The notes under the pieces are model-generated. The model worked only from the letters and a program-made list of their open reading frames with translations. It did not search any database and was not told the origin of the DNA. A stretch of 64,000 nucleotides of DNA from Eledone cirrhosa (Eukaryota): assembly GCA_964016885.1 (NCBI GenBank), contig OZ024740.1, positions 157,356,001 to 157,420,000 on the forward strand. The letters are read 5' to 3'. Below, piece by piece: positions 1-64,000 of this stretch (the first letter of the stretch is position 1; every line of letters begins with the position of its first letter). Both the position numbers and the translations under genes were made by a program.

Positions 1-225
1 AAATATTTCCATAAATTGTCAAAATTTATGGTTTCTTCAAAGTAACAACAAATATTAAACGAGAGTGTTTACCAAACAAGTACTATTTAAAGAATACAGA
101 TATACAAACCAACAGCATTTGTAGAGAGTGTATTGAGACAACAAAGAGAATGATCAACCATATTGTTTTAGGTTACCGATCATTGACAAACACTGAATAA
201 ATCTGCATTCATAAACGATTCTTTT

Positions 226-309
226 TTATTGGCCATATGTATATATACGTGTGTATTTATTCGTATATATATGTGTGTGTGTGTGTAATATATAATATTT
301 ATGTATATA

Positions 310-355
<46 letters not shown>

Positions 356-440
356 ATATATAATGTATATGTGTGTGTATATATATATATATTCATATAT
401 ATGTATATATATATGTATATATATATGTATATATATATAT
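226..440. repeat. (TA)n/(TG)n compound microsatellite
   Basis: Directly visible; explains the IYIY ORF. Confidence 0.95.
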
Positions 441-901
441 TCTGAATTTGTTTAGCAAGATTCTTTATCTGAAAACGTGTGTTGAAACCGATATTTTTAT
501 ACTTTAGGAGGGTCATGTTGCCAATAAGAAACACACGCACCAGTTGCTTTCACTCCAATTTATTATAAATTAAATTTATAAATTTAAGAATTTATAAATT
601 TCCGGTTAGTTGGTTGGTTCCACAACCGGGCGGTTGTTCATATATTGTCAAAGTTCTTTCGTCACACATTCTGTGACCTCTTCAGTGACTGGGGATTATT
701 TTCTTTGTTGTGTGCCTCTCCTTTGTTCTGTCCTACGCCATAAACAAGATGGCGTCCAAAATTAGTCCAGAATTAGCCGTCGAAACGGCTTGAGCTCAGC
801 TGTCGGGGTCCTACTTGTTCCTATTACCCACTCTACTACCCTAAGTATTGAGTACTTTGGTGCATTATGGTCCATCTGGTTCCTTACCACATTTCCTTCG
901 T
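441..901 (-). mobile_element. Penelope-like pLTR fragment with hammerhead ribozyme, between (TA)n tracts
   Basis: Non-coding block bounded by (TA)n on both sides and containing a hammerhead core on the minus strand. Confidence 0.6.
647..689 (-). ncRNA. Minimal type I hammerhead ribozyme
   Basis: Minus strand reads GUCA-CUGAAGAG-GUCACA gaaug UGUGAC-GAAA-GAAC-UU-UGAC: conserved core, 6-bp stem II, 4-bp stem I, very short stem III. Confidence 0.75.
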
Positions 902-950
902 TATATATATATATACATATATATATATTGAATGCGTGTGAAAGACCATA

Positions 951-1146
951 GGTCATTATTAAAAGTCACTGAATTTCGCAAAATACATAATATTTTTTAT
1001 TGGAGAACGTAAGATATTTTTCCGCAAAAATTTTATTGCACTGTTTGGTTCCCACTTATGTATTTTTTGAAAATGTTATTTATTCATTATAAAAATTAAA
1101 TGATAGCATTCTATATGTAGGTGGGCCCCCTTCATCTGGCAACCTA
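951..1146. repeat. Uninterrupted copy of the sequence that is split by the LTR element at 2215-4979; possible end of a hAT-like non-autonomous transposon
   Basis: Aligns to 2096-2214 plus 4984-5048. It ends in CATCTGGCAACCTA, which resembles the reverse complement of TAGGGTTGCCA-type hAT TIRs. Confidence 0.65.
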
Positions 1147-1300
1147 TTATATTAGAACTATATATAAAACATGAGAAGAATGAATACTGCGTGGTTGCAC
1201 ATGGGTTACATATGATAAAAATAGTCCTTCATCAGTGATTTTCCATCCTTCATTGGTATTTCATCGCTTTAAAAATCATATACCTCCAGTTGGTGCAAGC

Positions 1301-1446
<146 letters not shown>

Positions 1447-1656
1447 CCAATTATTGTAAGTTTGAATCTAACTGACATAACATATATATAGGAATAAGGT
1501 AAGCCAAATCATAGTAGATTCAAATATCACAGAAAGAAAGAGAGAGAGGGGGGAAATGAGGTGGAACAGAAATGAAACATGGATTACAGGTTAAAATGTA
1601 ATGTAGATAGATGAGAAACAAAACGAGGATGTAGTTTATGGAACACCCAAATGATT

Positions 1657-2095
1657 TAGAAGTCGATTTAAGTAGGATCAATAACATTTAGAAAGACATG
1701 AACGACACCACAACACTTTGTTTTGAAAATTTTGAAAGTAGGTTTATAAGTATGAATTTTCATAAGATTTTCGTAGTTATCTCTGTGGCCAAGCGGTAGG
1801 TACTAGAGACGGTGGCGATCCTGGCCTTGGGTTCAATCCTGGTCAAGAGGTACATGTAACCTTTTTCAGTTTTTATTTTACAACCCATAGAAAAAAATGA
1901 AGAGGTTTACTGGGAACCCTACTCCTGACCAGGATCACCACCGTCTATGATTCCTCCAACTAGGCCATCGAGACAGCTTCAAAAGTATAATGAAAATTGA
2001 TAATTATAAACCTACTTTCAAAATCAAAGTTAAAAAGATGTGGTGTCGATCATGGCTTTCCTAGAACTATTAGTAATATTTAGGGTCGACTTCTG
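1657..2095. mobile_element. Degenerate foldback/MITE-like inverted repeat with tRNA-like inner arms
   Basis: 1657-1850 is the imperfect reverse complement of 1920-2095 (e.g. TTTTGAAAGTAGGTTTATAA / TTATAAACCTACTTTCAAAA). The left arm has A-box-like TGGCCAAGCGG and B-box-like GGTTCAATCC. Confidence 0.65.
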
Positions 2096-2214
2096 GTCAT
2101 TATTGAAAGTCTCTACATTTCGCAAAATACATAATATTTTTTATTGGAGAAGGTAAGATATTTTTCCACAAAAATTTGATTGCACTTATGTATTTTTCGA
2201 CAATGTTATTTATT

Positions 2215-2470
2215 TTTAGCGAGTTGGTCGCAGGGTTATTTACTTCAGTAAATACCATTGCAGGCCAACCACTAATTTAATTAGATAACGGATATAGAAA
2301 AACTTTTGTGTATTTGCGCTCGTGTGTGAACAGTTCAAGAGCCTGTCGCCAAAGAGAGAGATTGCTCTTTGCTCCCTCCTTTATAATTCCTAGAACGGAG
2401 GTTCAAGGAATACTCTAGAATTCTACGGGTAGTTACTCTAGCTACTTCCCTTTGTCTAGAGAGCGCTACA
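2215..2470 (-). repeat. 3' LTR (256 bp)
   Basis: Matches 4724-4979 with about 9 substitutions by manual count. Minus-strand termini are TGTAG...CTAAA. Confidence 0.93.
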
Positions 2471-2483
2471 AGACTCCCCTCTC
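2471..2483 (-). promoter_or_regulatory. Polypurine tract
   Basis: Minus strand GAGAGGGGAG-tct lies immediately before the TG of the 3' LTR. Confidence 0.85.
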
Positions 2484-2855
2484 AGACGAGAAGTCGAATA
2501 ACCAACCGAAGGTCATTGTAGCGAGAACCCGTAAGAAATGAGGAGCAAAACAAAGGTACAAGAAAGTGCATGAATAAAACATGAGCTCGCAACTGAAGCA
2601 AACAGCAAAAGGTACAAAACAAGTAAATGCATTTTACAAAGAATAAATTTTTTGCTGCACAAGGATGATGCAGAAAAAATGTAAATGTCACAAAACTGAT
2701 AATTCAAAGGTAACATAAAGGAGCAGAGAAAAATTAATGCTCAATGGTTAGTTCAAAGTTTCTTCAAAAATCAAATAGTTCATACATCACCAGTGTACAG
2801 ACTTTTCTGACACTAGTTCTATCTGAAAAAAGAAGTTTGTTATTGCCACAAGGGG

Positions 2856-3887
2856 TTAAATGTATATAGTTTTTGACAATTTACTTGGCCATTTCACTGT
2901 TCTGCCACTTCGTGTGACATAAGGTTGTTTGGTATGTGGTGTTTGTGGTGGAGGTGAAGGTGTTGGTGTGGGAATGAATGTACGAGGTATGTCAGGCAAT
3001 GTAATGAGACTTTCAGAGAAAGCCCTCTTTGCCCTGTCAATGGATATTGTCTCTTTTCGACCATTGACAGCCACTTTGAAATGTTTTGGTGTGTGCGAAA
3101 GCACACGAAAAGGTCCATTATAGGGTGACGTAAGCGGTCTCTTGACGTAATTATTCCGTATAAAAAATGTGTGTCCACGTAGAGATGTCCGATGGAACAG
3201 CAGAAGAAATAGACTGATCACGAGAGTTCATTGGTGGAAGATCCGAGAAGTAAGAATGAATGCTGGTGACATATGATGTTGGATCAAGATGCGATGAATC
3301 AACCGGTGCTAGCATTTGACCGGGAAGAGTCAAGGTGGTACCGTAAAGAAGTTCAGCTGAGGAGAAACCTAAATCTGGCTTAACGGCAGAACGACAACCT
3401 GGAAGCACGATTGGCAAAAATTCTGTCCAACGTTGCGGATCAGGAGTAGCGCGAAGTGCAGCTTTCAACTGTCTGTGAAACCTCTCCACCATTCCATTGG
3501 AGGCTGGGTGATAGCTGGTCGTATGAATGTGATGAGCACCCAAAAGTCGTGAATTTCATGAAATAAAGAGGCCTCGAACTGGCGTCCTCGATCCGTGGTT
3601 ATTTTAGAAGGAACACCAAAGCGAGCAATCCAATTGGAAATGAAAGCTCGGGCAACGTACTCTGCTGTTATGTCCACTAAGGGTATTGCTTCAGGCCACC
3701 GAGAGAAACGATCGGTACAGGTCAATATATATGTGAACCCACGACTAACGGGCCATGGACCAACAATATCCATGTGAATGTGACGGAAACGAGCGTCCGG
3801 CGGGCTGAATTTACCAAGAGGAGCGCGAACATGCCGATGAACCTTGGAGCGCTAACACTGAAAACAAGAACGTGCCCAACCAGTGAT
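2856..3887 (-). pseudogene. Gypsy integrase remnant (CxxC half of the zinc finger, rve core, GPF/Y C-terminus) with frameshifts and a stop
   Basis: [58 protein letters not shown] and PYNGPFRV are spread over three ORFs. Confidence 0.93.
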
Positions 3888-3917
3888 TAAACGACGTCTG
3901 TTGTGAAAGTTACAACG

Positions 3918-4710
3918 ATAGCAGATGTGTCGTCTCTCACGGAGGAAGATTTCACTAAACAAGTCGAAAAATGTGTTTATATTTTGAAGAAAGCAGGAAC
4001 GAGAAGCTGGCAGGAATAATGATGGTAACTAAACTAATCAAAGCTGACAAATGTGATTCCCAGAGCCAAAAGTTACTGTTTGATGCCATAGGCTTCAAGT
4101 TTCTTGTCGGGTTACTGCGTTCAGCCAAAGTCCCTGAAGGGTGCAGTAAATATATATACAAGTCATTATCTCTCACCATTCTCTCCAGTTTCTCAGGATT
4201 ACAACATGTGAAGGAAGATCCTCGAATGTTCACCTCCATTCCACTTATAATTGATGTCCTCATCTCTTGTCTCAATATTGATGAAATGCTGGATGAAACT
4301 GAACTGACAGAAGAGGAGTTCAAATCCATGGTTGACAGTTGTTATGATTGCTTAACATCTGTTTGTACAACAGACAAAGGAAGGACAACATTGATAGACT
4401 CCAGATCTGTGTCACATCTGTGTACTTGCTATATACATGCTACTTATAGTAATCAACGGGCTTTGGCTGTGATACAGCAGATTATCTCAGCAAATGGTGC
4501 CGGAATTTGGACAAAGAATGTGAAGGGTCTCCAAGAACTATTGGCTTATCTAGGAGAGAATTTTTTCCAGTCAAAAGAAGCTGAAAAGTTCCAGTTTTGT
4601 GACATCCTTGCCAATATCTTCAGCAATATTTCAAAAGAGAACATCCCAAAAGGTAACTTTAGTTGGCAGAAAAACATACCAAAAGGAATAATGGACTTGA
4701 TTAAATCACG
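3918..4710 (+). pseudogene. NCDN: Neurochondrin-like N-terminal fragment (about 260 codons, no introns), antisense to the LTR element
   Basis: NEKLAGIMMVTKLIKA, LLFDAIGFKFL, VPEGC, SMVDSCYDCLTSV, SVSHLCTCY and EKFQFCDIL are collinear with the neurochondrin N-terminus as I recall it (SEQFAALLLVTKAVKA, RIFDAVGFTFP, APDGC, SMIDDTYQCLTAV, TVSALCQAY, SKFELCQLL). The probable original start is ATA at 3918 (xADVSSLTEEDFTKQVEKCVYILKKAG), with a frameshift near 3998. Confidence 0.88.
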
Positions 4711-4722
4711 TCAGGGTCACCA
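4705..4722 (-). promoter_or_regulatory. Primer binding site, tRNA-Trp
   Basis: Minus strand TGGTGACCCTGACGTGAT, 1 nt after the 5' LTR. It is complementary to the tRNA-Trp 3' end (AUCACGUCGGGGUCACCA) with one G-U pair. Confidence 0.9.
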
Positions 4723-4723
4723 C

Positions 4724-4979
4724 TTTAGCGAGTTGGTCGCAGGGTTATTTACTTCAGTAAATACCACTGAAGGCCAACCACTAATTTAATTAGATAACAG
4801 ATTTAGAAAAACTTTTGTGTATTTGCGCTCGTGTGTGAACAGTTCAAGAGCCTGTCGCCAAAGAGAGAGATTGCTCTTTGCTCCCTCCTTTATAATTCCT
4901 AGAACGGAAGTTCAAGGAATACTCTAGAATTCTACGGGAAGTAACTCTGGCTACTTCCCTTTGTCTAGAGAGCACTACA
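4724..4979 (-). repeat. 5' LTR (256 bp) with TATAAA at 4894-4889
   Basis: Direct repeat of 2215-2470, followed on the minus strand by the PBS. Confidence 0.93.
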
Positions 4980-5072
4980 TATTCATTATAAAAATTAAAT
5001 AATAGCATTCTATATGTAGGTGGGCCCCCTTCATCTCCTTGCAACCAATATTTTTAGACCCAGTCCGCCACT

Positions 5073-5236
5073 GATCTGAAGGTATAATTAGGGTGGAGTA
5101 TCTGCAGATTTTACATTAGTTCTGCATAGATATTCTCCTTTTCGCTAATCTTTAGTATTATACTGGCATCTGCTGGGCAGCTAACTTCCACTACTGTGCA
5201 TGTCTTCTCTTCCCTGTCCCATATCATTATATCTGT
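5073..5236 (-). mobile_element. Dong/R4-type LINE RLE fragment (family B)
   Basis: Translates DIMIWDREEKTCTVVEVSCPADASIILKISEKENIYAELM; same family as 6870-7146. Confidence 0.8.
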
Positions 5237-5246
5237 GTATGTATGT

Positions 5247-6858
5247 TTCTTTTTCTCTTAATTTATGACCGGCCACCTTCCTGGTAGCAAGATTGTAAAA
5301 GAAAAGATATTGTCATCCTTTGAATCGCAAGTATGTTTTGCAAATTTTGAAGGTGCCAGCTATCACAGCCATTTGTAGTCTATGAATTAAGGTGCTGCTC
5401 TTTTTGTCCATAAATCCAAGTTCAGTCATACTTTGGTCCAAGCGGGTTGGTATATAACCTGTAGCTCCAATAATGATGGGTATGATGCTGGAGGTGTATC
5501 GTGAATACTGGATCTGCAAACTCCTCATCAATGGTCTGTAAATGTCTTCTTTCTCTTGTATTTTTCTTACAACGTTGACATCAAGTGGGCAGCTGATCTC
5601 TACAATAGAGCACGTTTTCAATGTGTGGTCCCAAACAACAATATCAGGCCGGTTGTGCTTAAATTTGGAAGCAGTTTTTATTTTCAGGTTCTACCATATT
5701 TCCTTACTGCCATCTGTCTCAACATATTCCTCCTCATTTGTTTTTAATTTTGTTTTCCGAAGTGCATTCCAGATGGTTCTAGCTATCACATCGTGTCTCA
5801 TGGGGAGGTAGTAGCGAGATGACACTCTTTCACAGTTGGAAATCATGTGGCTAACATCTTCGATCTTTGTTTTTCATAGCCTATATTTATTGTCGATTAA
5901 TGGCCCTCCTCTTTGTGTAGTATATTTTTGGTAGGGATTTCTTGTTCCTGTGTTGCATAGAGATATCCTTCAAGGTGGGATGTCATAAACTTGTCGGAAC
6001 TCCATGGTAGGCCTTTTGAATGATTTATCCCCTCTATGGTGTGTGATTTTCATCTCAGGTACCCATGCACAAATTTCTCTGTAAATTGGTCCATTTTTTA
6101 ACTTGTTCGAGCATTGAATAGGATCTTCGAATGATCCTGGGAAAGAGATTTATGTCAGGCCTTATTCCTTATCTCTCCTCTAGATCAGTGGCTATCCTAT
6201 AGAGTTACGGCCCTTGCCATCCTCAGTTCAAATCCTGCCGAGGTTAACTTTGCCATTCATCCTTACGGGGTCGATAAAATAAAGTACCAGTAATGTACTG
6301 GGTAATTGCTGGCCTTGTGCCAAACATAGAAACAATTATTTCTTTCATGCTCATAAACATGGGCAAGATGGTTGCCAACCTTTTTCCTCTGTTGAAGATG
6401 TTGCTTCAGTGTTACTATCCGGGTCTCATATGTTAATATGGATTTTAGACCCCGGCCACCTTCCTTGCGTGAGAAGTATAGCCTATCCACATCACCATTG
6501 ATGTTAAAGTTCCCAGTAACACTGAGAAGTTTGCGAGTTCTAACATCCATCTCACTTAGTTCTTGCAATGACCAGTTCAGCAGGCCAAATGTTGGCGTTA
6601 GAATTGGCACAGCATAAGTATTGTGGGCAATGTACTTGTTGTACGCTGACAGTTCTGATGAGCCATATTTTCTTTACTCTTCTAAGGTATTCAGTTCTGG
6701 TTCTTTCCTTATTTATGGGTCAATCACATCTCATCCTGTCCAAGATATCTGTAGTTGTTACCTGGCTGTAGAGGTTGTATAGTCAAGCCGTTCATCTCAA
6801 GATTTCCAGAGGAAGGCACAACCCTTCAACGTTTTACTGTCAAATATGCACATTTGCC
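5247..6858 (-). mobile_element. Dong/R4-type RLE LINE, 3' portion (family A), interrupted by a SINE
   Basis: YRYLG, RLYFSRKEGGRGL, RHD, HNRPDIVVWD, VEISCP; ends in ACATACATAC. Confidence 0.85.
6190..6340 (+). mobile_element. tRNA-derived SINE (5' truncated)
   Basis: B-box GTTCAAATCC plus the core CATCCTTACGGGGTCGATAAAATAAAGTACCAG and the tail GCTGGCCTTGTGCC, shared with many copies in the window. Confidence 0.85.
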
Positions 6859-6869
6859 AATGTCAAATA

Positions 6870-7380
6870 TGCAAGTAATGCCAATATAATATTAAAGATT
6901 AGCGAAAAGGAGAATATCTATGCAGAACTGATGAGAAATCTGCTGATACTCCACCCTGATTACACCTTCAGATTTATGCCTGTGATTATTGGGGCACTGG
7001 GATGTGTTAGTAACTGCCTCAATACAAATCTTGAAAAGCTGGGCATCACAGGAACAGAAAGAACACAACTATTTAGGAAATTGCAAGTACAATCCATTAA
7101 TGGAACAGTAAAAATATGTAAAACATTCCAAAGCTTTTGCATCTAATTACTGCATATACACATATACAGATACTAAGCATATACACATGCACACATACAA
7201 CTTAAAACATACAGATCCACACATACAGTAACATCCATATCTACACATGCATGCAGACATGCATACATATCTACCTAGTTGATGTTGTGTAAATTCCAAT
7301 TAGAGAGTCTTGTGTCTATGTTAGAAACTGACTATCTCTCTATTGGCAAAAATTTGTGAAATTATAAAACCAGAAGAAGA
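6870..7380 (+). mobile_element. Dong/R4-type LINE 3' end (family B)
   Basis: KENIYAELMRNL...PVIIGALG...TVKICKTF, then a 3' UTR abutting (TACA)n. Confidence 0.8.
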
Positions 7381-7418
7381 TACATACATACATATACATA
7401 CATACATACATACATACA

Positions 7419-7452
<34 letters not shown>

Positions 7453-7502
7453 CATTCATACATACATCCATACATACATACATACATACATACATACATA
7501 CA

Positions 7503-7534
<32 letters not shown>

Positions 7535-7549
7535 AACATACATACATAC
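7381..7549. repeat. (TACA)n microsatellite
   Basis: Directly visible. Confidence 0.95.
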
Positions 7550-8627
7550 TAACATCATATGAGACCCGGATAGTAACACTGAAGCAACATCTTCAACAGA
7601 GGAAAAAGGTTGGCAACCATCTTGCCCAGGTTTATGAGCATGAAAAAAAATATATCAGTAGAATAGCCACTGATCTGGAGGAGAGATATGGAATAAAGCC
7701 TGATATAAATCTCTCACCCAGAGAAATCGGAAGATCCTATTCAATGTTCAAACAAGATGAAAAAATTGACCAATTTACAGAAAAAGTTGTGCATGGATAC
7801 TTGAGACGTAAAACACAGACCATAGAGGCGATAAACCACTTAAAAAGCCTGGCATGGAGTTCCGACAAGTTTATGACATCACACCTTGAGGGATATCTCT
7901 ATGCAATACAGGAACAAGAATTCCCTACCAAATATCTGCTGCACAAAAGAGGAGGGCCAGCAGCTGACAATAAATGTAGGCTACGTAAAACAAAGATCGA
8001 GGATGTAAGCCACATTGTTGCCAGCTGCGAAAGAATGTCATCTCGCTACTACCTCCCCATGAGACACGATGGGATAGCTAGAACCATCTGGAACGCACTT
8101 CGGAAAACAAAATTAACAACAAACGAGGAAGAATATATTGAGACAGATGGCACTAAGGAATACTGGTGGATCCTGAAAATAAAAACTGCCACCAAATTAA
8201 AGCACAACCGGCCTGATATTGTTGTTTGGGACCACACATTGAAAACGTGTTCTGTTGTGGAGATCAGCTGCCCACTTGATGTAAACGTTGTCAGAAATAT
8301 ACAGGAGAAGGAGGACATCTACGGACCATTGATGAGGAGTTTACAAATCCAGTATCCAAGATACACCTTTAGCTTCATACCCATCATTATTGGAGCTACG
8401 GGTTATATACCAACCCGTTTGGACCAAAGTATGACTGAACTTGGATTTGCGGACAAAGAGCGCAGCTCCCTAATTCATAGTCTACAAATGGCTGCGATAG
8501 CTGGCACCTTCAAAATTTGCAAAACATTCTTGCGATTCAAGGGATGACAATTTCTTTTCTTTTACAACCTTGCTACCAGGAAGGTGGCCGGTCAAAAAAA
8601 TATACCCGAAATTAAGAGATGGAGATA
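7550..8627 (+). mobile_element. 5'-truncated Dong/R4-type LINE (family A): zinc knuckle and restriction-like endonuclease
   Basis: ORF 7744-8547: AIQEQ, KCRL..EDVSHIVASC, RHD, HNRPDIVVWD, VEISCP, K..IY. Bracketed by (TACA)n. Confidence 0.9.
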
Positions 8628-8691
8628 ACATACATACATACATACATACATACATACATACATACATACATACATACATACATACATACAT

Positions 8692-9573
8692 AAAACTGAT
8701 ATTCTGTCGGAGGTATCTTACTGTCCTCTACCAACAAGTTCTTAAGGGAGATACACTTATACCAGAATGATTGACATCAGCACAAACATTACTGGTCCCC
8801 AAGAACATAGACACCTACTTGGCAAAAAACTACCGACCCATTGCATGCCGGAACCTGATGTATAAGATGTATATAGCCTGCCTGAACCTATTCCTCCAAG
8901 ATCACTGTGAAAATAATAATATCACAGATGAACAAGCAGCTGGAAAGAAAGGGGTTTAGGGATGTGCTGAACAACTCCTAATCAACAAAACTGCGATGTC
9001 GTAGGTGCGACAACTTAGGAGGAATATGGCTACAGTCTGGCTGGACTACAGGAAAGCTTTCGATTCTGTTCCTCACTCTTGGATGATAGAGGCCCTCCAA
9101 CTTGCTAAAGTCCCAGACATGATTATCAGAGCCATAGAGAGACTGTCTTCTTCTTGGGCTACTATCCTAAGATTAAAGACAGAGAGGGAAGACTCTATTT
9201 TCACTGATAAAATAAAATATTGCAGGGGTATATTTCAGGGGGACAGTCTCTCTGTGATATTATTCATCTTGTCATTAAACCCCTTGTCCTTTCTGCTCAA
9301 GAAATGTGAAGGATGCATCATTGGCTCACAGGAGGACAGAAATACGAACCTAACCCATAATTTCTTTGTGGATGATCTGAAACTCTATGCCAAGAACATG
9401 GATGGGATGAAGAAAAATCTTGACCTGGTTACAACGTTCTCAAAGGATATAGGAAAAGCGGGGAAAAACAACAACCCAATCTAGCAACATTGTCATCAAT
9501 GGCCTAACTGTTTTACCGATATCTGATGAGGACTGCTACAGATACCTGGGGATAGATGAGAACATATCGTATA
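8692..9573 (+). mobile_element. Dong/R4-type LINE RT fragment
   Basis: NYRPIAC, WLDYRKAFDSVPH, GIFQGDSLS, FFVDDLKLY, YRYLG; starts right after (TACA)n at 8628-8691. Confidence 0.88.
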
Positions 9574-10182
9574 ATATCTGTAATAACATATATTAGTATG
9601 GGTTGGTGTGCGTGTGTGTGTGTAAGGTCATAGCACATCTAGGTGATCGAAGAAAGTTATTAGGAAATATTACTAGATCCTACAAATTCTTGGTTATTAT
9701 CAAAATTATTTAAAAACTATATGCAGTGGATATATGGTAACGAAAGGGTTAAACAATTTCAACAGTAAGTTACAAACACCAATACCTCTGTGACTCTTCA
9801 CCGAATATCAAATTATATAATCTTGCTAACTTTTATATAACTTTAGGCTATAAGTGTTGGTCTTAATCAGACCATTTTGTGAAAACTAAATTCTGTAACA
9901 CAGTCGTGAATTATTTGCGGGCTGTATTATAATCTACGTTTAATCTACGTTTTCAATGAGAATTCTATTTATTGACTTCTACATCTTGTCACCTTATATA
10001 CAATAATTTACTTGGCTTGTATTAGGTAATAAAAAATGGAAGAGGATATGGAATGGAAACATGTTAGTCATAAAATGAAAAATAATCCATATATATATAT
10101 GTGAAAATCTTTTTCGGAGAAATTATTGGATTCTTCCAAATCTAAGTGGGTTGGGGGGACCTTTCAATATTTTTATAGGTTT

Positions 10183-10244
10183 TGTCGTCTGAAGAGCTCA
10201 GGATATCATAACTGATAGTCCTCAGCGAAATATGTATAACGGTG
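10183..10244 (+). ncRNA. Minimal type I hammerhead ribozyme (Penelope-type)
   Basis: UGUCGU-CUGAAGA-GCUCAGGAUAUCA uaac UGAUAGUCCUCAGC-GAAA-UAUGUA-UA-ACGGUG, followed by (TA)n. Confidence 0.7.
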
Positions 10245-10284
10245 TTTTAAATAAACTAAGTTAACTGAATATAGCATCCGATCT

Positions 10285-10376
<92 letters not shown>

Positions 10377-10421
10377 GGAAATAAACCAAAGAAGCCTTCA
10401 ATACATCAAAAGTCTTTATTA

Positions 10422-10459
10422 GCCAACAATGTTTCGTCCTATTAAGGACTCATCAGGGC
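10422..10459 (-). ncRNA. Minimal type I hammerhead ribozyme
   Basis: GCC-CUGAUGA-GUCC uuaaua GGAC-GAAA-C auu G-UU-GGC; canonical core. Confidence 0.88.
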
Positions 10460-12546
10460 AATTAAAGCTATAAGAAGCACTATCGGCCAATACAAGCCCA
10501 AAACTCAGAAGAATATGGAGTGTACTTACATTAAAGCATAGAAAAATTATCGGGTAAAAATTATCAAGTAAAAATTGCTAAGGAAGTGAATAACATTTTG
10601 AACCAAATTACAAATATAGTCCAATGCAAAAACTAAAGCTAAACAAAGGTGGTGATATAGAGCGGGAATTATTGTACTATATATAATATAATATAATATA
10701 ATATAAAATAATATAATTGATAATGACAATAATAATAATAATATTAAAAGGCCCAATATACATATATATATATATACATATGTACACATATATACATATA
10801 TATCAATACACATTTCCATCAATACAAGCACAAACTAACCCTTATTAAGAGTTTAAATATAAATAAGAATAATAAGAATAATAAGAATAATAAGAATAAA
10901 AATAAAAATAGAAATGAAAATAAAAATATAATACATATATTATTTACAGTATAAAATGAAGAAGAAATGATTAAAAGTAAACATATAATATATCATAATA
11001 AACTATATAATTATATAATAGATAATCTCCGGTTAATTTGCACAAACAATATAAATGTTACAATAACACTATAATAACAATATTATAATATAATGGCATA
11101 TAACTTAACAAATCATATAGAGTTACAGACCGGGTGAGAAAAAATATTGTACAGAACTAAATTATGTTGGAAAAATTATGTTGGGAAAATATCAAAACCA
11201 TTGCAAGAAAACAGATGGAGGTCACATTTCTCTACAATTGGTGTAAATAAATATTATCCAAACATTACAAAAATTATAAAAATATAAACATATTACAGAA
11301 TTTACAAAATTTAACATAACATAATGGTACATTTAATAATCGGTAAATAATAAAGATCAGTAGTACGTTTACAAAGAGTGGAATGATATAAAAATTTCAA
11401 TATAAAATATTGAACATAGTATAATATACATAATTACGTGGTTGGTGGACAGACATTTGTGAATAAGTGAATAAGAACCAGACAGAAAACTATGCACGGT
11501 AGTATAAATATATAAATAAAATCAACCGGAAATCGAAAAACAAAAACAAAAGTATTTACTTAGGTGTCACATGCAGTTAAGTAAAAAAAATTAGGAAACA
11601 AACCCGGATAAATGACTAGAAAACCCTATTAAATTAATTAATATTGAAAGTATTTAAAATACATAATAAGTCAATACAAAATTAGCTATGGTTTAAGTAA
11701 TCAAAAACTCCAAAGTTTAAGATATCACTATAAAAATATGTGGAAAAGAATGAAATATTCTACTATCAGTTGAATAACGTTATCTAATAAACGGACTTTA
11801 AGTAAAATTATGGTAGGCCAATGGGGACAGAAAAAATAAATGTATGGAGGATACGAAGGAGCATAAAATCATAATCAATATACTGTATTATACAATAGAA
11901 AGGAGCATAAAAGGGAATTGAATATAATTATAGTATATTTGAAGGGGCGAATGACAAGTGCGTGCGTGTGGGGGGAGGGAGTTAATTATCCAAAGAAGAG
12001 ACCAAATAAAATAAAATAAAATAAAATAATATAAAATAAAATATATAATCAGATATAAACTCATAAGGTGTTAATAGTGAAAATATAATATAGATATGGT
12101 ATGGTAGCCAAAGGACTATGAAAACTATTCTTATTTATATTTAAACTCTTAATAAGGGTTAGTTTGTGCTTGTATTGATGGAAATGTGTATTGATATATA
12201 TGTATATATGTGTACATATGTATATATATATATATATATATATGTATATTGGGCCTTTTAATATTATTATTATTATTGTCATTATCAATTATATTATTTT
12301 ATATTATATTATATTATATTATATATAGTACAATAATTCCCGCTCTATATCACCACCTTTGTTTAGCTTTAGTTTTTGCATTGGACTATATTTGTAATTT
12401 GGTTCAAAATGTTATTCACTTCCTTAGCAATTTTTACTTGATAATTTTTACCCGATAATTTTCCTATGCTTTAATGTATGTACACTCCATATTTTTCTGA
12501 GTTTTTTGGCTTGTATTGGCCGATAGTGCTTCTTATAGCTTTAATT

Positions 12547-12584
12547 GCCCTGATGAGTCCTTAATAGGACGAAACATCGTTGGC
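12547..12584 (+). ncRNA. Minimal type I hammerhead ribozyme
   Basis: GCC-CUGAUGA-GUCC uuaaua GGAC-GAAA-C auc G-UU-GGC. Confidence 0.88.
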
Positions 12585-12731
12585 TAATAAAGACTTTTGA
12601 TGTATTGAAGGCTTCTTTGGTTTATTTCCATAATTCTTCGGCTCTGTTTAATTACATTGAGCTATACCTTTACTGTCATTTCTATAATACGAAGAGGGTG
12701 TTTAACTCCAACACACTGTAGTATTGTAATT

Positions 12732-12788
<57 letters not shown>

Positions 12789-12790
<2 letters not shown>

Positions 12791-13420
12791 CTGAACAAAA
12801 AGGAAAAACGAACACAGACATATATATATATGTGTGTGTTCAAATCGTAATGGACCAAAATCGCTAAGGTGATAAAAATACTAACTACAGACAATAGGGT
12901 TTGCTGGACTCAATTTAAGAACAAATTAAGGAAAATAAATAGAAACCAGTATTGTGGTAACTACCATCACCCAGAAGGTCTCTGATATAACCGTTTCGCA
13001 ATATTATTTGCGAAGAGAAATACCAAATTCCAGGCTCATCAGCAGGTGTTGAAATTAGTATACTCCTCACTTCTAAATCAAATAGAAAACTGGAATTGTG
13101 TGTGTATATATAACGCACATGGTTTCCGAACTTAGCGTGTCGCGTAGACTTACGCCACTAAAAATAGCAGCCGGGTCTACACGACATTTGAAATAGCTCT
13201 ACGAATTAACGGAGCCGAATATATCAAAAGTTTGTATTGAGTTAGAAACTCAAAATAGTCTCATTACAGTAAATTAGCTCTAGGAAAAAGGCTTTTCCGA
13301 GCCGTATATAACTGAACAAAAAGGAAAAAACGAACACAGATATATATATAGTTAGTATTATTATTATTATATGTAGTTAGTATTTTTTTCACCTTAGCGA
13401 TTTTGGTCCATTACGATTTT
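12789..13420. mobile_element. Second Penelope-like remnant with direct and inverted terminal segments and a hammerhead-like core
   Basis: Direct repeat 12789-12818 / 13310-13340; inverted repeat 12842-12889 / 13372-13419; minus strand CUGAUGAGC...GCGAAAC at 13042-12993. Confidence 0.55.
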
Positions 13421-15887
13421 ATATATATGTCTACCAACAACCACCCTATCTCCCACAGTTCCAGTATCTGGGTGTTCTGCCATCAATAACCCTATCTCTC
13501 ACTTCTAAAAGCTGAAATATAGTGGTAATTCGACCTGCTAGAAGTAGCAATCAAATCCTCTTCATCACACTTTACATTTTAAAAAATAAGGAAGGGCACA
13601 TTTGATAATGAAAAAATACAGGATGAATACAAGTGAAACTCCTAGACTTGATCAAGTCTGTTCATGGAGTAAACAACAACTACAACAACTACAACAATAA
13701 CAGTTATCTATCTTTCTTCTGTTGTGGCAGAACTTTCTTTGTCTCTTCACATCATTGCAGCCTGTCTGTTGTTATTAACTCGATTGTTATCAACCCGCAT
13801 TCTACCGGTTCCAGTGCATCTCAATATCGGACTCAGCTCTATACCACTCACACTCTTCCTTCTTTATATAATGAACAGCCTCTACATATGACCAGGAGCT
13901 GTCTGTGGAACTAGGGAGGGGCACCCCCCACCCACCCCCACCCCCACCCCCGTCTTCCCAACAATTATATTTTTCTCCTCCAAACTATCAAAACACATAT
14001 ATTTATGCACAGGTTATGTTTATCGCATATCGAAGATTTTTATATCTTGGTTGATATTTGATAATTACAGCTAAACTAATCACTACGACTAAATTGACTA
14101 AATTTGCCCGCCCCCACTAACTCAGAAATGCTTCCACCGTCCCAGTTTATGATAGTTTTATTAACAATCATCTTTGAAAACCTCCTTCACTTACTTGACA
14201 AACAGATGCAGTCACTACACATATCAAAACAAATACACGTGCAACGCTGCACATTCTTTATTCATGAACAACACAGAGATAAACCTTTATAATTTCTGAA
14301 GCCCTCTCATTGCGTCTAGAAATTAATACCCAGACCAGCCAACCTCTAAAAACCCAAACAAGGAGTACCAAGTGCCCCAAAACGGGGAGAGACGAGGCAA
14401 AATAGGGAGATTTTACATAATGAAAGCTATACCAATTTTCACAAGAGAAAACATCTCTCACCCACACCAAAGTGGGTGGGAGATCACCCCGTCGGACGGG
14501 GAGAGTGGACAGGTCTGCAGAGATAAACCTTTATAATCTCTGAAGCTCTCTCATTGTGTCTAGAAATTAATACTTGAGCCAACAACAGCAACAACAACCA
14601 GTCATGTTCTGTTATTGATTTAATTGAGGGTGGTTTCCTCCTTCTTCTGAAAATAATAAATAATTCATCTGACCTCATAACAATGTTAGAAATTAATATT
14701 AGTGTTATATAATTCCGATCAGTGTTCGATCCCACTGAGTGACACCTTGAGCACGTGACATTTACTATAGCCTCGGTTTGGCCAGTACCTTGTAAGGATT
14801 TATTTGAAGTTCAGTGTCTAAATTTATGTTACACCTGTGTAACACAAAATTCAGTGTTGTTTGTGTTGTGTCCTTTTGTCAGAAGCCTACTATACATATT
14901 TACGTATGTATGTGTGTTCTGTGTCCTTGCCTCTGCAATTATGTTGTGTCCCTAGATCCTTCATGACTTTTGTCAAATAGCAGCCGGGAATATAAGCACC
15001 AGACTAAAATAATTATTAGGTGGACTAAACGGTGGATGGCCTGAAATCAATAAAAGGATATGAGATTAGTGGCTAGAGGAGTGGCGTGACAAATGCAATA
15101 AAGGACAAAACTATGTTCTTGTTGGTATTTAGTCATAAGATTTTATTACGGACCCGCAACTTCTGGTGGAGTCGTAGAGGCATTGTAGTGAAATTCTTGG
15201 GTATTTTAAACCTGGAGGAACCCACTCTCTCCAGATCTGAACACAGCCGAATTCTTTCAGAGAAAAATAGAGAATGTGAGATACTGAAGAGATATAGAAG
15301 ACGAATCGATCCCATTACTGGTGATTCTTTTTTATTGATCTTGAAATGATGAAAGACAAAGTAGACCTCGGCGGAATTTGAACTGGTAGCACAGAGAGCC
15401 GGAATGAATATTTCAAAGCATTCTACTCGACGTTCTAACGAACCCCCTCCCATTTCGTCGCGTATAGTCATAAGTTTACAGAAATGAAATTTTAAAAAAA
15501 TGCATCCTTCTACGTACGATAATTTTCCCTCACCTAATTGGCAATACACCAACATTATAATACTCTTGCTCTTCATTCTGCCAAATAAGTTTAAGTTTTA
15601 TCCATATCTGAACTTGCTTTGACAGTCTCTACAGCTAGCCCATATTGAAAATATATAGCAGACTATATAATTATAATGAGATCAATCAATAGCTTTTAAA
15701 AGCAAATAATTTGGCAATCTGGAAAAAAATCTATTAGTTATAGTAGACATTATTGAAAAGCTTACTAACACTACAATTAAAAGGATGAAAATTGTGTACG
15801 AGATGTATGCTTATTAAATTTTAGTTATTAAAGTACATAAATTTGAGGTAATTCTAGGCTGCAGTAAACTAAATAGTGATAAATAAT

Positions 15888-15996
15888 AATAATTGTTTCT
15901 ACTTTAGGCACAAGGCCAGCAATTACCTAGTGCATTACTGGTACATTTTATCGACCCCGTAAGGATAAAAGGCAAAGTCAACCACAGCGGGATTTG
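15888..15996 (-). mobile_element. SINE fragment
   Basis: Reverse complement of the SINE core and tail. Confidence 0.8.
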
Positions 15997-15999
15997 ATA

Positions 16000-16600
16000 A
16001 ATAATAATAATGAAATATTGTGTACAGTGCTCAGGTGCACTACAACTCATCAAAAAGTGTATGTATAGTACATAGGGTAATGTACAAACGTCAGGAAAAT
16101 GAACAGTGCATGAGTCATGATATACACATGTGTGCATGTGTATGGAAGGGGTAGATCAGGTGTAGTTTTGGCGTATTTCGGGAAGCATGAGTGTCTTAAA
16201 GGATGTAGTGTCTCGGCAGCTAACAACTGCTTCAGCAACTCTGAGCGTGAAAAAATGTCTACGAAAGTCATAGGAGCTGTGCTGTTTTCTGATTTTGTAG
16301 GCATGTCCACGTGTGTTAGACACATGGAGATCAAAAAGGTGCTCAGAGTTGTTGTTGGCGAGATGGTTAATAACTTTGTGGGTATTTACCAAGTCCATTG
16401 CCAGACGTCGGAGCTTCAATTAATCCATGCCCAGGGAAGCAAGGCGTTCAGAGTATGGTAGGTGTCTGATGGAGGGTATGCGCTTGCTTGCACGTCTCTG
16501 AACAGTTTCCAGGCTGTCAATGTTCTGAGCAAGATAGGGGTTCCAGACTGATGATGCGAATTCCAAGTGTGGTCGTACCATAGCTGTATACAGTTTTAAA
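16000..16600 (-). mobile_element. CR1-type LINE 3' end
   Basis: LYTAMVRPHLEFASSVWNPY, LETVQRRASKRI, YSERL, TRGHAYKI, RRHFFTLRV; (ATT)n tail. Confidence 0.88.
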
Positions 16601-17545
16601 GTCTCAGATTGAGCTCGACCTACAAGTAAATCAGGACCAGGTATGCGGATACTATTGCATCCAAATTCAGAGAACTCCCGGAGCAAATTGAGAACAAAGT
16701 AGAGATTGTTCAGCTCACCAATTTTTGCTTAAGATGTTAAATGATGCGGGCGAAAGCGGTTTGGTTAAATCAAGTGATCAAAGATGTCATCCGAGCAAAG
16801 AAGGGGGCTTACAAAGCTTGGTTAGTAAATATGTCCTCCTTCTTGCACTTGCGTTTCAATCAGAAGTGAAAAGTTGCAGTAGAGACAGTAGAGGCGTCGA
16901 AAGTTTAGACTTTGGTGTTACGCTGGACTCCGACTTCAGATCTGCAAATAAATATTCTGGCAGACCATCCCCGACTTCGTAATAAGTGAGGTGCATCCTC
17001 GTGAGGTACAGAGAATACTTTGCTGATCTCCTAACCCGGTGACAACAGTATATTCTGATGTACTTGACGTACATCTAGGAGCGATAACTATCCTTTCGGA
17101 TGCTGAAGTCACAAGAGAAATTACAGGACTCAAACATAGCAAGGTCTCTGGGAGTAATGGAATTCGGCCCGGGATGTTAAAAGCCTTAAATAGAGAGGGC
17201 ATTTTGTGACTGATACGTGTGTGCTCAGTGGCATGGATCTCTGGAAAGGGAGTGATAATTCCAATTTTCAAAATGTCTATGCTAAATGTCTCGCAGAGGG
17301 GTGTAGGGATATTGTCGAATCCAAGCTGCCTGACGAACCGAGTGATTTTCGCTGTGGACGCAGCACAGCCGAACAAATATTCACACTTCTGCAGGTCTTT
17401 GAGAAGTCGTAGGACTATTGCCAAGAGGAGTATGTCTGTTTCGTACACTTGAAAAGGGCATAAGATCACGTTCCACTCGGCCTCTTGTGGAAGGTTCTGC
17501 AAAAGTATGGGATAGATGGACAGCTTCTTGTTTCCCTGATGTCTT
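16600..17545 (+). mobile_element. Degenerate RTE (Expander/Rex3-like) LINE fragment
   Basis: FRSANK, FRCGRSTAEQIFTL; homologous to 43830-44813. Confidence 0.75.
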
Positions 17546-19483
17546 TATTATTCTAGTATATTTAGGTATTCCGGTTGGTACGTTTCAAGCAGTTGGAACT
17601 GCCGAAGTAGCTTTGTAAGGCTTTAACAATTTCGTTTTATAACGAATACTGCCATGTAATTCCATTGTTCACCAAAGATGCCATTTCATTTACCACTAAC
17701 AGTACTGAGCAGGACCTTCTCAAGAAATCGAGCTTAACTGCACGAGCCGGGGGGGGGGGGGGGGGGGGGGGGCATAAATGACTACTGTTCTAAAGGTGCC
17801 GGTTTCGCTGTTTTTCACACTCACGGGATCACCGACTTACCATCTGGATTTAAGTTCGTTCATATTTCGAAATACAGTTCTTTCTGAATACATATTGTCA
17901 CAGCACTCCACCGGGACCGACCGATAAATGCGTAAAATTGTTCCTGCCGGGAAGAAACGTGGGTTACTGCGTGCCGAAGATCGTCTTACAAATGATTTTA
18001 AGTCGGTGAACAAAACCTTACTTCCAAGCTGATACCAAGCTTTCGTTATACAGTATACTCTTAGTACCACCATATTGGTAAAATAACAGTGAGAGATATC
18101 ATTTCATTTATTTTGATTTTGGTAAGGTCGTAAATTCGAGGTCCAGATCGGATGCTCTTTGATACAGTAAGGCACTTTTATTTCACGTTCTTCCAGACCA
18201 CTCAGTTGGAAATTGAATGCCAGCGACAGACGGCCATTCTGCCGAGTATGGAATTTTTACTCTCAGTTGCTTATTATCTTATGACACTGGCAGAAGCTCC
18301 AATCTGATAGGCTTCTTAGGCTCAAGAGAGACTAACCATTTTTTAAATACATTTCGATTGATCATATCTTTAATTATCTTCGGGTGTCCTAACTAGACTT
18401 GTATATATAGCTCTCTATTAGATTTGAATTAAAACCCTATATTTCTAGACTGTAATCAAATTAAGGTTCTTACTCGGTCCAATGAGATGTATTCGTTTCA
18501 TTGACAGTTAGTTTAAATATCATGTATACGTCACTGTATTTCCTCCGTCTCTAAATGTATTTATTCACTTTTAAGTCTTGCCATAAGTGGTAATATGCTC
18601 CGTTGACGAGGTCTAACAAGTTTGAAATATGCTCGTTACTTTTGCAAAATAGCTTTAAAGACGAGACCAGTCAATACTGAATTGTCATTACTTCCCCGAA
18701 ATTTGAATTAGCTAATATTTCATAAGTTATCTCCCTTGCATTTTTAAATTCATTATTTTAAACAGGCCCGGCGAACATTTTTGTCAACTAATTGCTTGAA
18801 TAATATCCTTTAATCGAAGTTTTTCAACTCAATACATTGCATACCTGAGAACCTGCCGTGTGTGAAATCACCATCCTGAATACTTGCCTTAAGTATTTTC
18901 CCTCAGCCCTTTTAATACCTGTAAGCTGTGACGCCGTTCATAAGAATGCCGTATTTGTAGCACTAGTGTGTGTTGCGTATGTGTGCGTGCGTATGCGCAT
19001 GTGTGTGTGTGAGTGTGTGTATGTTGTGTAAATGTACTAAATATCACAATATTTATTTCTCTTCTTTCGTGCACAAAGGTACATAACTTGAATATATAAG
19101 GCCTATTAAGGGAAATAATTCAATATTTTGCAACAGGATTACTTCCCTTCCGTTAATCATCGTAATGTTAACATGTTCAATTTAAATGTTAGTGTTGCAA
19201 CGTTATCAACTTTATTTCTTTGATTACACCTGCACGCAGACAATTTCAGGAATAAACATACCCCCCCCCCCCCCAATAAAAACATTGCTGGCCTTGTGCC
19301 TATAGTGGAAAGCATTAAAAATTACTCTTTAGTCTAATACTGCGAATTTTCACAACTATCTGCCGAAACGATAGATGCTATAAACATTTGAATTAACAAA
19401 CCCGTTTTTAAATAAATCACCAAACACGTTTCAACCTGTAAATCTTTACAGGTTGTTAAGAATTAATGTGAATGAAATCAAAT

Positions 19484-19554
<71 letters not shown>

Positions 19555-19745
19555 AGGAGGAGGAGGAGGAGGAGGAGGAGGGGGAGGGGGAGGAGTAGAA
19601 GGAGAAGAAGAAGAAGAAGAAGAAGAAGAAGAAGAAGAAGAAGAAGAAGAAGAAGAAGAAGAAGGAGGAGGAGGAGGAGGAGGAGGAGAAGAAGAAGAAG
19701 AAGAAGAAGAAGAAGAAGAAGAAGAAGAAGAAGAAGAAGAAGAAG
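19484..19745. repeat. (GTC)n(GGA)n(GAA)n compound trinucleotide repeat
   Basis: Directly visible; shorter versions at 25134-25198 and 30261-30322. Confidence 0.95.
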
Positions 19746-20189
19746 GCTCTCCCCTTCTACCGAGAGAGGAACTTGTTCCATATAACGTTACAGGTGATAT
19801 TTGATAGGAAATCTTTGCTGGAATTGTTCTCCACGCAATACAATGCCTATATCAATAAATATCAACACCTATTTTTTACCTCCGTACAATTGGGTAAGTA
19901 TTCCACAGAAACGAGTACACTTAACGTGGGGATTCAGTGTGAGACAGTAAGTACGATATTTTTCTTTTAATCTCAATTTATTAACCATTTAATTTTATAA
20001 CGTCCCACTTTCAGATTTCCTTTTTGCCTGCTTTCTACCTAGCCTTATTTCATACACATTCCTTAGAATTTGCTGTAGATTAAATAGTAGAGTGGGATAA
20101 TAATGGGATGGCTCAAACGACATGCAAAAGTACCTGAAATATTGACCATACTTAAATTTGGAATGATACGCGATCTCCCCCCCCCCCCC

Positions 20190-20800
20190 CCTCTCCCAAC
20201 AGCCCCGGGCGTACACGATGGAGAAGGCGTTTCCCCGGAGGACGGCAAGGGAGACGCGCTGGAAAAGCCACTCCAACTCGCGGGGCTCACACCTGCGGCT
20301 GGCCAGCTCAGCGCCTATAGTGGTGAGTAGGGAGGTAGCCCTAGGGTCGAGGACACTAGAAGTCTCCACTGCCAGGGGTACAACCGCAAACCTGTCGGAG
20401 AGCGACCGGTATTTGAGGAGTTTGGCCCCCTCAGCCCGACATGCAGCAGAACCTGGGTTAGTCGCAGACTGCACCAGGTTGCGGCTGTAGAAAGAGTCGG
20501 CGTAAGTGGCATCTCAGACGAGGGGTTTGCCACCGCGAAACGGGAAGATGGTCATGCCATCTGGCCTTTTGCCGTCTCCTCGGTCCAACCCCACCGGCTC
20601 GAGCTGGGAAGGGAAGCCTGCAGCGTCCAAGCCATGCTTTATGACCTCGTTCAGGGCAGCATGGCGTGGAAGGCGGCTGGCACTGTGGGGACAGGAAAGC
20701 GGGTGGAGGCCGAAAGAGTCCACGCTGGATCCGCAGCGACATTGGTGTAGCTCGCAGATCCGGAAGCCAAGCCTCAAGCCTGGTAGTTTGTAATACAGGC
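20190..20800 (-). mobile_element. CRE-clade LINE C-terminal fragment (zinc knuckle + RLE), copy 1
   Basis: LRLG..CRCG..GLHPLSC..RHAALN..EPVGL..KRPDG..VETS..QRVSLAVLRGNA. Confidence 0.85.
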
Positions 20801-20829
20801 ACATCTCATTTATTATCGACTGAGCTTGA

Positions 20830-21570
20830 GCAATCAATTAATCCATGCTCATCAGTTCATTGGCCGGCAGATGTTACACCCTCACTGATATCTCATCGGG
20901 TAAGTCATTCACGAACACCAGCCGTACAGCCTTTTCCATACCTTCACCTGTAAATCCAGACAGTGTGACCACCTCACCTTTCCTAGTTTGGCAAATGCAG
21001 CGTACGACCCATCTGTGAACGAGTCTGTAGCAGTGGCCTCCCTTGTTGTGACTCACAACCCCAATAGATTAACAACATCTAGACGGGAAGTACAACCCTT
21101 TCTGTAACTTCCGGCAGAGCCCTATAAAACGAATAGCTTTCGGCTCTCTCCCTCTCATTAGCCCTTCCGGCGCCTGGCCTTCGCCAGGCGTTTTCTGCCA
21201 GCCTGCGTTTGCCTGGCAATCAAAACGGTAACTACTAACTTTGCTTCATTCTTTCGTTTATTCATTGACATGTCAACTATACTGTTAAATTGTTGATTAA
21301 ATATTATACACACAAACCATGTCTCCTTGTTACATTCATACACGCTAGTTATTCGCTATAAGTCCCTTAGGCGCCATTCAATCTTCTCTGCGTCCAGTTG
21401 GTCTGCTTCATCCATCTTGAGGTACAACGCCGATGCATTTTCCTCCAAGTACAATGCCATGAGACCTACCACACTTTTTATACCTTACAACCTGGTCATC
21501 ACCTTGATCTTTCGAATCCAGGCGATTACATCTCCCTCGCTACAGAAGAGTTTGATGGCATCACTACTTT
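20830..21570 (-). mobile_element. LTR-retrotransposon gag-like fragment, copy 1, split by a solo LTR
   Basis: GDVIAWIRKIKV..LYLEENASALY..RDSFTDG..VRLVFVNDLPDEIS. Confidence 0.65.
21026..21360. mobile_element. Solo LTR (335 bp) with 4-bp TSD AGTC
   Basis: Termini TGTAGC...GCTATA; AGTC at 21022-21025 and 21361-21364; absent from units 2 and 3; internal TATAAAA. Confidence 0.85.
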
Positions 21571-23173
21571 GTCGACATATTGTCTGTGGGCCAGAGAAGA
21601 GAGACATGTCGAAATAGCTTGTAGTAAGGGAAAAAAACACTGCTCACCTACCTCGCGGTTCGTCTCTTGTCGTTCATTTTGTCCAGATGGGGTATACCCG
21701 TGTGTGCTCTACCTGCCTAATTTCTGGCCAGAACCTAACAACATATATAGCGAAGACACGCGGCAAAACATGTCCGTTGGACACGACAGTCCGAAACGCA
21801 GAGACACACCACATTGGTCCTACTTTCCCTTACGTGACGTCATTCGCCCTTATTCTTCTGGCAAAGCCATCCAGCCCCATGACGTCACTGACCTTTATAC
21901 TTCTTTGAAAGTGGTTAAACGATATAAATGTTACTTATTGGTGTATTAACTGGGTACTCAATCGCTGTAATGAAATACCAAAACAAGACTGAAACTAATC
22001 TGGTTGATCCCTCTCTTTGTGTCCATGAAGACATTGTATATACTAACTAGGTGTTTACATCAGTCTATACATACATTATTGGGGAAAAGTCTTTGGATAT
22101 ACTTTATAGTACAATATTGCATGGGCGCAAAACACTATTATCGTACCGGTGGTAAGAAACTCTCAGGAGAGCTGGACAGCATAAGGTCTTTATTGTAAAT
22201 TCGAAAGGGCCTGGAGCTTCAACTGTTATGGGAACTACGTCGGGTGTCCCTTGGGGATTAGTGGCTCTGAACGTTAAGTTTCATAACAACTTTCCTTGCT
22301 CTCATTGGTATGGTGATTAATATTTTAGTTCCAAAGCTGGCTAATATCTTCCTTACCGAGTATTGTTATATGAAACTGACAAACATAATAAGAACTTGTT
22401 GATCGGGCAAAAACTGTTGTCTAAGATTAAAAGGGATCGATTTTCACAGTATTACCACTCAATTATTATTAAAGGTTTGTTTTGTCTATTGAGTCTTGCG
22501 TTAACTGCTGATTCTCTTTTTCTGTATTGGGTTCTATAATGCTGCTGAATAAATTTGTTTGGAACATGTTTTGTACATTATAATATTCATATAACTTGAC
22601 GACGTTGAAATCGAGGCTGACAGGGCCTCGTTTTGATTTCGTGCTTGCGCTAAAATTCTTCTTCCGGTCAGACATGTTTGCAATTTGTGACATACAAGCG
22701 CTAACTGATTTCAAGTAAAATTAATTATATAAACAAATTTAACTAAGGCATTTAATTAATAAATTAAAATAATAATTTAAAAAAAAAAAAAAATCTGTCG
22801 TCTGCGTCAACATCATACACATTGGAGACTCAGGAACGATGTTTCCCAACAGGAAGTAAGTGACATATTTAATCTCTCTACTGAATTCACGAATTAACTC
22901 CAGCTAATCTCTTTCTGAAAATTCTCCATTTCACACTAATATTCATGTTGCTTTGCATATTTTATTTCCTAGACGTTTTATATATGTATGTGTCTTTGTT
23001 CGACAGCAGCACTACTAACACAGCGTGATTTAGAATTATAAACTTGCTAAATACTACTATTTTGGGATCGAAATGTTTCTTATATATATAAGAAACACAC
23101 ACACATATATATGTGTGTCTGTGTGGCTGTTATATAATATTTCTTTTGTGTGTATGTATTTATATATATATAA

Positions 23174-23206
<33 letters not shown>

Positions 23207-23284
23207 ACTACACGTGTCTCCTCCAAGAAACAAATTTCTTCCGTTTTCTTTTACACTCGTCTATCTCTTTCTTCTCTCTCTCTC

Positions 23285-23320
23285 TCTTTCGATGAAGGTC
23301 TAATGTCCGAAACGTTAAGA
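23285..23320 (+). ncRNA. Variant minimal hammerhead-like motif (also at 28412-28447 and 33551-33586)
   Basis: UCUU-UCGAUGA-AGG ucuaaugu CC-GAAA-CG-UU-AAGA; palindromic AACGUU stem III but a non-canonical core start. Confidence 0.5.
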
Positions 23321-23411
23321 CACTTTTCCTTCTCTATCAGCCATTTAACTAATATATATCATCTTTGTACTGTATTCTCCCATGTTTTTCGTTGATGACT
23401 TTTCTCCTACA

Positions 23412-23675
23412 CATCATCATCATCATCGTTTAACGTCCATCTTCCACGCTTGCATGGGTTTGGACGGGAGTTTTCCCACTTGAGGCAAGATTGGTTGTCT
23501 TGCTCGTATAGGACTATCGGGTGGGTTTTCTACGGCTGGATTCCCTTCCTAACACCAACCACGTTTACAGTGTGGACTGGGAGGTTTTTACCGTGTTACC
23601 TACACGGCCACATTACAGCGTGGACTGTGTTTTTTTTTTTGTCGTGACACCTACACGACCTCATTTGTTTCGGAC
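23412..23675 (-). mobile_element. RTE LINE 3' UTR with (GAT)n tail (repeated in each tandem unit)
   Basis: Reverse complement of 49640-49890. Confidence 0.85.
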
Positions 23676-23699
23676 TACACACACATATATATATATATA

Positions 23700-25133
23700 G
23701 GGCGGGTAAAATTCCCGAGATCCATGGACGAGTTCTCTCCAACGGTCTCCGTCCTTTATCATCACCACCATGTATGTATTTCCCAGAGACGAGTGTCTGT
23801 CCTTAGTGCATCAATATATGTCATCCTCGGTCTCCCTCTTTTAGTGTGTCCTTGTAGGAGCTCCCACAGGACTATTGTGTGCAGTGTCAACTCTGAATGT
23901 CGGTGAACATGTCCAGCTAACCTCAGTCTCCTCTGTGTTACTTTCAAACTGACTTTTAGGACGCTCACATACAGCTCTGAGTTCTTCATCCTCAGTGTAT
24001 ACTGATTAATGTTCAGAGCCATCTTCAGCATTCTCGTATAGCACCCATCCACTATCTGAGTGAGTCTCTTGGTCAGTGTTCAAGTCTCAGACCCGTACAG
24101 CAGCACAGACTCCACTGTAGCGACAAAGAGACGGATTTTCAGGTCTTTACAAAGGTCCAACTCAATCAATCTGTGACACTCTGCCTAGGCTTTGCTCTTC
24201 CTCTCCACCACATCATCGTCAATATTCCCAATCGTTGCTCCCAGATACAGGAAGTCCTCAACCAACTCTAGTGGTTTCCCCGCCTAATTCATAATCTTCA
24301 CTGTCTTAATGTTCTCTAACAGATACTTCATCTTACTCTCATTCATTCTCAGCCCCACACTCATCAACACTGTCTATGCCTCCTTCACTGTGTTTGTCAC
24401 CAGAACTATGTCATCAGCAAAGTCAGCATTTGATATTTTTTTAGCCTTAACTCTTCTGCTCTGAGCCAGTGCTACAGTAAAGCCCAAGCCTTGGTGTTTC
24501 TCCAGTGTAAGGTGCAGACAATAGTCCACTGCGATGATAAAAAGTTAGGGAGCCAATGTATCTCCCTGGAGCACTCCAGCCAGTATCTCAAAGAACTCTC
24601 TCATCCCGTCAAGAGTAATGACTTGGACTCTGGTGTTGGTGTAAAGCAGTGATATCAATTCCACTATCTTCTTGGGGGATCCATAAGCCAGTAAGATCTT
24701 GATCAGTGAGTGACGGTCCACAGAATCAAAGGCCTTCCGAAAGTCAATGAAAACCATGACAGCAGGAAGGCTCTTTGCTCTGGCTCGCTCTAATAGCCGC
24801 CTCAGCATCAGAATGTGACTGGTGATTGGTCTTCCCTCTCTGAAGCCGTTCTGGTTGTCTCTGAGCTTCTTCTCCATCTCGGGCTGGATTCTGTTAAGAA
24901 CGATCCTGTTGAGGGTCTTTGCCACAAGTGACGTCAGTGAGTTTCCCCTGTAGTTGTTGGTGTTAGAGATATCTTCCTTTTTTGTACTGGGGTGATGATA
25001 CTGATCTGCCACTGATCCAGGGCAACTCCTTTCTCCAGTATCTGGTTACAGAACTCCAGGATGATATCATCAAAATCACACCTCTTCATCACCTCTGATG
25101 CCACTCCATCTTGTCCATAGGCCTTCCCCCTCC
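23700..25133 (-). mobile_element. RTE-like LINE RT remnant, copy 1
   Basis: NYRG.SL, QNGFR, FIDFRKAFDSV, GVLQGDTLAP, DGCYTRML, RRLRLAGH, RGRP. Confidence 0.85.
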
Positions 25134-25654
25134 GTCGTCGTCGTCGTCGAAGAAGAAGAAGAAGAAGAAGAAGAAGAAGGTAGCGGCGGCGGCGGCGGCT
25201 CTCCCCTTCTACCGAGAGAGGAACTTGTTCCATATAACGTTACTGGTGATATTTGATAGGAAATCTTTGCTGGAATTGTTCTCCACGCAATACAATGCCT
25301 ATATCAATAAATATCAACACCTATTTTTTACCTCCGTACAATTGGGTAAGTATTCCACAGAAACGAGTACACTTAACGTGGGGATTCAGTGTGAGACAGT
25401 ATGTACGATATTTGTCTTTTAATCTCAATTTATTAACCATTTAATTTGATAACGTCCCACTTTCAGATTTCCTTTTTGCCTGCTTTCTACCTAGCCTTAT
25501 TTCATACACATTCCTTAGAATTTGCTGTAGATTAAATAGTAGAGTGGGATAATAATGGGATGGCTCAAACGACATGCAAAAGTACCTGAAATATTGGCAT
25601 ATATTCTTCATTGACCATACTTAAATATGGAATGATACGCGATCCCCCCCCCCC

Positions 25655-26265
25655 TCTCTCCCAACAGCCCCGGGCGTACACGATGGAGAAGGCGTTTCCC
25701 CGGAGGACGGCAAGGGAGACGCGCTGGAAAAGCCACTCCAACTCGCGGGGCTCACACCTGCGGCTGGCCAACACAGCGCCTATAGTGGTGAGTAGGGAGG
25801 TAGCCCTAGGGTCGAGGACACCAGAAGTCTCCACTGCCAGAGGTACAACCGCAAACCTGTCGGAGAGCGACCGGTATTTGAGGAGTTTGGTCTCATCAGC
25901 CCGACATGCAGCAAAACCTGGGTTAGTCGCAGACTGCACCAGGTTGTGGCTGTAGAAAGAGTCGGCGCAAGTGGCATCTCAGACGAGGGGTTTGCCACCG
26001 CGAAACGGGAAGATGGTCATGCCATCTGGCCTTTTGCCGTCTCCTCGGTCCAGCCCCACCGGCTCGAGCTGGGAAGGGAAGCCTGCAGCGTCCAAGCCAT
26101 GCTTTATGACCTCGTTCAGGGCAGCATGGCGTGGAAGGCGGCTGGCACTGTGGCGACAGGAAAGCGGGTGGAGGCCGAAAGAGTCCACGCTGGATCCGCA
26201 GCGACATTGGTGTGGCTCGCAGATCCGGAAGCCAAGCCTCAAGGCTGGTAGTTTGTAATACAGGC
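25655..26265 (-). mobile_element. CRE-clade LINE fragment, copy 2
   Basis: Same motifs as 20190-20800. Confidence 0.85.
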
Positions 26266-26294
26266 ACATCTCATTTATTATCGACTGAGCTTGA

Positions 26295-26700
26295 GCAATC
26301 AATTAATCCATGCTCATCAGTTCATTGGCCGGCAGATGTTACACCCTCACTGATATCTCATCGGGTAAGTCATTCACGAACACCAGCCGTACAGCCTTTT
26401 CCATACCTTCACCTGTAAATCCAGACAGTGTGACCACCTCACCTTTCCTAGTTTGGCAAATGCAGCGTACGACCCATCTGTGAACGAGTCCCTTAGGTGC
26501 CATTCAATCTTCTCTGCGTCCAGTTGGTCTGCTTCATCCATCTTGAGGTACAACGCCGATGCATTTTCCTCCAAGTACAATGCCATGAGACCTACCACAC
26601 TTTTTATACCTTGCAACCTGGTCATCACCTTGATCTTTCGAATCCAGGCTATTACATCTCCCTCACTACAGAAGAGTTTGATGGCATCACTACTTTGTCG
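26295..26700 (-). mobile_element. gag-like fragment, copy 2 (no solo LTR)
   Basis: ORF 26374-26766. Confidence 0.65.
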
Positions 26701-28300
26701 ACATATTGTCTGTGGGCCAGAGAAGAGAGACATGTCGAAATAGCTTGTAGTAAGGGAAAAAAACACTGCTCACCTACCTCGCGGTTCGTCTCTTGTCGTT
26801 CGTTTTGTCCAGATGGGGTATACCCGTTTGTGCTCTACCTGCCTAATTTCTGGCCAGAACCTAACAACATATATATAGCGAAGACACGCGGCAAAACATG
26901 TCTGTTGGACACGACAGTCCGAAACGGAGAGACAGACCACATCGGTCCTACTTTCCCTTACGTGACGTCATTCGCCCTTATTCTTCTGGCAAAGCCATCC
27001 AGCCCCATGACGTCACTGACCTTTATACTTCTTTGAAAATGGTTAAACGATATAAATGTTACTTATTGGTGTATTAACTGGGTACTCAATCGCTGTAATG
27101 AAATACCAAAACAAGACTGAAACTAATCTGGTTGATCCCTCTCTTTGTGTCCGTGAAGACATTGTATATACTAACTAGGTGTTTACATCAGTCTATACAT
27201 ACATTATTGGGGAAAAGTCTTTGGATTTACTTTATAGTACAATATTGCATGGGCGCAAAACACTATTATCGTACCAGTGGTAAGAAACTCTCAGGAGAGC
27301 TGGACAGCATAAGGTCTTTATTGTAAATTCGAAAGGGCCTGGAGCTTCAACTGTTATGGGAACTACCTTGGGTGTCCCTTGGGGATTAGTGGCTCTGAAC
27401 GTTAAGTTTCATAACAACTTTCCTTGCTCTCATTGGTATGGTGATTAATATTTTAGTTCCAAAGCTGGCTAATATCTTCCTTACCGAGTATTGTTGTATG
27501 AAACTGACAAACATAATAAGAACTTGTTGATCGGGCAAAAACTGTTGTCTAAGATTAAAAGGGATCGATTTTCACAGTATTACCACTCAATTATTATTAA
27601 AGGTTTGTTTTGTCTATTGAGTCTTGCGTTAACTGCTGATTCTCTTTTTCTGTATTGGGTTCTATAATGCTGCTGAATAAATTTGTTTGGAACATGTTTT
27701 GTACATTATAATATTCATATAACTTGACGACGTTGAAATCGAGGCTGACAAGCCTCGTTTTGATTTCGTGCTTGCGCTAAAATTCTTCTTCCGGTCAGAC
27801 ATGTTTGCAATTTGTGACATACAAGCGCTAACTGATTCCAAGTAAAATTAATTACATAAACAAATTTAACTAAGGCATTTAATTAATAAATTAAAATAAT
27901 AATTTAAAAAAAAAAAAAAATCTGTCGTCTGCGTCAACATCATACACATTGGAGACTCAGGAACGATGTTTCCCAACAGGAAGTAAGTGACATATTTAAT
28001 CTCTCTACTGAATTCACGAATTAACTCCAGCTAATCTCTTTCTGAAAATTCTCCATTTCACACTAATATTCATGTTGCTTTGCATATTTTATTTCCTAGA
28101 CGTTTTATATATGTATGTGTCTTTGTTCGACAGCAGCACTACTAACACAGCGTGATTTAGAATTATAAACTTGCTAAATACTACTATTTTGGGATCGAAA
28201 TGTTTCTTATATATATAAGAAACACACACACATATATATGTGTGTCTGTGTGGCTGTTATATAATATTTCTTTTGTGTGTATGTATTTATATATATATAA

Positions 28301-28333
<33 letters not shown>

Positions 28334-28826
28334 ACTACACGTGTCTCCTCCAAGAAACAAATTTCTTCCGTTTTCTTTTACACTCGTCTATCTCTTTCTT
28401 CTCTCTCTCTCTCTTTCGATGAAGGTCTAATGTCCGAAACGTTAAGACACTTTTCCTTCTCTATCAGCCATTTAACTAATATATATCATCTTTGTACTGT
28501 ATTCTCCCATGTTTTTCGTTGATGACTTTTCTCCTACACATCATCATCATCATCGTTTAACGTCCATCTTCCACGCTTGCATGGGTTTGGACGGGAGTTT
28601 TCCCACTTGAGGCAAGATTGGTTGTCTTGCTCGTATAGGACTATCGGGTGGGTTTTCTACGGCTGGATTCCCTTCCTAACACCAACCACGTTTACAGTGT
28701 GGACTGGGAGGTTTTTACCGTGTTACCTACACGGCCACATTACAGCGTGGACTGTGTTTTTTTTTTTGTCGTGACACCTACACGACCTCATTTGTTTCGG
28801 ACTACACACACATATATATATATATA

Positions 28827-30260
28827 GGGCGGGTAAAATTCCCGAGATCCATGGACGAGTTCTCTCCAACGGTCTCCGTCCTTTATCATCACCACCATGT
28901 ATGTATTTCCCAGAGACGAGTGTCTGTCCTTAGTGCATCAATATATGTCATCCTCGGTCTCCCTCTTTTAGTGTGTCCTTGTAGGAGCTCCCACAGGACT
29001 ATTGTGTGCAGTGTCAACTCTGAATGTCGGTGAACATGTCCAGCTAACCTCAGTCTCCTCTGTGTTACTTTCAAACTGACTTTTAGGACGCTCACATACA
29101 GCTCTGAGTTCTTCATCCTCAGTGTATACTGATTAATGTTCAGAGCCATCTTCAGCATTCTCGTATAGCACCCATCCACTATCTGAGTGAGTCTCTTGGT
29201 CAGTGTTCAAGTCTCAGACCCGTACAGCAGCACAGACTCCACTGTAGCGACAAAGAGACGGATTTTCAGGTCTTTACAAAGGTCCAACTCAATCAATCTG
29301 TGACACTCTGCCTAGGCTTTGCTCTTCCTCTCCACCACATCATCGTCAATATTCCCAATCGTTGCTCCCAGATACAGGAAGTCCTCAACCAACTCTAGTG
29401 GTTTCCCCGCCTAATTCATAATCTTCACTGTCTTAATGTTCTCTAACAGATACTTCATCTTACTCTCATTCATTCTCAGCCCCACACTCATCAACACTGT
29501 CTATGCCTCCTTCACTGTGTTTGTCACCAGAACTATGTCATCAGCAAAGTCAGCATTTGATATTTTTTTAGCCTTAACTCTTCTGCTCTGAGCCAGTGCT
29601 ACAGTAAAGCCCAAGCCTTGGTGTTTCTCCAGTGTAAGGTGCAGACAATAGTCCACTGCGATGATAAAAAGTTAGGGAGCCAATGTATCTCCCTGGAGCA
29701 CTCCAGCCAGTATCTCAAAGAACTCTCTCATCCCGTCAAGAGTAATGACTTGGACTCTGGTGTTGGTGTAAAGCAGTGATATCAATTCCACTATCTTCTT
29801 GGGGGATCCATAAGCCAGTAAGATCTTGATCAGTGAGTGACGGTCCACAGAATCAAAGGCCTTCCGAAAGTCAATGAAAACCATGACAGCAGGAAGGCTC
29901 TTTGCTCTGGCTCGCTCTAATAGCCGCCTCAGCATCAGAATGTGACTGGTGATTGGTCTTCCCTCTCTGAAGCCGTTCTGGTTGTCTCTGAGCTTCTTCT
30001 CCATCTCGGGCTGGATTCTGTTAAGAACGATCCTGTTGAGGGTCTTTGCCACAAGTGACGTCAGTGAGTTTCCCCTGTAGTTGTTGGTGTTAGAGATATC
30101 TTCCTTTTTTGTACTGGGGTGATGATACTGATCTGCCACTGATCCAGGGCAACTCCTTTCTCCAGTATCTGGTTACAGAACTCCAGGATGATATCATCAA
30201 AATCACACCTCTTCATCACCTCTGATGCCACTCCATCTTGTCCATAGGCCTTCCCCCTCC
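28827..30260 (-). mobile_element. RTE-like LINE RT remnant, copy 2
   Basis: Near-identical to 23700-25133. Confidence 0.85.
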
Positions 30261-30777
30261 GTCGTCGTCGTCGTCGAAGAAGAAGAAGAAGAAGAAGAAG
30301 AAGGTAGCGGCGGCGGCGGCGGCTCTCCCCTTCTACCGAGAGAGGAACTTGTTCCATATAACGTTACTGGTGATATTTGATAGGAAATCTTTGCTGGAAT
30401 TGTTCTCCACGCAATACAATGCCTATATCAATAAATATCAACACCTATTTTTTACCTCCGTACAATTGGGTAAGTATTCCACAGAAACGAGTACACTTAA
30501 CGTGGGGATTCAGTGTGAGACAGTATGTACGATATTTGTCTTTTAATCTCAATTTATTAACCATTTAATTTGATAACGTCCCACTTTCAGATTTCCTTTT
30601 TGCCTGCTTTCTACCTAGCCTTATTTCATACACATTCCTTAGAATTTGCTGTAGATTAAATAGTAGAGTGGGATAATAATGGGATGGCTCAAACGACATG
30701 CAAAAGTACCTGAAATATTGGCATATATTCTTCATTGACCATACTTAAATATGGAATGATACGCGATCCCCCCCCCC

Positions 30778-31388
30778 TCTCTCCCAACAGCCCCGGGCGT
30801 ACACGATGGAGAAGGCGTTTCCCCGGAGGACGGCAAGGGAGACGCGCTGGAAAAGCCACTCCAACTCGCGGGGCTCACACCTGCGGCTGGCCAACACAGC
30901 GCCTATAGTGGTGAGTAGGGAGGTAGCCCTAGGGTCGAGGACACCAGAAGTCTCCACTGCCAGAGGTACAACCGCAAACCTGTCGGAGAGCGACCGGTAT
31001 TTGAGGAGTTTGGTCTCATCAGCCCGACATGCAGCAAAACCTGGGTTAGTCGCAGACTGCACCAGGTTGTGGCTGTAGAAAGAGTCGGCGCAAGTGGCAT
31101 CTCAGACGAGGGGTTTGCCACCGCGAAACGGGAAGATGGTCATGCCATCTGGCCTTTTGCCGTCTCCTCGGTCCAGCCCCACCGGCTCGAGCTGGGAAGG
31201 GAAGCCTGCAGCGTCCAAGCCATGCTTTATGACCTCGTTCAGGGCAGCATGGCGTGGAAGGCGGCTGGCACTGTGGCGACAGGAAAGCGGGTGGAGGCCG
31301 AAAGAGTCCACGCTGGATCCGCAGCGACATTGGTGTGGCTCGCAGATCCGGAAGCCAAGCCTCAAGGCTGGTAGTTTGTAATACAGGC
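30778..31388 (-). mobile_element. CRE-clade LINE fragment, copy 3
   Basis: Near-identical to copy 2. Confidence 0.85.
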
Positions 31389-31417
31389 ACATCTCATTTA
31401 TTATCGACTGAGCTTGA

Positions 31418-31823
31418 GCAATCAATTAATCCATGCTCATCAGTTCATTGGCCGGCAGATGTTACACCCTCACTGATATCTCATCGGGTAAGTCATTCAC
31501 GAACACCAGCCGTACAGCCTTTTCCATACCTTCACCTGTAAATCCAGACAGTGTGACCACCTCACCTTTCCTAGTTTGGCAAATGCAGCGTACGACCCAT
31601 CTGTGAACGAGTCCCTTAGGTGCCATTCAATCTTCTCTGCGTCCAGTTGGTCTGCTTCATCCATCTTGAGGTACAACGCCGATGCATTTTCCTCCAAGTA
31701 CAATGCCATGAGACCTACCACACTTTTTATACCTTGCAACCTGGTCATCACCTTGATCTTTCGAATCCAGGCTATTACATCTCCCTCACTACAGAAGAGT
31801 TTGATGGCATCACTACTTTGTCG
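31418..31823 (-). mobile_element. gag-like fragment, copy 3
   Basis: ORF 31497-31889. Confidence 0.65.
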
Positions 31824-33422
31824 ACATATTGTCTGTGGGCCAGAGAAGAGAGACATGTCGAAATAGCTTGTAGTAAGGGAAAAAAACACTGCTCACCTAC
31901 CTCGCGGTTCGTCTCTTGTCGTTCGTTTTGTCCAGATGGGGTATACCCGTTTGTGCTCTACCTGCCTAATTTCTGGCCAGAACCTAACAACATATATATA
32001 GCGAAGACACGCGGCAAAACATGTCTGTTGGACACGACAGTCCGAAACGGAGAGACAGACCACATCGGTCCTACTTTCCCTTACGTGACGTCATTCGCCC
32101 TTATTCTTCTGGCAAAGCCATCCAGCCCCATGACGTCACTGACCTTTATACTTCTTTGAAAATGGTTAAACGATATAAATGTTACTTATTGGTGTATTAA
32201 CTGGGTACTCAATCGCTGTAATGAAATACCAAAACAAGACTGAAACTAATCTGGTTGATCCCTCTCTTTGTGTCCGTGAAGACATTGTATATACTAACTA
32301 GGTGTTTACATCAGTCTATACATACATTATTGGGGAAAAGTCTTTGGATTTACTTTATAGTACAATATTGCATGGGCGCAAAACACTATTATCGTACCAG
32401 TGGTAAGAAACTCTCAGGAGAGCTGGACAGCATAAGGTCTTTATTGTAAATTCGAAAGGGCCTGGAGCTTCAACTGTTATGGGAACTACCTTGGGTGTCC
32501 CTTGGGGATTAGTGGCTCTGAACGTTAAGTTTCATAACAACTTTCCTTGCTCTCATTGGTATGGTGATTAATATTTTAGTTCCAAAGCTGGCTAATATCT
32601 TCCTTACCGAGTATTGTTGTATGAAACTGACAAACATAATAAGAACTTGTTGATCGGGCAAAAACTGTTGTCTAAGATTAAAAGGGATCGATTTTCACAG
32701 TATTACCACTCAATTATTATTAAAGGTTTGTTTTGTCTATTGAGTCTTGCGTTAACTGCTGATTCTCTTTTTCTGTATTGGGTTCTATAATGCTGCTGAA
32801 TAAATTTGTTTGGAACATGTTTTGTACATTATAATATTCATATAACTTGACGACGTTGAAATCGAGGCTGACAAGCCTCGTTTTGATTTCGTGCTTGCGC
32901 TAAAATTCTTCTTCCGGTCAGACATGTTTGCAATTTGTGACATACAAGCGCTAACTGATTCCAAGTAAAATTAATTACATAAACAAATTTAACTAAGGCA
33001 TTTAATTAATAAATTAAAATAATAATTTAAAAAAAAAAAAAAATCTGTCGTCTGCGTCAACATCATACACATTGGAGACTCAGGAACGATGTTTCCCAAC
33101 AGGAAGTAAGTGACATATTTAATCTCTCTACTGAATTCACGAATTAACTCCAGTTAATCTCTTTCTGAAAATTCTCCATTTCACACTAATATTCATGTTG
33201 CTTTGCATTTTTTATTTCCTAGACGTTTTATATATGTATGTGTCTTTGTTCGACAGCAGCACTACTAACACAGCGTGATTTAGAATTATAAACTTGCTAA
33301 ATACTACTATTTGGGGATCGAAATGTTTCTTTTATATATAAGAAACACACACACATATATATGTGTGTGTGTGGCTGTTATATAATATTTCTTTTGTGTG
33401 TGTGTATTTATATATATATAAC

Positions 33423-33471
<49 letters not shown>

Positions 33472-33962
33472 CTACACGTGTCTCCTCCAAGAATCAAATT
33501 TCTTCCGTTTTCTTTTACACTCGTCTATCTCTTTCTTCTCTCTCTCTCTCTCTTTCGATGAAGGTCTAATGTCCGAAACGTTAAGACACTTTTCTTTCTC
33601 TATCAACCATTTAACTAATATATATCATCTTTGTACTGTATTCTCCCACGTTTTTCGTTGATGACTTTTCTCTTACACATCATCATCATCATCGTTTAAC
33701 GTCCATCTTCCACGCTTGCATAGGTTTGGACGGGAGTTTTCCCACTTGAAGCAAGATTGGTTGTCTTGCTCGTATAGGACTGTCTGGCGGGTTTTCTACG
33801 GCTGGATTCCCTTCCTAACACCAACCACGTTTACAGTGTGGACTGGGAGGTTTTTACCGTGTTACCTACACGGCCACATTACAGCATGGACTGTGTTTTT
33901 TTTTTGTCGTGACACCTACACGACCTCATTTGTTTTGGACTACACACACATATATATATATA

Positions 33963-35420
33963 GGGCGGGTAAAATTCCCCGAGATCCATGGACGAGTTCT
34001 CTCCAGCGGTCTCCGTCCTTTATCATCGCCACCATGTATGTATTTCCCAGAGACGAGTGTCTGTCCTTAGTGCATCAATATATGTCATCCTCGGTCTCCC
34101 TCTTTTAGTGTGTCCTTGTAGGAGCTCCCACAGGACTATTGTGTGCAGTGTCAACTCTGAATGTCGGTGAACATGTCCAGCTAACCTCAGTCTCCTCTGT
34201 GTTACTTTCAAACTGACTTTTAGGAGGTTCACATACAGCTCTGAGTTCTTCATCCTCAGTGTATACTGATTAATGTTCAGAGCCATCTTCAGCATTCTCG
34301 TATAGCACCCATCCACTATCTGAGTGAGTCTCTTGGTCAGTGTTCAAGTCTCAGACCCGTACAGCAGCACAGACTCCACTGTAGCGACAAAGAGACGGAT
34401 CTTCAGGTCTTTACAAAGGTCCAACTTCCACACCAATCTCAAACTGTGACACTCTGCCTAGGCTTTGCTCTTCCTCTCCACCACATCATCGTCAATATTC
34501 CCAATCGTTGCTCCCAGATACAGGAAGTCCTCAACCAACTCTAGTGGTTTCCCCGCCTAATTCATAATCTTCACTGTCTTCTTAATGTTCTCTAACAGAT
34601 ACTTCATCTTACTCTCATTCATTCTCAGCCCCACACTCATCAACACTGTCTATGCCTCCTTCACTGTGTTTGTCACCAGAACTATGTCATCAGCAAAGTC
34701 AGCATTTGATATTTTTTTAAGGCTTAACTCTCCTGCTCTGAGCCAGTGCTACACTAAAGCCCAAGTCTTGGTGTTTCTCCAGTGTAAGGTGCAGACAATA
34801 GTCCACTGCGATGATAAAAAGTTAGGGAGCCAATGTATCTCCCTGGAGCACTCCAGCCAGTATCTCAAAGAACTCTCTCATCCCGTCAAGAGTAATGACT
34901 TGGACTCTGGTGTTGGTGTAAAGCAGTGATATCAATTCCACTATCTTCTTGGGGGATCCATAAGCCTGTAAGATCTTGATCAGAGAGTGACGGTCCACAG
35001 AATCAAAGGCCTTCCGAAAGTCAATGAAAACCATGACAGCAGGAAGGCTCTTTGCTCTGGCTCGCTCTAATAGCCGCCTCAGCATCAGAATGTGACTGGT
35101 GGTCTCTCTGAAGCCGTTCTGGTTGTCTCTGAGCTTCTTCTCCATCTCGGGCTGGATTCTGTTAAGAACGATCCTGTTGAGGGTCTTTGCCACAAGTGAC
35201 GTCAGTGAGATCCCCCTGTAGTTTTGGTGTTAGAGAGATCTTCCTTTTTTTGTACTGGGGTGATGATACTGATCTGCCACTGATCCAGGGCAACTCCTTT
35301 CTCCAGTATCTGGTTACAGAACTCCAGGATGATATCATCAAAATCACACCTCTTCATCACCTCTGATGCCACTCCATCTTGTCCATAGGCCTTCCCCCTC
35401 CTTGATCTGAGTTTCAGACT
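33963..35420 (-). mobile_element. RTE-like LINE RT remnant, copy 3 (diverged; continues past the array end)
   Basis: ORFs 34023-34316 and 34822-35193. Confidence 0.85.
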
Positions 35421-35529
35421 CAGGAAAAACTCTTGAATCTATTCTATAGAAGACAAGTAGTAAAAGGATGCAATCGAGAATTTTTCTGTCACCTATGGTT
35501 TTCTTACAGAAGCATATGTATTTATCAAT

Positions 35530-35870
35530 AATAATGGTTTATGATTTAGGCACAAGGCCAGCAATTTTAGGGGAGGGGAAAGCCGATTAAATTGACACCA
35601 GTGCCTGACTGGTACTTTATTTTATTGACTCCGAAAGGATGAAAGGCAAAGCTAACCTCGGCAGGATTTGAATTCACAATGTAAAGAACCATAATTCTAT
35701 GCTGCGAAGCAGGGCGTCCGATGCTCTACCAATTCTGCCAATTCACTGCCCTGTGCTTATCAATAATAATAATTAAAATAAAGTACCAGCCAAGCACTGG
35801 GGTCGATTTTAATCGACTTTACCCACCCACAAAATTGCTGGCCTTGTGCTTATATAAGAAACCAATAATA
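35530..35870. mobile_element. tRNA-derived SINE (minus, 35530-35755) plus a SINE tail (plus)
   Basis: SINE core and tail, with A/B-box-like head on the minus strand. Confidence 0.8.
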
Positions 35871-36022
35871 ATATAAATGATAATGTCTAATTATCAAAAC
35901 TGATTAACCATCAAATAAAAATAGATGCTGATTATCTGCTGATTAATTGGAGTGAACCTGGGGATGAGGAAGTAAAGATACAGCAGCCTTGTTCATCTTA
36001 TGTAACTGTGTGTATTTTCTGC

Positions 36023-38080
36023 TGGTAGTATAATAAGTAAGGCAATCAAAGATATGAAGACAGGCAAGGCAGCTGGGCCTTCGGAGATAGTTGCTGAGAT
36101 GTTGAAGGCATCTGGAATGGTGGGACATACTATGGTCACCCGTATAGTTAACCAAGTAATACAGAATGGGGTCATACCAAAAGACTGGCATAGCAGCATC
36201 ATCATTAGCTGCTACAAGGGTAAAGGAGATACTCTAGATAGAGTAAACTATAGAGGCATTAAGTTAGTTGACCAGGTCATGAAGGTCACAGAAAGAGTTA
36301 TAGCGCAACTAATCAGAGAGCGAATTGATCTAGATGAAATGCAGTTTGGGTTTGTGTCAGGTACCACAAACGCTCTTTTCCTTGTACGACAACTACAAGA
36401 GAAGTACCTAGCTAAAAGTAAACCCCTCTACTTAGCTTTTCTAGACCTGGAAAAAGCCTTTGACAGAGTCCCCCGCTCCATTATCTGGTGGGCTCTTAGA
36501 AAACTAGGTGTAGATGAATGGCTTGTGAGAGCTATACAAGCTATGTATAATGAAACAGTCAGTAAGGTTAGAATTAACAATGAATATTGTGAAGAATTTA
36601 GTGTAAAAGTTGGTGTTCACCAAGGCTCTGTCCTTAGCCCCCTCCTATTTATTATTGCCCTTCAGGCTATAACAGAGGAGTTCAAGACCGGCTGCCCATG
36701 GGAACTCCTATACGCAGATGATCTAACGCTCATAGCTGAATCAATGGCTGAACTAGAAAAGAAATTCCAAACATGGAAGCATAGCCTAGAATCAAAAGGC
36801 CTTAAAGTTAACTTGTCTAAGACTAAAGTCCTAGTTTATAGAAAGGAAAATAAGGCAGAGGTACCCTCAGGGAAATGGCCTTGCTCGGTGTGTACGAAAG
36901 GAGTAGGCAGAAATTCAATTTTATGTCCCAAATGCAAAGTATGGGTACATAAAAGATGTAGTGGGATCACAGGTAAACTATCTAAGAACGTAGACTTTAT
37001 ATGTGGCCGATGCTCAGGTGCAATAAGTAGCAAGTGTCTACAGGATACTAGCCCCTTCTATTGCCCAGATGGTTCTATAGATATAGTAGACACTTTCCGT
37101 TACCTGGGTGACAAAATCAGCAGAGGTGGAGGGTGTTCTGAAAGTACAGTAGCCAGAGTCAGAACGGGATGGAAAAAGTTCAGAGAGCTTATACCGCTGT
37201 TGGCCACAAAAGGTTTCTCTCTAAAAATGAAAGGCAGATTGTATGATGCTTGTATACGAACAGCAATGCTACATGGCAGTGAGACATTGGCATTACGTGC
37301 AGAGGACCTGCGTAGACTGGAAAGGAACGAAGCATGCATGCTCCGTCGGATGTGTAATAGTAATATACGTGAACGGCAAAGCATGAATGAACTAAGTGAG
37401 AAATTAGGAATAAGAGGGATCAGATGCTGTTTACTCAAGAGAAGACTACGTTGGTATGGCCACGTGATTCGCATGAAAGACAACAGCTGTATAAAAAAGT
37501 GCAGGGCGATCAAAATTGATGGTAGTTACGGTGTAGGTAGACCCAGAAAAGCCTGGGACGATCTGATAAATTCCGACCTTACACACTTACACCTCTCTAA
37601 GACAATGTCGCTGAACCGAGATCTTTGGCGCTACGCAGTAATACAGAAGACCCGCCTTGTCTATGTACAAAGCAAAACCTACAGTCAGTAGGCACCTCTT
37701 AACCAAATATACACCCCAATCCCACTACCCCTACCCTATCCTCCCACTCCCACCAACACCACCCCCTCTCTATAAAGTTGGTACCACAACATGTAGTCCA
37801 AATAAATGAGATAATGAGATCGAGATTGTGTAGGTGTCTCGAGAAAAAAACACACAGTCCACGCTGTAATGTGGTCGTGTAGGTAACACGGTAAAAAGTT
37901 CCCAGTTCCACACTGCTAAATGTGGTTGGTGTTAGGAAGGGCATCTAGCCGTAGAAAACCTGCCAGATAGTCCTATATGAGTGAGACATGGTCACCCGAC
38001 CAACCTTGCCTCAAGTGCGACAACTCCCGTCTAACCCATGCTAGCGTGGAAAATGGACATTAAACGAAGATGATGATGAT
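36023..38080 (+). mobile_element. 5'-truncated RTE LINE; RT with internal PHD finger (ORF 36054-37691)
   Basis: NYRGIKL, QFGF, FLDLEKAFD, GVHQGSVLSP, LLYADD, C4HC3 motif, YLG, RLRWYGH, GRPRK; (GAT)n tail. Confidence 0.93.
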
Positions 38081-38229
38081 AATGTTAACATATGTCATTT
38101 TTCAATAAATTACTGTTTGGTCCACTCTCTCATCTATTTCTCTTTTTTACTGTTTCTTTTTCTTCCACTCTCAACTTATTTCCCTCACTATTGTTCTCTC
38201 CTCAGGCCTTTAGCCCATCCTTCAATATT

Positions 38230-38435
38230 TTTTCTCTCACAAATACCAGTCGCTCTCTGACAGCTTTGCGGTTGAGCCCATGGTAGTGGATACTTCTAGT
38301 GTACTTGGCGTTAGGACCACCTCCCTGTTCACCACCATCAGCCCACATGTGTGAGTTTCTCAAGCTGGAATGGCTCTTCCAGCATGTCTCTCTCACCATC
38401 CTCCAGGAAAACGCCTTCTCCATTCTGTCTGCCAT
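38230..38435 (+). mobile_element. Degenerate CRE LINE 3' fragment
   Basis: LEWLFQHVSLTILQENAFSI. Confidence 0.7.
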
Positions 38436-38829
38436 TGCCACAGGGTGGCCAGCACGTGGGCCTCCATTTGCTCATAATAGTGAGAGATGGAGAGAGCAGG
38501 AGAGATGGAGGCAGTGACAGTGGGAGTTTGGTTCTTTTGTGTTCGGACCTTGTGTATATGAATATATTTCACGGACACAGTCATGTATGTGATACTTTGG
38601 TCAGCAGCAGACCACTTTTCTTCAGTTCAGCAACTTGACCTCATTTTTCTGACAAAACTAAAATTTGGTAATTTTTCATTTTTTCCAGTGTTAACATGTT
38701 GAAGATTTTACATGCAAAGTCTATTGTCTATTTCTGGTTGTAATTTTTTATGTATTTATCTGTTTTTGTTGAAAGACACCTGTAAATTTTCCAGTCTGTT
38801 CTTTGTTTTTCTTATCACCCACACCACAC

Positions 38830-39241
38830 CCTCCCATACATCTCCCACGAGGACAGGCCGAAGTATACATCCAGTGAAGCCCCCAGCCCACACTGTAAAG
38901 TGGTCGTGATGGTGAGACGCAAAAAATCGCCCAACCCACTGTAAAGTGATCGTGTAGGTGTCACAACAAAAAGCACCCAGCCTACACTGTAAAGTGGTTA
39001 TGTAGGTGTCACGACAAAAAGCACCTAGTCCACCCTGTAAAGTGATCATGTAGGTGTCATGACAAAATGCACCCAGTTCTCACTGTAAATGAGGTTGGTG
39101 TAGAAGCTGTAGAAACCTAGCCAAAATCAGTTCTGTATGAGCAAGACATGGTCACCTGACCTAGCATTGCCTACAACAGGACAACTCGGCTAACCCATGC
39201 TAGCATGGAAAAATGGACATAAAATGATGATGATGATGATG
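38830..39241 (+). mobile_element. RTE 3' UTR with five ~47-bp tandem units and (GAT)n tail
   Basis: Recurring CACACTGTAAAGTGGTCGTGTAGGTGTCACGACAAAAAGCACCCAG. Confidence 0.8.
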
Positions 39242-39409
39242 TTTAACATGCATCTTACCAGCAGAGTGCTTCACCAATCTGTTGTATAAACTAATATTAC
39301 AAGTATAATACCATCTTAATGTGTGAAATTGTACTCTAGCAAGGTGGCTGACAAGGTAAAAATGCAGCTATCTGTTCATCTTATGTAACTGTGCATATAC
39401 TGCTGATAT

Positions 39410-39715
39410 TCTTTCATCCTTATGGGGTCGATAAAATAAAGTACCAGTAATGTACTGGGTAATTGCTGGCCTTGTGCCTAAAGTAGAAACAATTATATAT
39501 GTATATATATAATATATATATTCAGGGTGTTGGATTGGCAGTGTCGGTAGAGGGTCGGACGCCATGCTTTGACGCACAGAGTTATAGCCTTTGCCATTCT
39601 GAGTTCAAATCCCGCCAAGGTTAAATTTGCCTTTCATCCTTATGGGGTCGATAAAATAAAGTACCAGTAATGTACTGGGTAATTGCTGGCCTTGTGCCAA
39701 AAGTAGAAACAATTA
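39410..39715 (+). mobile_element. Two tandem SINE copies (one truncated, one with head)
   Basis: Duplicated SINE core and tail. Confidence 0.85.
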
Positions 39716-39780
39716 TATATGTATATATATCATCACTGTTTAACATCTGTTTTCCACCTTATTAGGTTAGCCAGGTCAGG

Positions 39781-42700
39781 GGACCACACACACACATAGA
39801 CAAATGCCCAAAACTCCGAGTTGGTACCATCAATGTAGGCTCAATGAAAGGAAGAGCAGGAGAAATCGTAGAAATGCTAGAGCGAAAGGAAATTGTTGTA
39901 TGCTGTGTGCAAGAGACTAGATGGAGAGGAGAGTCTGCTAGAGTCCTTGTAGGAAAAAGTCGGTGCTACAAATTTTTCTGGGTGGGAAATGACGATGGGA
40001 TGGGTGGTGTAGGTATACTACTAGCTGACAAGTGGGTAGATAAAGTAATCAGCTTACGCACCCCAATTGGGGCTGCCAGACGAACTTAAGGATAGGTTTT
40101 ACGAGTCCCTAATGCACACTACTGCTCTAACAGACGACAATGACTTCCTAATCATCACAGGAGATTTTAACGGACACGTAGGTAAACACTGCAATGGCTT
40201 CAATAGAGTCCATGGAGGCCATGGGCTTGGCACAAGAAATGAGGAAGGATTCAGACTTCTAGAATTCTGCGATGCCAATGACATGTCGATATGTAACACA
40301 AACTTAAAAAAACCCGACAACCACCTGATCACCTATAGATCAGGGGAGCACTCTAGTCAGATGGATTTTATCTTCATCAGAGGACGTGACAGATGGACGG
40401 TCGTAAACACAAAAGCCTTCCCTAGTGAGGAATGTACATCCCAACATAGCTTAGTTGTCAGCGACCTCACAGTCAGAACTAGACGGACCTGGAAACAGAG
40501 GCCAACCTGGAGAAGAAAGATCTGGAAGCTGAAAGACCCCTCAACTAGTAACAGATTTAAAGATATTTTACTCAACACCGACGACAGTAAAGAAGAACAG
40601 ATAGAGACATTCAATGTAGAAGAGAACTGGGAGTTCCTAAAAAATAACTTACTAGAGGCGAAGGATGAGGTCTGTGGCTGGAGTAAGACCTCAAGCAGGA
40701 GGAGAGTGACTTGGTGGTGGAACAATAAGGTAGATGAGGCAATTAAGGCCAAGAGACAGGCATGGAAAGAATGGAAGAACGGGGGAGCAGGGTACATTAC
40801 ATAGAGACCAAGAGGGAAGCTAGGCGACAAGTATACTTAGCTAGGAGGGAAGCAGAGGATAGAAATTTCAAGCATGTTTTGCAACGTGAGGACCAGAAAC
40901 AGGTGTTCAAGATTGCGAGGCAGTGTGTCAGAGAGAGTTGTGATGTCATTGGAGAGAAGTGTATCCAGAATGATAAAGGTGAGCTTGCCCTCACAAGTGT
41001 TGAGAAGAAAGATGCATGGAAGAGTCATTATGATAGATTACTAAATGAGGAGAATGCATGGGAAGAAGAGACCCTACCCCAAGTAGACCCTATAGAGGGG
41101 CCAGCAGTACAAGTCAGCAGCAACGTAGTAAGTAAGGCAATCAAAGATATGAAGATGGCGAAGGCAACTGGTCCATCGGGTATAGCTGCCGAAATGCTGA
41201 AGGCATCTGGGTCTGTAGGTCACACTATAACCACACGTATTGTTAACCAGGTGATACTAGAAGGTGTCATACCAAAAGATTGGTGCAGTAGCATCATTGT
41301 CAACTGCTACAAAGGTAAAGGTGATGCACTAGATAGAGGAAACTATAGAGGTATAAAGCTGATGGACCAGGTCATGAAAGTAACAGAAAGAGTTATAGCA
41401 CAGTTGATTAGGGACCGGGTGAAACTAGATGAGATGCAATTTGGGTTTGTACCAGGAAGAGGCACCACTGATGCCCTCTTCCTTGTGAGGCAGTTACAGG
41501 AAAAGTACCTAGCTAAAAGTAAGCCACTCTACCTGGCATTTGTCGACCTTGAGAAAGCCTTTGACAGAGTTCCACGTGCTGTAATCTGGTGGGCTCTTAG
41601 AAAACTAGGAGTAGATGAATGGCTTGTGAAAGCGGTACAAGCCATGTATAGGGGAGCAGTCAGCAAAGTTAGGATTAGCAATGAGTATAGCGAGGAATTT
41701 AGCGTACTGGTTGGGGTCCACCAGGGCTCTGTTCTTAGCCCCCTCCTGTTCATCATAGTCCTGCAGGCAATAACGGAGGGGTTTAAGACCGGTTGCCCAT
41801 GGGATCTCCTGTATGCTGATGACCTCGCACTTATAGCTGAATCTATGGTAGAACTAGAGAATAAATTCCAAACTTGGAAGCAGGGACTAGAAATAAAGGG
41901 TCTCAAAGTCAACATGGCAAAGACTACGGTCCTTGTAAATAGACGAGAAAACAGAACCCAGATCCCCTCAGGGAAATGGCCTTGCTCAGTATGTAGGAAA
42001 GGTGTAGGTAGGAACTCCATTCTCTGCCCCAAATGCAAACAATGGGTACACAAGAGATGTAGTGGGATCTCAGGAAGCTTAATTAAGAATGTAGGCTTCA
42101 CATGCAGCAGCTGTGCTGGGACAGCAAGCAGCAAACAGCCACAGGAAACAAGTACCACCAATCTCTGGGAGGGCTCTGTAGAAACAGTAGACAGCTTCTG
42201 CTACCTAGGTGACCGAATTAGCAGCGGAGGTGGGTGTTCAGAAAGTACAATAACTAGGGTAAGAACGGGATGGAAGAAGTTTAGGGAACTACTACCACTG
42301 CTAGCTGCAAAAGGCTTCTCCCTCAAAATGAAAGGCAGACTGTATGATGCGTGTATCCGAACAGCGATGTTGCATGGTAGTGAGACCTGGGCGCTGAAGG
42401 TGGAAGACTTACGTAGATTAGAGAGAAACGAAGCCTGCATGCTCCAATGGATGTTTAACAGTAATATACATGAACGACAAAGCATAAATGAATTGAGAGA
42501 GAGACTGAGCATAAGAGGAATCAAATGCTGTGTGCAGGAGAGGCGGTTGCGCTGGTATGGACATGTGATGCGTATGAAGGATGACAGCTGCATAAAAAGG
42601 TGCAGAGCACTAGAAGTTGATGGAAACCGCGGAGTGGGGAGACCCAAGATGACTTGGGATGAGGTGATAAAAGCCGACCTTACCCAATCACACCGCTCAA

Positions 42701-43098
42701 AGGCAATGACACACAACCGTGACCTCTGGCGTCACGCAGTAATACAGAGTACCCAACCTCCCATGGGTACAATCTGAAGCATATAGACAATATGCCCCCA
42801 CACCCCCACCGCAAGGTGGTCGTGGAGGTGCCACGGCAAAAAAGCACCCAGCCCACACTGTAAAGTGGACATGTAGGCGCCACGGAAAAAGCACCCCAGC
42901 ACTCACTGTAAATGAGGTTGGTGTTAGGAAGGGCATCCAGCTGTAGAAATCAAGCCAAATCAGTTCCTGTATGAGCAAGGCATGGTCAGCCGACCAGACA
43001 CTGCCCACAACAGGACAACCCGTCTAACCCATGCTAGCATGGAAGAACGGACGTAAAACGGTGATGATGATGAGGATGATGATGATGATGATGATGAT
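39781..43098 (+). mobile_element. Near-full-length RTE LINE (APE endonuclease + RT with PHD), frameshifted
   Basis: GTINVGSM, CVQETRW, GDFNGH, DF, SQHSLV; ORF 40762-42777; (GAT)n tail. Confidence 0.93.
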
Positions 43099-43261
43099 AA
43101 ATGACAGGCTTCCAAGTTTCGCTTTCAAGGTATTTATCAGCCTGAGGTTATAGGAGAAGACACTTCTTCACAGTCATGCTGTAGGACTGACATGAAAACC
43201 TCATGGTTGTGAACCAAGCTTCTTAACTATACTGCCAGTATTTAAAGAAAAATAAGAGTAT

Positions 43262-44813
43262 TTGATAGAGAAGGTAAATGAATGTGTTATAGACTGGACC
43301 CCATTGGGAGGGAGATTTTACCTCTTGAAGCTTAGGCTGAAAGATAGTTCTTTGTGGGTAGTGCAAGTTTATGCACCAAACAAGGAGTCCGAATACAAAT
43401 CCTTCCTTGAAGAAGTCACTGCAGTGTTAGATGGAAAACTTGTTAGATGAAAAGCACATGTTGACACTAACCACCTAACATGGAAAGCAAGATTTGAAGG
43501 AACAGCGATATTGATCCAAATACATATGGAAAGGCCATATTAGACCTCTGTTCTAGCAATGGACTATCTATTATGAACACCTTCTTCAGCACAGAGACAT
43601 CCAGAAATATACATGGTATAAGGGGAATCAGGGACAAAGATAAATAATTGATTTTATTATTGTCTCTGATCTCTTTGATTCTGTGCTGGATGTACATGTT
43701 AAGAGAGGGGCTGAGCTGTCAACTGATCACTATCTAGTTATCTGAAACTTGAGACTACCTAAAACCAAAGAAGCCCACAAAACTGGCAAGTCCATGGCAA
43801 CCTACAGGATAAAGTGGGAAGCATTGGTGGATAAAGAAGTCAGGACCAGGTATGTAGATACTATTGCATCCAAATTCAGAGAATCCCTGAGCAAACTGGG
43901 GACATTGAAACAGAGTGGAGATTGTTCAGCTCCAAAGTTTCTGCTTCAGCTGTTAAATGCTGTGGGCAAAAGAGACTTGGCGTGGCGTTGGATGGCAGGA
44001 TGACCCCTTGGTTCAATCAAGCAGTCAAAGATGCCATCCGAGCAAAGAAGGAAGCTACAAAGCTTGTCTTGGAAATAAGTCCACCTCCTTGCCTGTGTGG
44101 TAGAAGCAGACATGAAGAATCACAGCAGAGAGTGTAAAGGTGTCCAAAGTTAAGACATGGGAGGACTTTGGGGTTAAGCTGACATCCGACTTTAGATCAG
44201 CAAATAAAGTGTTCTGGCAGACCATACACCGACTTCATAATATGAAACCCTCCTCCACACCTGCTACCAGGAACGCATCTGGGTTCTCCTTTATTCAGAG
44301 AGGTGCATCCTAAGGAGGTGATGATAATACATTGCTGAACTCCTAAACTCAATCACAACAGCATCTTCTGATGTACTTGAAGTGTATCTGGGAGCGGTGA
44401 CTAATCTCTCAGAGGCTGAGGTCACAAGAGCAGTTAAAGGGTTCAAATGTGGCAAGGCCATGCGGAATGATGAATTCCTGTCCGAGATGGTAAAATCCTT
44501 AAATAGGGAATGTATTCTCTGGCTGACTCGTGTGTTCTGTGTGGCCTGGATTTCTGGAAAGGCACCTAACAAATGGCAATTTGGAGTGATTTTCAAAAAG
44601 GGAGACGAGAGATTTGTTCCAATTACAAAGGGATCCCCTTGTTACGCCTCCCCAGTAAAGTCTATGATAAGTGTCTGGAAAAGAGATATAGGAGGATTGT
44701 TGTGTCCAAGCTAACTGATGAACCATGCAGTTTTCACCCTCGACAACATAGCTGACCAAATATTCACACTGTGGCAGGTCTTTGAGAAATTGTGGGAGTA
44801 TTGCCAAGAGATA
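43262..44813 (+). mobile_element. Degenerate RTE (Expander/Rex3-like) LINE, 5' part
   Basis: VQVYAPN, ELSTDHYLV, TPWFNQAVK, DQIFTL..FEKLWEY; continues at 49918. Confidence 0.8.
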
Positions 44814-47800
44814 TGTAGTGACCTACATTGCGCGGGCTCAGCAACTTCGCCCATGTCAGACTTTATCTGTTTTCTGTTAGACCCCTGGTGGTCACGTATA
44901 AACTACAAAACAGCTAGTCATTTGACACAGTGGCTCAACACGGCCCTTAGCGCTTCATTTTTCTTCTTGCATGCATCCTTCTGTTCAATTATTTTTTCAC
45001 TGATGTGCTCTTTCAGCATTTTACCTGCTGATTCAATAATCTGTATCGTCTCACGACTAGGAGGGGGGTATTGCAGTGACCTATATTCCGCGGGCTCGCA
45101 TGCATTCTCCGTGCATTATTTGGCTCAGCCCAGCCAATGACTGCCAGCGGAGGAGAATGTATCTCTACGCGCCCTGAGGAAAAAATTCCTGTGTTGATTT
45201 GAGAAATCTCTCTCTTGCATCCTGACCTCAAAAAGGTAAACAATTAACTTTCTTTCGTCGTGAAATCACTAGCCAGCATGTAACACAACAACTTAACCAT
45301 GGCCTGGCAACACTTCAGCCAGTGGACCGTGCCTTCTGAAATTCTGAATTCGTTTGTTTTATTACTCTTGGCCTGCCTGCTCTACACAGCTCAACCTTGT
45401 TAATAAATAATGTAAAACAAGCTAAAGTCGTTGTCGATGTTCTTACCACATCTTACTACCAAACTAATTACTTGTGGCGCTACTAACTATAACACATCTT
45501 AACTGCTAAGTGTGATATGGAAGGATTCCTTCCAGATGTATTATCACAGCAACACGGAACCTAAGACTTACAGCCTAACCTCAATTCTTTGTGGTGATAC
45601 ATCTACTCTTAAAACCAACCTGTTAAAACTGGTGACCTTCGACGCAGGAGTATTTAGGCATGAAATGCTCCTTTACAATATATTTTATATACTGTCTGAC
45701 TGTTCTAAATAATCTTCTCCACGCTTGTTCTAAATAATCTTCTCGCTACCATTTTGGCCGAAAATTTTTCCAGGATTCATAAAAATGGCTTCTCTCGACC
45801 CTCTATATCGCTATCACCCTCCCTCTCTCTATCATATACGTGCCGTCTCTATCATAACACGTCCCTCTCTCTATCTCTCTCTCTCACTCCCTATTCGCAC
45901 CAAATATAAATAAACCTGTTACGAGAGACAAATCTCAGAATTTGTTAACTCTTATTAATGGTCAGTCCACTTCTACGAACTTCTACGAAATGTAATGTAA
46001 AAATACCATTTTCTTCTTACCTCCCCACCCTTCGGTTCATTCATCCATATATCTGTATAATCGCCCAGAATCGAAATCTACTTCTTAATTGCTATTCTAT
46101 AGTTCTGTCTGACTGTTCTAAATAATCTTCTCCACACTTGTTCTAAATAATCTTCTCCTCGCTAACTACCCCATACCCCTCCCGCCCGCCCCCACTCTCC
46201 ACCTTTATTATTTGGACCAATCACAAGTCAACGGCCTATGCTATCACTTCTGGGTGCTTTTCGATATGATGGATGGATTAAGGAATTTCTGGAGAGTCTG
46301 AAGAATATGGACACTCGAAGACAAATGCCAAAGATAACGACAAATTCACCTCATGCTGCCGGACGAAAAGGCAAGGCCCCCTCCTCTTTGTTGCGGGCGC
46401 GGATGGCCAACATAACCCCAACCCCATCCCCCTCACCCCTCCCTGCGTCTCACCCACCAAACGCAATCCAAAACTTCAGAGTTGGTACCATAAATGTAGG
46501 CACCTTAAAAGGCCGCTCTAACGAGGTTGTAGAAATGCTTGAACGTAAGGAGGTTGATGTTTGCTGTATGCAAGAGACCAGGTGGCGGGGTGGGTCTGCT
46601 AGATTCATTGTGGGTAAAAAATGATGCTATAAGCTTTTCTGGGTGGGAAATGACAATGGGCTGGGTGGGGTAGGAATCATGTTAGCAGAAAAATGGGTGG
46701 ATAAGATAATAGACGTAAATAGAGTGAATGACAGAATAATTAAAATAAGACTTGTTCTAAATAGAACTACTGTGACAGTAATATCTGCGTACGCGCCCCA
46801 ATCCCGACTGCCTGCGCTATAAAAGACAGATTCTATGAGACACTGATGCTCACTACCTCCCAAATAACCGACAGTGACTATATAATTATTGCTGGCAACC
46901 TAAATGGTCACGTTGGACAACATTGTGACGGTTATGACGGAATCCACGGAGGCTATGGGTTTGGTACTAGAAATGAGGAAGGCTCCAGAATCCTGGAATT
47001 CTGTGACGCAAATAACCTAACTATCTGTAACACTAACTTAAAAAAATAAGACAATCACTTGATCACCTACAGATCAGGGGAACATACCAGCCAGGTAGAT
47101 TATATCCTTACCAGAAGACGTGACAGAGTGTCTGTTGTAAACACTAAATCCCTCCCCCATGAAGAATGCACCTCCCAACATAGATTGATAATTAGCGACC
47201 CCATAGTCAGGACGAGACGTACTCGACAGCAGAAGAGGACTATCCTCAGGAGAAAAATATGGAAGCTAAAGGACCCCACAGCCAGAAATAAATTTAAAAG
47301 CATATTACTTGATACTTTCGACAGTAAGGAAGAGCATTTAGAGTCGTACAATATAAAGGAACAGTGGGAATTCCTGAAAGCAAACCTGCTGATGGCGGCA
47401 GACGAAGTCTGTGGCTGGAGCAGGCCTATAGGCAGGAGGAGAGTAACATGGTGGTGGAACAGTAAGGTGGAGGAGTCAATTAAGGCCAAAAAGCAGGCTT
47501 GGAAAGTATGGCGGGATGGAGGAAGTAGAGAAGACTATCAAGTGGCCAGGAGGGAAGCTAGGAGACAAGTGTACTTCGCAAGAAGGGGAAGCAGAGGAAA
47601 GAAAGTTCAAGCATGTTCTACAACGCGAGGACCAAAAACGTGAGGTGTTCAGGATTGCTAGGCAATGTGTCAAGGAAAACCGTGATATTGTCGGGGAGAA
47701 GTGTGTCCTTAATGATGATAGTGTACTTGCCATCACTGATGCTGATAAGAAGGTAGCTTGGAAGTGTCACTACGAAAGGCTACTAAATGAGGGGAATAAA

Positions 47801-49917
47801 TGGGAGAAAGACACTCCCCCACATTCACCCAATAGAGGGACCAGCAGTGTTAATCGAAGGTAGTATAATAAGCAAGGCAATCAAAGATATGAAGACGGGT
47901 AAGGTGGCTGGGCCTTCGGAAATAGTTGCTGAAATGCTGAAAGCTTCTGGAACGGTGGGACACATCATGGTCACCCGGATAGTAAACCAAGTCATACAGA
48001 ATGGGGTCGTTCCGAAGGACTGGCGTAGCAGCATCATCATTAACTGCTACAAGGATAAAGGAGATGCCCTAGATAGGAGTAACTATAGAGGCATTAAATT
48101 AATCAACCAGGTCATGAAGGTCACAGAAAAAGTAATAGCGCAACTAATCAGAGAGAGAATTGATCTAGATGAAATGCAGTTCGGGTTTGTGTCAGGTAAA
48201 AGTACCACAGACGCTCTTTTCATTGTACGACTACTACAGGAGGAGTACCTAGCTAAAAGTAAACCCCTATACTTAGCTTTTGTCGACTTGGAGAAAGCCT
48301 TCGACAGAGTCCCCCGTTCCATTATCTGGTGGGCTCTTAGAAAACTAGGTGTTGGTGAATGGCTTGTGAGAGCTATACAAGCCATGTATAAAGAAACAGT
48401 CAGCAAGGTTAGAATTAACAACGAATATAGTGAAGAGTTTAGCGTAAAAGTTGGTGTCCATCAGGGCTCTGTTCTTAGCCCCTACTATTTATTATTGCTG
48501 TTCAGGCTATAACAGTGGAGTTCAAGACCGGCTGCCCATGGGAACTCCTATACGCAGATGATCTAATGCTCATAGCTGAATCAATGGCCGAACTAGAGAA
48601 GAAATTTCAAACATGGAAGCATGGCTTAGAATCAAAAGGCCTTAAAATTAACCTGTCTAAGAGTAAAGTTCTAGTTTGTAGGAAGGAAAATAGGGCACCG
48701 GTCCCATCCGGGAAATGGCCATGCTCAGTGTGTAGGAAAGGAGTAGGTAGAAACTCCATTTTATGTCCCAAATGCAAAGTATGGGTGCATAAAAGATGTA
48801 GTGGGATCACAGGTAAGCTAACTAAGAACATAGATTTTATATGTTACTGGTGCTCTGGTGCAATAAGTAGCAGCAAGTGCCCACAGAATACTAGCTCATT
48901 CCATTGCACAGATGGTTCTATAGAAATAGTGGACAGCTTCCGTTACCTGGGTGACAAAATCAGCAGTGGGGGAGGGTGGTCTGAAAGTACAGTAGCTAGA
49001 GTCAGAACTGGATGGAAAAAGTTCAGAGAGCTTATACCACTATTAGCCGCTAAAGGGTTCTCTCTAAAAATGAAAGGCAGGCTGTATGATGCCTGCATAC
49101 GAACAGCAATGTTACATGGCAGTGAGACCTGGGCATTGTGTGCAGAGGATATACGCAGACTGGAGAGGAACGAAGCTTGCATGCTCCGCTGGATGTGTAA
49201 TAGTAATATACGTGAACGGCAAAGCATAAACGAACTAAGGGAAAAATTAGAAATAAGAGGGATCAGATGTTGTTTACTCGAGAGAAGACTACGTTGGTAT
49301 GGTCACGTGATGCGCATGAAAGACGACAGCTGTATAAAAAAGTGCAGGGCAATAAAAATAGACGGTAGCCACGGAGTAGGCAGACCCAGAAAAACCTGGG
49401 ATGACTTGATAAATTCCGACCTCACACACTTACACCTCTTCAAGACAATGTCACTGGACCGAGATCTTTGGTGCTACACAGTAATAGAGAAGACCCGCCT
49501 TACCTAAGTACAAAGTGAAACCTACTACAGTCAGTAGGCACCTCTAACAAAATACACCCCATCCCACTACCCCCACCCCATCCACACCACCCCTTTCAAT
49601 GTAAAGTTACGTTGGTACTACAACATCCAGTCCGAAACAAATGAGGTTGTGTAGGTGTCACGACAAAAAAACACACAGTCCACGCTGTAATGTGGCTGTG
49701 TAGGTCACACGGTAAAATCCTCCCAGTTCCACACTGTAAATGTGGTTGGTGTTAGGAAGGGCATCCAGCCGTAGAAAACGCACCAGATAGTCCTATGCGA
49801 GCAAGACAACCACTCTTGCCTCAAGTGGGAAAACTCCCGTCCAAACCCATGCAAGCGTGAAATATGGACGTTAAACGATGATGATGATGATTTACATCAA
49901 CCCAGCATTCTGTTAAA
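44814..49917 (+). mobile_element. Composite LTR-type insertion with 4-bp TSD GATA, containing an RTE LINE
   Basis: GATA at 44810-44813 and 49918-49921; removing the insert restores QEIYSCFVDL in the host LINE. PPT at 45059-45068 precedes an LTR start at 45072; PBS-like TGGTGACCTTCGAC at 45630. Confidence 0.7.
45693..49890 (+). mobile_element. Full-length but inactivated RTE LINE (5' UTR, APE, RT with PHD, 3' UTR)
   Basis: ORF pieces 46238-49507 with stops and frameshifts; 5' UTR homologous to 57210-57917; (GAT)n tail. Confidence 0.92.
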
Positions 49918-50915
49918 GATATATTCTTGTTTTGTAGACCTAAGAAAGTCATATGACTGCATTCCTCAGGATCTGCTGTGGAAGGTTTTGCAGGAGTATG
50001 GGATCAATGGTCAGCTTCTTATTGCTCTGATGTCCTTGTACGAATACCTGAGCATTTGTGTTCGGTAAATGGTGCTAAATCGAAACCAGAGTCAAACTCC
50101 ATCAGGGGTCCATATTATCACCTCTTCTGTTCATTATTTTTATGAACAGGATTGACATGTGCAGCTAGGTTGGAACTGGTATCACGGCTGGCTGGAATTT
50201 GCAAATAACATGGTGTTACTTAATTCAAAAAGTGATCTCTGACTTGCACTTGTTAAGTTTGATGCTGAATGCTGCGAAAATTGAGATACTCATCATCTCA
50301 AGGAAGCCTGCGCAGTGTACTCTACATGTAAATGGAGTTCCACTGAAGCAGGTGGAGAAATTCAAGTATCTTAGGGCTGTGTTCACAAAAGATGGAAGGC
50401 AGGAAGCTGAATTAAGGGAGGTAGGTGTAAAAGCCAAACTCGCTATCTTCAATTACATATTCGTGTTAATCCTTATCTATGGTCATGAATCTTGGGTAAT
50501 GATCGAAAGAATGAAAGAATATGATTGCGAATACAAGCAGCCAAAATGGGGTTCCTCCGAAGGGTCTTTGGAGTAACGTTACTCAATAGAGTGCATACCT
50601 TGGAGATCAGAAAGTCACTCTAGGAAGAGCCGCTACTTCTCCAAATTGAGAGATCACAGCTCCGATACTATGGGGACGTAGTTAGAATATTTCAGGAAAG
50701 AATCACTGGACAGATTTTACAGGCAAAAACCAACTGGCAGGAACCCAGGAGTTGATCCTGAGGAAATTGTTGGATAACATCCATGAGTTTGGTTGGTCCA
50801 CTTGGGGATCCAGCCAGATCAGTTGGAGATGGTTGCTTCTGACAAGACCTACTGGAAGGAGTATTTGTGGTCTCTGCTCCCACGACCCTCTCTGAAATAA
50901 TGGGCAAAGAAGAAG
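49918..50915 (+). mobile_element. Degenerate RTE (Expander/Rex3-like) LINE, 3' part
   Basis: CFVDLRKSYD, HQG..LSPLLF, LKQVEKFKYL, YGHESW. Confidence 0.8.
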
Positions 50916-52019
50916 ATATTTAGGGCCCTTTATTCGATCCTCACCACCATCATTGTCACTGCTATCAGCTCAGCACCACATTGTTCCAATGGTAAATGTA
51001 AACTCATGTGACTTTGGGTATCTGCGGAAGTAGTTGACTTAGGGATATGAATTTACAATAATTGAAATATAGGCAAAAAATAAATATATATTCAATTGGC
51101 AGACATCAAGTAGTTAAACTACCATTCCAACAAAAATGGAAGATTCTGGTTAAAGTGAAAGCCACATTCAAGGTGATAAAATGGGGCTAGGAGTTTTATA
51201 TCTACTTTCTTGACAATGGGATTTGCGGAGCTAGATAAACACCCAGTTTTGACTGGCATTTAGGAAGCTTTTTTTAATATTCATTGTAAACACTGATGTT
51301 TATGGAGCTAGGTAGATAACTAGTCTAAACAATAGTGTATAACCCTATGGCATTCACATTACTCTATATATACTATTGTATTTTCCGGTAAAGGCTTTAC
51401 CTCACATAATTATCTCACATAATATCAATTCTATTATTTATTTTGAGAACAATCAACATCAGTATGAACAGCCAGTTACAGCTGGTTTGAACAGAAAGGT
51501 TGTGAGAGAATTCTGGCTGGATACAGTTGGTTTAAATGGTAAAGGTAAACATCTATTCAGAATAATGGTGTTTAGAGATTTAGGCAAATACCTATTCTAG
51601 ACAATGATATTTGTGATCTAAGCAAACACCCATGAATGTTTGCGGGCTGCACGTAGGTTAGAATTTTTTAACTTTTTCTATCATTCTCCAAAGAGCCAGT
51701 TCAATGGGAAGGCCTCTGGAAACTATGTGTGGACATGGTTCTTGTGCTTCAAGCTTCAAGTCATAAGGAACAAGGATGGTGATATCTCCATTATCCTTTA
51801 TTGGCACGGACATTAATATGTGCATCATAGCTGAGTTGAAGAAGATCAGAAACTCTTTTAGACAAGGAAAGAGTACTGGACTAAATGAGATCTTCTCTGA
51901 GGTCCACAAGTGTAACCTGGATGACATCTTGATAAACATCTGACGTATGATAATATGGAATAATGGTCCCTTTAGAACATAATTTCTTTTCCTACATCTG
52001 TCTATTGAAGTTAACAGTT

Positions 52020-52720
52020 ACAAGGTAAAAAAAGCAATCAGGGAGATGGAAAAACATCCGAACCATCAGAGATAGTCACTGAGATGCTGAAATAATCTAG
52101 GGAAGTAGGAGTCAAGATAGTCACTTACATAGTGAATCAGATAATACATAATAGGGTCATACGTAATAGATGCATTACTGTACCAACTCCTGCAATTATT
52201 GCACTTAATTCAGCCTCCTACCTCACAGCACTCATGAATACGATGCTAAAGTACTTGAATTTCTTCATCTGTTATAGTGGAATTCCAATCACATATAAAG
52301 GGCACTGTACAGGCTTCCTTGAGAGGATGAGTGTTCCAGTCATGGCAGCACTGATTTTCATATTTGTCATGCAGCACTTGGCAGCAAACCTATCAAGTGC
52401 ATGTCAGATATCAACTTCTGCCAAGTTAAGTAATATAATGTGGTCAGCAAATTCCAGCTGACAGATCCTACACCTGCCAGTTGTGATACCACTTCCAACA
52501 TGGCTACGCATGTCAATCCTGTCCATGAAGATTATGAACAGGAGAGGTGGCAGAGCCTGATACCCACATTGAATAGTTTCAACTTAGCACCATTTATCCA
52601 AACACAAATATTAGGGCATGTGTATAAAGACATCAGGGTAACAAGGTGTTCATCAATCTCATACTTTTATAGAATCTTCCACAACAGGTCCCATGGAATA
52701 CAATCATATGCCTTTTCATG
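52020..52720. mobile_element. Degenerate RTE fragments in both orientations
   Basis: SEIVTEMLK on plus; RT motifs of the Expander-like family on minus. Confidence 0.65.
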
Positions 52721-53109
52721 AAAATTTGAGCTGTTTTGCAAGAGAACTAGTGACAGGTGGCCACCAGATATGATGGTTAGGTGAAGAAGTGCCAGGAGTT
52801 CCCAGTGAAATGAAGCTGCAGTGGTGAAAGGCCAAGAAAGACTTTGGCAGCAGAAGTGGTGAGAGTTGATGTCATAACACTGAACCTCACAGAGAAGGTG
52901 ATGAAGGGATGCTGCAGATGGAGGAAACTGTGCTGGAAAAGACTCACCCAGCCCATATAAACAGGGATAAATTAAAGGATGGTGTAATGCTGTACTGCAG
53001 AAGATCTACCTTCTCATGAGCACAAAATGAAATTTAAAAAAACACGCAGAGGACACACTAGTCTGCACCAATCTGGACACTTTTGACATCTGATCTTCCA
53101 TTATGCTGT

Positions 53110-53630
53110 TGCCATGACAAAAAGCACAAAGTCCACCCTGTATTCTGATCTGGTTCCACAACAACAAAAGTAACTTCTCCATCCTGTCAGGTGGTCATGT
53201 TGGTGATACGAGAAGACATATCCTGTCCACTCTGTAATGTGGCCAAGCTGGTGACACAACAAAAAGTGCACAGTCCACCCTGTAAGATAGTCTTGCTGGT
53301 GATAAATAACATGCACCTAGTTCACTCAGTAAGGTGGTCGTGTTGGTGACACAGCAAAAAGCATCCAGTTCACCCTGCAAGGTGGTCATGTTGGTGGCAT
53401 GACACAAAAGCCCTAGTTCACCATATAAGGTGGTTGTTTTGGTGCCACAATAGAAAGTACCCAGTGCACACTCTAACATGGTTGGTGTTAGGAAGGGCAT
53501 CCAGCTGTAGAAACCAAGCCAAAATACAAATCTGTAGAAGTGTGACAGACTCTCTCGACTTGTTATCATAATGTAACAACCCATCTAACCCATGCAACTA
53601 TGGAAAATGGACGTTAAACGATGATGATAT
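53110..53630 (+). repeat. RTE 3' UTR with about eight degenerate ~47-bp tandem units
   Basis: Recurring CACCCTGTAAGGTGGTC.TGTTGGTG.CAC.ACAAAAAG, then the conserved RTE 3' end. Confidence 0.8.
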
Positions 53631-53641
53631 ATATGTATATA

Positions 53642-56600
53642 TATCATCATCATCATCATCTTCGTTTAACGTCCATCTTCCACGCTAGCATGGGTTTGAC
53701 GGGAGTTGTCCCACTTGAGGCAAGGTTGGCCGGGTGACCGTGTCTCGCTCATATAGGGCTATCTGGTAGGTTTTCTATGGCTGGATGCCCTTCCTAACAC
53801 CAACCACATTTACAGTGTGGAACTGGGAACTTTTTACCATGTTACCTACACGACCACATTACAGCGTGGACTGTGTGTTTTTTGTCGTGACACCTACACA
53901 ATCTCGATCTCATTATCTCATATATTTGGACTGGATGTTGTGGTACCAACTTTACAGGTAGAGGGTGGTGTTGGTGGGAGTTGGGAGGATAGGGTAGGAG
54001 TAGTGGATTGGGGTGTATATTTGGTTAAGAGGTGCCTACTGACTGTAGGTTTCGCTTTGTACATAGGCAAGGTGGGTCTTGTGTATTACTGCGTAACGCC
54101 AAAGATCTCGGTCCAGTGACATTGTCTTCGAGAGGTGCAAGTGTGTAAGGTTGGAATTTATCAGATCGTCCCAGTTTTTTCTTGGTCTACCTACTCCATA
54201 ACTACCATCAATTTTGATCGCCCTGCACTTTTTTATACAGCTGTCGTCTTTCATGTGCATCACGTGGCCCTACCAACATAGTCTTCTCTCAAGTAAACAG
54301 CATCTGATCCCTCCTATTCCTAATTTCTCACTTAGTTTATTTATGCTTTGCCGTTCACATATATTACTATTACACATCCAACGGAGCATGCATGCTTCGT
54401 TCCTTTCCAGTCTGCGCAGGTCCTCTGCACGTAATGTCCATGTCTCACTGCCATGTAGCATTGCTGTACGTATACAGGCATCATACAATCTGCCTTTCAT
54501 TTTTAGAGAGAAACCTTTTGTGGCCAACAGCGGTATAAGCTCTCTGAACTTTTTCCACCCCGTTCTGACTCTGGCTACTGTTCTTTCAGAGCACCCTCCA
54601 CCACTTCTGATTTCGTCACCCAGGTAACAGAAAGTGTCCACTATTTCTATAGAACCATCTGCGCAATTGAAGGAGCTAGTATCCTGTAGACACTTGCTAC
54701 TTATTGCACCTGAGCATCGGCCACATAAAGTCTATGTTCTTAGATAGTTTACCTGTGATCCCACTACATCTTTTATGTACCCATACTTTGCATTTGGGAC
54801 ATAAAATGGAATTTCTGCCTACTCTTTTCCTACACACTGAGCATGGCCATTTCCCTGAGGGCCCCTGTGCCCTATTTTCCTTTCTACAAACTAGAACTTT
54901 AGTCTTAGACAAGTTAACTTTAAGGCCTTTTGATTCTAGGCCATGCTTCCATGTTTGGAATTTCTTCTCTAATTCAGCCATTGATTCAGCTATGAGCGTT
55001 AGATCATCTGCGTATAGGAGTGCCCATGGGCAGCCAGTCTTGAACTCCTCTGTTATAGCCTGAAGGGCAATAATAAATAGGAGGGGGCTAAGGATAGAGC
55101 CTTGATGAACACCAACTTTTACACTAAATTCTTCACAATATTCATTGTTAATTCTAACCTTGCTGACTGTTTCTTTATACATAGCTTGTATAGCTCTCAC
55201 AAGCCATTCATCTACACCTAGTTTTCTAAGAGCCCACCAGATAATGGAGCGGAGGACTCTGTCAAAGGCTTTCTCCAGGTCTACAAAAGCTAAGTAGAGG
55301 GGTTTGTTTTTAGCTAGGTACTTCTTCTGTAGTTGTCGTACAAAGAAAAGAGCGTCTGTGGTACTTTTACCTGACACAAACCCAAACTGCATTTCATCTA
55401 GATCAATTCGCTCTCTGATTAGTTGCGCTATAACTCTTTCTGTGACCTTAATGACCTAGTCAACTAACTTAATGCCTCTATAGTTTCCCCTATCTAGAGC
55501 ATCTCCTTTACCCTTGTAGCAGTTAATGATGATGCTGCTACGCCAGTCTTTTGGTATCAGCCCATTCTGTATTACTTGGTTAACTATACGGGTGACCATA
55601 GTATGTCCCACCATTCCAGATGCCTTCAACATCTCAGCAACTATCTCCGAAGGCCCAGCTGCCTTGCCTGTCTTCATATCTTTGATTGCCTTACTTATTA
55701 TACTACCTTTAACTTGCACCGATGGTTTCTTCTATTGGATCAATTTGGGGTAGACTATCTTTTTCCCGTTTATTCTCCTCATTTAATAGTCTCTCGTAGT
55801 GACACTTCCAGGCTATCTTCTTATCAGTGTCAGTGAGGGTAAGTACGCCGTTATCACGACAATATCACGGTTTTCCTTGACACATTGTCTAGCAATCCTG
55901 AACACCTCACGTTTTTGGTCCTCACGTTGTAGAACATGCTTGAACTTTCTATCCTCTGCTTCACTTTTTGCAAGGTACACTTGTCTCCTAGCTTCTCTCC
56001 TGGCCACTTGATAGTGCTCTCTACTTCCCCATCCTGCCATACTTTCCAAGCCTGCTTTTTGGACTTGATTGTCTCTTCCACCTTACTGTTCCACCACTAA
56101 GTTACTCTCCTCCTGCCAATAGGTCTGCTCCAGCCATAGATTTCATCCGTTGCTTTCAGCTGGTTCACTTTCAAGAATTGCCACTGTTCCTCTATATTGC
56201 ACATCTCTAATTGCTCTTCCTTATTGTCAAAGGCATCAAGTAATAAGTTTTTAAATTTGTCACTGGGTATGGGGTCCTTCAACTTCCATATTCTTCTCCT
56301 CAAGGTAGGCCTCCTCTGTTGTTGAGTACGTCTATTCCTGACTCTGAGGTCACTAACTACTAGGCTATGTTGGGAGGTGTATTCTTCACGGGAGAGGGAT
56401 TTAGTGTTTACAACAGACACTTTGTCCCGTCTTCTAGTAAGGATATAATCTATCTGGTTGGCGTATTCCCCTCATCTATAGGTGATCAAGTGGTTTTATT
56501 GTTTTTTGAAGTTTGTGTTACAGATAGTTATTAGAGTCACAAAATTCCAGGATTCTGAAGCCCTCCTCATTTCTATTTCCAACCCCATAGCCTCCATCAT

Positions 56601-57917
56601 AGCTATCACTATGTTGTCCAACGTGACCGTTTAGATCGCCAGCAATAATTAAGTAGTCGCCGTCAGTTATTTAGGAGGTAGTGTGCATTAGCATCTCATA
56701 GAACCTATCCTTTATAACGTCAGGTAGACCAGATTGGGGTGCATAAGCGGATATTATTGTCACAGTAGTTCTATTTAGAACTAGTCTTATTTTAATTATT
56801 CTGTCATTCACTCTATTTACATCAATTACCTTATCTACCCAGTTTTCAGCTAACATAATTCCTACACCACCCAGTCCGTTGTCATTTCCCACCCAGAAAA
56901 GATTATAGCATCGTTTTTTACCCACGATGAATCTGGCAGACCCACCTCTTCACCTAGTCTCTTGAATACAACAAACATCAACTTCTTTACGTTAAGCATC
57001 TCTACAACCTCATTTGAGCGACCTTTCAATGTGCCTATGTTCATGGTACCAACTCTGAAGTTGGGAGGGTGGGATGGATGGGTTGGAGGGGCAGGGAGGG
57101 GTGTGGGAGACGGAATTATGTTGGTCATCTGTGTCTGAAATAAAGAGGGGTCCTTGTATTCTCGTCCTGCAGCGGGAGGTGAATTTATCTTTATCTGTGA
57201 CATTGACATTGAGTGCTTAGACTTTCCAAATTCCGCAGTCCACCCATCATAGCTTTGCTATACTGATTTATCAGAGAACTTACTATAAGCCGCTGAGTTA
57301 TGATTGGACCATATAGCAATGGTGGTGTGTGGGGGTGGGAGGGTGGGAAATGGGTAACTTTAGGAGACGATTAGTTTTTAGGAAGGGTCCAACAGAATGA
57401 GACATATTATTAGAAACATGTAAAATATTAATTGAAAATCCGAGAGAAAAACGGAGAATTTGAATTCTAGACTGGCATAAATAGAAGTTTTAAACTCTGT
57501 TTATTGAGGAGTTGGCTACGGATAAAAGGAAAGATAAGTATTTTGCTTACATTCTCAAAATCGACAGATCGTCCATAAGATTGATTAGATAGATAAATTC
57601 TGTCCTTGGGAAGCCAGCAAGGTTTATTTTATACTTGCGATCAAACGGGGGGGGGGGGGGTATGAGAGAAGGAGAGCAAAGTGTTTACAAAGTTAGCGAG
57701 TGAGATGCAGAAAGTTTCTAGAATAATTAATTAATAATTGTTTCTACTTTAGACACAAGGCCAGCAATTATCCAGTGCATTACTGGTACTTTATTTTATC
57801 GACCCCTTAAGGATGAAAGGCAAAATAATTAATAATGATACTAGAAGGTTAGTTTTTAGTAAGGGTCCAACAGAATGAGACATATTAAAAATATGTAAAA
57901 TATTAATTGAAAATCCA
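53642..57917 (-). mobile_element. Full-length but inactivated RTE LINE (RT with PHD), with a SINE in its 5' UTR (~57725-57830)
   Basis: ORF pieces 54036-57209; close relative of 36023-38080 and 45693-49890. Confidence 0.92.
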
Positions 57918-57989
57918 AGATATATATATATATTCGTCTAACCTATGCTAGCATGGAAACATGGACATTAAACAGTGATGATGATGATA

Positions 57990-59560
57990 TAGGGCCAGCC
58001 ATTAAAGTTGACAGTTATAGGCTCAAAGAAATGAAAAATGGCAAAGCTGTAGGACCATCAGAGATAGTTGCTGTGATGCTGAAAGCATCAGAAGTAGGTG
58101 TCAAACTAGTAACCTTCATAGTCAACCAGGTAATACAAGACAGTGTCATACTCAATGACTGGCACAGCAGTACAACTGGAAATTGTTACAAGTGCAAAGG
58201 TGATGCCTTAGAAAGGAACAATACTAATGGACCAAGTTATGAAAGTGATGGAAAGAGTTAAAGCGCAATTAATTAGAGAAAGAGTCAAATTAGACGAGTT
58301 GCAGTTTGGTTTCATGCCTGTGAAAAGTACTTACAGACGCCCTCTTTTTAGTGAGTCAACTGCAAGAGAAGTCCTAGCCAAAAATGACCCACTATACCTA
58401 GCTTTCGTTGATATAGAAAAGGCCTTTGACGGAGTTCCTCAATTTATTATCTGGTGGTCCTTTAGGAAATTAGGTGTAGAAGAATGGTTGGTGACAGCAG
58501 TGCAAGCCCTGTACAGAGGAGCTATCAGCAAAGTGAGAGTAGGATGTGAGTTTAGTGAGGAATTCAAGGTACAAATAGGAGCTCATCAAGGTTCGGTTCT
58601 TAGCCCACTACTATTCATTATAATTCTTCAGGCTATAACAGAGGAGTTTAAAACTGGGTGTCCATGGGAACTTCTTTATGCAGATAATCTGGTCCTTATA
58701 GCAGAATCCATTAAAGACCTAGAAAATAAGTTCTGACTAAGGAAATGGAATTTGAAATCAAAAGGCCTTGAAGTGGCCCTGCTGAATATGAAGAAAGAGA
58801 GTAGGTAGAAAGTCCATACAATGTACACAATGTAAATCTTGGGTAAACAAGAGATGTAATGGGATAACGGGTAACTAACAGGAAGGGAAGATGCACAGTG
58901 GTAATCAAGAGGAGAGAGAACCAGTAATGTGAACCTGTTTCAGTCACATGAAGGATCCATAGATGCAGTTGATAGCTTCTGTTATCTGGGTGACTTTATT
59001 AGCTGTGGAGGAGGGTGCTCTGAGAGCATATTAGCTAGAATAAGGGTAGGATGGAAGAGGTTTAGAGAACGACACCCACTGTTGACCACAAAAGGTTTCT
59101 CCTGACATACAAAAGGATGACTGTATGATGCCTGTGTGTGAAGTGTGATGCTGCATGGAAGTGAAACAGGGGCTGTGACTGCAGAGGACATGCATGAATA
59201 GGAGAGAAATGAAGCAACCATGCTCTGTTGGATGTGCAATGTAAATGTGAGAGAAAGGCAGAACTTGGACCAATTGAGGGATAAGCTGGGTTTAAGAAGA
59301 ATCTGAGGTGGTGTGCAGGAGAGAAGACTGCCTTAGTTTGGACATGTGATGCACATGGACAATGATTGTTAGGTAAAGAAGTGCCAGGAAATGTCAGTGG
59401 AAGGAAGCTGCAGTAGAGGTAGACCAAGAAAGACCTGGGCAGAGGTGGTGAGAGCTGATCTCAAATCACTGAGACTCACAGTAGAGATCATGTACTGAGA
59501 CGGACCTGTCCAACCCATGCAAGCATGGAAAAGCAGATGTAAAAATGATGATGATATCAT
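57990..59560 (+). mobile_element. Older degenerate RTE LINE copy
   Basis: GPSEIVA, QFGF, FVDIEKAFD, HQGSVLSP, LLYADN; many stops. Confidence 0.85.
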
Positions 59561-60034
59561 CATCGTTTAACGTCTATCTTCCACGCTAGCATGGGTTTCA
59601 TTTCATTTCATTTTACGTCCGCTTTTTCCCTGCTTGCAAGGGTGAGATGGGAACTTATTCTGGCTTGATTTCTACAGCTGGGTGCCCTTCCTAACACCAA
59701 CCTCATTTACAGTGAGTGCTGGGTGCTTTTTTGCTGTGGCACCTCCACGACCACTTTCCAGTGGAATGGTATGGACCTCAGTCCCTATCATCTCATTTCT
59801 ACAGCTGAGTAAACTGGAGCAATGTGAAATAAAGTGTCTTGCTCAAGGAAACAACACATCACCCGGTCTGAGAATTGAACTCACAACCTTTCGATTGCAA
59901 GGCCAATGCTCTAACCACTAAGCCATGTGCCTCCATTTATATATGATGTGCCTCCGTTTATATATGATATATATATACATACACACACACACACACACAC
60001 ACATAAAAAACAGGCTTCCAGTTTTTGTCTATTA

Positions 60035-60625
60035 TTTTTCTTCAGCCACTTATTCCTGAGAGGGTTGTGGGGACAGTGACCTGAGGCATGTTTTCAAGAG
60101 AGTCCTATTAAAAGCAACCATCACTAAATGATCTGACTGGATCCTTAAGTGAGACCAACCAAGCTTATAGATGTTATCCAACCATCTTACCTGTGTCTAT
60201 CTCTGGGTCTCCTGCCAGTTGGCTTTTCCTGTAAAATCTATTCAGTAATTCTTTCCTTAGACATTCTAACCACATGTCCATAATATAGGAGCTATATCCT
60301 CTCAATGTAGATAAATATCAGCTCAACCTGGAGAAACTCCCTGATCTCTGAGCTATGGGTAAATTTACTCCAAAGACCCTTTGGAAGAACCACAATTTGG
60401 TCGCTATGTGCATGGTCACATTCTTTCAGTCATTACATAAGATTCATGACCATTGGTAAGGGTAGTTGCAAACACTGGATTAAAGATAGTGAGTTTGCCA
60501 TTTACACCTATCTCCTTTTTTCTTATGATCCAGTTATGAAGGTGGCTCATTATTGCACCAGCACTAGCAGTTCTTGTATTTAATTCAACCCCCTGCTTTC
60601 CATCACAAGTAAAAATAGCCCGAAA
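60035..60625 (-). mobile_element. Degenerate RTE (Expander-like) 3' end
   Basis: Reverse-complement similarity to 50380-50910. Confidence 0.65.
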
Positions 60626-60884
60626 TTCACTACAAGAGCAAGGGTTGGTTCAAAGCTATTTACTGAAGGTGCCATGCAGTGGGACTGAATTCAAAACTGT
60701 TTAGTTGCAAAGCAAACTCCAATTTATCATATTTTCTCCCTCAGATATAGGTGACAACTAATTTCAAGCTAAGATACTACCAGAATCAATTCCATGAGAA
60801 GTAAACAAAAGCCACGTAGATCCTTGTTTGGAGAATACTAAAGAAAAGAAATGAATATATATTTTTATTTTACACTGTACATGT

Positions 60885-61335
60885 GAAGGTATGTAGCATA
60901 GTGGTTAAGGTGTTAGGCTCATGATTGTAAAGCCATGGTTTTCATACCTTCACCAGGTAGCATTTTGCATTCTTGAGCATGTCACTTAATTTCACATCAC
61001 TCCAGTCCTGTCAACTCAAAAAAATGAGTTGTATCTGTAATTTAAAGGGCCATAATTTCTCATATTTGTGGTTAGGGTGTTGGATTCATGCTCACAATGT
61101 CTTGGGTTCAGTGCCCTGCCTGGGCAATACATTGTGTTCCAGAGCAAAACAATTCTTTTCCCATTGCTACAAACGAGTACCACCAGCAGATAGTTGTTAA
61201 TCTTGTGATGGGCTGCTGTTCTATCCATGGTGGAGTCTTGAACTCTCAGTTGCTTAATGCCAATGAAACTGGGATAATAAACATCAGCCTGACAAGCTTG
61301 AGACAGCCTTTAACTGTATTGGACTTGAGATAACC
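60885..61335 (+). mobile_element. Degenerate tRNA-derived SINEs
   Basis: A-box-like TAGCATAGTGGTTAAG and GTGGTTAGGGTGTTGG heads. Confidence 0.5.
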
Positions 61336-61439
61336 AACAATTATCATATTTCACCATGATGATTGGTTGTTTTTGTTGCTCAATAATAAAAAAAAAAAAA
61401 TGAAATTTACAGTCCACACGTATACTGGTTAAGGTAACC

Positions 61440-61835
61440 ACATGCTTGTAGTATCAGAGCTGCGATCTCTCAATTTGGAGAAGTACTGGCTCTATCTGGG
61501 GTGACTCAGATCTCCGAGCTATGGATTCTATCAAGTAATATTACTTCAAAGACCCTTCGGAGGAACCCCATTTCGGCCGCTTGTATTCGTGATCATATTC
61601 TTTTGGTCATTACTCATGATTCATGACCATAGGTAAGGGTTGGCACGATTAGCGAGTTTGGCCTTTTTTATGACTACCTCCCTTCTTCTGATTACTGGAG
61701 TTGGCACATTACTGCATCAGCTTATGCAATTCTTGCACTCTACATGTTAATGGAGTTCCACTGAAGCAGGTAGAGAAGTTCAAGTATCTCGGGGCCATGT
61801 TCACAAGTGATGGAAGGCAGGAGGCTGAATTAAGT
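61440..61835. mobile_element. RTE (Expander-like) fragments, internally inverted
   Basis: A minus-strand piece is followed by a plus-strand piece reading LHVNGVPLKQVEKFKYLG. Confidence 0.65.
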
Positions 61836-61989
61836 GTAAGAAAGAAAAGAGATAAAATGAAACCAAAAAAACAAAATTGTCTTTTATTTGTTAATGTGTT
61901 TAAGAATTGGTTGAAGACCGAAATCTCATGAATCACTGTGGAGGATATCATCAAGAGTGAAGATCTGATAGGTAATTTTGGATCTTGCC

Positions 61990-62392
61990 TCATCATCATC
62001 CAGTTTTTGATTATGCAGGACATGATTTATCCCTAAGTAGGGGTGGGCCTTGCAAACAGCGCTCCTTAACACCCTGCTCCATGTGTTTCTGTCCGCTGGT
62101 CTCACTTGGACCAAGCCAAGCCTAGCTTGATCCCAACAGACTTCATTTATCCTAGTCCTTTTTGGTCTTCCTGGACCTCTACTGCCTCCTGGATCAACAT
62201 TCATTCTTTTCCTGATCCAGCCCTCACTGCGCTCGACATGGCCATACCAGCACATGCACCTTGTGTGAAGCACATCCTCGAGGTTGTTGATCAGCAGTCT
62301 TTTCAGGAGCTCAGTTGAACTGACATCATCCTCATTGGTCACACTGCACATCCAGTGGACCATAGCTCTGTCATTTCTTCTGAGCCGATTCA
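61990..62392 (-). mobile_element. RTE LINE 3' end
   Basis: RLRRNDRAMVHWMC, WYGHVER, RGPGRPKRT; GAT-rich tail. Confidence 0.8.
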
Positions 62393-62589
62393 AACATACA
62401 CACAAACAAAATTAAATTAAGAAAATCTATTTGGATTTAGGCAAAATAAAAAAAATAAAAATTGTGTACCTACTACCTTCCAATTAATTTTTTTATATTT
62501 ATCTAAAATTATTTTCTTGGCAATACATAACTTTCATTTAGTTTCATTATATCGTAGGCCCTTTTATATACCATCTAGAACTGTCCAGA

Positions 62590-62965
62590 ATTGATGGGAA
62601 AAGCCTGACGATCGTACCGTGTGCTCCTGGATAAGAGGCATGTGTCTTATCTGGGACATCACCGACAGTGACTCTTTTGCTTCTTCCCACATCCTGGATG
62701 CTGCGGTTAGGGTGAGAGCTACTGTTTCCATAGCGGAACGGAACAACATTCTGAAATACTGAGATCTGTCGGTTAACCTTTTCTAGCCTGTGGCTTTCAA
62801 GACATTTGGGGGAGTTGGGCCGCTGACTACTAGGTTCTTGTCATCACTGGTGGCTCACCTAACTGAGGTAACTGCTCGTGAAGGTGCTTAGCTGTTCCTG
62901 CACATCAGCCACGCCATCAACGAGGTAACGCTGTGAGCATGCTGGCTTGCCTCAAAAATTATTAG
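62590..62965 (+). mobile_element. Degenerate CRE LINE RLE fragment
   Basis: DGKSLT..PW.RGMCLIWDITDSD, PVAFKTFGGVGP, RGNAVSML. Confidence 0.7.
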
Positions 62966-63343
62966 AGGTTCCAGTGCTCCTTGCAATATCATTGTGTTCT
63001 GGCAGCGGTTCATTTGTCCACCCCTTCCGCTTGCATTTTGATGTATGTGGTTCAACATGTGTGTATTAGCTGTGAGTGTTTTTTTATCTTTCTTTTTTTT
63101 TCTTTTATATACCTATAGCGAAAGTTCACCACATTTTAAATTCATTTTCTGTTTCGATGCCAATCAAATATGCTTGTAGGTAACATGATACGTATATTTA
63201 TTGGACTTCTTACGCATTTACAAAAACGAAAACTGATTAGATTTAAATTAATCTAATGAAATCATGTGAGACTGAGTTAATCTGTTGCTGTTATTAAAAG
63301 TGTTAATGTGTGTTTTAAAAATAAATGGTATTATTATGGTAAA

Positions 63344-63858
63344 GGGCGGTGGATTGGTAGAGGGTTGGACGCCATGCTTTGGCGTATAGAGTTACGGCCC
63401 TTGCAATTCTGAATTCAAATCCCGCCAAGGTTAACTTTGCCTTTCATCCTTACGGGGTCGATAAAATAAAGTACCAGTAATGCATTGGGTATTTGCTGGC
63501 CTTGTGCCAATAGTAGAAACAATTATTATGGCTGGACGTCATGCTTTCTAGCATAGTTACGTCCCTTTACTGTCTAAGTTCAAATCCCGTCGAGGTTAAC
63601 TTTGCCTTTCGTCCTTATGGGGTCGATAAAATAAAGTACCAGTAATGTACTGGGTGATTGCTGGCCTTGTGCCTAACATAGAAACAATTATTATGGTTGG
63701 ACGTCATGCTTTCTAGCATAGTTACGTCCCTTTACTGTTTAAGTTCAAATCCCGTCGAGGTTAACTTTGCTTTTCATCCTTATGTTGTCGATAAAATAAA
63801 GTCCAGTAATGTACTGAGTATTTGCTGGCCTTGTGCCAAAAGTAGAAACAATTATTAT
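63344..63858 (+). mobile_element. Head-to-tail array of three SINE copies
   Basis: One complete copy plus two ~165-bp copies lacking the first ~20 nt, joined at ACAATTATTATGG. Confidence 0.9.
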
Positions 63859-64000
63859 GAATGAAATCTCCTTGACCTCGTAATTCGTTAGTTTCATATC
63901 TGATGGAATGTTTTTAAGCCGTCCTTCGCAATTGGTAACGCGGTCTTTATGAATAAAGTAGGTTAGAGCGTAAACGAAGTTGAACTCACAGACGCCGAGA

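What the first reader, a model, noticed from the sequence alone, without database searches (positions are those of the whole stretch)
2215..4979. LTR retrotransposon whose gag-pol is replaced by an antisense host neurochondrin fragment
Seen: paired LTRs, TSD, PBS and PPT enclose only a truncated integrase and ~820 bp of uninterrupted neurochondrin-like sequence on the opposite strand. Known: LTR elements can carry host cDNA by template switching, which normally copies co-packaged mRNA in the sense orientation. Inference: this is a non-autonomous vehicle that integrated as a chimera. The antisense orientation is unusual, and neurochondrin is a neural gene.
Basis: partly seen in the sequence, partly recalled or inferred. 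Interest (0 to 1): 0.9.

Follow-up and report, generated by a model that had tools for sequence, protein, structure and literature searches.

The report
Antisense host mRNA captured by retrotransposon
A dead jumping gene in an octopus-like genome carries a spliced, backwards copy of the host neurochondrin message joined exactly at its tRNA primer site, likely because the second DNA strand landed on the host message during copying, a route that would always give antisense copies.

Summary
Confirmed, with corrections. A gypsy element (minus strand, LTRs 96% alike, 4-bp TSD) has about 2.9 kb of gag-pol replaced by 816 nt of neurochondrin cDNA: 8 exons of a parent gene on another chromosome, introns removed, antisense to the element. 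The copy is not uninterrupted (start codon lost, 7-nt deletion) and is single, so no vehicle family is shown.

The junction lies inside the 18-nt tRNA-Trp primer site, and the parent mRNA matches 8-10 nt of it. Best reading (0.78): plus-strand strong-stop DNA, ending in a copy of the tRNA, mis-annealed to the mRNA and copied it. Controls: 5 of 9 related loci with a full 18-nt tRNA copy turn straight into antisense of their own element. Another gypsy family holds a second spliced host RNA, antisense, behind the same tRNA copy.

No listed contig bridges either junction, and expression is untested. LTR capture of host mRNA is known (Tan 2016) and this scan noted in-frame cases on other DNA. I found no plus-strand antisense route in 10 searches; related retroviral errors are recalled only. 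New variant of a known kind.

The parts
4724..4979 (-). 5' LTR (256 nt, TG...AA)
   Evidence: 43 matches at 81-100% in a lower-bound genome search
4705..4722 (-). Primer-binding site: full 18-nt complement of the tRNA-Trp 3' end including CCA, one transition; 4705-4712 is shared with the neurochondrin mRNA
3897..4712 (+). Spliced neurochondrin cDNA, antisense to the element: 21 nt of 5' UTR plus coding exons 1-8, ending 3 nt before the exon 8/9 boundary; start codon lost, 7-nt deletion, 15 substitutions
2856..3896 (-). Integrase remnant, cut inside the zinc-binding region and broken across three frames
2474..2483 (-). Polypurine tract
   Evidence: sequence; same place in siblings
2215..2470 (-). 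3' LTR
2211..2214 (.). Target-site duplication TATT (left copy)
4980..4983 (.). Target-site duplication TATT (right copy)

Best explanation
This is a single, dead gypsy retrotransposon copy whose gag-pol is replaced by a spliced antisense neurochondrin cDNA, likely made when plus-strand strong-stop DNA mis-annealed to a co-packaged host mRNA. Steps: (1) Plus-strand synthesis from the purine tract copies the LTR and the 3' 18 nt of the tRNA-Trp primer (established retroviral biology, PMC13191261). (2) Its 3' end would pair with 8-10 nt of neurochondrin mRNA instead of the element's own short, imperfect primer site (overlap shown; pairing inferred). (3) Reverse transcriptase would copy 816 nt of the mRNA toward its 5' end, so the copy reads antisense in the element (orientation and splicing shown). 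(4) The end would join minus-strand DNA that had stopped in the integrase gene, with 1 nt of overlap (junction shown; route inferred). (5) The product, with two complete LTRs, was integrated by integrase supplied in the particle (TSD shown) and has decayed since. No function is shown.
For: The junction lies inside the 18-nt primer site, 0.4% of a sibling's 4437-nt interior. The parent mRNA matches the tRNA copy over 8 nt (10 with the next two tRNA letters). Close siblings' own primer sites share only 5-6 nt with it; the extra 3 nt have p=0.017 and the extra 5 nt p=0.002 by base composition. Copies with the family's normal leader have short or mismatched primer sites: 21, against 1 with a full 18-mer (L080). 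Of 9 loci picked only for LTR end plus full 18-mer, 5 turn into antisense of their own element at the junction: L077, L112, L113, L114 with 2-6 nt overlap, L086 after reading on into the tRNA. L112 has the same layout as this locus and an intact TSD; L087 is also rearranged with an intact TSD. Second host case, L090, another gypsy family: the 18-mer is followed by about 760 nt from one donor locus (93-100% alike) with a 1710-nt GT-AG intron removed and splice signals on the strand opposite to the element; tRNA letters 16-18 are absent from the donor. Ages agree.
Against: In this locus tRNA letters 11-18 are also mRNA letters, so the sequence alone does not prove that the primer was the tRNA copy; one family copy (L080) carries a full 18-mer in its own genome. 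The integrase-side junction has only 1 nt of overlap and sits at an acceptor-like motif, so a run-off at the mRNA 5' end is not shown. The 9 control loci belong to sister subfamilies (87-89% internal identity where tested), not the closest one. Of those 9, 1 is normal, 1 starts with a sense piece and 2 are unresolved. L090's flanks do not form a matching TSD. No host protein family was found behind other primer sites: 0 of 48 ORFs and 0 of 143 ORFs. No listed contig bridges either junction.
Confidence: 0.78

Rival explanations
1. A neurochondrin mRNA fragment served as the minus-strand primer at the primer site in place of the tRNA. Plus-strand synthesis then copied through it, as it lacks the m1A58 stop, giving the same antisense product.
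For: Predicts the same junction, orientation and extension toward the mRNA 5' end; the mRNA does resemble the tRNA 3' end.
Against: Needs an mRNA 3' end cut exactly there, pairing with only 5-6 nt of the usual sibling primer site. In L090 and the antisense self-jumps the tRNA letters are kept although the donor lacks them.
Confidence: 0.08
2. A normal element integrated first; a later DNA break was patched with neurochondrin cDNA by microhomology, deleting gag-pol.
For: Explains either orientation; 5-6 nt of microhomology with the sibling primer site exists.
Against: A break has no reason to end in the primer site (0.4% of the interior). The pattern recurs at primer sites. Copy age equals LTR age within the error of small counts.
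Confidence: 0.07
3. An ordinary minus-strand template switch onto an antisense transcript of an earlier processed neurochondrin pseudogene.
For: Uses the textbook mechanism (Tan 2016).
Against: No other processed copy was found (both lower bounds). It does not explain the junction at the primer site, and the divergence leaves little time for an intermediate.
Confidence: 0.04
4. Assembly artefact joining cDNA contamination to a repeat.
For: No listed contig bridges a junction.
Against: The copy has 15 substitutions and a deletion not in the parent. Contigs of run X1 cross exon joints with 0-1 differences from the window (X1 may be the source sample). TSD, primer-site geometry and the parallel loci are not artefact-like.
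Confidence: 0.02

Closest known systems
LTR-mediated retroposition in animals (Tan et al. 2016, PMC5131818; passages, section 5, one supplement part and a supplement search seen)
   Same: Partial, intronless host mRNA copy replacing internal ORFs of an LTR element; both LTRs kept; microsimilarity at a junction; no poly(A).
   Different: Their model is a double template switch during cDNA synthesis from the element's RNA. The main text has 0 hits for 'PBS', 'plus strand', 'tRNA' and 'orientation'. Here the copy is antisense and anchored in the tRNA copy. Their Table S8 'Orientation' column looks like genomic strand (first 5 rows seen); supplement file 1 could not be searched.
Pxyfem of Plutella xylostella (PMC9674220; passages and section 10 seen)
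   Same: Reverse-complement spliced host mRNA piece joined to LTR-retrotransposon sequence, ascribed to template switching.
   Different: Pxyfem is multicopy, W-linked and yields silencing RNAs; its LTRs could not be found and that section gives no mechanism for the orientation. Here LTRs, TSD and primer site are intact and no expression is shown.
Plus-strand strong-stop DNA and second strand transfer (PMC13191261 and PMC6894440; passages seen)
   Same: 18-nt copy of the tRNA ending at m1A58, with minor read-through products, as seen fossilised in this genome.
   Different: The passages describe correct transfer, not capture of host RNA.
Retroviral plus-strand transfer errors and cell-derived inserts (Pulsinelli and Temin 1991; Olsen 1990; Dunn 1992) and IAP-LCMV recombinants (Geuking 2009); all recalled, not read (not held, one search found nothing)
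   Same: As recalled: deletions and foreign inserts that begin at the primer site after faulty strand transfer.
   Different: As recalled: cell-culture or somatic products, not germ-line fossils of spliced host mRNA in an invertebrate. These papers may already describe the chemistry.
LINE-made processed pseudogene (general knowledge)
   Same: Intronless copy of a spliced mRNA.
   Different: No poly(A), no TSD around the copy; the 3' two-thirds of the coding region is missing and the 5' end is kept.

Membership tests
Ty3/gypsy LTR retrotransposon | RT - RNase H - integrase order in full-length relatives | tested here: met
   sibling L047: RVT_1, RT_RNaseH, Integrase_H2C2, rve in that order; siblings 89-95% alike over the shared interior
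Ty3/gypsy LTR retrotransposon | Paired LTRs, tRNA primer site, purine tract, short TSD | tested here: met
LTR-mediated retrocopy (Tan 2016) | Intronless copy of a multi-exon host gene elsewhere | tested here: met
   8 exons on C13, 7 introns absent
LTR-mediated retrocopy (Tan 2016) | Replaces internal ORFs of a discontinuous LTR element; both LTRs kept | tested here: met
   about 2.9 kb of the sibling interior is missing
LTR-mediated retrocopy (Tan 2016) | Microsimilarity at the junctions | tested here: inconclusive
   8-10 nt at the primer side, 1 nt at the integrase side
LTR-mediated retrocopy (Tan 2016) | Made by switching between element RNA and mRNA in one strand, which gives a copy in the element's own sense (my inference from their model) | tested here: not met
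   copy is antisense; hence filed as a variant
LTR-mediated retrocopy (Tan 2016) | Co-transcribed from the LTR | not testable with these tools
   no run on record as RNA was listed; contigs give no strand
Non-autonomous LTR family carrying host sequence (Bs1-like; recalled) | The chimera has been copied again to further loci | tested here: not met
   one copy only (lower bounds)
LINE-made processed pseudogene | Poly(A), own TSD, intact 3' end | tested here: not met
   copy ends in exon 8, parent continues to at least residue 698 of a 712-aa homolog; no poly(A)

The most novel reading that the evidence does not exclude
Faulty plus-strand transfer is a general, overlooked second route of retroposition that by its chemistry puts antisense copies of host RNAs directly behind an LTR promoter, and this copy is or was transcribed into antisense or small RNA acting on neurochondrin, as Pxyfem does on its target. 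The route alone, without the regulatory part, I put near 0.6 for this genome.
Probability: 0.1. Interest if true: 0.85.

Novelty: new variant of a known kind. Interest (0 to 1): 0.52.

Why it matters
Antisense host or viral sequence inside LTR elements is a known source of silencing RNAs, but the usual template-switch model gives sense copies. This locus, a second spliced host RNA and several self-inverted elements show a simple route that would yield antisense copies. It leaves a searchable mark: LTR end, exact 18-nt tRNA copy, then antisense RNA. That makes the origin of such copies testable in any genome. The neurochondrin copy itself is most likely an inert fossil.

Tried and rejected
No RNA holder listed for the stretch; no conclusion on expression. 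The single letter at primer-site position 10 was considered as a tRNA signature and dropped: siblings vary there, and the neurochondrin copy shows 0 CpG transitions at 20 CpG positions. Search for an upstream exon whose end matches the element at the integrase-side junction: 0 donors with 4 or more matching nt in 60 kb; start site versus splice acceptor is unresolved. Pfam screen for more host captures: 48 of 53 antisense ORFs from 13 loci (L091 and two distal ORFs left out) and 143 of 170 from 27 loci (distal and duplicate ORFs left out) gave only RT, RNase H and protease hits. Candidate L198 is a multicopy repeat, not a host gene. Selection test uninformative: 5 synonymous and 8 non-synonymous changes, about 152 and 562 sites. 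Empty-site joints in runs X1, X4, X6 cannot be read as polymorphism because the target repeat is multicopy. Run X5 (another organism label) showed exon-limited pieces and mostly parent-type letters; absence of the copy is not proven. Only 100 of 328 primer-site matches were listed, and 30 of 76 fetched. Ten paper searches found no account of antisense host capture at the primer site; five older papers were not held. PMC10886601 and PMC12789967 (passages) added nothing.

Full report
Observation. The window holds a 2765-bp element on the minus strand. It has LTRs at 4724-4979 and 2215-2470 (256 nt, 9 differences), a 4-bp TSD confirmed by an uninterrupted paralog of the target repeat in the window, a purine tract, and an integrase remnant in three frames. 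Eight sibling loci were fetched. Most are 4.6-5 kb and 89-95% alike over the shared interior; L047 has the order RT, RNase H, integrase, so the family is gypsy. About 2.9 kb of the sibling interior, from the primer site into the integrase zinc-binding region, is missing here.

The insert. The plus strand gives Pfam Neurochondrin at E=2.4e-51; the closest longer proteins are 79% identical Octopus neurochondrins, so the host is probably an octopod (inference). The 816 nt at 3897-4712 match 8 exons spread over 27.7 kb of contig C13, with all 7 introns absent. The parent has further exons downstream. The copy starts 21 nt before the start codon, has lost that codon, carries a 7-nt frameshifting deletion, and differs at 15 positions: 14 in 812 aligned letters plus one at an exon joint. 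That is 1.8%, equal to half the LTR-pair divergence, which fits capture and integration as one event, with small counts. No second copy was found (40 of 83 candidates scored, a floor). In one search a 2246-nt contig of run X4 is the spliced parent mRNA and ends 13 nt short of the junction. Contigs of X1 cross exon joints with 0-1 differences from the window; X1 may be the source sample. No listed piece bridges a junction, and 6097 pieces were not shown.

Primer-side junction. The 18 nt next to the 5' LTR are the complement of the tRNA-Trp 3' end with one transition (genomic gene L076). Eight of them, 4705-4712, are also parent mRNA letters, and the match to the tRNA runs two letters further. 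The parent then diverges, 3 nt before the exon 8/9 boundary. Close siblings have a mismatched primer site sharing only 5-6 nt with the mRNA. By composition the extra 3 and 5 letters have p=0.017 and 0.002, and the primer site is 0.4% of the interior. Plus-strand strong-stop DNA ends in exactly this 18-nt tRNA copy (PMC13191261, passages). If that end pairs with a sense RNA and is extended, the copy reads antisense in the element. I give this 0.78.

Controls in the same genome. Copies with the family's normal leader have short or mismatched primer sites: 21 (that pattern could not match a full 18-mer) and 1 with a full 18-mer. One search took all loci with the family's LTR end plus an exact 18-mer, without regard to what follows: 9 loci. 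Five turn into antisense of their own element at the junction (L077, L112, L113, L114 with 2-6 nt overlap; L086 after reading on into the tRNA). One (L087) has a short sense piece and then antisense, one (L080) is normal, and two near-identical ones (L110, L111) are unresolved. L112 has the same layout as this locus, and L112 and L087 have intact 4-bp TSDs, so those rearrangements preceded integration. These loci are sister subfamilies, not the closest one. In other tRNA-Trp-primed families many loci read on into the tRNA past position 18. Of 20 fetched at length, 4 jump in sense into pol and 2 show antisense pol.

Second host case. From 100 listed of 328 primer-site matches I picked 20 with unusual continuations. 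L090, another gypsy family with LTRs 97.5% alike, has the 18-mer, then about 760 nt from one donor on C1 (93-100% alike), then sense RNase H-integrase and a 3' LTR. A 1710-nt GT-AG intron is removed and the splice signals lie on the strand opposite to the element. The donor pairs only imperfectly with the tRNA copy and lacks its letters 16-18, so there the primer was the tRNA copy. Against: its flanks do not form a matching TSD, and the RNA has no evident ORF. The other candidate searched, L198, was a repeat, and 0 of 191 antisense ORFs from 40 loci hit a host family. Host capture is therefore rare next to self-jumps.

Integrase-side junction. One letter of overlap only. The parent context fits a splice acceptor or a start site. 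No upstream donor matching the element was found in 60 kb, and CpG content is high in the last kilobase. Run-off at the mRNA 5' end followed by a 1-nt clamp is my guess, about even odds. L113's antisense jump lands 1 nt from the same integrase site, which hints at a hot spot.

Comparison. LTR-mediated retroposition is established (Tan 2016), and this scan noted in-frame captures in rays (unchecked). This locus meets the structural features but not the sense orientation their model implies. Pxyfem shows that antisense LTR-linked retrocopies can become silencing loci. Ten searches found no account of host capture at the primer site. Older retroviral work on faulty plus-strand transfer is recalled only and may cover the chemistry.

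Verdict. Real, single, decayed, no function shown. The neural role of neurochondrin is incidental; the mRNA was likely caught because it resembles the tRNA end. New variant of a known kind; interest 0.52.

Noticed in passing
L090:604-1400 (G000:C1:396020473 onward); donor G000:C1:208667034-208669626: Second spliced host RNA, without evident ORF, antisense directly behind an 18-nt tRNA-Trp copy in another gypsy family. The donor gene is unidentified.
   Followed up: yes
L113:609-2500: Palindromic element whose antisense jump lands 1 nt from the window's integrase-side junction, at a motif resembling the tRNA copy; possible hot spot.
   Followed up: partly
L086, L110, L111, L096, L115, L116, L197, L216: LTR ends followed by tRNA-Trp complement beyond 18 nt, some with G or A instead of T opposite position 58, as expected from copying a modified tRNA; L115 holds almost the whole tRNA.
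   Followed up: partly
L157, L158, L159, L169-L171, L173-L176: A cluster of 10 loci shares one read-through tRNA copy with the same non-T letter, followed by a second primer-site-like motif; it seems to have been amplified as a family.
   Followed up: no
L081:604-1365: 18-nt tRNA copy followed by an antisense ORF that looks like a LINE reverse transcriptase (by eye; no Pfam hit), a possible capture of another retroelement's RNA.
   Followed up: no
L131, L132, L148-L150: Primer site followed by a sense tRNA 3' end and an inverted LTR, forming head-to-head LTR pairs.
   Followed up: no
G000:C4:353394908-353486314: Tandem array of about 39 matches to the tRNA-Trp 3' end, likely a tRNA gene array.
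   Followed up: no
window 5074-8598: Two inverted, about 90% alike partial copies of another retroelement with endonuclease-like ORFs beside the finding.
   Followed up: no

Follow-up and report, generated by a model that had tools for sequence, protein, structure and literature searches.

The window, the whole stretch of 64 kb of DNA that was analyzed (G000:C1:157356001-157420000 of the 3.0-Gb Eledone cirrhosa genome), carries on its minus strand, at 2215-4979, a gypsy-type LTR element flanked by a 4-bp TSD. Between its LTRs lies a piece of a host messenger RNA in antisense orientation. The features of the locus, numbered from the first letter of the window, are as follows.

2211..2214: TSD TATT, on the 3′ side of the element
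2215..2470, minus strand: 3′ LTR, 256 nt, TGTAG...CTAAA
2474..2483, minus strand: polypurine tract (PPT) GAGAGGGGAG; an equal tract precedes the 3′ LTRs in family copies
2856..3896, minus strand: broken integrase remnant (Pfam rve, E=3.5e-11), collinear with family copies at 90-95%
3896..3897: far junction, element ...AAACGACG / TCTGTTG host, with one shared G and an imperfect G..TGTT similarity
3897..4712, plus strand: spliced 5′ part of the NCDN (neurochondrin) mRNA, 8 exons, antisense to the element (Pfam Neurochondrin, E=9.7e-52)
3918..3920, plus strand: former NCDN start codon, ATG in the parent, ATA in the insert
4705..4712: 8-nt overlap ATCACGTC, common to the parent mRNA and the 3′ end of tRNA-Trp
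4705..4722, minus strand: 18-nt tRNA-Trp-type PBS TGGTGACCCTGACGTGAT; its position 10 (4713) is T
4724..4979, minus strand: 5′ LTR, 256 nt
4980..4983: TSD TATT, on the 5′ side of the element

The LTRs, PBS, PPT, TSD and the order of the pol domains are those of a Ty3/gypsy LTR retrotransposon, the copy itself being devoid of RT. Integrase lies downstream of RT: the rve match falls at reference position >3150, and the RT-like frames of relatives, which we take to be RT from their motifs, occupy ~1950-2800. The LTRs end in TG...AA across the family. The two LTRs of the element differ at 9 of 256 nt (~1.8% per LTR), and the TSD is confirmed by an empty-site paralogue near 1075-1090, 1 kb upstream, in which TATT is present as a single copy. 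Intact family copies are ~4.6-4.9 kb long. The element lacks ~2.9 kb, from the leader through the start of integrase and including gag; by motif reading, the first residues of the integrase remnant presumably belong to the zinc-binding region.

The element is hosted by a short dispersed repeat (2095-2214 and 4980-5040), an uninterrupted paralogue of which lies within 950-1150. LINEs are plentiful in the 64-kb window, and the 3′ end of a LINE is found at 5262-6099 and again, inverted, at 7760-8598, the two copies being ~90% alike and 1.7-2 kb apart. A 5.1-kb unit forms about three tandem copies of 97-100% identity at 19677-35012, and a long repeat with 48-nt subrepeats occurs at 36000-59200 in several dispersed direct and inverted copies that are 60-97% alike.

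The captured NCDN piece is 816 nt long and encodes the N-terminal part of neurochondrin. Its parent lies on another chromosome (G000:C13:14234212-14261923), where the eight exons are spread over 27.7 kb, and all seven parent introns are missing from the insert. No further spliced NCDN copies were found in a search of the genome. The insert is pseudogenized, with its start codon changed and its frame shifted by a 7-nt deletion near 3997. It carries neither poly(A) nor a TSD or flanking repeat of its own and stops in the middle of the coding sequence at the PBS, and so lacks the poly(A) tail and own TSD of a LINE-made processed pseudogene. The initial annotation of this DNA had anticipated an insert free of introns and of its own TSD. 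Two of its figures required correction: the far breakpoint, thought to lie with the transcript 5′ end near 3888, is 9 nt away at 3896/3897, and 21 nt rather than ~30 nt of the insert precede the former start codon.

Compared with the parent, the insert shows 16 substitutions in ~820 nt, and compared with a spliced contig it shows 13. This divergence is similar to the age of the LTRs, which would follow if the mRNA was captured and the element inserted in a single event, with wide intervals on both values. A search for RNA data sets containing the insert listed none. The spliced contig derives from run X4, which was counted as RNA because the contig is spliced and carries the parent alleles. 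Contigs from X1 and X2 match the exon-junction alleles of the window with 0-1 differences and possibly come from the assembly's own sample. Upstream of the parent (L046:7650-8100), a TA-flanked element with short inverted ends is located ~150 nt 5′ of the first captured NCDN exon.

At the PBS-side junction the NCDN frame (IKSR) enters the complement of the PBS, ATCACGTCAGGGTCACCA at 4705-4722, directly and with no leader in between, just as had been described from the sequence; a single spacer base (4723) separates it from the 5′ LTR. The parent exon on G000:C13 is identical up to 4712 and diverges beyond. The microhomology predicted for the parent mRNA is therefore present at the breakpoint, and the shared 4705-4712 is complementary to the 8 terminal bases of a tRNA-Trp copy 18 nt in length, the identity of the tRNA having been confirmed. 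The parent reads AAATCACGTC, followed by TAG and the splice donor, which puts the breakpoint 3 nt before the donor. The spliced X4 contig goes on with TAGAACAG after the breakpoint, and since it diverges there, the mRNA offers no further pairing with the tRNA copy. Short homology on its own means little, as the insert and the deleted span have 803 six-mer pairs and 62 eight-mer pairs in common. What goes beyond chance is the location of the junction inside the PBS (~0.5% of the 2.9-kb span), the identity of three more bases with tRNA positions 16-18 (~1/64) and the family-wide pattern described below. The GAT at 16-18 is present in the host too and is thus not assignable to the tRNA by itself.

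Copies of subfamily A, which are ~95% like the LTR of the window, read TGGTGACCCAGACGT and then TTGAAC. Where a forward PBS is present in this subfamily, GAT at 16-18 is absent in 8/8 copies and position 10 is A in 7/8; in subfamily B, the PBS of leader-bearing copies measures 11-12 nt in 10/10. Position 10 as specified by 25 tRNA-Trp-like loci is C in 23, T in 2 and A in none. The window has T at this position, and both the subfamily and the NCDN parent have A. Thymine is one CpG transition away from the tRNA and a transversion away from subfamily and parent, so it can be derived from C by that transition or from the minor tRNA variant, an argument for tRNA origin that depends on a single base. 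Taken over the whole family, intact copies encode a PBS of just 11-15 nt, too short for an 18-nt tRNA copy to base-pair with its own template through to its end.

The strongest evidence for mis-priming at the PBS comes from a control within the family. All copies with a short forward PBS enter the normal leader (18/18), whereas none of the subfamily A and B ends with an 18-nt tRNA-type PBS, up to two differences being allowed, does so (0/17). For an earlier tally of 17 versus 16 the Fisher p value was 1.5e-8, to be read with the sampling in mind, as the sample consisted of top-scoring hits and pattern matches and was not random. L037 (an inverted family-type PBS) and L051 (5′ LTR cut, no PBS) were dropped from the tally, as were loci with LTRs of other subfamilies (L060, L070, L071, L075, L076, L097, L098, L230, L232, L235, L240 and L246-L249). 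L071, which belongs to a neighboring subfamily, has an 18-nt PBS yet enters the leader. In 7 of the 17 ends the PBS is followed by antisense RNA of the element itself (L077, both ends of L082, L079, L080, L085 and L099), in 5 by read-through into tRNA-Trp (L073, L081, L083, L084 and L234) and in 2 by a forward jump in sense (L074 and L086). The remaining 3 lead into antisense tRNA-SINE-like sequence (L059), other host sequence (L245) and NCDN at the locus of the window. After its tRNA read-through L083 continues with an antisense piece that we take, from its motifs, to be Penelope-like. A changed base after the PBS in the read-through copies would suit a misreading of modified A58, but one degenerate tRNA gene has it too.

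Several of the self-priming sites resemble the end of the tRNA. They include GACGTAAT, CGTGAT (at L085 and, in a neighboring subfamily, at L119) and GACG-CAT, and the match reaches 8/9 at L080; among background sites, 6/5983 match the tRNA end at a level of at least 7/9. Some sites pair poorly, with a 3-nt run at L077 and none at the sense jump of L074. L082 (G000:C6:44166-44169 kb) has an 18-nt PBS at both ends, both of which primed antisense at one integrase site adjoining the far junction of the window. L082, L059, L073 and L097 are elements with two inverted LTRs. Antisense RNAs of mobile elements behind a PBS also occur at L121 and L119 (gypsy gag, DUF7041, and pol), in addition to the SINE-like sequence of L059.

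The exact 18-mer of the 18-nt PBS occurs 470 times in the genome, and 93 of the first 100 loci listed were classified. Most of them fall into other tRNA-Trp families that normally carry the 18-nt PBS, with clusters of 24, 16, 10 and 8 loci among the 93 and the LTR cluster of L187 as one of these, so the marker is diagnostic only within the family of the window. The initial annotation had suggested a scan for other LTR and PBS sites followed by antisense mRNA. This was borne out in part, by a spliced host RNA at L187; a second protein-coding case was not found among the 93 of 470 sites, for which 43 first-batch ORFs were searched with Pfam and the rest inspected by eye. The 43 ORFs, all behind 18-nt PBS sites, gave matches only to a RING domain (L079) and DUF7041 (L121). 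At L187/L216 (G000:C1:396.02 Mb), in another family, the arrangement of the window's element recurs: the 18-nt PBS is followed by one base, antisense host RNA, pol in sense and the 3′ LTR. The host piece of ~740 nt looks non-coding and has lost a 1.7-kb GT-AG intron present at its source (G000:C1:208667203-208669626); the TSD is imperfect and pairing of the tRNA end is weak (ACGT and GGGG), the last three bases being unpaired.

Two captures of host sequence next to an 18-nt PBS have the sense orientation. At L079 (G000:C28:106.58 Mb) the PBS is followed by 60 nt of antisense LTR, a sense spliced RING-domain mRNA, which is presumably mind-bomb-like, its 3′ UTR and the LTR; four exon matches place the parent at G000:C4:84.29 Mb. 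At L129/L217 (G000:C1:149.61 Mb) the PBS is joined via CGTGAT to a piece of a CH-domain gene that is 99% identical to its source (G000:C4:47408098-47408561), and the TSD is GGTT. L129 belongs to a third tRNA-Trp family, in which one normal copy has a 14-nt PBS. Amplified forms were seen as well. In one LTR cluster of 21 loci (L100, L107, L110, L111, L122, L125, L128, L137 and others) and in the L101 cluster of 8 loci, the leader consists of the 18-nt PBS, tRNA-like read-through and a second LTR end with PBS. Both clusters were possibly founded by a strong-stop accident and then copied.

In comparison with the 8 nt on the PBS side, the far junction offers 1 nt of exact similarity and an imperfect match of 5 of 7. 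In the parent this point is preceded by CTAAT, which is branch-like, then by a run of pyrimidines and by TAG, resembling its seven true acceptors. The initiator consensus is YYANWYY, and TTAGTCT at the junction appears to us to fit it. The site would suit a transcription start as well as a splice acceptor. CpG o/e peaks at the first captured NCDN exon, and the spliced X4 contig starts at 3909, 12 nt into that exon, with no linked upstream piece; both are compatible with a start at the far junction and neither is decisive. L079 provides an example of an exon-edge junction produced by homology in the next exon. It is somewhat favored that the NCDN mRNA was copied to its cap. On the element side, the rejoining point lies one base from the site on element RNA at which both ends of L082 self-primed. 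The single model of the initial annotation for both breakpoints is well supported on the PBS side and leaves unexplained why rejoining took place beside a PBS-like self-priming site in integrase. Annealing of strong-stop DNA at that site could have cut or blocked the RNA, leaving a minus strand that ended at the rejoining point.

Plus-strand strong-stop DNA bearing an 18-nt copy of tRNA-Trp probably paired with AUCACGUC in a co-packaged NCDN mRNA and was extended. Analogous to Ty1 and Ty3, the first strong-stop product would normally be a dead-end molecule whose 3′ end stays free. Here it would have primed on the NCDN mRNA through 8 perfect base pairs, as the junction suggests, and RT would have copied 816 nt toward the mRNA 5′ end. 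In what is the least certain step, the end of the cDNA, at or near the transcript start, would have joined minus-strand DNA at the start of integrase, perhaps at the point where a cut or block at the PBS-like site had interrupted the element RNA. The product had two LTRs and integrated normally, leaving the 4-bp TSD seen at the locus. Strong-stop priming on a host mRNA at the PBS, already put forward in the initial annotation, is well supported by the microhomology, the intron-free insert, the tRNA-type PBS and the sister copies. The sequences directly show the layout of the element, an insert that is spliced and antisense, the 8-nt match, a PBS of the tRNA type, the association within the family and a normal integration; the co-packaging of the mRNA, the strong-stop priming and the manner in which the far end was rejoined are deduced.

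Of the other explanations, the one that survives best, itself unlikely, is that the minus strand switched to an NCDN cDNA lying free in the particle and came back to the element at the PBS through AGACGT homology. Switches driven by microsimilarity are a known route in the passages of Tan et al. (2016; PMC5131818), and the sense captures of the present genome show them, L079 rejoining via ACT and L129 via 12 nt. Such a switch leaves the primer of the cDNA unexplained, however, and it predicts no preference for junctions in the PBS and a family-type PBS, in which position 10 would be A and not the T of the window. It is quite improbable that a LINE made an NCDN retrocopy antisense in integrase, the 3′ part of which was later lost together with gag-pol in a 6-nt (AGACGT) microhomology deletion. 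This sequence of events would account for the absence of poly(A) and TSD, LINEs being abundant in the window, and AGACGT is common to the family-type PBS and the parent. Yet the deletion must have ended in a 15-nt PBS among ~800 equal six-mer options, the next three host bases must happen to equal tRNA 16-18 and position 10 must have changed from A to T; moreover, the other 16 rearranged tRNA-type ends go unexplained, and the insert is as old as the LTRs.

Very unlikely is a chimeric RNA template, copied whole, in which an antisense transcript from an element upstream of NCDN was spliced to the exon at 3897. The acceptor-like site at the far junction (CTAAT, pyrimidines, TAG) would suit it, but CA rather than GT follows the junction in family copies, neither the 8 kb upstream nor the gene parts examined contain element sequence, and 90 kb covering the surroundings and the upstream region of the first exon contain neither a donor ending in ACG nor AACGACG. 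A chimera of the assembly, which might be suspected as no listed contig spans an element-host junction, can practically be discarded in view of the paired LTRs and TSD, the empty-site paralogue, the spliced and diverged insert and the agreement of the X1 and X2 contigs with the exon-junction alleles. As each of these alternatives fails on the PBS type or on the family pattern, mis-priming of strong-stop DNA is preferred.

The NCDN-bearing element is a single dead copy, and the interest lies in the route of capture. A broader reading, for and against which we see equal weight, is that dead-end, tRNA-tailed strong-stop DNA recurrently serves as a primer in gypsy particles, picking from the co-packaged RNAs those that resemble the 3′ end of the tRNA, and so constitutes a second route of LTR retroposition, always antisense and under the LTR promoter. 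This would be a second mechanism of gene capture by LTR elements with a signature that can be scanned for, namely an LTR, an 18-nt tRNA copy and antisense RNA. It would also provide natural germline evidence, outside yeast, that tRNA-tailed strong-stop DNA is as a rule not passed on, and show what becomes of it when it escapes. If true, genomes keep a readable fossil record of the RNA cargo of particles and have at hand material from which antisense regulators of host genes could readily arise. Antisense captures under a putative LTR promoter might contribute to silencing of the parent gene by small RNAs. No account of an LTR retrotransposon whose plus strand primes on host mRNA came up in a full-text literature search, although a 1992 study by Dunn, Olsen and Swanstrom may cover this route. 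By its title that study concerns cell-derived inserts next to LTRs in unintegrated retroviral DNA; it is reportedly cited elsewhere as reverse transcription of packaged mRNA and may describe the mechanism of the window in cell culture.

In animals, partial spliced mRNAs are known to replace the internal ORFs between LTRs, with short homology at the joints (median 6 bp) and no poly(A), according to the passages of PMC5131818 (Tan et al., 2016). The window resembles these retrocopies in that an intron-less partial mRNA replaces internal sequence between two LTRs. In the model given there, RT switches twice on RNA, from which sense inserts would be expected, whereas in the window NCDN is on the plus strand and the element on the minus strand. 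The insert of the window also begins at base 18 of a tRNA-type PBS, and the first joint would be a priming event; the terms "PBS" and "plus-strand" are absent from the main text of PMC5131818.

On the side of the PBS the nearest likeness is with HIV-1. In aberrant second-strand transfer, as set out in the passages of PMC12657518, the plus strand does not transfer at the PBS; it may extend into the tRNA and is joined again further downstream, with the LTRs intact. L234 matches this closely, and the window shares with such products an 18-nt tRNA-templated PBS, non-leader sequence behind it and intact LTRs. In HIV-1 the acceptor is the viral minus strand, which gives deletions, and those passages do not mention priming on cellular mRNA; the products here are fixed in the germline.

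In Ty1 and Ty3, tRNA-tailed plus-strand strong-stop DNA is a dead-end product (section 2.2 of PMC5371799). Intact copies of the window's family likewise do not inherit the tRNA sequence, as that section reviews for Ty1 and Ty3, and keep a short, mismatched PBS; the difference is that here the tRNA-tailed product became integrated after priming on other RNAs. Both LTR-mediated retroposition and aberrant second-strand transfer are known, and the antisense route is what appears to be new.
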